A stretch of DNA of 64,000 bases, taken from NCBI GenBank assembly GCA_965644295.1, contig CBFFRP010000239.1, positions 1 through 64,000 on the forward strand, written 5' to 3'. Every line of letters starts with the position of its first letter. Position 1 is the stretch's first letter. This document shows positions 1 through 64,000 of the stretch, piece after piece. The position numbers and the translations under genes were made by a program. The notes below the pieces were generated by a model that saw only the letters and a program-made list of their open reading frames with translations, did no database searches and was not told the origin of the DNA. This DNA is from Paraphysomonas bandaiensis. Its lineage: Eukaryota > Protista > Chrysophyceae.

Positions 1-379
1 AAACCCCATTTTCCCGCAGCAAAGTCAATTTTAAGCGAAAAAAGGGGACATCTTCCAAATATCGCTCCAATAAACAGAAACATGATAAGAGAACCGATAA
101 AGACATTATGCTTCAGATGGAGGCACATTGCACGGAGCACTGGGAGAAGATTCAGAAAAGCTCCTCCGACAACAAGTCATCAACAAAGAGGAAAACTGAA
201 GTTCAAGAGAGGAAATTCCAGACTCAGAGTACTGAATATTTCCACGACCACTCTGATCAACTTGCAAATTATGAAGTATAAAGTGGCCCATCGTCAGATT
301 ATCGTGCCGACGAGACTACGGAGGAGTTGCTTACACACCGAGCGATGAATCACACTTCGTTAGTGATCAAAAGGCAGTG

Positions 380-1490
380 GAATGGGATCTGGACTCAAAA
401 AGGTATCAATTACATCTGAAGCAAGCTACCCACCACCACTGCCCCACCGAGATTCAAACAGCCAAATCAGGGTCTACAATGATATCCTCAGGTCAGTAAA
501 GACCAGGGCATCATAACAAGTGCAAACACGTGGACCAAGCGTCTAGGACCCTCATTTCTATTAGCCAACTGACATGACCTCGGACATGAAATCATATTCA
601 GAAACTCAGTCAGTGGAAATATTTAAAGACGGGTGACATATATCGAAAGCCAGCGCGTTGGAGGCCTATACGAAATTCCACTATCAGACCTCGGTACTCC
701 CACTGATGAATCTCACCTCGCACAGACCGCTCTGTATCAACTTGCACTGTTAGCACATAAGAGAGACTAGCACATGCATCACTTGGACTCATACAGAAGG
801 TACAAAATCACTTAATAACTGGTGTCAAGATGACAAAGGAGGAGATGATGTTGCCTCTCTACTCCGCGGTTTATGCGATGGATGTGCAACTGGAAATCAC
901 ATAGACGCAAGCACAGGAATGCCACCGCCAAATGTTGTTGTTGAAAAGAATGAAGGGCAAAGGAGCTGGGGGAGCTCATAGCCGATTTCAGACCATACAC
1001 CCGATGCAATTATTACCGGAAATCGATATGTACTTGGGATCAAAGGATGTAGCATCAAGGTACCAGTGGGACTCCCATGGAACAACGAGATGAAAATTTC
1101 GTTATCCAATCCATTCAGAAAATGTCACGTATCTACGCAGTAGAGGTAAACGACTACACACACAATACAGCGATGGAGGGAAGGAACTATCCTATATTGA
1201 ATAGCCCAATACACGGGAGCAACATGGACTCCTTTAACGCTCCCCTATACTCCCGAGGACAACCCTTTTCAAGAGCGACCATGAGGCAGAACCATCAAAG
1301 AACGAGCACTTAGTAGCTGATGATTCAGGTCTTCCAACGAATTTCTGGAACAAGCCATGAAGACACCACACACATGAAGAACAGGCTACCTTCTTTGCAA
1401 AACTGCTAAAGGATTCATGTCCCCACTCCAGTTCATCGAAAACGAAATACCAGGACTTGAGTTATGCCAGAATATGGGGATGTAAAATGC
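380..1490 (+). mobile_element. Degraded Ty1/Copia retrotransposon pol fragment (GAG-pre-integrase and integrase core), frameshifted
   Basis: Broken-frame peptides match Copia integrase motifs: LCDGCATG (pre-integrase CxxC, ~870), GNRYVLGIK-DVASRYQW (~1015-1070), PYTPEDNPFQER (~1244-1279, cf. PYTPQQNGVAER) and YARIWGCK (~1462). Many stops and frameshifts. Ends are approximate. Confidence 0.7.
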
Positions 1491-2696
1491 TTTGTGAATA
1501 TCGATTCCAGTCTCCGAAAGAACAACTGGGACAGACATAGCTGGCAATCTATCTAGTTTGACTAACTTAAACTTCTCTTACAACGATCTTAATCATCTGA
1601 AAATGGTCATTAGTCAACATTCTCTTTGGTCGAAAACACAGCCAAACAAAAAGTTACACCTTATTAGCTCGCACCCCACCCCATGCCTCTGTTGAGGCCG
1701 TGGTTGTGTTACCCAGCTGGTCCAGCCTCAAATTGGCTCCATTCCCCCGGACTCAGCTGCTGTTTGTACCACACCACCAGTCAGACAAATCACTTGTCAT
1801 ATCCTGTTGTACACGTTACACGAACATTCTAGTGGCGTCCATAGACTCACTCACTCAACTGCTACAGTTTCATCACGCGTCTGCACCTCTGCAGTTCTGC
1901 AATATCTTTTACTCTCCCACCTCGGTGGGCATCTCTTATTGTCAACACAATTGCTCTCGCCACATATAACCTCCTACCACCTCATTCGAGGCATGTATGT
2001 ACTATCCACGAACCTGGACCTCAATCTTTACCTCCTCCTCCCTACCAATCCTCACAAGTTCTACTAATGCTCCAGTTAATAGCATCCACAGGGAGTCGCG
2101 CCGAAAGCGTGAGTGCCATATAGCAGCTCCCATAAGTTCATACGCGTACTGGCCAAGACCCGGAATGTCTCTGAAGGGTGTCTCGAGTCGCAGGATTTTT
2201 GTGGAGCCGTTCTCCCAGGCATCCTCCGGGGGGAGCCAGACAGCCGCCGCGCCTCCGTGATGAGTCCAGCTTGTGCGCGGGTTTATATGCGTAAGGCGGC
2301 GGGGGAGAGAGCTCCGGGCGTGTCATCACACTCCCTCTCGACTCCCTGTTGCTGGACACACCTCCCACTGGTGTACAGCTATACACTCTCTTCCATATAT
2401 GCTCTCTGCCACTGGCTAAGGCAGCAAAAGAGTCGATTTCGACGCTTCTTCACAGTTGGCCATAACCTTTTGCAAGACCTTCATCCGCATACCTCCGAGC
2501 CACTTGGCACAATGCCTAAGGGAAGGCCACCAGATCACCAATCACAGAAGGGTATATTACTGCTTCCCCTGGTTGCCATAAGGCACATAAGGCAGTCCCC
2601 GATATAAGTGTACAAATGTAAGTGTAGTATGAAGCGTTCCAGTGTGATAGTAGTAGACTTTTTAGATCACTGCTTTCACTTGTCATGCTGACGTTG

Positions 2697-2955
2697 TATG
2701 GTTGCACCATGGTTCTCGCAGCGATGCACAAGCAGTCCAGAGACGGTTGCCCGCCACTAGTCGTACATAGCAAGTCCAGTTATTAGTCTATAGATGTAAA
2801 ACTAATTTCTGTACACAACCGTTCTCATGTAATAATCAGATATTCTTATATGCTGACATTGTACAACGTCGTCCCTTACATACGCATCTATCATATAGCG
2901 AGAATGGTTGCACCTTGGTGCTTGCGGCGACGCACAAGCAGTTCTCGTAGCGCTA
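2697..2955 (+). repeat. Two short copies of dispersed repeat family A core (GGTTGCACC(A/T)TGG..GC(A/G)GCGA(T/C)GCACAAGCAG)
   Basis: Cores at ~2700-2737 and ~2906-2950 match segments at 11340-11400 (minus), 23675-23720 (minus) and 37309-37355 (plus). Confidence 0.6.
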
Positions 2956-3401
2956 TGTGCTCATGCCCGGGAGTTGTGCCAAACAAGGTACCAGACAGCA
3001 GGTTCCATTGTTGCACCTGCTTCATAAGAAGAGCACCACGAATGCCGTCATATTCATACAATGAGACGCCTCTTCATTGATAGTCATATATAATCATATA
3101 GTCATAAGGTCATGTAGGCATATAGCCATATACGCATATAGGCAGGTCTGTTGCAGAGAGCTCAAGTGCAACCTATATGCGCAGTCTCATCTACCCACAG
3201 CATACAATCTCAATAAGCCGCATTTCTTCTATAGATAAGACAGCAGAGGTGTGCAGCTCAGTGCTAGTTATTGTACGATAAGCATATGAAGATGCGTGTA
3301 TGGTACATGTGACTATGATATGGATGCAGGATTGTCAAGGATTGTGTATACAGCAGTATACCATGTATACTATCGTGTATATATCTATCCTGTATACAAC
3401 A

Positions 3402-4251
3402 ATGTATGTATGTATGTATGTATGTATGTATGTATGTATGTATGTATGTATGTATGTATGTATGTATGTATGTATGTATGTATGTATGTATGTACAATGT
3501 ATGTATGTATGTATGTATGTATGTATGTATGTATGTATGTATGTATGTATGTATGTATGTATGTATGTATGTATGTATGTATGTATGTATGCATGTATGC
3601 ATGTATGTATGTATGTATGTATGTATGTATGTATGTATGTATGTATGTATGTATGTATGTATGTATGTATGTATGTATGTATGTATGTATGTATGTATGC
3701 ATGTATGTATGTATGTATGTATGTATGTATGTATGTATGTATGTATGTATGTATGTATGTATGTATGTATGTATGTATGTATGTATGTATGTATGTATGT
3801 ATGTATGTATGTATGTATGTATGTATGTATGTATGTATGTATGTATGTATGTATGTATGTATGTATGTATGTATGTATGTATGTATGTATGTATGTATGT
3901 ATGTATGTATGTATGTATGTATGTATGTATGTATGTATGTATGCATGTATGTATGTATGTATGTATGTATGTATGTATGTATGTATGTATGTATGTATGT
4001 ATGTATGTATGTATGTATGTATGTATGTATGTATGTATGTATGTATGTATGTATGTATGTATGTATGTATGTATGTATGTATGTATGTATGTATGTATGT
4101 ATGTATGTATGTATGTATGTATGTATGTATGTATGTATGTATGTATGTATGTATGTATGTATGTATGTATGTATGTATGTATGTATGTATGTATGTATGT
4201 ATGTATGTATGTATGTATGTATGTATGTATGTATGTATGTATGTATGTATG

Positions 4252-4283
<32 letters not shown>

Positions 4284-4464
4284 TGTATGTATGTATGTAT
4301 GTATGTATGTATGTATGTATGTATGTATGTATGTATGTATGTATGTATGTATGTATGTATGTATGTATGTATGTATGTATGTATGTATGTATGTATGTAT
4401 GTATGTATGTATGTATGTATGTATGTATGTATGTATGTATGTATGTATGTATGTATGTATGTAT
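3402..4464 (+). repeat. (ATGT)n tetranucleotide microsatellite, ~1.06 kb
   Basis: Directly visible, with a few interruptions (ATGC, ACAAT, ATAT). Confidence 0.99.
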
Positions 4465-4575
4465 ATGTTCGTTGTGTTTTGGTGGAGCGACTCATCTCAC
4501 AATGTATACGAATCCATCAACCACTGTACCTTCTAGTCGTGTCGAATAGCACCATTAATCCTGAACAATCTCTTC

Positions 4576-5225
4576 ATGTTTCGTTTCCAGTTATATCTTT
4601 CACGTGGATCTCGTCTGTTTAGCTCTGAACGTGCCCTTAAAGCTGTTAAGCCAGGAGCCCTATTAAAGATCAACAACACTCCTCATCGAGTCGTTAAGAT
4701 TACACGTGGCAAAAGAGGCAAAGGTGGAGGGTTCGTGAAGGCTACATTACGTAATATAACATCACAAAATTCTTTCGAGAAAACATTTACATCAGATGAA
4801 ATGGTGGAGGAGGTGGAGTCAGAGAAACATAATGCTCAGTACAGTTGGACGGACGGGAATGACTTGATTTTTCTTAATTCTACTACGTTTGATGAGATAA
4901 GGATATCAAAAGATATAGTAAGTAATCATCAATACTTAGCGGAAGGGGAGGAGTACCGGGTTATGAAGATTGAGGGGAAATATGTTGGAGTTGAGTTTCC
5001 TACCAACGCAACTTATACTGTAGTATCACTAGATATAGGTGGAAGCAACAGGTAGTAGCAGTATATATTTTATATTTCTCCACTAACAGGTTTGAGTACA
5101 GTGCAAAAATGCAAAAGGCTGTTGTGAATTCAGGAGCATCTGTTGATGTCCCGGAGTTTGTCAATGTTGGAGACAGAATCAGAATTAATGTGGAAGAAGG
5201 AACTTATCTTAGTCGTGATAATTAG
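4576..5225 (+). CDS. efp: Organellar (probably mitochondrial) elongation factor P, 2 exons
   Basis: KPGALLKINNTPHRVVKITRGKRGKGGGFVKATLRNI (EF-P N-domain), YSWTDGNDLIFLNSTTFDEI (OB), and after an intron (donor 5052, acceptor 5089 or 5101, both in frame) KAVVNSGASVDVPEFVNVGDRIRINVEEGTYLSR*. The N-terminus MFRFQLYLSRGSRLFSS looks like a mitochondrial presequence. Confidence 0.9.
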
Positions 5226-6020
5226 ACAACTATGTAGATGTTGTTTAAACGATTGTGAAGCACACTAATGAGTTCGGATTACTTGATAAGCGAACGAAAC
5301 CTAAAATCGTGTAGTAACGTGTTCCGTATTTCTGTCATTCTCAGCTTCTTAGCCAGCAATAATTATCTATGTTGACTTTCTACACACCTACTACGAACTG
5401 ATATATTGCCGTTGGTGCCAAACAATAGATTGACAACCACCACCAATATTATTCACTGGTGTGGGCATTATTATATTCAAATCTAAAGTGCTGTACATTA
5501 GTAGACGCTTCTGCGCTGTATTCACTGTTCACTTTATCTGCACTCTGCACCACGGCAGGGAGCAATATATATAAAACCCATGTATATAAATTACCGGGAA
5601 AAGTAGAAAAATCAATTTTTTGATGTTGTTGTGTGGCTTTTACGCATCGTTCTCTCTACAGCAGTACTCTATACATGTACATCGCTTCTTTTAGTATAAG
5701 GTACAACATATATATCATTCAAAAAGGAAGCGACACCCTGATCTGCATGTAGTTGGTCATAGCAAACAAGAAATGTTCAAGTTAAGCTACAGTACTCCAG
5801 CTTTTTAGGAATGAACCTGATGATAGTATTCGTATGTTCTACTTGTCAAGATGGATTAGTACTATAAGAGAAACTTGCAGAACTGTGTCGGTCATCACTA
5901 AACGCATAGTTTCATATTCAGCTATCCTTCTTGATTATAAGTGAATAGCAGTGTGTGACATAGAGTGGGACAGTGTTTACTTCGTTCACATATATACAAA
6001 GTACTAGATCATGCAGAATT

Positions 6021-6471
6021 TTAAGATTCTGAACTCATATCTCTCAATTGTGAGGCTAATTTCTCCAGGTCTGTGAGGTTTAAGTTGGCAGTGGATTTTT
6101 CATATTCCTATAATAACATTGAACATGAAATAAAATATAGCACACCTTTGCTCTTACCTCTTTGAAACACTTGACAAACTTTTTTCTTGACTGATCATCC
6201 AATACATCGGCGAGATGACTATCTAGAAAATCCCAAAATCCCTGATTTGAATTCCCTGAGACTGACTGGACCCTGTTGCCACTGGAAGATTGCGTACATG
6301 CTGTTATTTTTTTCGTTTCATTATCTTTCTATTAACCACAATAATTAAAGAGTATATATGTATATATGTAAGTACCTTGCTGCGGTTTGATTTCCATGTT
6401 GACTTACAGTAATCCGGTCGTCTAACTATAGGATACTGTATGAGAGCAGCTTGGAAAGTAGCATCATCCAT
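6021..6471 (-). CDS. Small hypothetical protein, ~3 exons (MDDATFQAALIQYPIVRRPDY...GFWDFLDSHL...LNLTDLEKLASQL)
   Basis: ATG at 6471, GT-AG introns join three open segments, TAA at 6021-6023. No function recognised. Confidence 0.6.
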
Positions 6472-7182
6472 AATGGGATATATATAAGCGGTAAAGGAGA
6501 ATGCTCTAGCTAGATAGAATTGATAATGAATGGGTGCGTACAGTGCGTGTATATATGCATAGAGAGAGCTGCTGTATAGTTCATATGTACTGAGAAATAA
6601 GCGGAGAAATTTAGCAATTTTTATTTTCATATTAATATACAGTGACTTAGTACTCTATTATAGTATATTTTTATTGCTAAAATTAGGCTGCTACTGATTT
6701 TGTTGGTTAAAATATGGAGTTTTCATATATTTTGAAAACCAGGGAGTTTTGGCACCGTGTTTTTTATTGTAAAAAAAGACTGAGAACTGATTTTTTAGCG
6801 GCAGTTTTGCCACCATCCAGGAAAATGATCCAATAGAAATAAATGAAATATATTATAAGCTCTATGATTGGTGAATTAATTTTATTCTATTTTTCCATTT
6901 TGGTGCTACTACTTCGTACATACATGTCCAGCAGTATGCAGTGTATGTATACATACATACAGCATACAGAAGTACACATACCTCCATATACATACATGCA
7001 TACTGATAGGTTTCAAATCATCTCGTATATATGTATATGTATACATCCAGCAGTACACATCGACCATAATACTAACGCCATTTCTATTAACATCCTCGAT
7101 AATAGAAGCCATCTCAACGAATTGATATCTGGAGAACATCTACCATTAAGACCTATTCTATAGGCGTATTACCACCCATAGA

Positions 7183-10100
7183 ATGAGTAAACTAAGGTGC
7201 GTATTCCCTCTCTATCCATACATATAAATCCATAACTAAACACACACATATATACATACATATACAGGTTTAGTGTAGTAAACTGCAGTAGTGAACATGA
7301 AGATTATCCTGCTATTGAACTAAACATTCACAGTCCAAGTACAAAAGGATGGCAATCTAGAAACTTCTGTGATTATCCACAAGAGTTGGGGTTTCGTATG
7401 GAAGGAGGCGATACACATATCACACAAATACAAATATTAAGTCATCAATCAAAAATATCAACTAAAATTGAAATATTTGTTGGACAAGGTAATGATTATC
7501 ATTCTGCAACTTATAAGCGTTTGGGGTATCTGTCATTAGACTCGAATGAAAGATCGAACTATCGTGCACGTGAACTTAAAACTGTATATGTTGATCACGT
7601 GGGAAATTTTGTTCGACTTCTCATTCATAGAAATTTTGTGAATAAATACAACCACTATAATCAAGTGGGTCTTGTTGCGGTGAATTTTTTGGGTACAGAG
7701 CAACCGCCAGTTGCAGGAGGGAAGGGGATAACTGATGGACGTCAAATGGCGAAAGGCGCAAAGAGTGTCCCATCGAACTCGTTGCATGATCTGTCGATCG
7801 ATCTCAATCTCGATCAAGGGACTGCTGCAAAGCTGCGACGATTGGCAGATGCCAAGGCACGTGCAGTTTCTCAAGAGGACTATAAGACTGCGAAGACCAT
7901 TAAAACTGTCGAGGGAGAGCTCAAAGCTCTTGGATCTCGTTTGGCTCAATTGGACATTGCCAAACGACAAGCTGTAAATGCAGAAGACTATGATCGTGCG
8001 GCAGCCCTCAAAGATGAAACTGATGCACTGCGACAGGAGATCGAGGATAAAATCGAAGGCATCCATATCGCAGGAGTGACTGACCGCCCAATCGAAACTG
8101 TTGTTTCGTCACCTTTCCGTGCAGATGACTCCCCCCCGAAGGCATCTCCCCGATCTCCGAGAGGAAATCATCCCATGGCTAGTGCACGGTCAGTTCGTTC
8201 CTTACAAAGTGATCATAAGGCTCCATTGGATGTGGATTCTATGGTCGTAGGAGGAGGTGGAGGAGGTTACCCAGGTACGATTGCACACATAGGGTAATAC
8301 ATTTCTGTGCACTGGCAGTGTGTCGCCATTTTATAGCTTCAACTTTGTGTATTATTTCTAAAAGTTGGCCTATAGAATACGGCGGAGCAAGGCGGGATGA
8401 GACCCCTAGAGATTACGGTCACGATCAAGGCTTCGAGAGTGAAGAAGAAAGAGATACCCGCCCTATACGACCCAAAGCGAACGTCAACTACAACGATAGA
8501 GATCCTGAAGTTGACCCTATCGGTGTGTTGTACTCCATTGTCTTTTTTTATAGTTACATCAATCAGGTGTTGATGAGGAGGACGGAGTTGGGAATAACTT
8601 CCCGCCAGGACAGCACCCTCTGGAAGGTGTGTCTAACCTATCAGAGCTTCCGGTTCCTGAAGAACTCCATGGTGTCAACAAGTGCGTAGTGACACGATGC
8701 TAGTAGTTGCCTGTATATATGCGTTGTTATATTAGAATGGCATGTAATGGAGTTATCATAGAACTTAGCGATATAATGATTTGGCGCGTATGATTTGCAT
8801 GATGGCGATTTATGTGTGATATGGTGCAGAGATGCGGCAGACTCAAGTGGTATGACGGCATTGCTTGGGGAGTATAGAGCATCTTGTATATTTAGCAAAG
8901 TGTGGGCTCTGCGGGAAGCTGGAGTGCACAAGACACGCATGATGCTTCGAGAAGAGCTGTATAACCAACCGGGAATATCATCGTGCCTCAATGTTATGTG
9001 TGCGGTGGTGAAACCTGGTTTAACAGACAAAATCGCCCAAGTTTTCGTAGCTTCCATGGCGCTTTTAGATGATATTATCGTCAGATTGAACAAGTATTTT
9101 CTGTTTTTTGTTTTTTTCATCTGCTTATTACTCGTGTGTCGTGCTGGATAGGGACCAGGTGCCTCGCTCGGTGGCTGCCCCAGCGATGGAACCAATTTTG
9201 TGTAAGGCCACTTTTCTTGTAAACGAATATATGGATATATTATTGATGTCACGAGCTGCTTGTAATGATTGGCATGGTCTGACACCTGTATTTTAGCAAG
9301 TCTCATCGAGAAACTCAACGATGGCGCCTCTAGAATCCGCGAAGCATCAAGACAAATGATTGAATCCTTCGCTTCCTGTCCTGCCATCGGTCCCGCCCTG
9401 GTCGCCAATCATGTCTTGCGCCCACTCCCGGCGAAACAGAAAAATGCATGGAGACCAATTCTTGGCCGCCTTCAGCTCCTTGGTGATCTTGTTGGGGTAT
9501 ATGGGGTGGGTGGCTCATCTGGACTGACTACGGAGTCGGTAATGAATTACATAAAGTCCATGAATGCTTTCTCCCACAGCAACGGAGAAGTCCGAGACGC
9601 GGCAAAGTTTGTTACGGTTGCACTTCATAAATATGTTGGCTTAGAGCCTCTAGAGCCATACCTGACTCTTCTCCGAAAGAAGCAGCTGGAAGAGTACCAA
9701 CTAGCGTTTTCTTCCCACAGCGCTGGGGCTGGCTCGGCATTTGGTGATGGAACAGAAGCATCTTCGGGCGAAGAAAAGCAAAGAGTTCCTGCAGAAAATA
9801 AGAGCAAGGGGTCAGCACAAAATGCACATAATACTCCAGTCAAACCTACAGCCATGGAAGAAAGCAAGTCCGCCGTTAAGGCTGAAGCTCCTCCTGGAGA
9901 TAATGATTTCACTCTGTGTATGTTTTGTGGCAAGTCGGACAAGTCGTGGAATGAAGACGGGCTGGACCTACACTACTGGAAGGAGTGCCCTCTCCTTTCT
10001 CCTTGCTCTGCTTGTGCACAGATAGTTGAGATAGCCGGGCTGCCGGAGCATTTGTTAGATGAATGTGAGCAGAAGGATACATTCGTTGCTTGCGATACAA

Positions 10101-10334
10101 CAGGTACGGTGTATAACTAATCTTCTGTATCTCGATCAGATTTTATATGCAACAGGACTTGCGATTCGAAAAGATGAAATGGAGGCATGGAAATCCAGTG
10201 CCAGCTGCGTTCCGCCACCTGATAATTGCATGTATTGCCCACTATGTTTGGCCTCTGTGGAAGACACGGATGATGCCTGGCGTCAACATCTTCTATATGG
10301 ATGTCCGAAAAATGGACGATCGTATGCTGCTTGA
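7183..10334 (+). CDS. CEP104: Centrosomal/ciliary tip protein CEP104, multi-exon
   Basis: N-terminal jelly-roll (SSEHEDYPAIELN..GWQSRNFCDYPQELG; LGYLSLDSNERSNYRARELKTV), UVR-like coiled coil (KRQAVNAEDYDRAAALK), TOG/HEAT region and C-terminal zinc fingers (CMFCG..LDLHYWKECPLLSPC..C.QIVEIAGLPEHLLDEC; CPLC..WRQHLLYGC). Confidence 0.93.
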
Positions 10335-10569
10335 TTATACTCCCTTAACCGGAAGTCTTCTGTTATTAGATTATTCGATATTGTATTTTCGGTCGAGTGC
10401 AGAATATTATAGTGTCTCGTGGTCAGTGGTTTGATGAATTTATCGTATGCAAATTCTTATCGGGAAAGTGCGAGAAGAGTAAAGAATAGTAATCCACTTA
10501 TCTTATGTTGAACCAACTTTGTTGTCGTTGTTGATTGGGAATTTGTTATGCCATTGACTGGCTACCTTG

Positions 10570-11000
10570 AATTGGACTACGCAATATAGTGAAGAACTAC
10601 TGCGTTTCTTTAGATATATAGGCTGAGTTTGATTGGGGAGCCATCAGCAAAGGTGAATAGAAAATAATGTGGATTGATAAAAATGTTTCTGAGTGTGTCA
10701 CATTTTTAATGCAATGTGTAATCTTGTTGACAAGGATTTAACGTAAACCACAGTCTGGTCATCAACAACATCCTACCCTGAGCGAGTACTGTATACTAAA
10801 TATACAGCAGTGTGTGTATCATACAGTGTATCCTTGAGAACAAATAAACATGGATTAAGAGTGCATTGTTTATATCCCATCACCATGATGCCATCCTTCA
10901 GCATGAATTGCCAGTTTCTAGGCGCTTGCTTCAGACTATGCAAACTCTTCTTCTGAGCTGCTGTTGTGCCTGCTTTTGGATGAGCATTGCACACTTCCAT
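10570..11000 (-). mobile_element. Degraded Copia reverse transcriptase fragment
   Basis: KKSLHSLKQAPRNW...MGYKQCTLNPCLFVLK matches the Copia RT motif LKKSLYGLKQAPRxW...DPCLF. Confidence 0.8.
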
Positions 11001-11224
11001 CAGGAAGGAGTACGCGATTTTGTTCCGGGTGTTCCAGAGTTTCTTCGCTTTGCGTAGTCGCTTCTTAGTATACTTTTAATAGCTACCCCTTTTGTGTAGC
11101 CCTGTATACTTTGGTCTTCAACAAGCTTCAATAGTCTGAGCTTGACTATGTGCAATATCGGTAGCGTTGTCCTACCCTTCTATGTACATAAGTCCTATGT
11201 TTGGCCTTAAAATCACGTAACAGC

Positions 11225-11670
11225 TAACACAGTAGTAAATGTCTGATTTTTAGCAATGGGCGTGTAAGAGTCAAAACTAAGTTAGCAAAGCAATTTAACT
11301 AACTAGTGCTTAACTCTGATATCCTATTATATTTAACGCTACGAAAGTTGCTTGTGCATCACCGCAAGCACCAAGGTCCAAGGTGCAGCCACTTTTGCTC
11401 TCTGTCCTTAAGGTGAATAGCCCGGATGTGGACTCCAGCAGGCAGCCCAATACCCCGAATGCCGTTGAGTTGGGCCCATTCCCAGATGCCTGTTTATTCG
11501 CTAAAAGCCCATAGACGTCTACACTCTACACAAGTGACACTTATTAGCCTCCCTTGTATCACACAAGCATTTGGCTACGAGTAGGTAGAACAATATCTGC
11601 TGATTATATATGCGGTACTTATTCCCCAGAACACCACGAAAAGTTGCAAGTCCGACTTTGTTGAGGGTAA
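11225..11670 (-). repeat. Dispersed repeat family A, long copy (retroelement-associated, unclassified)
   Basis: Collinear similarity to 23640-24070 (same strand) and to 37177-37462 (opposite strand). Confidence 0.75.
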
Positions 11671-12008
11671 CAAGATAGTCTACTCAGTGCGAGCACTCCT
11701 GCACACTTCACTGATCGATAAACATCCTATTCTACTGTAAAACGGCATATATCGTTCACGCCTGTAGATGCCAAGTTATAGAGGATGATAATACTATATA
11801 TCTATCTATATATACAGCGTCTAGTATGTAAGATGCAAAGGGTAAAAAGTGAAATGGAGGGATGAATTAGGACCACTCCCTTCGCTCAACACTTCGTGTA
11901 AACATTGAATATTGTAATTTTTCACCTAGATGGGTTTATTTTATCAGATATCACAGCATCGTGCTTCCAATGCTTAAGATTAATATAACAAAAATAGCTG
12001 TGCACACT

Positions 12009-15000
12009 TTACACATCTCGCAGAAACAATTTTCTTGCTTCCATATCATACATCCATTCAAGTAACTCAGAAAGCCCAATATGAATGCGGCTTGTACTCG
12101 AATGCTTACCGTACCTTCGAATATCCGCCGATGACATGAATTTTCCTGCAGTATTATCAGTCATTCGTAAAAGATGTGCTGACTGTATGAGGTCCTTAAG
12201 CACATTCCATGGGAGATGTTTCCACATTCCACCCCTATTTCTACCACCATGTAGAACTGACCCCACAAATTTCCAGTATTCAGGTTTACGGAACACATGA
12301 TCAACATGCTCTACACAAGGTGATTCTGGAGGAGCCCCGACCCAGGAAAACAACAAAATGGGGAGTTTATAACTACCCACGTTCGAATTAGGTCGCACTT
12401 TTGAGCTTCCTCCAGAGGTCGGAGTGGAAGCCAATCTGATATTAGGTGCACCAGAACATTTCTTTGGCTTCCTGAAATCTAATTCGGTATCGGCTTCGTT
12501 CTGCAAATCAAAACTACTTTCACTACACTCAGAGCTAGCCTCTTCGTCTTCATCTTCACCTTCATCACTCTCCGTTTCACTGACACATTCTGAAACTGAA
12601 CACTTACTTGACATATCTGCAACTGATATAGAGGGGTTAGAACTTAGCATGCCGACAACACTGCGAAAGGTTTGTTGCACGCCATTGACATGGTAACTGA
12701 GTTTGCAGCCAAATGCAATTCTATAAGCTCGTGGTATATCTTTTGATAAAAGTGAACCAGCGGGGGAAGACCGAATCAGATATACCAAACGGTCGTAGTC
12801 ATCTACGGAAGAATCAATCACGTTCGTAAACGTCTTTACTCCCTTTCTTCCACGCTTAGACAAATGTGAGGATGCGATTCGCTGGGCGGCATCATACGCA
12901 ATGCCTGATAGTGTTTGTTCTTGTTCCATGCAGAAGGATTTCATCGATGAAGGCATGGAGTCCAATACGGCCTGTTCGTGGACGGGATCCCCTGTACAAA
13001 AACTCAATTAACAGCAGTTAGAAAAACGAGCGTATGCGACTGATATAGTAACTATACTATAAATACTAATGTTCACAAAGGTGAGTAAAAGAGGCCTACC
13101 ATATCCAAATATCATCCCTTCTATATCGGCATTCCAACAAAATATTCCTACACTCCTGAGCTGCTGACGCAACAATGCTGAACGAATTACAATATTCATG
13201 TCACAGTCTGAAATAATATTCTCAATGGTATCACTGACACTAGAATATATATCAACAGACGGGTCCTCAAGACCGCCATTTAATGCGTTAGCTCTATTTA
13301 TGTACGTCTGGAGTTCGGATGCCATATCCTGAAGTTTTTGTGTCAACTCATCGTCCTTTCCCTGATGTCTTCGAAACGAGTTCAACGCATCAAATATTTC
13401 CTGAGCAGAGTGGTCCGATGACTCTGAAAGAAGGCGCTGACTACCTGTCGATCCGAATGAATTACTGGAAATAGTTTTTCTTCGATCGCATAGAAAACGA
13501 TATATTGGGCTCGAGCGCCAGAGCTTAATACTCAAAGAATTGTTATGTTTCACCCCTGATATAGTTGGCATAACCTGGTCGTAATCAACAACAATACCAT
13601 ATGGTATACCAAGCGCGTCAGCGATGCTAACGACTCGTGACATTTCACCTGTACCATGCATAATCGCTATCTCCCTGTTGATATACGATGACAATGGAAA
13701 GAATAGATTTCACATTTTACCATGTTGCACTCGTAGCTAGGTGTTTTAAGGCTTCGATAACACGATAGTCCGACGGTCCTTCGAAGAAAAACACCCCAGT
13801 AGCAAAAACTAGCCGAGATAGTGCAGGGTCCAATATTTTCAGAATATCACTTTCTCGAATAACCCCGTCGTGCAGTCGACATACACGGGTTACTACTTTT
13901 CCTCGTGGGTGGTCGTGCTGGCAAGAATTAGTAAAAGATTCATAGGTAACAATTCGTCTCCGGAAGCAGTAAATACAAGGTAGTGCATCCTCTGTGACAA
14001 ACTCTGTTGAATTCGTTACAACCAGAATAGACCCAGGGAAACGTTGTTGTTTATTGCTCATGCAAGACTCATGATAAAGTGACTTCGATATCCACAGTGC
14101 AAGAGCTTTCTGTTGAGGGGGATGAAGAGAGAACCCTGGTGAGTCCAATAGCACCGTGTCAGCGGAAGTCCCATGCAAAGCACAAAGAACCATCAGTAGC
14201 TCCTGGTACCCACCACCTGCGCTTTTGATGCTCAGTTGCAACCCAGGTGTAATATCAACGCCTAGTATACCACCGTGCATCAGTCTAAGAAAATGAGCAT
14301 CTTGACCCATAATACCCTTCATACCCTCCTGAATGCGCTGAATAGCAAGCATATTCGCCTGGCTGGCGCTTTTCATTAGCATTTCTACCATGCTATGTAC
14401 ATTATGTTGTGATACACTCTTGTACATTCCAGAGACTGCCGGACCACGTTCCTGGGAAAGTATACACACACTGCGAAGTAGCAGCCGACGCAACACATGT
14501 GTGATGCCTCGCACACCTGGAATTTGACACTGTATCGGCCGTGAAGTCATATGCGACTCAGTTGTCATGAGTAAACGTGTACACCAGCTCCGCACATCTG
14601 CGAGCGAGTTCGTTGCCGGGTTTCTACCAGTCAGTAGAGGGGCCGTGAACCCACAGTTAACTAAACATATTCCTCCTCCTGTAGTGCGCTGCCAATGTGT
14701 TGGGCACGTCAAATTTGCATATATATCCTGAAAATTGCATTGCCGTCAATGGACATCAATGTTTGTAAGTATGTGCATTTTACCATAGAACTGGAAGACA
14801 TAGAATTCTGTGAGGCTGCTGACTTCCGAGAAGATTTTTTAGCCTCGTGATCTATATGTGGAAAACCGTAACGAAGACCTTCTTCAATTTTACTCCAGAC
14901 CTCAAGGGAGAGTGCAGGAGCAAGTGACACCTCATTGAAAACCAGTATCTTCTGGGAATCAGTCTCGCAGAGTGCTATTCGAAGGGCACGTATCTCGTCT

Positions 15001-15761
15001 TCCAAGGTCACCGGAGGGGGAATAGTTGAAGTTATTTTGTTCGCCACACCGCTGTGAAGCCGTTTCAACACTTCGGTTGCACCATCGTCATCGCATAGAA
15101 TCTGCTGAAATACCACAGCAGCAGTATCCCTTTCTTCTGTGTGCGCATAGTAAACAGCCGATGTGTAAGGTTTCTTGGTACTATAGACGCTCAATAGCAC
15201 ACTTTCTAGTAGCTCCCAAAACAGTTTTACACGGCGTGAAGTTCCACACTGCTGACACCGCAATTTACGGAACAGTGGGCAGTCGTCGATGCCATATTCT
15301 TCTTCTGCATCTTCAGGGAATACTTCCATATTAGAAAATTTTAAAGATGTATCAATAACATCTTGTTCTTCAAGTACTGCTAATAGATCACATACTTGTG
15401 GGTCCTGCATCAGTAAAGAGAGTATCGCAGTTAACCTCCATTTAGCAAATACTTCAACTTCATCTGGAGCTAAAGAAAATCGTAGTGATGCAATACAGTG
15501 TGTCTGAGGCTCCCATATAGAGTCTACTTGTTCCCAGTGCAGCTTTACATTAACGCCAGTGCCATGAACTAGAAAAAACTCAACTAGTTTTAAAATATTA
15601 GATTTTCCCGTCCCATTAGCTGCAAAACCAGTAGTTTATATACTATAAAGGTGAATATAAGCCATACCTCCCACACATATAACGCGATTATTAATATACT
15701 CTATAATAGTGGTTTGCTCGAATCCATAGAAGCCAGAGGCAGATATGGACACTAGTTTCAT
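12009..15761 (-). CDS. OLD-family ABC-type ATPase + TOPRIM nuclease with a C-terminal LOTUS/OST-HTH-like domain; 5 exons, ~1164 aa
   Basis: Exons 15761-15668, 15619-14784, 14727-13721, 13674-13100 and 12991-12009 join in frame through GT-AG introns. Motifs: MKLVSISASGFYGF start typical of SMC/OLD ATPases, Walker A VGANGTGKSNIL, signature-like SAGGGYQELL, Walker B/D-loop VLLDSPGFSLHPPQQKAL, H-loop ILVVTNSTEF, TOPRIM LVFATGVFFFEGPSD, ALGIPYGIVVDYD, GIFCWNADIEG. Confidence 0.85.
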
Positions 15762-16171
15762 TACAACTATCTTCTCAGTGAATCCTCAGACGTGTTCTAG
15801 TTTCAGCTTAGAAGGTTATGAGGTAGATATGAATGAATCATATATATCTAATAGTGATATCAATGCCACTCAATCATACGATACTTTTCATACATTACAC
15901 AACACATCTGAATCATATCATCTCTGTATACGAAGTGAACTCGAAGTGAGGAAACACAAGGATGCGATTGGTTAATACATAAAAGTGTGTTATATAAAGT
16001 GTTTTTGTTTAGATCCTGCTGCATCTCAAGTCCAACAAAAAACCTCAACTTCAAACCTCAACAACAGCAGTAGTACGTCGTAGAAAACTGATATAAAATG
16101 CATGACAAAACCCCGATTTTTTCTCTATATTACAATTTTTATATTTCGTTGTCATGTGACAAAATCTTTGG

Positions 16172-16179
16172 TTTATATA
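16172..16179 (+). promoter_or_regulatory. TATA-like element ~25-30 bp upstream of the 5S rRNA gene
   Basis: TTTATATA at the position typical of upstream elements of Pol III 5S genes. Confidence 0.4.
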
Positions 16180-16201
16180 CACAATATTATGTTTGACTGA
16201 T

Positions 16202-16320
16202 ATGGACGGTCATACAATGCAAACCGCACCCGCTCTCGTTCCGCTCGCGGAAGTTAAGTTGCATCTGGCCCGGTTAGTAGTACGGTGGGTGACCACGTGC
16301 GAAGTCCGGGTACTGTCCGT
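16202..16320 (+). rRNA. 5S ribosomal RNA gene (single copy in window)
   Basis: ~119 nt. The 5' ATGGACGG pairs with the 3' CTGTCCGT (helix I). Conserved 5S segments CATAC, GAAGTTAAG and GGTTAGTAGTACGGTGGGTGACCAC are present, followed by a T-run terminator. Confidence 0.93.
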
Positions 16321-16332
16321 TTTTGTCTTTTT
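16320..16332 (+). terminator. Pol III T-run terminator of 5S gene
   Basis: TTTTTGTCTTTTT immediately after helix I. Confidence 0.7.
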
Positions 16333-16479
16333 GCATAAAAAAAATGGCTAAGGCCAGAAAAACGACAACAGTAACATATAGAAACACACGTAAAGGTTCA
16401 CTCCTTTAAGTGCTGATACACAGTGACCATTACAGATGATTGAGACATGAATATCTTCCTAACAAGTAGTCGACATGAC

Positions 16480-17930
16480 GGGCTTATGTATTTATTTGAT
16501 GAAGCTGACCGGAGGGTGGAGTTAGTTCATCGCTATTGTAAAGAAAATCCGAAAGAATTACGCGATTACAAGAAGCCGCAGATGTGAGCTCATGATAGAA
16601 TGGAGAGGCATCGACAGTAGATGAAGCAGAAGAAATCATGAAGGAGAAGTCTAGAAATAGACCCGACTTAAATTTTTGTCGGGAAGGTGCGGAAAAGTGC
16701 ATTTCTCAGCTACCTCCGGAGGAATAAGGTGTCTCTTCAGAATGACTCCATCTCTCTTCTCTACGATAGAAGAGAAAGTAATCATGTACCTGGAGAGTGA
16801 AGTTGATGCTTCTAGTCGTGGAAAGAAGCGTATCCCTGTAAGGTACTTATTAATTGGAGTGATAAGATGATTAGCGGGTGGCTCTCCACATGATCTTGTG
16901 TGGTCTACACGCATCTACTAATATTAACTTAAATTTGCTTTTTTCGCAAATTGAGATGGGTAGTACTGGATGCGCTATTGGACTGCTTCCATGAAGAGGT
17001 TGTTCGTCTACCAACCACTGAGGACGAGAGAACCAAACTTAGTGACGGCTTGTAGGACTATCCACTTACATATAGAATATATACGTGTACATGTCCTGTA
17101 TTATATAGTCCTACAGGCTTCGCAACCAAAATGAAGATGGATGGGTGTCTCGGTGGAATTGATGGGTTACTTGTTCATATCAAACTCCCAGCTGGATTTC
17201 GAAATGCCCATCCTTATCGCTGTTACAAGTCGTTCTACGCTTTGAGTATGCAAGGAGTAGCTGACTACAACGGAGTGTTCTTGTACGTAAATGTAGGCCA
17301 TAAGGGTGCAACTGCGGATGGATGTGCCGTAAGGAAATCGCGATTCTGGCAGCGCTGCAAAGACGATGAATTCAAATTTTCTGAAGGGAACTTCTTTGTT
17401 GGAGATGCGGCATACAGCCTGATGCCTTGGTTAATGTGTCCATTTGAAGGGGCACATGGAGTCAATACCCGAGAAGATGTATTCAATCTTTATTTATCCA
17501 TAGGTCATCGAAAGAGCTTTCAAAATGATGATCAGTAGGTAATGCGTAGTAATATACGTTATAGTGTTACTTATAGTAGTACTGACTAGATGGCGCATTC
17601 TTGTAGCACCTCTAGAGCGTCTTACCATCAGAGTTATGGTGAAAATTATTAAAGTCTGTTGCTTGCTACATAATCTATGTCTGAGAGAGAGATTATCGAC
17701 AGGTAGTTGTAAATCAGGCGCATCCATTCCGCCCAGACTGTTCAAAGAATGTTGTCGTGCCAAAACTTAGATTGCATATAGATAGCTACGACCTCTGGGA
17801 GTGTCGAGCAGAATGAAAAAGCAGAAGAGTAGCATTAGGTATGAGAGATAGATTTGCTACTGATTTACATGCTACTGGTGCTGAACGTAATAAAGTTCGT
17901 GGAAGTAGAAGAGTGCTGCGTATCAAGTGT
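16480..17930 (+). mobile_element. PIF/Harbinger (DDE_Tnp_4) transposase pseudogene with spliceosomal introns
   Basis: LFRMTPSLF...GVIR*LAGGS (premature stop), GCLGGIDGLLVHI, YRCYKSFYALSMQGVAD, GHKGATADG, FFVGDAAY, FNLYLS then a frameshift to VIERAF, and an intron joining SR|WRIL. All three DDE motifs are recognisable. TIRs not identified. Confidence 0.85.
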
Positions 17931-18182
17931 AATAAATAAATTTATTTATTAACCATTTGAAGTTATTTTGGCATCATTAGATCATTTCATTTCCTTATTT
18001 GAATGCATTTCACTTAAGCACTTATAACTCATCGTCTGAGTGAATTTCGAAATTCTCAACAATGGATGGACCCAATACAGCCATCCACCAACTCACTTTG
18101 GTCGGCATTCGTCATTAATAGCCGAGTCAGAGCAGGTATCAACCACCTCACTTCGCTTGTAGGAGATACCCAACGTTGCGTC

Positions 18183-18636
18183 GCTTTCGCTCCCTCTAAA
18201 GGAGTCTCTTCTGCACTTTACTGCAGACGGAGTTTCGTAAGGGGTTCCAGGCGTTCGAGGAGGTTTACTGTAGTTTGTTTCCTCATAGTGTACCAACTCT
18301 TGCATTTTTGAAACAGTTTTCTCAGATGCTTCTCGTTCACATCTGGAGATAAAAAAGACGCCGAGGACAGCAAGGTCCGGGTAAAATCAACGAGCGATCA
18401 CGCCACATAATCACTACGTCCACTTTTCTTTCTAATCAGACCGTCTTGCTGTCCTCGGCGTCGTTTTTATCTCCAGATGAGAAAGAGAAGCATCTGAGAA
18501 AACTGTTTTCAGAAATGCAAGAGTTGGTACACTACGAGGAAACAAACTACAGTAAACCTCCTCGCACGCCTGGAACCCCGTACGAAACTCCGTCTGCAAA
18601 AAAGCGCAGAAGAGACTCCTTTAGAGGAAGAGAAGC
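18183..18636. repeat. ~190-bp inverted repeat (arms 18183-18374 and 18445-18636, ~70-bp spacer)
   Basis: The arms are near reverse complements. Both encode MQELVHYEETNYSKPPRTPGTPYETPSA on opposite strands. Confidence 0.92.
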
Positions 18637-20185
18637 ATCGGTCCTCTCATAGCCTGTGCCGAATCCAGCAGAGTCTCAGTATCTGTCTTGGATTGCTTTC
18701 TCTTGGCTGGCATATAGTACAGATATAGAGTGGAGTATGTATATTTGTGGGGAACTATATAGTAGATATATAGCGACCAGGTAGCATGTCTGCCACGCCT
18801 GGTCGTCCAAGATTCGGCCTGGTCTAGAAAATGCCGGGCCAGGTCCAGAATTTCTTGGACATGAAAACTGTGCGTGTGTGAGCTTTTTTTTGTATGGAAA
18901 TCAATGGGATGACCTGGTCTGAATAAAGACCGCAAACATGCTGTTTTTATATCCTAAAAAACCGTATTTTTGTGCCTAAAAGTGAGAAAAGATCCTCTTT
19001 GTTGTACTGCTGATCTCTCATTAAAAGATATCGTCATGATGGAATATGCACCTAGCAAATGGGAGTAAAACGAGGAGTTAGTCACGGTGCATGTACTACG
19101 ACTGTGACACATGCCCAGTTAGTAGAACACGTGCAACGCGAAGTATTGGCAATGGTATTGTGAGTTTAGTATGTATGCTTCGTTGAAGAATGCATCACAG
19201 TCCAATATGATTTTGCATTACCTAAAGTTGCTAGTGTGATTCTATTTAGTTGGTGAAAAGTGTTTTAGCAAGTCATATGGTTCCTAGAATTCAAGATTGA
19301 ATTTATCTAGCAGTAGAGATGTATCCCTGCAGTGCATAGATATAGTAGCAACAATGGCGGTTTACCATTGACCTTGACATTGTGAATATTGCTGAATGAA
19401 CGGCGATTTAAAACATTCCCTCTGCCTGATGACATACATATTCTCTTCTACTTAGAATGAGATGGGCAACGGATTAGTATTTAAGCTGCTCACAAGTCAG
19501 AGTAGTGAGTATGACGTCCATTGTTGTGGCGTAGTTTGTTGATCATTCTTGCATAAGTTGAACAGGCATTAAAAGAGGCTAATATCTAAGTATTTTTGAA
19601 ATTACTGGTGATCAGGGATAGAGAACAATATATTCAACATATTGTAAGATACCTTCGCAGAAACGCAAAACAATACTGGTATAGTGGTTTTCGCCGGTCG
19701 GACAATCAATATTTTAACAATCAATATATTGTTTCCTAGCTCTGATTGCGATTATAAGCAATTGTATACTTTCCCAATAAATTACTAATTTCTCACTACT
19801 GCAACATTATCGACCAAACCTTATGATTTCCTTCTGATTACAATATGTTAACTTACATAACACATATTCTGCGTTCTGCGATAACTTGCTCAACTAGGCA
19901 ATACGACTAGAGGGATTAGAAGCTGAGTAGTATTAAAAAAGCTTAATTTTTCTTTTCTGTTAGCGGTAAAAGAAAAGGCTATATTGAATTGTTTGTGTGA
20001 TAACCCGTCTTCCGCCTCAAGCAACAGTTAAAGACTTCTATATCGTAGGGATGGTTTTTGACCTGACAAAACTCTCACCATACTCTTAAAAACATTACCG
20101 CGACAATACAGCATGCTTAACTTAAATATACGTATAATATGTCTATTGAAATTATTATATTTCCTGCATCATAAATGTGACATTA

Positions 20186-20742
20186 CTATGTAAGTCCACT
20201 CTCATTATGTACAATGGTGTCTATTGCGTCACTGATAGATGTCGGAAATGGAGTCGGTCTCCTTGTTTTAGCGTCAACAAAAACATGTACAAAATGCCCT
20301 CGAGCAGAAATATTTTCTTTGTTTTGTTCAAACAGCCCAACTTCGTATTTTATCGACGATTTACCTTTATAGGTTATGCATAGTCCTGCTTCCACAACGC
20401 AAGGGAATTCTAACGGCGCATAGAAGTTGCACCCACTCTCTACACATAAGCCGATTTCAGTAGATTCAGAAGGATTTAACCCTCCTTTATGTATCAGGAA
20501 ATGATTAATCACTGTATCAAAGTATGAATAATACTACAAAATGCTGTGAATAAGGAAGAACACTGCACGACTGCACGAATGTTTACCTCAGTGTTGTTGA
20601 CATGACCATACATATCGTTGTCTTTCCATCTTGTTTGAATGGGAAGCCAGTACTTGTACCTGCTACGATCACCTTTACTCGTTGTCAGTAATGTCCGAAT
20701 GCCTCTTCTGTTAATGTTGCAAATATGACGAGATGAGAGCAT
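20186..20742 (-). CDS. Hotdog-fold acyl-CoA thioesterase (4HBT/YbgC-like), likely mitochondrial, 2 exons
   Basis: IQTRWKDNDMYGHVNNTE|YYSYFDTVINHFL...GKSSIKYEVGLF...GHFVHVFVD; Arg-rich N-terminal extension. Confidence 0.9.
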
Positions 20743-21335
20743 GTCACGGGGATAAGTTTATAGTTCAAGAATGAGACTCAATAGAATTTCACACTGTACC
20801 TTAAATGCTAATTGTACCAGATAACTTATGCAATTGCAGACTGATCTGTGCATTGGGTGCAGTGGATCATGCGTAATGCATGTATGTATCTATAGTCTAA
20901 TAGGCATAGGCATCCATCTCGCACAGTGAATAAAATACCGTACAGTATTTAGAATACCGTTGTGTATATATATGTATGGTATATATGTATGTACAGCAGT
21001 ACAGTGTAGTATAGTACGCACATAGAAGTACAGCAGCATCTCCAACTCGTCGATGTACACATAAGTACAGGCAGCAGTGTGGATGGTATGCTCTACATGG
21101 TATGGCTGTAAGGAACCCTCATTAAAGTATTCCATTCCATCAAATCACCCACCAACACAGTCATTCACCTACCTCTACATGACACATATCTCAATACACA
21201 TATTCTCTAACTGTCAGTGCATAACACAGCAGTAGCATCCACATACCCACTCCTATATCTAGCTGTAGAGGGTCCTGTAGATATCACACAGCTATGACCG
21301 TCCACATCACAATACAGTAACACACTTATATTAAA

Positions 21336-23322
21336 ATGAGTAAGAAACTTATACAACAAATACATAATTTACCTCATATTAACAGCAAACTATCAATAGT
21401 TAGTAACACCTTCGATCTAACAGTACATAATCGTCCATGGAATCACTATACATACTCACTCATACCATTTCCAGTCATACTATCCATATGTGGGATATTA
21501 CTGATAATCACTCTTGCTATCATACTATGCATGCGATACAGATACCCCATCACACGATGTCTTCCTCGTGTAACTGAAGAGTTCATTGATTCGTCGCTTT
21601 TATTACAGTCACCAAAAAAAAATTTACAATATAAAAAAGTTTTAAATTATAGAAAAAAAACGTTTCGTATACTCATATGTTGTCTTGCTGCTGCAATGAT
21701 ATGCAATCAAGGAATTTATATCGGATCTTATCGTTTTGAAAAAGGTTTCGAAATTGCTGATGATGCGCTGGACTATATGGAAGATGTGTTCACAGATATG
21801 ATGACTGAGGGATATGGTTTAGAATCTGCTGGCCAGACGATTGGTATGTAGTTTGCTTTGCAGTGGTGTTTATTGAAGTATAGCGTGAACTCATGCGATA
21901 TAAAAGTTGCGACTATGTCTATATTCGGATTTGTAACATGGGTTGTCACAGCATCGTATATAGCAGAAGCCACTCCCTCATGCCCGGAGGTTTCAAACAC
22001 AATACCATTTCTGTCTGCATATCAAAGTGCAATAGATGAGTATTTGGACTACGTTGAGCCCTTGGCACACAGGTTAGACGAATATGAGGCGCAATTTTCG
22101 AATTGACACTTCAACTGTTATACATATAGATGCAAAAAATTTGAAGACTACTTGTATCGTGTGGCTCGAAAGATGCGCAGCCGGGTGGTGTGGTTGGTAT
22201 ATGGGATAGCATGGGCCGCTGCAGCAATTCTCGCAATGGCCCATTGCACTCGTAGTAAAGCAGCTCTAAAATTTAGTGCCGCTGTGAGTGGGGGATTTAT
22301 TGTGGCGATGATAGGGGTACTTGGGGTGGAGCTATTTGTCATGGTGTGTATTTTTAGTCGACAGTTATTTGTATGCCTCTACGATACATGCACATTTTTC
22401 TCATTTAAATTTTCTTTTTCGCGTGCAGATGTTGGTGGCAGACTTTTGCATGGATCCCACTGACAATGCTCTTGGCTTGGTAGAGACTGCGTACTTTAAT
22501 ATGACAAAATATTACGCCACCTGTGAAGGTACTAATCCTATCGCTGAACCTCTGGGAGAGGCTCTGGTATCTTTAGAAGTTATAAATGTGACAGTTACCG
22601 GTTTATCTTCTGAAGGTGCGCCGTGCGAAAACAACCCTTACTTGGCCGCTTGCTCGCAGTCGATAGGCTATGCAGTTGGAAACTTGACTGAATTAAGCAG
22701 CAGTGCTCAGTGCCTTCCTGTCCAGGAGCAGTGGGAAGACCTGTTCGATGATGCAATATGTACAGAAGGGTTTCATGGGACGTACTATATCTGGGTTGCG
22801 CAGCTGTGTACATTAGTTGTGTTGTTTGCAGCAATCGTTGTAGCCAGCATTGCATATCAATACTACGGATCTAAGTGGCAAACCGGTACTGCGATACCAT
22901 ATTACTGTGTTATCTGTAATTCATTGGTAGTCAGGAGATAAAAGTGTATTATAGCATGCTTTTATATTTGTCCATGTCATCCATAACTTATAATTGTTGC
23001 AGGAGAGGGTGATCACCTTGACAGTGAAAGCGACGATGAATTTTTTTCCAAGCAGGCAATTAATCCTAACAGGTCCAATAGTCGCTATAACTCCCGTCTG
23101 GTAGACGAACCTGGGTTTTTGTTTATAAATGACGATCGAGAATCATTTGTGATAACTGAGGATGAAGAACTATCTGAACCACTGGTGCATCAGTATAGCG
23201 TAGACGCGGAATCCGATGATACACAGGAGGATCAGAAGCGGTATAGATTTGGCAGTAAAAGTGCCACTGTTGAGCATATGCCCTATAGCGAAGGTTCCAA
23301 ATTTTCAAGATATTTAATATAG
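21336..23322 (+). CDS. Tweety-family (TTYH-like) multi-pass membrane protein, multi-exon
   Basis: N-terminal HNLPHIN..VSNTFD..Y.YSL, five hydrophobic segments, and the Tweety-like Cys motif ADFCMDP...YYATCEGTNP. Confidence 0.75.
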
Positions 23323-23531
23323 AAATACATAGTGTCTATTGGAGTATATATTGACAGTGAATGACACCTAATTTATTGCAATGTGACCAGTATATGAAAT
23401 GATATTCACTGCATTGTCTAGTTCGTTTATTTCACAATGTCAACCTATAAATAAACATTGACTTGTTCTGACCCACAAGAATAAACTATGTACATACATA
23501 TGAATTTTACGGAGCGTGAGTGGAGGCAGTG

Positions 23532-23630
23532 TTCGTATGCCGCATTGAGATTGAGAGCAATTGAAAGCTGTAGCTCAAAGGTATGTGAATTATGACTGTT
23601 ATGGAAGAATACAGATTACAGCAATGAATG
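23532..23630 (+). mobile_element. Partial LTR related to the 36834-37176 LTR
   Basis: TTGAGAGCAATTGAAAGCTGTAGCTCAAAGGTATGTGAAT matches 36849-36889. It is preceded by the purine-rich GAGTGGAGGCAG and a TGTT start. Confidence 0.6.
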
Positions 23631-23639
23631 TCTAAGTCA

Positions 23640-24070
23640 CTATACTTAACTCTGATAGCTTACTATTTAAAGCCACGAAAGTTGCTTGTGCGTCACCGCA
23701 AGCACCACTTTCGCACTTTCGCTCAAAGCAAACACATGAGCAAGCAGAATGTTGATATACCTGTTGATTTTCGAGTTTAAGGTGAACAGCCCGGATGCTT
23801 GACTCCAGTAGGCAGCCCAATACCCCGGATGCTCTTGAGGTTCGCCCATTCCCGAATGCCTGTTTATTCGTCAAGGCCCAAAGTCGTCTACACAAGTGAT
23901 GCTTATTAGTCTCCCTTGTATCACATCAAGGCCTAAATCACACAAGCAATAGGCTATGAGTGGGCAGAACAATATCTGCTGACTATATATGCGGCTCACG
24001 GTAGTTTCTCCGCTACGTATACCCCTGAACACCACGAAAAGGTGCGAGTCCGACTCTGTTGAAGGGAGTG
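23640..24070 (-). repeat. Dispersed repeat family A, long copy
   Basis: Collinear with 11305-11670. Confidence 0.75.
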
Positions 24071-24470
24071 AAAGTCTTGCTCAGTTATGTCATTTTATAC
24101 ATGCCGTAGCCGTATCGTTGTAACAAAAGTAAAGCTGGCTGATCATACATATTAGTCTTCAGCAGTCATCTCACTAGACATCATCATATGAATATTTGAG
24201 CTTCATACCCTGGAGTATATTGTATATAGTGGGTCTCAAGAGGGGACTCAGAGACCCTTGGTGCCTGTCTATTGAGTGGGTATGTGATATGTGACACATA
24301 GGTTGCATGCAGGCATTATTTTATACCAAAATCTTGTGAGTCAACCGGTGGTGTGAACAAGAAACACGAGAAAAAATAAATACCAATTATTTATATATAT
24401 ATCGTGGTCATACATCGCAGTAATATAACTTTACACACCACACATTTCCATATAAAAATCGAAACTCATG

Positions 24471-26356
24471 TTATTTACGTTCAGTATTCCCCGTGTCTTG
24501 AATACAATAGTTTAAACAGTGTTTCCACTTCCATTGAGGTATTCGGGTGAATACCGAACGAAAGCATCGCGTAATATATGGCCAAATCTTTTCCATATCA
24601 ATACTATTACTACTACATTCTCCATTATATTCTGCATGAAATCAGAGGGTTAACTGTGCATAGCTTTCAACATCAAAAGAATATGTTACCTTTAATCCAA
24701 TACCTCAGGTATGGAATAATAGTGTCGAACACAGTTATCATTTGAACCGCAAAATTTCCACTTTCATTTGAGACGCTTGTATCTAGGCGCAAAATAAAAT
24801 ACGTAGCAATCATAATATCAATACAATCACCTGAGGACTTTTTTTCAAGTATTCCCTCAGAGCAAAGCACCAAAAGTAAGTGAGTGAGAAGTGCATCGAA
24901 ATCACAGTCCTCGTGCTGCATATAGCCATGAAATGACAAACTTACAGGAAAAACGCATGACATGTAGAGCCACATCAGAATGCATACCTTAGGTACATCG
25001 ACAGACTCTGAAGTGCCCCCGTCTGTAGTACGTCTCTTCTTTATCGACTTTCCCAGATATCCGTCGAATGTCCCACATACTCGATTTACAGCCTCCGGAT
25101 GTGTACTGTGAAGATATCCATAAGCATGTCGGCTACTCGCATTCCATGCATCAGCTACGACTCGTCTTAAGGCAGGATCACGTCTACGCAGTAAATATGA
25201 AGCACGAATATATCCGCATAATGGAGTGCATACGCATGGTGGTACAATAGAGAATATTACGGCTGACACGTACATGATATCGTCGACCATCATATATTTC
25301 TCACGCAACGGCTTTCTACTTCGATTTTCAGGTGTTGCTGGTTGTTTATTTGGCATCGCGGCATGAATACGGAGCATGTAAGACAACAGGGTGATCCGCA
25401 AAATAGCAGTGCTATCGTAGTGATCATATACAGCAACGCAAGGGCAGTACAGAAGCGCACGTCGAACTTGCAGGAGAGGACTTATATTCCTGGGTAATAG
25501 TGAGTCTGCAGTACAGCAATGGCAATGTGGCGGAGAGGGAATCGCACAAAGTAGAGCCTCCTCGCTACTGCCGGATACAGTATAAGTGTGACGGGGTTGA
25601 TATGTACTTCGAGAATCTCACCTTCCATTGTGACTCTCGGTGGTATGCACAGTGCTTCCAATTAGAGGAGGATTTTTATACTCATATTTATACATTCGAA
25701 GGACTGTCAACTATGCAGAGTCTCAGGGCATGAAGGTAGCATCCCGCAAAACGACTCACCATGTGCAGCGATTCTATATTTGGATCAAACGTTTTCTCTA
25801 TAATCGATGCTTGCACTATCAACTCACTGCAACACCCAATATAAACAACATTTCATGATGTTGATTCGACATTACCCGTTATACACATTGAGAACACCTT
25901 TTATTGTTACACAGTCTCCAATAGTAATATCCCGGACAGCATTATGACCCACATCATTCTTATTCAGATACTTCCAACACTCGACTTCACCAGTACTGTC
26001 GTCGACTTTGAATACAACTATACGTATACATATCAACACATATGTAGACTGTACTGATATATATACGAACCTTTCTCAGCATTCGATCGTTGAGTACGAA
26101 TGTACCTCTCGACTACTACTCCATGTAGACATACACGTCTCACAGGCCTCTGAAAGAGATAGAGTTCATACTTCTCTTCTCTGTTAATGATAGTGATGTC
26201 TCGTCGTAGTGATAGTATGAATAATGGGCTGTATGCCTGTGTGTATATCATATGAGGGATATGAGAGATTTAATATGAAGAAATACGTACAGAGAACAGA
26301 GGATCCAATGCCCATTTATCTATAGGGATAGAACTTTTACTGACACTCCCCTCCAT
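24471..26356 (-). CDS. STN1: STN1 (CST complex OB-fold subunit), multi-exon, not visible as one ORF in the track
   Basis: Spliced read: MEGSVSKSSIPIDKWALDPLFS|AYSPLFILSL..YLFQRPVRRVCLHGVVV..|VVFKVDDSTGEVECWKY..ITIGDCVTIKGVLNVYNG|..IEKTFDPNIESLHM|LTVLRMYKYEY. This matches STN1 hallmarks (WGLDP.F, DDSTG, DPN.E.LH). Stop TAA at 24471-24473. 3' exon boundaries are less certain. Confidence 0.75.
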
Positions 26357-26396
26357 TGTATGGGTGATTAAAAGTGGAGATAATCCTCCTATAAGA

Positions 26397-26794
26397 TACC
26401 TACCTACCTACCTACCTACCTACCTACCTACCTACCTACCTACATACATACATACATACATACATACATACATACATACATACATACATACATACATACA
26501 TACATACATACATACATACCTACCTACCTACCTACCTACCTACCTACCTACCTACCTACCTACCTACATACATACATACATACATACATACATACATACA
26601 TACATACATACATACATACATACATACATACCTACATATACATACATACATACATACATACCTACATACATACATACCTACCTACCTACCTACCTACCTA
26701 CCTACCTACCTACCGACATACATACATACATACATACATACATACATACATACATACATACATACATACATACATACATACATACATACATACA
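26397..26794 (+). repeat. Compound (TACC)n/(TACA)n microsatellite, ~400 bp
   Basis: Directly visible alternating blocks. Confidence 0.99.
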
Positions 26795-26818
26795 TTCTCG
26801 ATATCTTCAATGAGGTAT

Positions 26819-28560
26819 AGCATTATTGACAAAAAGTGGGGTTTTCAAGACAGAAAACTCAATAAAACAAGAAAAAAGCACATGTCACTCGCGATATAAC
26901 GCGGTTTCTATGTTGCGTCCATATGACTGTATATGCTCTGTATACACTGTATATGGTTTGGAAATCTTAACACACGTTCTTAGCAAAAAAAACTATCAAA
27001 AAACCCTCCGAAAAATCCCACCTTTTTCGAAACCTCGTTGGAATTCCTGCTTGGTGTGGTTTGGAAATCTTAAAAGTGGTCGGAATCTTGAAGTGTGTGT
27101 GTGTTGGGTGTGTGATAGAGGAGAGGGTCGTATGTGCATATGGTAGAGGGGAATACTGCTCTGTATTTTCGCTCAGAATATTTCCCGTATTTTATTTTAA
27201 CGGTTGAGAGTGTGGGTCGTCTGAGATGTTCTAGATATCAGATCTGTCCTCCTCTCATAATTTTGATCAAAATGGGCAACAGTGCAAGTGTTACTAATAA
27301 TAAGCGTGTAGTGGTGGTAGGTGGAGGGTATGTTGGTGGAGCAGTTGCAAAAGAACTGGACAAGAAGTTCGATGTGACTGTGATTGAGCCACAGGATCAT
27401 ACCTATCACAAAATCGCAGCACTTCGAGCTGCTGTGGTTCCAGGATGGGAGAAGAGAGCTACCATTCCACTGGATAAGTTGCTGAAGAAAGGAAAGATCC
27501 TTCGTGATAAGGTGACGTCAATCGATTCAAATCAAGTCACTTTAAGCAGTGGTACCACTGTCGAGGCTGACTACATCGTTTTGGCACATGGTCAAGGCCC
27601 AATGACTTTTCCTTCGGGGCCGTTGGAAGATGTGACCGACATGGCTACATTGCAGAATGCATTACGAGAGCACCAGGCGAAGATTTCACGTTCTGAGAAC
27701 ATTGTTATTATTGGTGGGGGTCCTGTTGGAGTTGAACTTGCAGGAGAAATATGTGCACACCATCCAGGGAAAAAGGTTACCTTGGTTCATTCTCATTCAA
27801 AACTTCTCAACAACACTAACCCACCTCTGCTGGAGAAAGGAATACAAAAAGTTCAAAGTTCTTTGGAGGCTATGGGATGCACTGTACGTCTCGGTGCAAG
27901 AGTTAACTCCCTGCCTCCAACACCAGGAGGCGATTCATTTATTGAAGGGAAGAATACACTTACGCTTTCTGATGGCTCGACTATTGAGGCGGATCTGACT
28001 GTGGTAACAGTAGGCCCTGGAAAGAAGCAAGGGAATTTGGTCGATGCTGTCGATGAAAACAATAGAGTTATAGTAGATGAATATCTCAGAGTAAAAGGCT
28101 ATTCAAATGTTTTTTGCGTCGGAGATGCAAATAATCATCCGGAGACCAAACTTGCATTTACTGGAGGTATCCAAGGCCTTCATGTCGCCAAGAATATAGT
28201 TACAATGGAAAAAGGCAAGAGACCAGTCCCATATTCAGGTATGGACAAAAAGGAGCTCGGCATAATGTTGATACCATTGGGACCCAAAAAAGGAGTAGCT
28301 ATTATGGAGAAAAATGTCATGGGTGATGGCATGGCTAAGCTGATAAAAAGCAAGGGACTCTTCTCGAAGAAGCAATTTGAACAGAATAGTGCTGTGCTAC
28401 CACAGGTGTAATTGTTGTGTGTAGTGTGCAGTAGTTTTGTCACAGACTTCTTGCTACATTTCGAATCCCGATTTTGACTTTAACTTTCGAAATCGTGTCA
28501 AGATTTGTCTAATTTCTAGGATTAGATATTAGTCAGTCTGTAATTAAATATTCAATATCT
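26819..28560 (+). repeat. Left arm of ~1.73-kb inverted segmental duplication (partner 34113-35835)
   Basis: Near-identical reverse complement, including upstream region, CDS and 3' region. Confidence 0.95.
27272..28411 (+). CDS. FSP1/AIFM2 (AMID)-like FAD/NAD(P)H oxidoreductase, copy 1, intronless, 379 aa
   Basis: MGNSAS N-myristoylation motif; two Rossmann motifs VVVVGGGYVG and IVIIGGGPVGVELAGE; VDEYLRVKGYSNVFCVGD. Confidence 0.9.
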   Translation: MGNSASVTNNKRVVVVGGGYVGGAVAKELDKKFDVTVIEPQDHTYHKIAALRAAVVPGWEKRATIPLDKLLKKGKILRDKVTSIDSNQVTLSSGTTVEADYIVLAHGQGPMTFPSGPLEDVTDMATLQNALREHQAKISRSENIVIIGGGPVGVELAGEICAHHPGKKVTLVHSHSKLLNNTNPPLLEKGIQKVQSSLEAMGCTVRLGARVNSLPPTPGGDSFIEGKNTLTLSDGSTIEADLTVVTVGPGKKQGNLVDAVDENNRVIVDEYLRVKGYSNVFCVGDANNHPETKLAFTGGIQGLHVAKNIVTMEKGKRPVPYSGMDKKELGIMLIPLGPKKGVAIMEKNVMGDGMAKLIKSKGLFSKKQFEQNSAVLPQV

Positions 28561-28792
28561 ATGCAATACATTTGCTATATGTTTTTGGGCTACAGAGAAA
28601 AGATTTTTTAATCCTTTTGGTGAGACATTAGTAATAGTAAATATTTGTCTGTAGAAGAACTACTTTGGTTTAAGCAAACAAAAAATCAATAGAGAAAAGC
28701 AGATGAATTCTTTTAATCGTTTGCGTGATCGTTTTAGATTCAGAGTGCGGGAGGTGGGTGGACTGTTGTTGTATGTAAGATCTAATATATCC

Positions 28793-28958
28793 CAGGGCCT
28801 GGTAACCATTAATGGTAATGGCATTAATGGCCATTAATGGGCCATTAATAGTAATGCCATTATAATTGCCGGGACACTTTTCATTAATGCCATTATAATT
28901 GCCGGGAACTGGACTACCATTAATGGGCCATTAATGGTTACATGGTTACCAGGCCCTG
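28793..28958. mobile_element. 166-bp hAT-type MITE
   Basis: Perfect 17-bp TIR CAGGGCCTGGTAACCAT...ATGGTTACCAGGCCCTG and perfect 8-bp TSD ATATATCC (28785-28792, 28959-28966). The interior is built of CCATTAATGG palindromes and a duplicated TAATGCCATTATAATTGCCGGGA. Confidence 0.92.
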
Positions 28959-29009
28959 ATATATCCAGCTACCGACTGTTCTATAGCGAGTAGTTGAGTA
29001 CTATAATTT

Positions 29010-29110
29010 GAATGTCATGATGAAATTGATTATCCATGATCAATATATGTAATTAAGAAGCTGTTGGTATATAGTTGTTACGTAGATACTATATACTGTA
29101 ATATATTATA
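29010..29110 (+). repeat. Diverged fragment of the LTR family seen at 46595-46849
   Basis: GTCATGATGAAATTGATTATCCATGATCAATATATGTAATTAAGAAGCT resembles 46703-46753. Confidence 0.55.
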
Positions 29111-30448
29111 TACTATATACTATATGGTTCCCTAGCCCTGTGTATTCATTTAGATTCTAGATGTGTAGCAGACCAAAGGAGTCGACTACCTTCTATTTGG
29201 TACTTTCAAATTATGCATATTACAAATCTATTTACACTCATCATAGATCTCGATTAGCATACATAAGTATACTAGTATGGATTCACCATATCTTGATTCA
29301 TACAGTATCGTAAAAGCTAAAGGCTACATTGCACATGTGAATCTCTACAATATAGTAATACATAAATCTTAGCCCAAACATTTGCCTTGTCATAATGTCA
29401 GTGACAGGTAGAGAGATGAGTGTATCATAAAAAATAAACTCATATCACGATGTTTGCTCTCTTAACATATGAACTCTATACGTATACATATCTCAGATAG
29501 GCTCTACACTGGTCTGTTAACGATATCAGTGTCGATTGTCTGTTGAAACTCTGCGATAGTATTCATATGTGTAGTGATGTTGTGATAACCGCTTCCCATA
29601 TATGCCGTACAGAGTCTTATGAATACATGCTGAATCATCCACCGCATGAGAGCAGAGGCGCTGATGTTAGATAGTTTGAGGGCTGTCCATAAAAAGACCT
29701 CACTGAGATATGCAGTACACCATACATACAACACACATATTCGCTATAAGTACATAACATATCATACAGACACTGCTGTACATACAGCACACCAGCAGCG
29801 GCATCTACAGTGGAGTCTACTGCATACAGAGTCTACATAGGCATAGTGTGTGGATAATTTTCAAGAAATCTACTTTGGAATTATCGTGTCCTTCCATTCT
29901 CTAGCCCGCCTTAACAACATCAGTGGGGTAGGCCTGTACATTGAGATATGAGCCACATTAAGGGCATCAGTCTCTCTACTTGTATATATATTCGAGAAAT
30001 CTTGTTGAAAAATCCACCGAACGGACGAAATTTAGAGGATTTTGGTAAATCTATTGTTTTTTTGGGCTACAAACCCTCAGAAATTAGGAATATTGGATGT
30101 TGCTCCTGCCAGATGCATCCATATACACTCTCTGTACGCCTCGAGCTATATGTCAGTCGGACACAGAGTTTACTTCAAAAATCGATATGCTGGAAGTTTC
30201 ATTCGTATGTGGTTCACTTCATCTATACATACATACATGTACATACAGCAGCATGTGTCGTCTACTCATCATATGGACACTGACACTACTGTAAGTGTAA
30301 GAGCATTATAAGACCATTGAGTGTGAAATGTCCATTCAATCAACCCACAGGATGTTGGGTAATGACTATACCCTCAGTGTGACTGAAGGGATAGGGGTTT
30401 AGTAACTACACTGTGATTATATCATACAATCGTCACGGACTATCTCAT

Positions 30449-33400
30449 ATGCGATCTCTGCTATATACATCCTTATATACACTGCTTCTTGCGGTAATAT
30501 CTGATAGTAAAAATATATATTTTTCTGCTATCATTGATATATACACACGAAGCGGGCATCTGTCTCAGAGGGGCCTACAAGCTCAAGCTGCGATATTAAT
30601 GGCTCTGGAAGATATTAATAATAAGACAGATGGGATATATGATGATATTCTTCCTGACTGTTTTATGAATGTTTCTTTCAAGTTTCCTTATATAGAAAAT
30701 AAAAAGTATATAGAATCTGCAGTGGCATTAAGTGGGGATGGTACTGCTATGACCGGGTGCATTGGTCCTGGGGACACAGAATACTTCTCAGGTTTGTCCC
30801 TCGAGAAGTGTAGCCTTATATGCTAATAAATGGAATTAGTTGTCAATCCTATTTTAGTGGAAGGTGGTGTATTTCATATGGGCTATCGGGCTGGCTCTGT
30901 GCGAACGCCGGAGCAGTTTCTGCGCACAAGCCCTGCAAATGAACCACAAGGTTAGGGTATATGCTATTCTTACTGTTATCACTGAAGGAATCATTACAGC
31001 AATTGCACTGGCCCGGCTAATCCGTCAGCATTTTGGATGGGAACGTATAGGTGTTATAACTTCTATGGACTCAAGCTCCATTAATTCATACGACGCGTTC
31101 AAGAGGGAAGCGCTCAATTTGGGCATCCAGGTATATGAAACTGAAATAACCAATATTTCTTGTTTTACGTATATTACAGATAATATGTGTGAGCTACTTA
31201 CCCAGTACAACTTCTAAAGAAGAATACGAACAGTCTGTGACGAAAATGGCAAAATGTGGAGCTCGAATTCTGGTGATATTAACTGCTGAGAAACATATGC
31301 AGGGTATAGTTTTGAATATTACTTTATTGTGACGGTAATTAATGTATTTTAATGCACAGGAATTGCAACAGAAGGGAATAGTATTGGTTTATTCAGATCT
31401 AACCTTCAACTACTGACGCTCCACCACTCTATGTTGGCCTCTGTAAGAGCTGACGTTGGTCTCTCGTCAAAGGATATATCACGCCTACTCAAGGGCGCAA
31501 TGTCACTTCGACCAAGCTTAGATATTTCTGCAGCACCAAGTTTTGCTTTTGTTGAACGATTTTTAGCACAGCAATCAACAGTTGGAGTGTTCAACTCGAC
31601 TTCTGGGGGGTACGTATGTCATCCTGGGTATGATGCGTCAGGATTTCCGTTATATAGATCCTACGAGGAAGAATATATCCGAAGGTCATCATCACCATGC
31701 TTGGGCTTAAATTTTAGTGCATTTAGTAAAGATGGGAGTGATATTGAAATGGACGCTTTTTATGCTTATGACGCCGTCATTTCTCTGGCACATAGCATTC
31801 ACTACTTAATGAAATCTGATAACTTTACGCTTCCGCCATCTCTGAATTCTGCTGCGTTGTTAAAATATGTTACGAAGAATTCTTTTACAGGGGCAACAGG
31901 AAGAGTAACGTACCGAGCATCTCCCATTGAGTATTCTGAGCGGGCCTACAGACTTTCTGATATGCCATTTGAGGTGGTAAATTTTAATAGTGAAGTATAT
32001 CTTCGCGATTCGTCGGGTTCAGTGTCATCAGGACTTGTCTTTGTGGGAAATGTATGGAATAATCACCCGTTCGAATCATGTGAAGCAACGTCGTCAAATT
32101 GCTACCCTATTGTTTTTAATACTGAGGACAACTCTCCACCTACAGATAGACCACACACCGAGTTTAGGGAGGTAAATCAATACGCCTATGTGGCGGTCGT
32201 GATTGTCTCTACACTCGGATTTTTGTGTTCTGTCGTCTGTGTTGGAATGCTGTATATTTATCGGTCAACTCGTCTGGTCCGTGTTGCTCAACCTATTCCT
32301 TCGTCGTTTGTTATTGCAGGCTGTATGTTGGCGTTTGCCACCGCAATCAGTATTGTAAGAGAAGTTACTGTGGAGACATGCTGTGTTAATATATGGTTAG
32401 CCCACGTGTCGTTTGTCTTTATATTTGCTCCATTGGTGGCAAAAATTTGGCGAATCCATCTTGTTCTAAACTTCACCGACAGGCATCATCAAATTTCAAC
32501 CTCTCACACTGTGGTATTTATTTTGTGCATGATATCGATATCAGTTGTAATACTGGCTGTGGAAACCAAGCTTCAACCCCAGAAGGTGTCCTACCGCACA
32601 TTATCAGATGATCAATTCAATCACGTGAAGGAGGTTGTATGTCATATATCCCCATATCAGGGAATTAGTATTGGATACGAAGCCATACTTCTACTGTATG
32701 GAATATATTTACTATATAAAACTCGGAATTTGCCTGTCGGAATTAGTGATGCTAAAGTCATTGCCTCAGGTTTACCTTTATTTGTTTATATATTTGTCTT
32801 ACGTTTATATTTGCAGCAATGTCGACTTTGATCACTTGCACATTCGTAGCAGGAGCTTTAGTTTTATTTTTTGAAGGCATTGACTATACTAGTTTTGTTG
32901 TAATAGTAGCAGTTGTATTCATACTGGCTACTTTCCGAGTGATGACAGTGTTGTTTTTTACGATGGGGGGGCTACTTCTTAAGGTATTTTTTCTATTAGT
33001 TGTGGTTTGCAGCGATTGATAGTCATGTTTTATTCAGGGTTATGATTTGGATAGAAAATTTCAATTGACCCGGGTGTCTGATGAGAAGTCTGTATCCGAT
33101 AAGTATGTACACCTTTTTGACACTGCACATAAGAATGCAATAACATGTTGGTTTTGTGCAGACTTCTTAGGCTGGTACATGTGGTCGTGCCTCTAATGAG
33201 ACGGAAGCGTTTTGTCTTGGACGGCGATAGTGCACGAGTGAAAAATACTGTTATGAGTTCATCGGAAGCACAAATCCTTCCCGGTGATGAGCTCATGGCC
33301 ATCCAAGCTGAGATAGATAGGTGAGATTTCTATCGTGCTACTCTGTTGTGTAAAAATTGGTAAAGGTTGAATGAGCGGTTGGATCTACTTGCCAATAGGG

Positions 33401-33717
33401 CACTGTATCCCTCTAGAGCAAACAACAGTCGACAGCCAATTCGGTCAGCAGGTGCTAGGCGTCGTGACTATATATGCGTATGATTAATAATACTTTATGT
33501 AGCACAATACTCTGAGGGAGATTGTAATATGGAGAACATTTCCAATGTAGAATTAGGAGAAAATGATGACAACGAGAAACTTGATAATTCTGGTGCACTC
33601 TGCAGTACTCCATCCAGCAAAATGCTTGCTAATATGGACTTCATGACGAGGCAAATGAATAGCGAAGACATTTGTGACTACCCTGATGCAAGTAGCCGGG
33701 TAGTTAACAGTACTTAG
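30449..33717 (+). CDS. Class C (GABA-B-like) GPCR: signal peptide, Venus-flytrap/ANF-receptor domain, 7TM_3; multi-exon
   Basis: AAILMALEDINNK..ILPD, QHFGWERIGVI, FYAYDAVISLAHSIH, SFTGATGRV, YRSTRLVRVAQP, FIFAPLVAKIWRIH, YKTRNLP..ISDAKVI. Confidence 0.85.
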
Positions 33718-34112
33718 ATGGTTTCTGACATTGTTAACCTCCGACGACAGACGGTGGTGATTATTATTTGTGCAGTGTATGTATATGTAATATAATAAAA
33801 GTTTTTGGTGTATATATATCACCAGTTTTTGTGATAACTTTTCGTTGAATAGGTACTAACTGAGCGTTTTAAGTTACTAATCAGCGTAGGTGCATAATGT
33901 TGAGTTTTGCTGTTCGAACAATTGGCTGTAATACTAAGGTATTTATGATCGCTCGTCGAAGAATACAGTTGTGGTTAACAGTATTATTAATACCTTCGAA
34001 CTACAACTTATAATTTTTTACAAACATTCTCAGCTTTCTTTGCCCTGTTACACAACTACACAACCACAATAAAACCATTTCAAGATCGCGCTTCTCTAAA
34101 AGTTAAACGTAG

Positions 34113-35835
34113 AGACATTGAATATTTAATTACAGACTGACTAATATCTAATCCTAGAAATTAGACAAATCTTGACACGATTTCGAAAGTTAAAATCAAA
34201 ATCGGGATTCGAAATGTAGCAAGAAGTCTGTGACAAAACTACTGCACACTACACACAACAATTACACCTGTGGTAGCACAGCACTATTCTGTTCAAATTG
34301 CTTCTTCGAGAAGAGTCCCTTGCTTTTTATCAGCTTAGCCATGCCATCACCCATGACATTTTTCTCCATAATAGCTACTCCTTTTTTGGGTCCCAATGGT
34401 ATCAACATTATGCCGAGCTCCTTTTTGTCCATACCTGAATATGGGACTGGTCTCTTGCCTTTTTCCATTGTAACTATATTCTTGGCGACATGAAGGCCTT
34501 GGATACCTCCAGTAAATGCGAGTTTGGTCTCCGGATGATTATTTGCATCTCCGACGCAAAAAACATTTGAATAGCCTTTTACTCTGAGATATTCATCTAC
34601 TATAACTCTATTGTTTTCATCGACAGCATCGACCAAATTCCCTTGCTTCTTTCCAGGGCCTACTGTTACCACAGTCAGATCCGCCTCAATAGTCGAGCCA
34701 TCAGAAAGCGTAAGTGTATTCTTCCCTTCAATAAATGAATCGCCTCCTGGTGTTGGAGGCAGGGAGTTAACTCTTGCACCGAGACGTACAGTGCATCCCA
34801 TAGCCTCCAAAGAACTTTGAACTTTTTGTATTCCTTTCTCCAGCAGAGGTGGGTTAGTGTTGTTGAGAAGTTTTGAATGAGAATGAACCAAGGTAACCTT
34901 TTTCCCTGGATGGTGTGCACATATTTCTCCTGCAAGTTCAACTCCAACAGGACCCCCACCAATAATAACAATGTTCTCAGAACGTGAAATCTTCGCCTGG
35001 TGCTCTCGTAATGCATTCTGCAATGTAGCCATGTCGGTCACATCTTCCAACGGCCCCGAAGGAAAAGTCATTGGGCCTTGACCATGTGCCAAAACGATGT
35101 AGTCAGCCTCGACAGTGGTACCACTGCTTAAAGTGACTTGATTCGAATCGATTGATGTCACCTTATCACGAAGGATCTTTCCTTTCTTCAGCAACTTATC
35201 CAGTGGAATGGTAGCTCTCTTCTCCCATCCTGGAACCACAGCAGCTCGAAGTGCTGCGATTTTGTGATAGGTATGATCCTGTGGCTCAATCACAGTCACA
35301 TCGAACTTCTTGTCCAGTTCTTTTGCAACTGCTCCACCAACATACCCTCCACCTACCACCACTACACGCTTATTATTAGTAACACTTGCACTGTTGCCCA
35401 TTTTGATCAAAATTATGAGAGGAGGACAGATCTGATATCTAGAACATCTCAGACGACCCACACTCTCAACCGTTAAAATAAAATACGGGAAATATTCTGA
35501 GCGAAAATACAGAGCAGTATTCCCCTCTACCATATGCACATACGCCCCCTCTCCTCTATACACACACCCCAACACACACACACTTCAAGATTCCGACCAC
35601 CAAGCAGGAATTCCAACGAGGTTTCGAAAAAGGTGGGATTTTTCGGAGTTTTTTTTGATAGTTTTTTTTGCTAAGAACGTGTGTTAAGATTTCCAAACCA
35701 TATACAGTGTATACAGAGCATATACAGTGATATGGACGCAACATAGACACCGCGTCATATCGCGAGTGACATGTGCTTTTTTCTTGTTTTATTGAGATTT
35801 CTGTCTTGAAAACCCCACTTTTTGTCAATAATGCT
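34113..35835 (-). repeat. Right arm of inverted segmental duplication
   Basis: Reverse complement of 26819-28560 with few substitutions and a small upstream indel. Confidence 0.95.
34262..35401 (-). CDS. FSP1/AIFM2-like oxidoreductase, copy 2 (same protein as copy 1)
   Basis: Translation from MGNSAS is identical to 27272-28411. Confidence 0.9.
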   Translation of the reverse strand: MGNSASVTNNKRVVVVGGGYVGGAVAKELDKKFDVTVIEPQDHTYHKIAALRAAVVPGWEKRATIPLDKLLKKGKILRDKVTSIDSNQVTLSSGTTVEADYIVLAHGQGPMTFPSGPLEDVTDMATLQNALREHQAKISRSENIVIIGGGPVGVELAGEICAHHPGKKVTLVHSHSKLLNNTNPPLLEKGIQKVQSSLEAMGCTVRLGARVNSLPPTPGGDSFIEGKNTLTLSDGSTIEADLTVVTVGPGKKQGNLVDAVDENNRVIVDEYLRVKGYSNVFCVGDANNHPETKLAFTGGIQGLHVAKNIVTMEKGKRPVPYSGMDKKELGIMLIPLGPKKGVAIMEKNVMGDGMAKLIKSKGLFSKKQFEQNSAVLPQV

Positions 35836-36299
35836 GATTTTCGTCTCTTTTCATCTCCTGTGTAGGACTTGATAGGCAGGCAGTCGTCTCGTACACAGAG
35901 TCACTATGGAGATGCCTGTTGACTCATCTTCTCAAAAGGTACATTCTCACAGATACGATTAGGGTTACCTGAATCCAGTAAATGAGATTCTAGGGAAGGG
36001 TAGTGAGTCTTTACTGGAGAGTAGTGCGGATGGGTGTATCTAGTGAGAGCAGGGCGCACTGTGTCTGTGAGAGTGTATCAGCTGAGTCGAGTGAGATCAG
36101 TGATAAGAGTACGAGAGCCCAGAGGGTCTTGACTGATGAGTCTCCTCTGGGTGAGGTAACCCTCTGTGATGAGAGATCTCGAAGCTTAGTGGGATGTCGC
36201 CATGTCATGCTGCATACTGTCGGTTGTTAATATGGCTATATATGTGTACTTGATGACGTACTAATTGCAGTATCTTCGGGATACGGTGAGGAAACACAT

Positions 36300-36833
36300 T
36301 CGATTCAGCGGAAAGAGTTATTGATAATATGCATGTTTTAGCTGGTAATGTAACTGTTTTACGATTGGCTATGTATTGTGTTTGCTACTGGTGGATCTCT
36401 TACCTGACAGCTCATTTTACAAGTACCGTATCGACCTCACCAGTGTAGAGTAGCAGGCTATGTGTGCTGGTATCCAGGAACTGGTGTGGCTTTGGGGGGT
36501 GATGGCGAATTGGGACTTCGTTTGTGCGAACCCACTCCACTTTCCTTGTGCGTGAACATGTTGATCCAGAAGGACCATTCAACACTGTGATATTGTATCA
36601 CGTGACTGATGATGATACTGCAGACATATTGACGAAATCTTTATGTGTATGAGAAGCACAGGAAGAGATGTGTAGGCGAGGATCAGAAATCATATGTGGT
36701 GGTTATTAGAAAGGCTAGCTGAAATGTCGGAGTCATCCACCTGTTTGTCCTGTGTGGTTTGTGGTGGTTGTGTATCCGTCAGTTATGTCTCGTGATATGA
36801 AGATTCTATCTACAGCTTTGAATTGAGAGGGAG
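36300..36833 (+). mobile_element. Degraded Copia RNase H / 3' internal region ending in a polypurine tract
   Basis: ILYHVTDDDTADILTKSL resembles the Copia RNase H C-terminal motif (V.T..Q.ADILTK.L). PPT GAGAGGGAG at 36825-36833 directly precedes TGTTGAG. Confidence 0.7.
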
Positions 36834-37176
36834 TGTTGAGCTTTGCTGTTTGAGAGCAATTAAAAGCTGTAGTTCAAAGATATATGAATCATTACTGTTA
36901 ATAGAAGAGTACTGAAGTGGTTAACTGTATTATGAGAACTAATGTCATATTAGCAATCGTAGTTGTGAAACTGAAATATATTGACCGTATAAGATCGTGA
37001 TATAATATATCTAAGATTGTATGGAAATGATTGAAAGTTGAGGCAATATGAATTTGGTGATTGGCAGTGAATGACTAGTGATATTGATCATAACTTTATT
37101 GTATGTTACCATATGTTTCTAACTTATAATATCAGCATAGAGTGAAAGTATTGTTTAGTTGTGTTATTTTCTAACA
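36834..37176 (+). mobile_element. 3' LTR of Copia element (343 bp)
   Basis: TGTTGAG...CTAACA termini, directly after the PPT. Related fragment at 23532. Confidence 0.7.
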
Positions 37177-37462
37177 CATTGGGCTGCTTGCTGTAGTCGA
37201 GCATCCGGGCTGTTCACCTTAAGGACTCAAAACTCCTGAAGTTAGCAGATGACAGGTATATCAACATTCTGCTTGCTCACTGTGCTTGCTTTGTGTGATA
37301 GAGCGAAAGTGGTTGCACCTTGGTGCTTGAGGTGACGCACACGCAGCTTTCATAGTAGGATATCAGAGATAAGCACTGGTTAGTTAAATTGCTTTTGCTA
37401 AATAAATTAGTTCTGACTCTTAAACGCATATTGCTAATAATAAGACATTGACTACTGTCAAC
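37177..37462 (+). repeat. Dispersed repeat family A, partial copy abutting the LTR
   Basis: Reverse complement of ~11225-11450. Confidence 0.75.
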
Positions 37463-37957
37463 GATACGGCATGTTTACAAGTTTTAATAATAAAAACATG
37501 TTTGTTTCATACATCACTTTTTTAAGATTTCTTCGGAGTAGTTACACTTGATGAGCCCGTTGCTATTAATACAATTATTGCTGATAAAAGAGTAGAATGG
37601 CGGACATGAGAGGTATGACACGTCGAGTACTATACATATTACAATATTTAACGTGTGACGTTATATGATCGAATTCTCGATGTCAAATAACTTATTACAA
37701 TCACCTACTACATAACATCTACTACACCCACTAACCAATGTCATCACAACAGGCAAGAAGAAAGTGCCACAAAAAGATTAACTGATACACCATAATACAT
37801 ACCATAGAAGAAATTACGAACACAAAATCAAATTGAAAGTAAAAACACGGAAAATGAGTAACTCAAGTTCACAAACGACATAACGACAACAGCAGCGTGA
37901 CTTTTCCACGGTAAACTACCATTGTGTTGTGATCTTGAAATTATATTATCCAAAAAT

Positions 37958-40900
37958 CTATCGATTACAGTCGTCGCGGAGGTGTTCGATTCCAAGTCCC
38001 GCTACCGCTCTAATGGACTCATTCCAGTCATCGGAAATATAGCGAGTTAATACGGCTGTCATATCAACCGCCTGGAGTTGTGGTCTCACCGCTGGTATAT
38101 TAACGACCAGGTGTACAACGAGAGATATAACCGCCTCAGCAGAAATACACACAGGCGTTTCATCTTTCTTATCTTTCAGCGATATTAAGATTTTCGATAG
38201 CTCTGATACAATATTGCTTGCAGCAAGTTCCTTCCCAGTGTCTGAATCTTTCCCATCGCAAAGGTCAGTGATAAGAGAAGTCATCATCTTCACAATATTG
38301 GCGTTAAAAATATTTTTCCAAACCACTAATACATACAAAGAAAAATGTTTATCGGATCCTAATATGGCGCGATTTTGCTTGTTGTTATTCGAACACAACC
38401 CCTGTATGGCCCTAATACATACTGTGCACACATCTTCGTTTGCCATGTTCTTAATCAAATGTTTGACAATAGTCCCACACGCTCCACTTCGTCCGAGCCT
38501 ATCTCTATTTTCAGAGCTATAATAACTCAACATCTCAATTAGTTCACACGCTTGATTCTGTAACTCCGTATAGTCATCATGCTCTTTCATAGCGTCCACT
38601 AGGATTTGGCAACACTTATGCTTACACATAGGCAATCGGTTTTCATTGCATCCACGAGCCAAACTACACCCAAATCGAATCGCGTGAGTACACAGCACAG
38701 GATCAGACATGTGACGGAATATGATGTAGTAAACAAGGTCGCCACCTCCTGTCTCTCCTACTATGTTCGAGCCACTAGTACTTAACTGCAACTTGCATAG
38801 CATTGTTAGCCCACTTATCTGAATATCTCTACAGCTCAAGAAAGCTGTCATAACAGATATAACTGATGGTATCCTACTCAAAATTAGAGTACATTTGTCG
38901 CCATGTATATTTCTTGATATAGATAATAAACGTGTTATCGATTTCACAGCTAAAACATGGCTACCAGATTCAACCGAAAAGTCGATACAATCCATGACGA
39001 CGGCAATATCAGTGCAGCTATCAACTTGGCTAATGTAGTACTTAATTTTCTCCATTGCTTCATTACGTTCCGTTCTTCTCTGTTTAGCTTTTAAATGAAA
39101 ACTCGCACTGCGAGTTATTTTTTTAGCTGCTCTTTGCTCCACTTCATTTTCTAGCCCCCCAACATTCTCTATCCTACTCGCCAATGATAATTTTCGCAAG
39201 CCAATTGTAGCAGCATTTCTAACAGTAAGAGGCCATACCGCAGTCGTGTACGACTCGAATACTCGCCCAATGCCTGCCGCTAAAAAAACTGGTCTCAACA
39301 TAGGGATATGTACGGCAAAATGAACGGCAAGCAAGAGTACAGCCTGTGCAACGTCGTGATTCATTTCTCTGTCGTCAGTCGAAAGGATATTAACAATATT
39401 CATGGGGATAGTACTGTCGCATATTGTTGGTCTGACTGAATCGTCTTCACTACCACATATTGTTGACAGCAGTGTGCACACATGCTTGCATACTCTGGGA
39501 GATGACTTGCTACCCCACAAAATGTGTGAAAAAATATTCAGATTTTCCTTTGAAGAAAACAAGAGCGTATTTTGATTCCCATCCGTACACAAACTTAATA
39601 TAATACGAGTGCAAATTGCCACGCATTCTTCTTCACCCATGTGATTACACATGAACGCAGTGATACAACCATCCACGCCACTTTTTCCCAAAATGCATCT
39701 GTTTTTATCAGAATAAGAACTCATACTATAAAGCAGACGACAAGTCAGCAACATGAGTTTCATGTTCCGAGCTTGGAGTTTCATGATGCGAGATATTACA
39801 TCACAGCACTTGGGGTTACATATCTGCACTACGCATGCAGGATAGACACGTATCATATCTTCAAAATATGAAAAACACAAAATGATTAAATCTGCATCTG
39901 TCTCATATCTGTGTAGTACAAGCTCTATTACGCCACATACCCCTGCCTCAACAAATTGATTTGCATGAGCAACACTGTATGTTAGTTGCTGAAGTACATT
40001 AATCCCAGTCCGTTGAATATCAGCATGACCTAGAAATGATACCATTGCACCCAGCACCGCCTTTATACGAGTACGTGCTGTAACAGCATTTTTGTCCAAT
40101 GAAGAAAGCACACAAAGTCTACTCAAAGTTCGCGATGCCAGTACATAGCTATCATCATCTATCGACGACTCGAGGCAATCTAATAGTTTGTTGGCATCAA
40201 CGTAGCTTTCAACCTGAATAATCAGTTCTTCCATCTTACCACTAGCTTTGCCGAACTCCTCCCTAGCAGAATTATCATTCACACTACAGCTCACACTCCG
40301 ATTTATTTTTCTGTTGGTATGTGAAAGGCGTCTAAGATTGACATCGCCTGAGTCGGATATATTCTTGATTGCTAGTACTGCAGCCTGCCTTAACCTTTTA
40401 CCATATTTCTTCGCTGTATACATTCCAAATACAGCAACCATTCCAGCAGATAAAAGCTCCTGCCTCATTGCACGCACATTCACAGCAAAATGAATAGCTA
40501 TCAATAACACTGTCTCAGCAACCTCGGGGTTTAATTCAGGCTCTTCTCTGGATACAAATGATGCTATATCTCTCACAAGGTTGCTTCGAGTTAGTTCGTC
40601 AGTAACAAAGCCAATGCCATCACCACTTAAAACAACAAGCAACTTACTCATATATTTGCAAACTCCGACATTGGTATCATTCTCGGTGATTACTCGAAAA
40701 AACGTTTGAATGTTCTGTGCATTTACAAAGACTGATCTATTCACATCGTTATTTGTACTCAAAGCAATAATCGACTTGGCGCAAAGAATGCAGGCTTCTT
40801 CATCTCTACTATGGTCGATTAAATACTGCATGATATATCCGCAGATACCACATCGTCCCAATCGCGAACGATTGTCAGCAGACTCCACACAGAGATAATT

Positions 40901-43900
40901 AATTAAAGAAAGCGCTTTGTTCAGTACATGAGTGTATGCTGAGTGTGTGGTCATCAGATTCCCCAGAGCTTCGCAAAACTTAGAGGTACATATAGATAAC
41001 CTATTCTCTGTACATTCTTTTACCAAACGACAACCATATTGCAACGATAGAGCACATAAACCTGGATCAGACATATGGCGAAAAACGATTAAACCCACAA
41101 GTTCACCCCCGCCCAATAGACCAACTTCTCTCGCGGTAGATACATTAGAAGTAAGATGTTGCAAAATGCCTATGCCACAACGCTGAATATCTGAACGACT
41201 TAGAAAAGAATTCATGATATTAATCAAGAGCTGCAGGTTTAATTTGATATCACTCTCAACAATATTCACCTTTCCATTCTTACATAAATAGTATAAGCGA
41301 CTAATTGCCTTGAACGCAAGGGCATGATTTCCTTGACTGATGGACTGCTGAAGGGAGCGCACAATTAAATCAAGGTCTGTGGTTTCAGCTATTGATTCTA
41401 ATAATAATTGACAAGATTCGGCAGAAGTATCTTTAACACATGATGAAACCGAGTTGGACTCGCTGCTTGTTGTATTCGACCCTTTCTTTTGCCCACCTGA
41501 ATCATCAGCGGATACAGATGACATATAGCCAAGTATCACATTTGCAATACTAATGATTGGCTGTGTCCAACCAGAACGAAAGTAACCCATGTAGCCTGCT
41601 AATCCAGTACCGTAAAATCTCTCCTTTAAAGCACCACTGTTCAATAACATAGAACCAATCAGTGTTAGAACACAGTGGGTATTCTCCATTGGTATTGATT
41701 TATTTTGTCGTAGCTCATCGAGCGCATTACACAGGTCACCAACAACATCACTGTTTATAAGCTCTCTCTCGATGTAATCGCTACTACGTCCACATAAGTC
41801 CGACAATAGCATGCACATATTTTTGCATATGCTGGAATTCTGTAGATTATTCATCAGCAAACTCGTGTAGACGCAAAAACTATGACGGGAGGCCAGAATA
41901 AAGCTGTTACTCTCACTTTCGTGTGTGCAAAGTACTGCGATCGTTTCAACACATACACTCACACTGTCTTCATCGCTCGAGTGCTCTTTCAAATATTCCA
42001 AGATCTGTCCACTAACCCCGGCGACAGCCATATATTCTCGACAGGAGCTTGAGTCTTGACAGAGGTGCTGTATCAAGCGACAACACTCCTTCGGCACGTC
42101 AGGATCATTTATATGACAGGTAAGTATATTGGATAAGGTGTGACACTTTCCAGGTGTTCCAAGGAGCAGATGGTTAGAGAGGTTACAGCTGGAAAACATA
42201 CAGAGATAATCCAAGCATACCATACATAGTCCTGCATTCTTTGAATGAGCTTCTATAATTACAAATATATTATCGTATATTTTGGTGTCCACCGCCAACT
42301 TCAAGTGTGATACATCCGCCAAGAGATGTTGCAATATTTGTACTCCACACTTCTGGATATCAACACTACTCAGAAATTTCGACATTACCTGTAACAAGTA
42401 AGTAACATCTCTAGTGTCGAACGACAGATTTGTGGGCTGGATTGAGTTGACCTCGATTAAAATGTGTTTGATTCGCTCGACAGTGCATTGCGCCAACACA
42501 GCATTGCTTTTCATTACAGACAAGTAGAGAAAATTTAACAGTATCTTTATGTCATTGCACTCCCTAATAGATTGCATTTCTTCTCCGTAAGCGGAGAGAG
42601 ATCTGTCAACAGCATCATCGTTTGTTCGTCCCGGCTCAGATGAAGTGATGCATGGTGTAGGACCTCCATCCTTAAACTCATCAGCGCGCTTCTGATGTAA
42701 CACAGTGGGACTGCTACTTGGAGAAGAGCGAGTGGCATTTTCCAATTCCTTAGAAGACTTTACGAGATGATATCGAACCTTCATCACTCCAGATGCTATT
42801 GTTTTTGTGACAGGACCTTTACACAAATCAAGCAGAACTTCATCCACACCTTTTGAGAGGCACAGGAGTCGAAGAGACTCTACCGAACTAAACTTATGTA
42901 TTATCATGACGGTATGCTTGATGACATCTTCACTAATATTGGGGATACGCAGTATCGTACACAGCGCAGTCACCATAGAATCAGTAGCCATGTCAGAAAG
43001 TAACTTACTGTCGTCGCCACATAGCATTACAATCGTCACTGTAACGCTTCTGAAAGTTTTTTCATCTTCATATGTTTCTAAAAGACATTTCGAATACAAT
43101 TCAGAATTTTCCGAGGACATAAAAAACCTTTTCGAATTCTGATATGGACTGGAACAGAGAGTTAAGATACCATGACATACTGTACGAACTATCTCTGCGT
43201 TTCTGTATTGCATACTCAAACAGTAAATCATTGCAAGATACACACCCGCCACTTTGAAATTTTCAAAGACAGGTTCACTGACCTCATCACTTAATTTACG
43301 AAGAATCCTAATACACAACTTAACCAGGTCGCCATGCGAGCTGTGCTCTTGGAGAGCTCGGCCGATGACTTGGCAATATCGAACAGATAGCATCCGCCAC
43401 CTGATGCTTACAGAAGTGGATACTAAGTGAGAGAAAAGTGTTATGGCTAAAAAGGAAATATCGAATGATTTCCCGTGCCGTATCAGAGAAACAAGAATAA
43501 AATCGCAAACTCCAGATTCACCAAATATTTCTTCCATTCCTTCCACCGTCGAAATACGTAATAACAAATGAAGTATATCGAATCCACTGAAAGTGATAGT
43601 TCGTATACTGACAAAAGAACATAGCATATGACATATCAAACCAACATCTTTTGAAGTCGTTGGTAAATAGTTAGATACTAAGCTGGTATTCTCGTCACCA
43701 TGGATAGCGAAAATGTCAATTATCCTCTTGACGACACAAATAGCAAGTTCTATACTCCCACTCTCGACACTTTTACAAAGAGCTTCACGAATTACATCGC
43801 CTTCCACTATCGCTACCATCTCGTTACATAAGAACCGAATTCGACTTGAAAGTTTGCGTCGTTTCGCATAAGCAGTGAGAGCACGCCGTATACATACCAA

Positions 43901-45194
43901 CGCTTTTTTCTCTTCGGGGTCTTGGAAATCTGCATCCTCAGTCTGGCTGAACGAATTGCATTTCTGCTGAGATTGTGCCATATTGAGATTTTCAATATCT
44001 TGCTTAAACTGAAATACTTCACTTTCACAGGCCTTCGCGGTATTATCTGCAAACGACAGGCTACTATGAATATCATCGAAACTCTCTTGTTCTGCTAGCG
44101 ATACAGACCCCATAGAGAGCATCGATCGGTTAAAGTCTGATTTCATCTGACACAGCTCGGTTTGGAATGACTCCAACACTCCACTTATTTCAGCTTTCAA
44201 ATTACGAATTTCTTTAAGTGCGGTGGAATTGTTTTTTCTCGGAGACGAACTAATATAGGAAGTTGATACTTGCATCAGTCTCGACTGGACATATTCATCC
44301 TTTTCAGGAGTACTACGAAGTCTTGTAGAGGGTTTCTTTCGTTTTCGTCCAGGAAAATCTCCAGCGGTAGAGGAGCGAAAAGACGCCTCACCGCATCCAT
44401 AACCATTGTACATCCTGGAATTCGTTCTACTGGTGGTCACTACATCTGCCGTACTCACACCGCCTCTAGTCCTTTTCGCCATACTATCGAAAGATATCCC
44501 TTTGATTTTCTTAACTCTAGCTTTTCCGAACCTCGCATTTTTTATAAAATGACGTACCCTGTACATGCGATATATGGCCTGTATTTTGGAGGCCATAGTA
44601 TTTATCAAAATCGTCATTTCCTGTACACATTTTATTTGCATGGATTCAGAATCAAAAACAGCTCCAGTTATCACGTCCCCACTAAACTCTATTTTCGTTA
44701 CTCTTAGTAACCATTCCGCTAATACGTGTTTATTCTCATACTTAGGGGATATACTCCATACGCGCAGGAGTTCATCAATATCTTCTGAAACAGGAATAAC
44801 GACACTCCACTTCTGCTTTGTCTTAGCGACTGTAATATCAATTGAAAAATACTTTAACGATCCCAAGAATTCACGAACGACAAAATTAAGTGATCTGTTA
44901 TAACAATTACCATTAAACACATGCTATCAACACTATGAACCACACACACCTCTGTCTCTTCTGTACAGCACATCGAAATATCACTCTTCCATTCGAAAGA
45001 ACTTTCTCAGAATTATTTTCTGCTTTACTATAATATCATACATTATATTAAGAGGCAATAGAAGTGAGAGGGATGTGTATATACCGTGTAGATGAGACAG
45101 GCCTGGGTGATCCATTTGATTTCGCCCTCTGGATATGTTTCGATGGATTAGAAGGCTTTGGTTTGGATGGTGGAGTTGCTGTGAATTTCCCCAT
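37958..45194 (-). CDS. Giant armadillo-repeat protein with IQ motif(s), >2300 aa; one ~7-kb exon plus small 5' exons
   Basis: 2320-aa ORF with IQ motif SKIQAIYRMYRVR and repeated ARM-like helical units (e.g. NRDRLGRSGACGTIVKHL). Upstream ATG at 45194 with GT-AG introns; 5' structure uncertain. Confidence 0.8.
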
Positions 45195-45562
45195 TGATAA
45201 CACTCACTTGATATGATGATATATATCTACTTATGACGATAGCAGCACCTTACATGCCTTCTACTCTCTTTCTACCTGCAGCTCTGCTGTGCAACCCTCC
45301 TGTGTGTAGATGTTGCAGCTTTCCAATACAGGACACACTCAACCGTTATGTGATATTTCCGGATATTTCCGTATTTTTAGGATATTAAAACCTTAAAAAG
45401 GGTAATAATCGACAACTCCAGTAGACTAAAATCATGGATTTATGGGTGGTTTTAATATCGAAATGTCTGAAAACAGGGGTTTTTATCTGCGATATTACGA
45501 CCGTACCAGCAGCAGTGTGGCCAACATCGCATCATGTCCATCAAAAACAGCAGCATAGGGCC

Positions 45563-45602
45563 GTGTGTGTGTATGTATGTATGTATGTATGTATGTATGT
45601 AT
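45563..45602 (+). repeat. Short (GT)n(GTAT)n microsatellite in divergent intergenic region
   Basis: Directly visible. Confidence 0.9.
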
Positions 45603-45681
45603 AGCTCCAGCAGATTGACTAGATGGACAAGTCGGAACCCATTCATACCAACACATACACACCCCTTCCATATTATTACAC

Positions 45682-46473
45682 ATGGAAACTCTCGCACAAC
45701 GCTATCGTGATGGTGAACTGGATGGAAATGCTCTTGCTAAAATGGTTGAGTCCGGCGATATGACGAAAAGCGAACGCCGTAAGATCGTTAAGTTAGCATC
45801 AAAACTTCCAGCTAGTAGCGAATTAAGTGAAAGACAAAAACTTCGTATAGCAGTAAAAGAAAAAAAAAAGTTACCAAAATTATCAAGAGAAGAAAGAAAA
45901 CGAAAATTTACTGCATCGACAGTTGTAGCTGAACGAGAGGCTGCGAAAGCCAAATCAACTGTATGTTTGCGTTGTAGACAACGTGGTCATTTACTTAAAG
46001 ACTGTCCAGAGGCTAAGAAAGATGTGGGGATATGTTTTAATTGTGGTTCTCATGATCATCCCCTCAGACAGTGCCCGAAACCCCGTGGAAAAGTGTTAAA
46101 ATTTGCCAAATGTTTTGTGTGTGGAAACACTGGCCATTTATCTCGTGATTGTCCAGAAAATGCTAATGGTTTGTACCCGAAGGGTGGGTGTTGTCATATA
46201 TGTTTACAAAAGACTCATCTAGTAAGAGATTGTCCCGAGCGGACGGAAGAGGATGCAGCCAAATACAAGCGGCGAAAGCAAGAAGAGGAAGATGCTTTAC
46301 TTGGACCACGGATAGGAGAAATGGAGGGCGACTTTGTTGGTGGTGATGACTACCAGGCGGTTGATACTAGCGTTCAGGATGAGGATGGAGATGATGAATC
46401 TAAGAGTACGAAGGAAGAAAAGAAATCTGCATGGCATCCTGGTATGAAAAAGCGCAAAGGTGGTCGTAATTGA
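45682..46473 (+). CDS. ZCCHC9-like protein with four CCHC zinc knuckles, intronless
   Basis: CLRCRQRGHLLKDC, CFNCGSHDHPLRQC, FAKCFVCGNTGHLSRDCPENANGLYPKGGCCHICLQKTHLVRDC; the GLYPKGG linker is typical of ZCCHC9. Confidence 0.85.
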   Translation: METLAQRYRDGELDGNALAKMVESGDMTKSERRKIVKLASKLPASSELSERQKLRIAVKEKKKLPKLSREERKRKFTASTVVAEREAAKAKSTVCLRCRQRGHLLKDCPEAKKDVGICFNCGSHDHPLRQCPKPRGKVLKFAKCFVCGNTGHLSRDCPENANGLYPKGGCCHICLQKTHLVRDCPERTEEDAAKYKRRKQEEEDALLGPRIGEMEGDFVGGDDYQAVDTSVQDEDGDDESKSTKEEKKSAWHPGMKKRKGGRN

Positions 46474-46594
46474 CTTGCTGGATCGTAATAATAGCATACA
46501 ATAAGGAATATAATAATGATATCAAATTTTACTTTAAGAACTATTTTCACTGATGAAGCATCTTGTATAGGCGTGGGAAATATAAATAACTATA

Positions 46595-46849
46595 TGTTGA
46601 TTCGTGAGCAACTTTCTAGATATGGTTACATCTTGGTAAGAAGTCGAACTATTATGCATGAAATAGAAAATAGATACTAGATGAATGTGTATGCATGTCA
46701 AAGTCACGATGAAAAGGATTACCCATGATCAATAGATATGTAAGTAAGAAGCTCTTATTATGTAATAATTACTATATACTATAGCATATTGATAGTGATT
46801 ACAATATATCACGAGCTAGCTTTACACTAACAACTAACATTTTACAACA
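46595..46849. mobile_element. Probable solo LTR (255 bp)
   Basis: TGTTG...CAACA termini with TATA directly on both sides (4-bp TSD). A related fragment lies at ~29010-29110. Confidence 0.6.
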
Positions 46850-47253
46850 TATAACATATTGCAGTATATTGTTCGGTAGCCGTATAATGTATTATTCCAA
46901 CTACACTACTATGTTTTGTTATGGAAGCATTATTATTTATTGACGAGATTAAGTCGCAGCGTATATCTTAAATCTTAAAATAGTGATGCATTCTCTGAAG
47001 AGTTCAAAATCATTACTTTGTCCATCATGATTGCGCAGTAATTTTCAATTTCGTTTTCAAGATATTACTCTTCCTAACAACATCACACCTTTTTCCAGCT
47101 GAGGGAAGTATTATTCAACTACCTAGTCCCACAAATTTTGGTGTAAACACCTAATAATAGTAATAAATTAGTCAGCCAAGTCAATTTTAGTTGTGATCCT
47201 AGTCATCAATTGTACTTTTAAAAGTAATATATATCATTATTATTAACCATCTC

Positions 47254-48378
47254 CTAGATATGGGGTTTCCACTGATGAATTTCGTCAACTAATCTTTTCA
47301 TCAATTCCTTCACTGGCATGTTGATTTCAAATTTATTTTTGTGGTAATTAGCCCCAGCGTATAAAGACATATACTCCACATTTTCGAAGCGTTTCGCCTC
47401 CTGCCTGATATGTTGTGTCACTGTATTCTGTATCGGGAAAGGAAGTACCTCGGCACATTCCATTCGAGTCACGAATTCATTAGGGATACAGCGCGCACGA
47501 CGACCAGAGAAACATTTCGTTATCATAGTCGACTTATTTACGTCATTACTAGAATTGGTTAAACTTCGTGGAAGTAATCGTTGTTTGTAACACGCTGGAA
47601 TACCACACTCTCTTGTGGTCATAAATGCAGTACCCATTTGTACAGCATTAGCTCCAGAATGCAAGAACCTAGCAATATCAGTTCCATTCATTATACCGCC
47701 CGCAGAAATTACTGGTAACTTAGGAAGCGATTTCTTTACTCTTTTCAGCAATTCAATAGCAGTCAACTCCTGGTCGTCCTGTTCCGATGAAGAGGACGCA
47801 CTATATGTCCCTCTATGCCCTCCAGCTTCGATTCCTTGAAGAATAACTATATCTGCTCCTGATTCTGCAGCTAGATGTGCATCTTCTAAACATGTAGCGG
47901 TAATGCCAACAGTAATATCACACCTGCGAGCTTCTGATATAATTTCTTTCGGTGGAATTCCGAAATGAAAACTAAGCATGTCCGGCTTAATTTGAGGGTC
48001 CCATATACCTCCAGTCTCAAGCAAATTACTTAAATCGGGAAAATATGGTGCATCTGGCATAGTAATATCTTCTGCTACTGATGGCATTAGCTCCCGTAAC
48101 GGTCTCAATGCCTTCTCAACCGTCTGTTTACTTAATAAGTGCTGATCGATATCTTCAAACACAAAGAAATTAGCATGTATTGGTCCATGTGATGTCATTC
48201 TTTCTCTAGCTTGAGATATATGGTGACGTATATCGCCCGGTGATGTATACGCAAACCCAAAGCTCCCTAATCCACCTGCATTCGACACAGCAGCCACTAG
48301 AGATGAGTCGGATACTCCAGCCATAGGGGCACATACAATAGGATAACGTAAATATGATAAGTTGAACTTTCTTCTCAT
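47254..48378 (-). CDS. Nitronate monooxygenase (2-nitropropane dioxygenase family FMN enzyme), intronless
   Basis: PIVCAPMAG..LVAAVSNAGGLGS, SFHFGIP, LQGIEAGGHRG, PVISAGGIMNG, GANAVQMGTAF, FSGRRAR.IPN.F, SLYAG. Confidence 0.92.
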   Translation of the reverse strand: MRRKFNLSYLRYPIVCAPMAGVSDSSLVAAVSNAGGLGSFGFAYTSPGDIRHHISQARERMTSHGPIHANFFVFEDIDQHLLSKQTVEKALRPLRELMPSVAEDITMPDAPYFPDLSNLLETGGIWDPQIKPDMLSFHFGIPPKEIISEARRCDITVGITATCLEDAHLAAESGADIVILQGIEAGGHRGTYSASSSSEQDDQELTAIELLKRVKKSLPKLPVISAGGIMNGTDIARFLHSGANAVQMGTAFMTTRECGIPACYKQRLLPRSLTNSSNDVNKSTMITKCFSGRRARCIPNEFVTRMECAEVLPFPIQNTVTQHIRQEAKRFENVEYMSLYAGANYHKNKFEINMPVKELMKRLVDEIHQWKPHI

Positions 48379-48804
48379 TATTTCATTGTATTTGAAGGTT
48401 ATGCTGCCTGACTGACTGATGACTCCCTTAACTTAATAGCTAGGAGCAACTGGGTACATGTACAGTATGTATATTCCTAGAGATATACTAGATATCCATA
48501 GTATTTAGGCCTTGTCTTCCAAAAATCTCATATTTTCTCATATTTAGTCCTAAAAATCTCATATATTAATCCCATGTGGTTGCGTACCTTTCATCCATAA
48601 TACCTTCTGTATTCCAGTATTCCCCACCTCCCTAAAGAAGTAAAAGTGAGTAGATTTCAACCAATCACATGAATGCAACTTCCTTTTATCATATGGTCAA
48701 ATTGGCATGTTAATCACGCCTAGTTCACCCTATGCGATGAGCCATCTATACGACCCTCATACAGTCATAACCCTCCTACTCCCCTCATATACTACTCCCC
48801 TCAC

Positions 48805-50607
48805 ATGTATGACTATGATCAAGGTTGGTATTCACCTAGAAAGTCATTCGACTCCCCCAGAAAGCGTTTCTCCTCCAGAGACCTTACAGATAGCTCCCGT
48901 AAGGTCGGTATGGCCTCACTGGTAGTGTTAGTCTTCTATTCAGTGTCTGGTGGAGGGTATGGTATAGAGGAAGTCGTTCAAGCTGGTGGACCCTTCTATG
49001 CTCTAATTGGTTTCAGTTTATTACTTGTATGGGCTGTACCTGAGGCTCTGATCACTGCTGAGCTATCCACTACTATACCTGAGGCATCAGGTGCAGTGGC
49101 GTGGGTAACTATAGCATTTGGACCCTATTGGGGCTTCCAGAAAGGATGGCTGAGTTTTCTATCAGGTGTTGCTGATAATTCATTGTATCCGATATTGTTT
49201 TTTGATTATATAGTGTCTCTATTGAGTGGTATTAATGTGGAGTCTCAGTACACTGAGGGTGTATACAGATGGGGGTTCATTGCATCACTCTCTCTACTTC
49301 TTACATACTTGAACTACCGTGGATTAGATGTTGTCGGACGTACTGCAATAATTCTATGTATCTTTAGTGTATTACCATTAGCTGTATTTTGCGTCGTTGG
49401 AGCTTTCAAAGTTGATCCCTCAAAGTGGCTTACTACACCGGAGAATGGGATCAAGGGCATAGATTGGAGATTGTTCCTTAATACTTTTTTCTGGAACATC
49501 AATTACTGGGAAAGCTCGGCATGTTATGCAGGGGATGTAAAAGACCCTGGCAAAAATTATCCGATAGCGCTTAGTTATGCTGTCCTATTAGTGACGTTAT
49601 CTACCTTTTTGCCTGTATTAATAGGTGAGTAATAGTTGAATCATGTCATGCGCTTGAATTATGGCAAATTGAATTGTGTCAACCTTATCACTTAGTTCCG
49701 CACATGTCTCATGCCGAATGTGTATTGCAGGAACTGGTGTAACAGATTCACCCTACACTGAATGGACAGATGGATACTTCACATATATTGCCGTTGAAAT
49801 GGCTGGTCCGTGGCTGGGCACATGGATGATGCTTGGTGCCATGGTATCTAACATTGGCATGTTTGAAGCGGAAATGAGCAGTGATTCATGGCAGGTGTGT
49901 AGACGTAAATTTGTGTCGACTTGTTGGCATCGTTAACGCACGATATGTCATGACTTTTATTATACATTGGTGCTCATATACGCTGCACTGTGTAGGTAGC
50001 GGGCATGGCTGACCGTGGTATTATCCCGAAGTTTTTGGGGTATCGAAGTCAGCACGGCACTCCGACGTATGGCATATTACTCTCCGCAGGCGGTGTCCTG
50101 GCACTTAGTTGGTTGTCATTTTCAGAAGTGGTGGAGATGCTCAATATCCTATACTGCTTTGCTCAGATCATAGAGTTTGCTGCGTTCGTTAAGCTGCGAA
50201 TTCGTTACCCAGATATGTACAGGCCGTATAAAATACCTCTATCTACCGCAGGCTGTATTGCGATGCTAGCTGTACCAACAATTCTGGTCTTGGTCATCGT
50301 AGGCATCAGTACACCTTGGGCTGTCGTCTCTGCTGGTGCGCTTGCACTCTTCGGGTTCGTTGTAGCGCTGTTTTTAGAAGCGGCTGAAAAACACAGATGG
50401 TTTGAATTTGAAAACCAGTATATTGATACATGCCCAAGTTTAGGTTATGCATATACAAGCAGCAGGGCCAATAGCGAAGATAATGGCACACTCTATGCAG
50501 CCTGTACGACTAGTTTAACCACTGATGATAGAATTCAAGAAGGAAGTGTACAGCAGACACTTACATCCGCAGGTCCAGTAAATGAATTGACACCACTAAG
50601 GGTGTAG
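48805..50607 (+). CDS. APC-superfamily polyamine/amino-acid transporter (PUT/RMV1-like), 3 exons
   Basis: FYSVSGGGYGIEEVV, PEALITAELSTTIPE, FLNTFFWNINYWE, SNIGMFEAEMSSDSWQ, FAAFVKLRIRYP..RPYKIP. Confidence 0.92.
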
Positions 50608-51067
50608 TATTTCTGGATAGCTAAGATTCATTCTATTTATGCGTTTTAAGCAGATGTACCATCACTGATGGCATGGTGTATAGTTATATTTTCTTCGAGG
50701 TTCCCCATGTGACATCGAAATATGGTTAGTACATACAAAAAGGCAATTAGTTGTGTATCGTATGGAAAGATTGACTATATAAGTTAGCATAGAAGCATTT
50801 TGTAAAGTAAACATTACTGTGGAAATATAAACGTAACACGCTTTAGACTTCTATGTCTCCTGCTGAGTTCACATGGGTGGATATATTGTGATCTTATGGT
50901 CTATGATCTATGAAGTTCATGCAGCACTCCAGTTTAGGGTTTAGGATATACTACTCTAATATTCAGCTGCCACGTGACTATATAAACGTAAAAGTAGACC
51001 AAAAACTGGAGCATAGTCAGTGTGATATGTTGCATGATCTAATCAATTTTTTAAGGTTAATTGGGTC

Positions 51068-54000
51068 CTACACTGCAAATGTTTTTATTTTTCCTCTAGC
51101 TTTAATCGTAACATATCGCTTTCGCTTAGGTAACATATTATTGAGAGCTCCTTTGAGATCAGATGTGTGTGTAATGTTTTCATTTTCGACTACTTGCACA
51201 GCTTGATTCTTGATTTCTATATTATCCTCGCTCGATGATTCCGTGATAACTGTGGGTACAAGAGCAGACTGTATTGCCTCCTCCGCAGAAATTCCAGAAT
51301 CTTCTAGAAGTATACAGCGGAGCTCATCACAGTTTATTCGCCCTTCATAGAAATCAATATCAGGCAAAAGGTATGAACCCATTGGCTCACTACAGAGGGA
51401 ACGATTCTGAGTTATGAACTTGAGCGCTAAGAAGAATGTACTGTTTGCCATCATAGATTTATCTAAACAGGGCAAAGGTGATTGAAGCTTCTGAAGACAT
51501 CGTAGTGAAGCCAATGCAACTTCACTCATACCGTCGACTGCAGCTGCTCTTTCGAACATATGTAAATAGTGCAATTTTATCTCCTCTATGAAAGTGCGAT
51601 CTGATACGGAACTATACATCATGCTACAATATTGCATCAATATACAGCATGATATTGGTTTAGATTTGGCTAAACACTTCCTTTGGAGGCCCAACACAGT
51701 TTCTGCATTAAAAAACTGCGTGACATCAACAGAGACGCCTTGTACAGAACACTCGCCATCAACGCGATAGTACAAATATTTCCAGCCTAACAAACATTGG
51801 TCGAACGCATTCGCATCGATTGTATCATAGAAAGAATTGTTTCGAGATATGAGGACCGCATGAAGCAACGCAGCAGAGATTTTGTCATTCCTACCATCTA
51901 TGACGGCATCCCCAATTAACCTGACATATCCAGGCGAATCAATATTTCCAGCATGCTGACTCCAAGTGTTGCGTAACACAAGAAACAGACAATTGACAGC
52001 ACCACAGTGAAGTGCCGTCCGTACAAGAGAAAAAGAAGAAATCACGCAATGTATAATATCAACAGCATGGAGTAAATACTTTAGAAGATAAGAGTCATCA
52101 ACTTCAATAGCAGCGTCAACAATACTCCTTAGCGCAGGCAGTGAAGGTTCGTCACTATCCTGCCCAGCCGGCTTATTCAATATCGATGGCTTGTCTTCAA
52201 CTGCACATCACATGACAACAGCAAACAATGTCACGTTGCCAAACCTACCAGGAATACCCATGATAAACTTCACCTCAACAGGACCACGCGCATCCTTCAA
52301 TTCATCAATTTCGGACCATATATTATCCGCCATCCATATCACTCTGTGGATAATATCTCTATTCGAAGAGTATATTGCATCGGTTAATAAGTAGTGTCTA
52401 CCAAACACATACAAATTCATAAGTTCCAACATAGCAGTGACATGAAGCCGCTCTTACCGATGTTTCGATCCTGTGGTATCAAAGTACGTACGGCTTGACG
52501 CTAACATCCATCCTAACGCTGACAATGCGTTAATATACTCGGTCTAAAACAGTATTATTCACATATAAATGTCTTTCCTCTTCACAACTATCATACCTTT
52601 TCCCGCACTTTTTTTATTTCAATGAGCTCTCGCAGAAGGAAATCTATAACATTTCATGAGAGAAGCCCAAGACAAGTATTAGTCAATGGTTTACCGAATA
52701 CGAAGTTTTGTTTATCTATTACAGCACAGTGTAGCAGTGCACTAAAACAGTTTCTATTCATACGCCATGACGAATAAAAAGACTGGCTTGAAATTGCGTA
52801 GGGTTGACTATATGTGCTGAGGGAAGTCAATACACAATCCCACATACTACGCATGGCAAGCATATCAAGAGCTGAATAGGGATAATCATCTGTGGTATCC
52901 ATTTCCGGTACTGAATTCGCATCCAGAGGTTGCAATGCAAATTCACACAATGGCCGTGATTGTAAAAGTCGTTTGCATATGTTCTGCCTTTCTCGTCCAC
53001 GGGATCCACTCAATTCTGTCGATAGTGAATACCCCCCTACACAACGAAGCGAACTGCGCAAGGCACCATCCAACACACACGTATTCTGACATTGTTGATG
53101 TTGCATACCAATATAACTAAAATTTTCGGCTAATCTTTCAACAGCTACCGAAGCGTCTCCACAACCAGTTAGCACGCAGTGAATGAGAGACCATGATGGT
53201 CGTTCCTGATATCTAGAGATGTTGTCATCTGCAGATGATGCTGCGTGAGAAACTGATTTTTCTGATATCACAACATTATCATACTGTTTTACAATGTCGA
53301 TAAAGTCGAGTAACATATCCAGGATGTCGAGAACTCCAACAGCACATACCTCTCGCCAGATAGAGAGAGGTAGTATATTGAATTTCGAGGACACTGTAAT
53401 GGTACCAAAAGAGCCGTCATGAAATTTCTGTTTCACGAATTCTGTCGCCACTTCTACACACGCAGGTAAACGAGAGCTTATTGCGCTTTTAACAATGTTC
53501 CACAAATCATAAATATTGTGATTATACGAACTTTTCGCCGTAGATGTACCGCTAACCATTGAAGAATTCGAAATATGAGGTTGGCAAATATGTCGTCGAC
53601 AACCTTGAATATACACTAGCAGATGCTTGTTTACTCTTATCGAACGACACAATCTAAATCTGTAGTTCAGTTTTCGATGCATTATTCGCCCATTTCCATG
53701 AACTGGACCAGCGGAATGGTCACTTTTAGTCACTGTCATTGCAGCGGAAAACATGTCTTCCAACGACGATATCCTAGACTTTAGAGCCTCCTCACATTGA
53801 ACAAGCAATGTATCCCTCAGTTGATTTTCAATGGATAACGATTCATACCCATTCTCCACGTGATGCACTACTGTCTCAGCGAATACCACTAGCCGTATCA
53901 ACAATTCTTGAGATGACATATCTTGAAGTGATGAGGCAGAAATATGAAGAAGGGTGCACAAAACATGAAATAAAGTTTTGGATGTAAACATTTGATTCTC

Positions 54001-57000
54001 AAGCAAATGAATAGAGTCGTGGTCACATTTATCTTGACGATTCCACACAACGACATCAAGAATATCATTCGGCTCGAGGCAAAGCAAGGGAAGACATATA
54101 ACATTTAGCCATTTGCCTTCTCGGAAGCGCACACCTAGTTCCCAAGTATCTATGTTATACTCGCTATAGCTCTGTAGAGATCTAATATTTGTATTTACCA
54201 ACACACGAGTGCTGCGTAGTTTGGCATAATTCTCTTCGGCAAACGCTCTCTAATAGTAATATTATATTAGTAAAAATGGCAATAACGAACACGATATACC
54301 TCATGTAGAATATAATCCACTGAATTCACCCAAGTGTCAGTATCCGAATGATGTAACCACTCATTGTCGCCAGCATCATATTCGCTTGACGGCTCTCGCA
54401 TCCACTCAAGTATCCTGTTATCGCACTTACCCTCACCTAGAAGGCACATTGATCGCATGACTTCACACACTCGCACCACGTCCCTTCCGCTCTCTCCCAG
54501 AAAGACGCATAGGCTGTTCACCCAATCTAGCCAACTATGTACATACTTTGGATTGAAATCAACAAAAGACTTCGATGTGATACTCTCACAAGCAATTGTA
54601 TACTCTTTCAATCGTACGGCAATACGCTCCGCTTGAACCACTGGTGCACTCACTATATCTGTCAGCAGCTTTACAAATGAAGACTCATCTGATACACCCA
54701 GTGAAACAAAAATCTCTTCCATATTAAGTTGATAGGTTTTACTATCATCACTTGCCACAGTATAGGACGATGCCACTTGTCGAAGTTGGTTGTAAGAGAG
54801 TTCATATGTTAATAACTGCATTGAAGTTCGGCAGAACTTAAGTATACCATTTATTACTCGATATACAGACGGTATATGTTGCTCTAACTCAAGATTTTCC
54901 AAATCTCGAACATAAGAAAATATCATGCCCCGCACACCTTCTACAAGTGCCTCCTGTTTCTCACGACATTGAGCGACATGACGTAGTAGTGGGTGTTCCA
55001 TCTCGTCCAACATACGTAGTGCATCTACTTCAAGTCGAAAAGGTGTTACATACCGGTAATACTGATATCTTTGAACTTCCGCATCCTGATCCCTGTCAGT
55101 CCCCGGTGGACAATTGTACGAAAACCTCAAAAGCTCCCTGAGAAAGTCAGTGCACCCGTTACTTGCACAAAATTCAGATAGATTCATATGTCTCATATGT
55201 CCTTCTAAGATGCTATCTGCCAGCATGACTCGGGAGGGATCACTGCTAACCAGAGAGAGAGCATGGGTCAGTATTTCAGCTGTAACTTGAGATCCATTGT
55301 GTACGAGCGCTTTAATCAAACCTTGACTAGCATCACGATTGAGAAATATATATATGGAACTATCACTTAATTTCGGTGATAATTGCTCCCCCCCCAGCAA
55401 AGGTGGATGACACAAAAATCTGTCCTCTACAGAGAAGAATTCAAGGAACTGTTCACTAAATTTCTGTACGGTCCAATTAGCACTTTGTTTGCCATATATG
55501 GACAACGTAGGAACAACAGGCAATGAAACAATACCCTTGTGAACACCCAAAACTCCAAGTAGAGGGTATGAACTCCATTCGCTCAATGGGCGCGGTGGAG
55601 GCTCTCCAACCACAATAGGCAGGTCACCAATGTAGCTAGTACGTAAAAACTCACACCCTTGATACACAGCACTCGAGTGAAATTCCTCAGTACTTGTACT
55701 GTTCATGTCACTACTAGTCCCGTCATCCTCATTATCAGTTGTATGTAGAGTACTTCGATCGATTCTAGATACAATGTCTTCGACACTTACAGAATCTATC
55801 CTAGAAAAAACACATTCTCCACAGCACAACAAGCCCGGAAATTTAGTGAGCTCAGTCTTCATATATTCGCAGCTATTTCGTCCGGCTGATAGTATTTCCA
55901 ACAATGCCGATCGCCTCATATCAAATGAGTAGGCATCGATATCATAATCTCTGCCCTGACTACCGACTGCACAGGCCCCTTGAAACAGGGCAGAGGTACA
56001 TATACTTCGATTCGCTTGATGCGCAAACGGTTCCCAGGTAGATTTGAATAGCTCAAACAATCTTTGCCAAAATGAGGAGTCAATGTGAAATGTCCCAGCC
56101 AAAATAATAGAGAGAAACACAACAGGTTCTGAATTCCGCACCGCATGCTCAAGATGCTCTGTTGTTCGACCAAAGCGGGCGCCATTCCTGAACATACAAC
56201 ATTGTCTACATTAGATATTTCATAAATATGAGCACTTAATTACCTAATAATATCCAACACTAAATGTGAAGGAGCACGGTTCTTCAACAGAGTTACGACA
56301 AATTGCTCTAAGGCAGCACCATTCTCGTTGTCACAAATATCTTGTAATAAGTGCGTCACAAGGCTCCAATCTTTAGCCTCCACAGCATCCCACCACCACA
56401 TCCTATCGCTGCGAGATATTGATCGGATCCTAACACCACAATCCCGAAGAGGTTGGTGATCACCCAGTATCTCTACTTGAGCTAGTTCAGCTAGTGTCCG
56501 TTCATGTGACCTTTGTTTTTCATGATTTCTCAAACACTCGTAAATCCCTACGGAGTCTCTTTCCGTAACATAGAAAGCAGGATATACAGGGGTATTTTGA
56601 ACAATGTGATTATATGCAGTATGTACGCGACTACGGCTCATGAAGGCCTTCAAGCATCGCACTACTTCTTTCCTTTTTCGTCTCACGGACAAGCACATAA
56701 TCCCAGATTCTAGTTCCATCACTCCCAAAAGTTTTCTGCGACACTCATGCAGCCGTAATACCGATTTGCCCCACTTCACCAAACAACTAATGGTGTCACT
56801 CACAATATCTACAGATTTATTCGCGTATACCCTATGGGAAAACGATCTCGTGTACAATGAAACCATTGAACGAAGCTGCTCCAATGTGTTGTGGTTGAGT
56901 AATGTTCTTTCGTCTGATAGACTTGACTCATCGCAAAGTATATCAACAACATCTAATGCTCTTTTGCTGTACGACAGAGATCCGGAACGGACACCAGCAT

Positions 57001-59358
57001 ACGGCTTTGAGTCGGTAGCATTTGGCAAAATCAGTAACTCAATGCCATTTAGAAAACAACTGATAACCCTACGCTTGTCAACAGGAAGGTGAAGTAACGG
57101 CTTATGGGATTTTCCGTGAGAAGCTGTGTAGTCATTCAATGTACCCATTGATTTCACAGACTCATTTGACGTTGTCGCATCGATCAGCTGTTTTAGAGTA
57201 TTCGTATCTATGGCAGCTATAGAAGATCGAGCGAGCTACATCATCCTTATGTTAGCATTGTACAACGATAAAATGATGCAGGCCTCACCTCAGCATCTTT
57301 TCTTATGTCAATCAGATACCCAACAACTCTTTCATAAGCATTGACAACAACAACTCCAGAAAGAAAGCCGTACTCGCGACATGCCTGGTTCATTGAAGCT
57401 TCTAGATTGTCCACTGCAGCGCGGAGAGACATTGCCAATGAATGTGTTGGTCCTAATGACAGAAAAGATGAACTACAATACGTATTTCATACACACATAT
57501 CCTTACTTGTCAACTCTGTATTCAATTTCATACTGGGCTCTGCACCATGCTGCAATAAAATATTGATCAGTGGTATATTTCCTCTGCAACATGCAGCGGC
57601 AAGAGGTGTCAAAGCTGTGGGCTCCTCTTGAAGGTTGAGCAAAGCTACAAACGGTGAATGTATTAGTAAATGCTCTAGAAGGCACAATCCATTCTGACTT
57701 CCAGTTTCCATGGATCTGCGGCCATGATACACTTGCCACGAGGGGCGTGTTGCATGTGAGGAGGTACAGGACATCACAACCGTCACTAAAGGATTGCATG
57801 AAAATAAAGAATAGCTGAAAAAAAAATCCAATGGGCCAGCACTTCTCCTAACTACTTCTTCGCATATCGAGTCTGACTGAGATATACTACATGATGCCTG
57901 CGGACAATCAACAGGTGCCTCATCAGCTTGAATATGCCGGGCACTGTTCGGTATGTGACACACTGCGCTTTTTATATCAATAAGTAGCAAACGAACAACG
58001 TCAACAGCTCTACTTTCAATTTCAACAAGGCTTGCACTACTGGACGCTATCAGAGTTAGGGATGTAGCATATGAAAAAACACTATCATGCACAGATATAT
58101 CAGAGTAATCCGTATCAACCCACTGGTTTCGATCAACCAGACGACCCTTTCTCTCATCTTCTAGAGTTCCTCGACAAAAAGTTCGTAAAACAGGATTGGC
58201 ACCAAACATCAACAAAATCCGCAACGACTCCGAATCAGCGTGATACTTGTACCTTTCTATGGCGGCATGTAGAGGCCAGCTAAGCCAATTGCGATCGAAA
58301 TAGTCAGCGGCGGGGGAAGAGAGAGCAGATAAGAAGGCCGGTCGTGATAACAACGTAGCTAAAGCTCTGGTTTTAGAGTGCATAATCGCATAATGAAGTG
58401 TCTTCGATAGATCCGATAAATATAATGTGTGATTGGTAAGAGACATCATTTGGTCAGAACGCAGATGTTCACATGCAATTAAGTCGACTACAGATGGCCG
58501 ATTGGTCAGAATTGCTCTCCGCAGATACTTTGAATATTCTGTGACGCCACGAGTGAGTGACGCAGTCAGCAATATATTAATCAATACAGGAGACCCAATA
58601 AGTATAGCATAGTCTAGTGCATCGAGTCCAGCCGTATCGATGTCTAAGCAGCTTGTCGAAGACGTAAGCATTTGTGAAAGCAGGTGACCAATATGACTGT
58701 AAGATAAAGATTCTTCTTTTCGTAGCTTCTGCAGACATATGTAGAGAAGACATACAACCACAGAACGCCCTTGCAGATTGCACAAAGAGATATCTACCAA
58801 AGGGTGTTGAATTAAAACTGTTAAGTGATCGAGTTTCCATTCTCTAACTGCAATATGACAAGGCGTTTCCTCATCTGTATTTCTTTGGTTAATTTGATAG
58901 CAATCACGAATTTCACAAAGTGCCTTCGTTAAGGCTAAATTATTTCTATGTACAGCAATATGAGCAATATTCTCATACGTTGATTCATCTAAGATACTCC
59001 ACAATAGAGGACAATCATCAACCTCATCTTGAATATACTGAAGTCGTGAATATTTCGATTCATAGCCACTTATCCAAACCCAAACATCTGATATTCCCGT
59101 CGACTGACATGTCAAATAATTCAAAGTTTGTCTTAATTCACTCTCTGTTGAATTTGGTACAATATAATAGTGTAGAATATGGAGAACTTTACGTAGAGCT
59201 AATGCTTGATATGCCCATACAGAGAACGCCCCTCTATAGCGACCGCTACAACTGAATCGAAAAAACTTAAGCTTTAAATGTGAAATCAAATCATTTAAAT
59301 CAATCACAGAATTAGTTTCCTTATGATGATCTAGTTTAGAGGCTTTCTCTATTAACAT
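51068..59358 (-). CDS. Very large ankyrin-repeat-containing protein of unknown function (~2500+ aa), multi-exon
   Basis: Consecutive minus-strand ORFs; the junctions checked join in frame via GT-AG introns (e.g. TR|PTHSLAM, VF|DFLL, IP|VEDKP). Ankyrin motifs ETPCHIAV, DALDYAI, WPLHAAI, LTPLAAAC. A 5' exon upstream of 59358 is possible. Confidence 0.7.
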
Positions 59359-59929
59359 ACCAACTAATATGGTTAGGTATGTATATACACAGTGATCTTA
59401 TATGAGGGATGGTCCGTATGTATTATCCTCCAGATCGTATCATGAAGAGACACATGACGAAGTGAGGGTTGTTCTCACTTAATCACAGTATCTTACATAT
59501 AACTATAGCAGTATGTAGCATCCCACATCTATTAACATAGTAGTCCTCCACTGCACTTTCTACGCACATATATATATGCCTACACACTCCTCACTTCTAA
59601 CTATTTCGAATTTAACATCCAATAATATACCGCTAAATGATTATAAATCTATGCTATTCGCTAATTCTTATCTTTCAGGAAACGATACCAAATCAAGTAC
59701 ATTTTAACCCTTTTCATCTCATTTAATTGGCTGACTAATTTGCATATATACTATTAGCCAATAACATAGGCTTAAGTGTAAATACAGGTATATCATTTGT
59801 TGACATGGTACTAACATATGGTACCGTCTGATGATGGATGATATGCATGACAATCATACCATCACATGCCATTAACCACTGCATACACTCTCGTCTCAAG
59901 CTATACCATTAAACAAATATCAGGGTCAA

Positions 59930-61979
59930 ATGTTTTCGGTTGATAATGCGACAGATAAGTCTGGTATCAGACAGCCTCTAGATGTCCAGTCATCCTCCTC
60001 AGAGGCAGAAGGAATAAGACACAGTACACATATGGACAAACTATCCACACAGCCTTCACCACACATGATAGCTCAGGTCCAAGCTGCTTTCAAAAGCAAA
60101 AACTGGATGCAGGAAGTTCTCGAAGTTGTGTTTCGTTGTGATGCCAGAAAATCTTCACTTCGACAAGAATGTTTCGCTGGTTTTATACAGTACATATCTG
60201 GTATAACTAAACTTTGCCAACGAGATACTGAAGCTAACTGCTAGTATAGGTATGTATGTGCTGACCATTATTCCTGCGGAATTGCATAATGCTGGATACA
60301 ATAAAACATCATCTTTTGCAGCCACGGTAACTAAACTATCCATGTGTGTCCATTCAAAGCTAAGATTCGTACATTTGTAGACACTAGTGACTGCAATTGC
60401 GTGCATTCTGTCAGGAATTGTGACTAATTTACCTTTTGTTTTGGGGCCTCCGACCGTCTTGTGCATATTCTTATCCAAGAAAATGCAACAGGATGATATG
60501 ACTGTAAATGAAGGCGATGTCGGTGTCGTATTGTCTGGACTTCTTCTCATTTTATGTGGTTGGAAACCTCTGGGACAGATGTTAACGAAGGTACATGCTA
60601 AATATGCCAATTCAGTAAAGTAATAAACATTGTTTCGTAATCAGTAATCTACTGATGCATAGCTACTGTGTATCTTCTACTAACAACCTTTGTCAGCTGA
60701 TGCCACATTCTGTTCAAGTTGGAACCGCAGTGGGAATTGGTCTATTATCCGCTCTTGCTGGTGCTGTAAACGTGGGCCTTGTAGAAGCAGGGGAGTATAC
60801 TCTTCTAGATAGTGGGGAAGTTTCGGATGAAGTTCTTATAGCAGGACTTGGTAAGAGTTTTAGCGCTGTTGTACATTAGATGTTTTTATATCAGTAACAT
60901 TTCAAGTGAACCCGAGTGCTTCATCAATAATGTATATATGAATGTTTTCAGGGTTTATTGTCGTCATCGTAGCCTTGTACTACGATATCAAGGGTGCCTT
61001 TCTCTTATCTATGTGCATTGCTTCCGTTCTTCGGTGGTGCAGCAACGATTCATTTCCTACGTCAATTTCCACCATTCCCACTATAGAAGAAATAGGAAAC
61101 TTCTCGAGTGATCTCTTATACGCGGATACGTGGAGAGCAGCATTAAGTCTGATCTTTTTGTATCTTCTTACCACAACTGGACTTTTAAAATCTCTAGGGT
61201 CCGCTTCGGGTTTGATTCGTTCTGATGGCAGCCTATCTAGAAATAGATGGATATTTTTCGTATGTGGGCTTGCCACTGTTATCAGTGGGTGTATAAGTGG
61301 ACCTCCTATCATTATATCTGCTGACAGCATCGCAGGTATACGCGCCGGGGGTAAAACGGGTTTGAGCACCGTTATATGTGGGTTTCTGTTTCTTCTTTCT
61401 ATTTTCTTCGCCCCTATATTTTCCGCCATACCTCCTGCTGCCACTGCGCCGATTTTGATCACCATAGGGTTAATCACATTCATCAATGTCACGAAAATAA
61501 ATTGGAGGAACATCCGAGAAGCTGCTACTGCTTTTGTTGTTCTATTTTTCGTACCATTTACATACAGTACAATTATCGGTGTGGTATATGGCTATGTGGT
61601 CTACCTTGTGGTTGGGATATGCACTGGTGAAATATATTACGACGCTCTCGAACTATGGGGTTTTTACTATGCCAAGGTTATAAATGATGATGATCCAATT
61701 TCACACTCTAAAGTATTAGTATATGGAACCCAGAAAGAAAGGAATCGAGACTACATGGATCATGCAGTTGATGTAGATATTGGTTTGTTTGATAGCACAG
61801 TGTTGAACGAGAGGGGCAGGCCATATTTTCCAACGCAAAGTATTATTAATGATAGGCTTTACAGACGTCACTGCCGCAATCCTGCTGCCGTCGATGATTG
61901 CGGCGAAAAAGTTCATGGCAATTACGTTGCACCAAATACTCTTTCGTGTGATGGTCCTAAATCCTCACACAACGTATGA
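59930..61979 (+). CDS. AzgA/NCS2-family purine permease, multi-exon
   Basis: SSLRQECFAGFIQYIS, PHSVQVGTAVGIGL, DSIAGIRAGGKTGLSTV..LFLLSIFFAPIF.AIPPAATAP.LI, PFTYSTIIG. Confidence 0.88.
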
Positions 61980-62344
61980 TAGTTTGTCAGATATGTTGTA
62001 GATGCATTAGTGTAAATATAATAGCACCTCATTCGTTGAAATTACATAGAATTCAGTTAAAATAAAATATTTACCTTGTGCTGTGCACTAAAATATTCAT
62101 TACAATGTTGCCGAGATCTGGTACTTAACATCTAACATGTGAAATAGGTGCTAGCACTTTCAAAAACGTTCAAGTTTAATACGAGCATTAACGAATGTTC
62201 TATTCTGTCTATGTACGGATCATGTTAAGACTTGCGGCAACATGCCCCTATGTCTGTAACAAAGTAAGAATAAATCTACACCAGGCAGATGCAATCAATG
62301 TTGGGGCCTATTACGTACAACATACTTTCGACTATGCACTGATT

Positions 62345-64000
62345 CTACGAATGCTTCTTGCGCTCGGTTCTCTTGGATAAAGTCGCTTTCTTGTATTGCT
62401 TGATGTCACCATCAAATCGACGCACAGTTTGCTTGCTCACAACCCAAATTTCATTGCAAACTTGGTTGATAAAGTACTGGTCATGACTAATGACTAAAAC
62501 TCCCCCAGTAAAATCTTGAAGAGCTCCTACCAAAGCTTGAATAGCTTCCATATCCAAATGATTGGTCGGCTCCTACAAAATACAATCGTATTGAGGTACA
62601 TAGCAACACAGCTTTCTGCGCTTACATCAAGAAGGACAACATGCGGTTTCGCAAAAGTTAAACACGCAAATGCGACCCTGTATATATCCCCATTAGAACG
62701 AACACTGCCCGAGCAAACACACTACCTGCTCTTTTGACCTCCACTAGAAAATTTCATAGGCTTCAAAGCATCATTTCCGGTTACTTCATATCGACCTAAA
62801 TGGGCTCTCAGCTCAGGTTCGGTAGCTTTCGGCCATCTACAATCAAATTCATAAAGCCCCAAAAATAATGGGAGACATCAGCAGAATGCTGATATACATA
62901 AAAGTTCAAATTATGAGAAAGTGTACCTTTTCATCATATTCGACAAAGGAGACCCAGTCAGGTCAAAGTCATCCATGTGGTGCTGCGTGAACACAGCAAT
63001 GCGTAGCTGTGGATTCACATGTACATAACCCTCCTACATTCGATATAATAATATTAACCATACTCGTACCCATAGAAAAATCACAAGATTCACCATTGGA
63101 TTCAGCTTGTTTTGAACCAACTTCAGCAATGTACTCTTCCCTGCTCCGTTAGGGCCAACCTATACATACGGCACTGAGTATCACAATCGTAAGCAAAACA
63201 TTATTTTACCAATGCTATACGGCTGCTTTGATCGATTGACATGTGAACATCTCGAAATAAGATCTGCAAACACGTCGATAAATCCATGCCACGACAGTCA
63301 AGATTACCATACATCTCTAGGATTATAACCAAAAGTAACCCCTTCAATTTGAATAATAGGGCGCCCAAGTTGACCCGCATCCTCGAATCGAAACCGAAAA
63401 CCATCAAATTCCTCTTCCACTGCATCTACCACCTAAGATGAAAACCACCATTATTCTAAACACCACATCGTCATCACATCCCCAGATACCTCTTCTCGGG
63501 CAATAGCCTTTATACGCGATTGAACTAAAGAAGCACGCTTCGCATTGGTTCGAAACTTATCAACAAACTCCTACAAATCAAACAACATGAGCTCACTCTG
63601 CGCACATATGTTCACATATTCGAAATGTTGGTATCTAAAGGAATCTTTCTATATTAGTCATTGCACTGCAATGGGTCGATAAAGTTCATATAGGGGTAGT
63701 CTCTCCACCTGCATATGGTTGACTTTCACCATCTGCGCTTCATGTTGTCGTTGTTGAACTAGCAACTCCTACGCACACATTACTCAAAATGCAGCAAGTA
63801 GTAATCAATTGTACCTCCTTTCTAGTTCCCTCAAAATTGTCGTAGTTACCTACAATAATGTCATCTCTCAGCTGTACGATTCGTACTCTGTACGGTGCAT
63901 TCTTACCTCGGTAGTATAACAATTTAAGATTTTTAACCAAAACAATGTCAGTGCATATTTCATTCAGAAAAGCCCTGTGATCAGAACATCAGTATCCATA
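62345..64000 (-). CDS. ABCF-subfamily ATPase (ABCF3/GCN20-like), 3' part, many short introns; runs off window end
   Basis: VSDHRAFLNE.CTDIV, YYRGNYDNF, FVDKFRTNAKRASLVQSRIKAI, GPNGAGKSTLLK, FSSGGQKSRVAFA, LLDEPTNHLD, GGVLVISHD. Confidence 0.9.

What the first reader, a model, noticed from the sequence alone, without database searches (positions are those of the whole stretch)
12009..15761. Intact, spliced eukaryotic gene for an OLD/GajA-type ATPase-TOPRIM nuclease
Seen in sequence: four ORF-track fragments plus a small first exon join through four GT-AG introns into a ~1164-aa protein. It has an N-terminal ABC/SMC-type ATPase (GANGTGKS; SAGGGYQE; LLDSPGFSLHP) followed by TOPRIM motifs (FFEGPSD; IVVDYD; DIEG). 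Established knowledge: this ATPase-TOPRIM order defines OLD-family nucleases (phage P2 Old, Gabija GajA; PARIS splits similar domains into AriA/AriB), which act mainly in prokaryotic anti-phage defence. Inference: a protist has acquired and domesticated such a protein, plausibly for defence against viruses or mobile elements. No GajB/UvrD-like helicase partner gene is visible nearby.
Basis: partly seen in the sequence, partly recalled or inferred. Interest (0 to 1): 0.92.

Follow-up and report, generated by a model that had tools for sequence, protein, structure and literature searches.

The report
Protist OLD nuclease with disabled ATPase
A marine protist expresses a spliced gene for an OLD-type nuclease, a kind known from bacterial virus defence and recently also from aquatic eukaryotes, but this version and about a dozen relatives have lost the two ATP-splitting residues and gained a small, probably RNA-binding domain, which suggests a differently controlled enzyme.

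Summary
Five exons give a 1164-aa protein, and one RNA contig of a close strain skips all four introns. The gene is single-copy and under purifying selection. It is an OLD-family ABC-ATPase/TOPRIM protein: the family profile's best PDB hits are T. scotoductus OLD and GajA, and an ortholog's model matches OLD/GajA/Eco8. Eukaryotic OLD-like genes are already described (bioRxiv 10.64898/2026.08.18.745644, citing Krishnan 2020), so the headline is not new. What I found undescribed: the gene belongs to a well-supported clade (100/100) in which Walker B Glu is Ser and the H-loop His is Asn in all 12 sequences read. Walker A, Q-loop, signature and all TOPRIM metal ligands are intact. A winged-helix domain, best matching LOTUS (Z 8.2-8.4, suggestive only), is inserted in the TOPRIM helical subdomain. 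Orthologs also carry an SH3b-like insert that this gene has lost. Likely mechanism: an ATP-binding, non-hydrolysing switch gating a nuclease that the winged helix steers to RNA or structured nucleic acid. Defence and housekeeping roles are about equally open. The scan noted both features before only on this same window.

The parts
15668..15761 (-). Exon 1 (start ATG at 15761; first strands of the ABC ATPase up to the start of Walker A)
   Evidence: 52-77% identical N-termini in orthologs
15620..15667 (-). Intron 1, 48 nt GT..AG, splits Walker A; same position in ortholog loci L002, L003, L008, L010; absent in L009 and L023
14784..15619 (-). Exon 2: Walker A (K37 intact) and N-terminal ATPase/helical insert
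14728..14783 (-). Intron 2, 56 nt GT..AG
   Evidence: skipped in X1 and X4
13721..14727 (-). Exon 3: Q-loop (Q402, ~14455), signature SAGGG (14223-14209), degenerate Walker B LLDSP (14151-14137; S506 for Glu), degenerate H-loop VTNS (14019-14008; N549 for His), first TOPRIM motif EG..D (13788-13768; E626, D630)
13894..13941 (-). Site where orthologs carry a ~70-110 aa SH3b-like insert; only a ~16-residue remnant here
   Evidence: alignment; Pfam SH3_3 E 0.003-0.07 in orthologs; structural match to SH3b domains Z 8.1-8.3, rmsd 2.0-2.4
13675..13720 (-). Intron 3, 46 nt GT..AG
   Evidence: skipped in X1
13100..13674 (-). Exon 4: TOPRIM DxD (D676, D678; 13589-13578), helical insert, metal-B motif DIEG (E831; 13130-13116)
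   Evidence: Pfam OLD-like_TOPRIM E 0.023, PADLOC Old E 0.018
12992..13099 (-). Intron 4, 108 nt GT..AG
   Evidence: skipped in X1 and X4
12009..12991 (-). Exon 5: winged-helix domain, acidic low-complexity linker, terminal OLD helices, stop TAA
12621..12803 (-). Winged-helix domain (residues ~901-961), LOTUS/OST-HTH-like, conserved in all 6 clade sequences that reach it, not in other OLD-like hits
   Evidence: model pLDDT 74-90 per 10-residue block; Oskar/Tejas/TDRD5/TDRD7 LOTUS top-ranked, Z 7.3-8.4; Atlas OST-HTH 0.86; no Pfam hit
12207..12257 (-). LH..G..W motif that closes the TOPRIM helical subdomain in other eukaryotic OLD-like proteins; shows that the winged helix is an insertion, not a tail
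   Evidence: TsOLD, Eco8, GajA and BpOLD alignments run to model residue 1200
11923..15962 (-). Extent of the spliced transcript contig (5' leader at least 200 nt, short 3' UTR)
   Evidence: table 8

Best explanation
A domesticated, vertically inherited eukaryotic OLD-family nuclease whose ABC domain has become an ATP-binding, essentially non-hydrolysing switch. SHOWN: gene structure, expression, OLD architecture, clade-wide Glu-to-Ser and His-to-Asn changes with intact Walker A/Q-loop/signature, intact TOPRIM metal ligands, inserted winged helix. INFERRED: like other OLDs it dimerises through the ABC domains; bound ATP holds the TOPRIM sites closed (as nucleotides inhibit GajA); a fall in nucleotide level or binding of a trigger releases them; the LOTUS-like domain beside the active site steers the two-metal nuclease to RNA or structured nucleic acid (tRNA cleavage is the in vivo activity reported for P2 Old and PARIS). 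The most likely role is surveillance against viruses or mobile elements, only narrowly ahead of a housekeeping role.
For: Splicing and expression in two organism labels plus marine poly(A) metatranscriptome pieces. pN/pS 0.29, p 1.7e-4 on 39 codons. Profile hits TsOLD E 8e-22, GajA E 6e-14. The ortholog model's four Foldseek hits under 0.001 are GajA, TsOLD and two Eco8 chains; its C-half matches the BpOLD TOPRIM region Z 9.5, rmsd 3.5; all 10 Atlas rows are AAA_15/21 ATPase clusters, nine with OLD-like TOPRIM listed. D-S-P and T-N-S in the window, 10 database proteins and L023, against D-E-P and T/S-H-S in the other OLD-like hits. GajA nuclease is inhibited by nucleotides, and its H320A mutant stays inhibited (PMC10568477; PMC10822852). 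P2 Old is a tRNase (10.64898/2026.07.10.737580). LOTUS is fused to the eukaryotic defence ATPase-DNase Tiamat in aquatic taxa (10.64898/2026.09.30.754977).
Against: No biochemical data. GajA H320A abolishes phage defence and ATPase-domain mutants abolish P2 Old tRNA cleavage, so a hydrolysis-dead OLD may not work as a canonical defence enzyme. Single copy and 45-65% identity across lineages look more like housekeeping than arms race. The LOTUS call is near the noise range (other winged helices reach Z 7.7; no Pfam hit; a second Atlas query was blank). The catalytic basic residue of OLDs could not be assigned.
Confidence: 0.45

Rival explanations
1. Same enzyme anatomy, but fully domesticated for housekeeping: RNA processing or turnover (TOPRIM RNase M5-like, LOTUS-guided) or chromatin/DNA maintenance, as for archaeal Cran1.
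For: Single copy; expressed in culture transcriptomes; purifying selection; ancient shared intron and conserved synteny between L002 and L008; no tandem expansion, unlike the two canonical OLD-like copies on L004; loss of residues that defence needs in GajA; Cran1 precedent (PMC12796447).
Against: Patchy: only about 13 clusters among 1.84 billion proteins; domain gain and loss within the clade (SH3b present or absent) and 19 amino-acid differences between two 98.5% identical strains show some lability; every characterised bacterial OLD class is a defence protein.
Confidence: 0.32
2. An ordinary eukaryotic class-1-like OLD DNase with a working ATPase; the substitutions are tolerated and the winged helix is a generic DNA-binding add-on.
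For: Walker A, Q-loop, signature and D-loop His are intact; non-LOTUS winged helices score Z 6-7.7; OLD TOPRIM domains cut DNA in vitro (PMC6755086).
Against: The Walker B Glu and the H-loop His are the catalytic dyad of ABC ATPases (established knowledge); both are replaced together in every clade member and in none of the other hits.
Confidence: 0.12
3. The ABC domain is only a structural dimerisation scaffold and nucleotide has no regulatory role; the nuclease is controlled by partner proteins via the winged helix and SH3b.
For: ATP has negligible effect on TsOLD and BpOLD cleavage; orthologs carry a protein-interaction-type SH3b fold.
Against: Walker A Lys, Q-loop Gln and signature glycines are kept across the clade, which implies selection for nucleotide binding.
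Confidence: 0.09
4. Artefact: bacterial contamination, pseudogene or wrong gene model.
For: Per-exon Pfam/PADLOC hits are weak.
Against: Four spliceosomal introns removed in RNA; flanked by CEP104 and 5S rRNA; GC3 0.38, like neighbours at 0.33-0.46; no close prokaryotic, viral, phage or plasmid match.
Confidence: 0.02

Closest known systems
Eukaryotic OLD-like proteins (Maaroufi 2026, bioRxiv 10.64898/2026.08.18.745644; Krishnan et al. 2020 as cited there)
   Same: ABC-ATPase + TOPRIM in one chain, aquatic eukaryote host, no GajB, expressed.
   Different: Those are 577-844 aa with conserved Walker B; their SAR copies are single and intronless; the text does not mention LOTUS/OST-HTH. This gene is 1164 aa, has four introns, a degenerate Walker B and H-loop, and a winged-helix insertion. 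The preprint's supplement was not held, so overlap with its tables is untested.
Class 1 OLD (T. scotoductus OLD 6P74, phage P2 Old)
   Same: Stand-alone gene; best PDB sequence-profile match (E 8e-22); whole-length structural match of the ortholog model.
   Different: Class 1 OLDs hydrolyse ATP, are about 530-590 aa and have no winged-helix or SH3b inserts.
Gabija GajA (class 2) and retron Eco8 OLD (class 3)
   Same: Same fold and metal ligands; GajA gives the precedent for nucleotide binding gating the nuclease.
   Different: No GajB helicase or retron RT/ncRNA nearby; GajA keeps its H-loop His, which defence needs.
PARIS AriA/AriB
   Same: ABC ATPase sensor plus TOPRIM nuclease; AriA matched structurally (Z 10.5).
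   Different: Split genes, released-effector mechanism; here a single chain.
LOTUS-Tiamat fusions (bioRxiv 10.64898/2026.09.30.754977)
   Same: Prokaryote-type defence ATPase-nuclease that gained LOTUS domains in aquatic eukaryotes.
   Different: Unrelated folds (GHL ATPase, PD-(D/E)xK nuclease); LOTUS is N-terminal there and inserted in the TOPRIM helical subdomain here.
Cran1 (archaeal OLD, PMC12796447)
   Same: OLD-family protein with a possible non-defence role.
   Different: Active ATPase; archaeal; no evidence of orthology.

Membership tests
OLD family | N-terminal ABC/SMC-type ATPase fold | tested here: met
   Ortholog model vs Rad50/SMC/AriA heads Z 10-11.5; motifs in order
OLD family | C-terminal OLD-type TOPRIM domain in the same chain | tested here: met
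   Orthologs pass Pfam PF20469 cut-off, E about 1e-7; window exon 4 E 0.023; BpOLD C-terminal region Z 9.5
OLD family | Metal A (Glu, DxD) and metal B (Glu+4 acid, x-x-Glu) ligands | tested here: met
   E626, D630, D676, D678, E831 conserved in the clade, compared with BpOLD ligands
OLD family | Catalytic basic residue (BpOLD K562 / TsOLD R487) | tested here: inconclusive
   Other eukaryotic hits have Lys before the LH motif, the clade does not; no residue-level superposition available
OLD family | Catalytically complete ATPase (Walker B Glu, H-loop His) | tested here: not met
   Ser and Asn in all 12 clade sequences read; so a variant, not a canonical member
OLD family | Metal-dependent nuclease activity and anti-viral phenotype | not testable with these tools
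   needs biochemistry and infection assays
Gabija (class 2) | Adjacent GajB/UvrD helicase | tested here: not met
   No helicase in window; genome's UvrD hits on contigs C1 and C162
Retron OLD (class 3) | Adjacent retron RT and ncRNA | tested here: not met
   Rfam finds only 5S rRNA; the only RT nearby is a 75-aa copia-type remnant
PARIS (class 4) | ATPase and TOPRIM on separate genes | tested here: not met
   One spliced transcript
LOTUS/OST-HTH domain | Winged-helix fold of about 65-75 aa | tested here: met
   Model residues 62-125 confident; Z 8.2-8.4 to Oskar LOTUS
LOTUS/OST-HTH domain | Sequence match to PF12872 or clear gap over other winged helices | tested here: inconclusive
   No Pfam hit; Foldseek E over 1 though LOTUS fills ranks 1-5; Atlas 0.86, blank for P0003; hhalign to a host LOTUS protein E 9e-4, prob 23; STIV F93 ties at Z 7.7
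Housekeeping SMC/Rad50/RecF | Long coiled coil, no TOPRIM | tested here: not met
   Only the ATPase head matches them; TOPRIM present

The most novel reading that the evidence does not exclude
A distinct eukaryotic class of OLD proteins: a hydrolysis-dead ABC nucleotide sensor coupled to a LOTUS-guided TOPRIM ribonuclease that cuts tRNA or viral/transposon RNA when ATP falls or a viral trigger binds, that is, a one-gene abortive antiviral system of stramenopile-type plankton, paralleling LOTUS gain in eukaryotic Tiamat.
Probability: 0.2. Interest if true: 0.85.

Novelty: new variant of a known kind. Interest (0 to 1): 0.55.

Why it matters
Eukaryotic OLD-like genes are known only from sequence surveys, and none has a tested function. 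This clade is a natural experiment on an open question of the OLD field, namely whether the ABC domain needs to hydrolyse ATP or only to bind it. It is also a second case, after Tiamat, of a bacterial-type defence ATPase-nuclease gaining a LOTUS-like domain in aquatic eukaryotes. The gene is single-copy, expressed and RNA-validated, in an organism that appears to be in culture, so it is directly testable.

Tried and rejected
Following the operators' note, the joined spliced protein was not searched or folded; exons were searched by reference and the natural ortholog P0001 was folded instead. The join was used only inside scripts to check frame, residue numbers and codon changes. Direct PDB search with exon 3 was blank. 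Scans of viral, metagenome (twice) and prokaryotic genome contigs, phages and plasmids found no relative; the metagenome blanks are weak evidence because a JGI ortholog contig (L008) exists. The profile search for full-length kin drifted into generic ABC ATPases. The 18S family search failed twice; a partial 18S was read next to a 5.8S hit but no tool could name it. Krishnan 2020 was not held. Promoter scan is not meaningful for a eukaryote. Flanks show no synteny with ortholog loci, and the 5S rRNA neighbour is not conserved. Rejected: contamination, pseudogene, SMC/Rad50 housekeeping protein, Gabija, retron or PARIS membership, recent direct transfer from a bacterium.

Full report
Observation. 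The minus strand carries five exons (15761-15668, 15619-14784, 14727-13721, 13674-13100, 12991-12009) that add up to 1164 codons and a stop, with four short AT-rich GT..AG introns. One 3806-nt contig from run X1, a strain about 98.5% identical, skips exactly these four introns and covers 11923-15962; run X4 skips introns 2 and 4; run X14 is colinear DNA; a marine poly(A) metatranscriptome covers five pieces. The 40 listed strain differences fall in 39 codons, 20 synonymous and 19 not, pN/pS 0.29, p 1.7e-4 (the list was cut at 40 of 76, so this is a partial count). The gene is single-copy, lies between CEP104 and a 5S rRNA gene and has the same GC3 as its neighbours. It is a real, expressed nuclear gene. 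The joined protein was not used in any search.

Host. The assembly is 62.6 Mb in 669 contigs. A partial 18S gene looks to me like an ochrophyte stramenopile, chrysophyte-like rather than diatom; this rests on memory only, and earlier scan notes call the genome diatom-like. Marine origin is supported and the Tara contig of ortholog P0052.

Family. Per-exon library hits are weak: Pfam OLD-like_TOPRIM E 0.023, PADLOC Old E 0.018. Exon 3 finds 43 proteins among 1.84 billion. The best full-length ones, P0001, P0003 and P0051 (1229-1309 aa, mostly 40-60% identical exon by exon), align over the gene; P0001 and P0003 pass the PF20469 cut-off. A profile of 27 relatives hits T. scotoductus OLD first (E 8e-22), then GajA. 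An AlphaFold2 model of P0001 (pLDDT 69.5, pTM 0.63) has GajA, TsOLD and retron Eco8 OLD as its only Foldseek hits under E 0.001. By VIA its N-half matches Rad50/SMC/AriA heads (Z 10-11.5), its C-half the BpOLD TOPRIM region (Z 9.5, rmsd 3.5), and the chains aligned over both halves are OLDs. The Atlas rows are AAA_15/21 ATPase clusters, nine of ten with OLD-like TOPRIM listed, TM by row up to 0.79.

Prior art. A preprint of August 2026 reports old-like genes in SAR, Filasterea, chytrids and aquatic invertebrates, 577-844 aa, with conserved Walker motifs, no GajB, and single intronless copies in SAR; it cites Krishnan 2020 for Capsaspora and Crassostrea (10.64898/2026.08.18.745644). A eukaryotic OLD is therefore known in kind.

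What differs. First, the ATPase. The window and every close relative that reaches the motifs (P0001-P0007, P0051-P0053, locus L023) read D-S-P at Walker B and T-N-S at the H-loop, whereas the other hits read D-E-P and T/S-H-S (the two odd rows are pattern slips, as searches show). Walker A Lys, Q-loop Gln, signature glycines and D-loop His are kept. From established ABC enzymology, loss of both the Glu and the His should stop or strongly slow hydrolysis and leave binding. The TOPRIM ligands E626, D630, D676, D678 and E831 match the BpOLD two-metal set (PMC6755086). The eight clade rows in the tree form one side of a long branch, 100/100; its grouping with other eukaryote-like OLDs is weak (83/85). 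One related hit is from the sponge Oscarella. Intron 1 sits at the same place in four ortholog loci with GC from 39 to 52%, which points to old vertical descent. No close relative was found in prokaryotic genomes, viral contigs, phages or plasmids.

Second, a winged helix at residues about 901-961. It is conserved in all six clade sequences that reach it and absent from the other hits. It folds confidently, and LOTUS domains of Oskar, Tejas, TDRD5 and TDRD7 rank first by VIA (Z 7.3-8.4) and Foldseek; the Atlas gives OST-HTH at 0.86. But a viral winged helix ties at Z 7.7, Pfam is blank and a second Atlas query gave nothing. Winged helix is secure; LOTUS is about 60-65% likely in my judgement. 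The closing LH..G..W motif of eukaryotic OLDs lies after it, so it is inserted in the helical subdomain next to the active site. I found no paper joining OST-HTH and TOPRIM in this way. LOTUS domains are fused to a third of eukaryotic Tiamat defence proteins, in aquatic taxa (10.64898/2026.09.30.754977).

Third, orthologs have an SH3b-like insert between ATPase and TOPRIM that this gene has lost; RNA and DNA runs agree on the loss.

Mechanism. The simplest reading is a dimeric nuclease whose ABC domains bind ATP without turning it over and so act as a latch. GajA is inhibited by nucleotides, and its H320A mutant remains inhibited (PMC10568477; PMC10822852). P2 Old cuts tRNA in vivo once its oligomer opens (10.64898/2026.07.10.737580). 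A LOTUS-like domain would favour RNA or structured substrates. Against a defence role: GajA H320A loses phage defence, ATPase mutants of Old lose tRNA cleavage, and a conserved single-copy gene resembles housekeeping, for which archaeal Cran1 is a precedent (PMC12796447). I give 0.45 to nucleotide-gated surveillance nuclease, 0.32 to housekeeping, 0.12 to a canonical OLD DNase, 0.09 to a scaffold-only ATPase and 0.02 to artefact.

Verdict. Real and well supported, an OLD-family variant rather than a canonical member of any class. The headline is known; the hydrolysis-dead ATPase with a winged-helix insertion, conserved across a protist clade, appears undescribed. New variant of a known kind, interest 0.55.

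Noticed in passing
window 16202-16321 (+): A complete stand-alone 5S rRNA gene with a T-run terminator, 440 nt upstream of the OLD start codon on the opposite strand; not conserved beside orthologs.
   Followed up: partly
window 17131-17770 (+): Broken PIF/Harbinger-type transposase remnant (DDE_Tnp_4, E 2e-15).
   Followed up: partly
window 10773-11000 (-): Short copia-type reverse transcriptase remnant (RVT_2, E 0.001) between CEP104 and the OLD gene.
   Followed up: partly
window 27134-28411 (+) and 34262-35581 (-): Near-identical inverted copies of an FSP1/AIF-like oxidoreductase flanking a class C GPCR-like gene at 31431-32831.
   Followed up: no
window 37958-59358 (-): Run of long, mostly unannotated ORFs with ankyrin and ARM-like repeats, including a 2320-aa ORF.
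   Followed up: no
L005-L007 (P0025): A 1373-aa OLD-like protein annotated as from the archaeal MAG Ca. Sysuiplasma superficiale lies on gene-sparse contigs that look eukaryotic; possible mis-binning that could fake an archaeal origin in trees.
   Followed up: no
L004:1708-11731: Two tandem, catalytically canonical OLD-like genes on a 601-kb gene-sparse contig, in line with expansions in animals.
   Followed up: no
P0023: 1778-aa OLD-like protein with a roughly 700-aa insertion between ATPase and TOPRIM that ends in a PH-like-looking segment (by eye only).
   Followed up: no
G000 contigs C68, C188, C653, C420, C525, C438: 5.8S rRNA hits fall into four score classes: divergent copies or more than one eukaryote in the assembly.
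   Followed up: no
L024:1688-2242 (G000 C80): Small host protein with two OST-HTH/LOTUS repeats (E 2e-8).
   Followed up: partly
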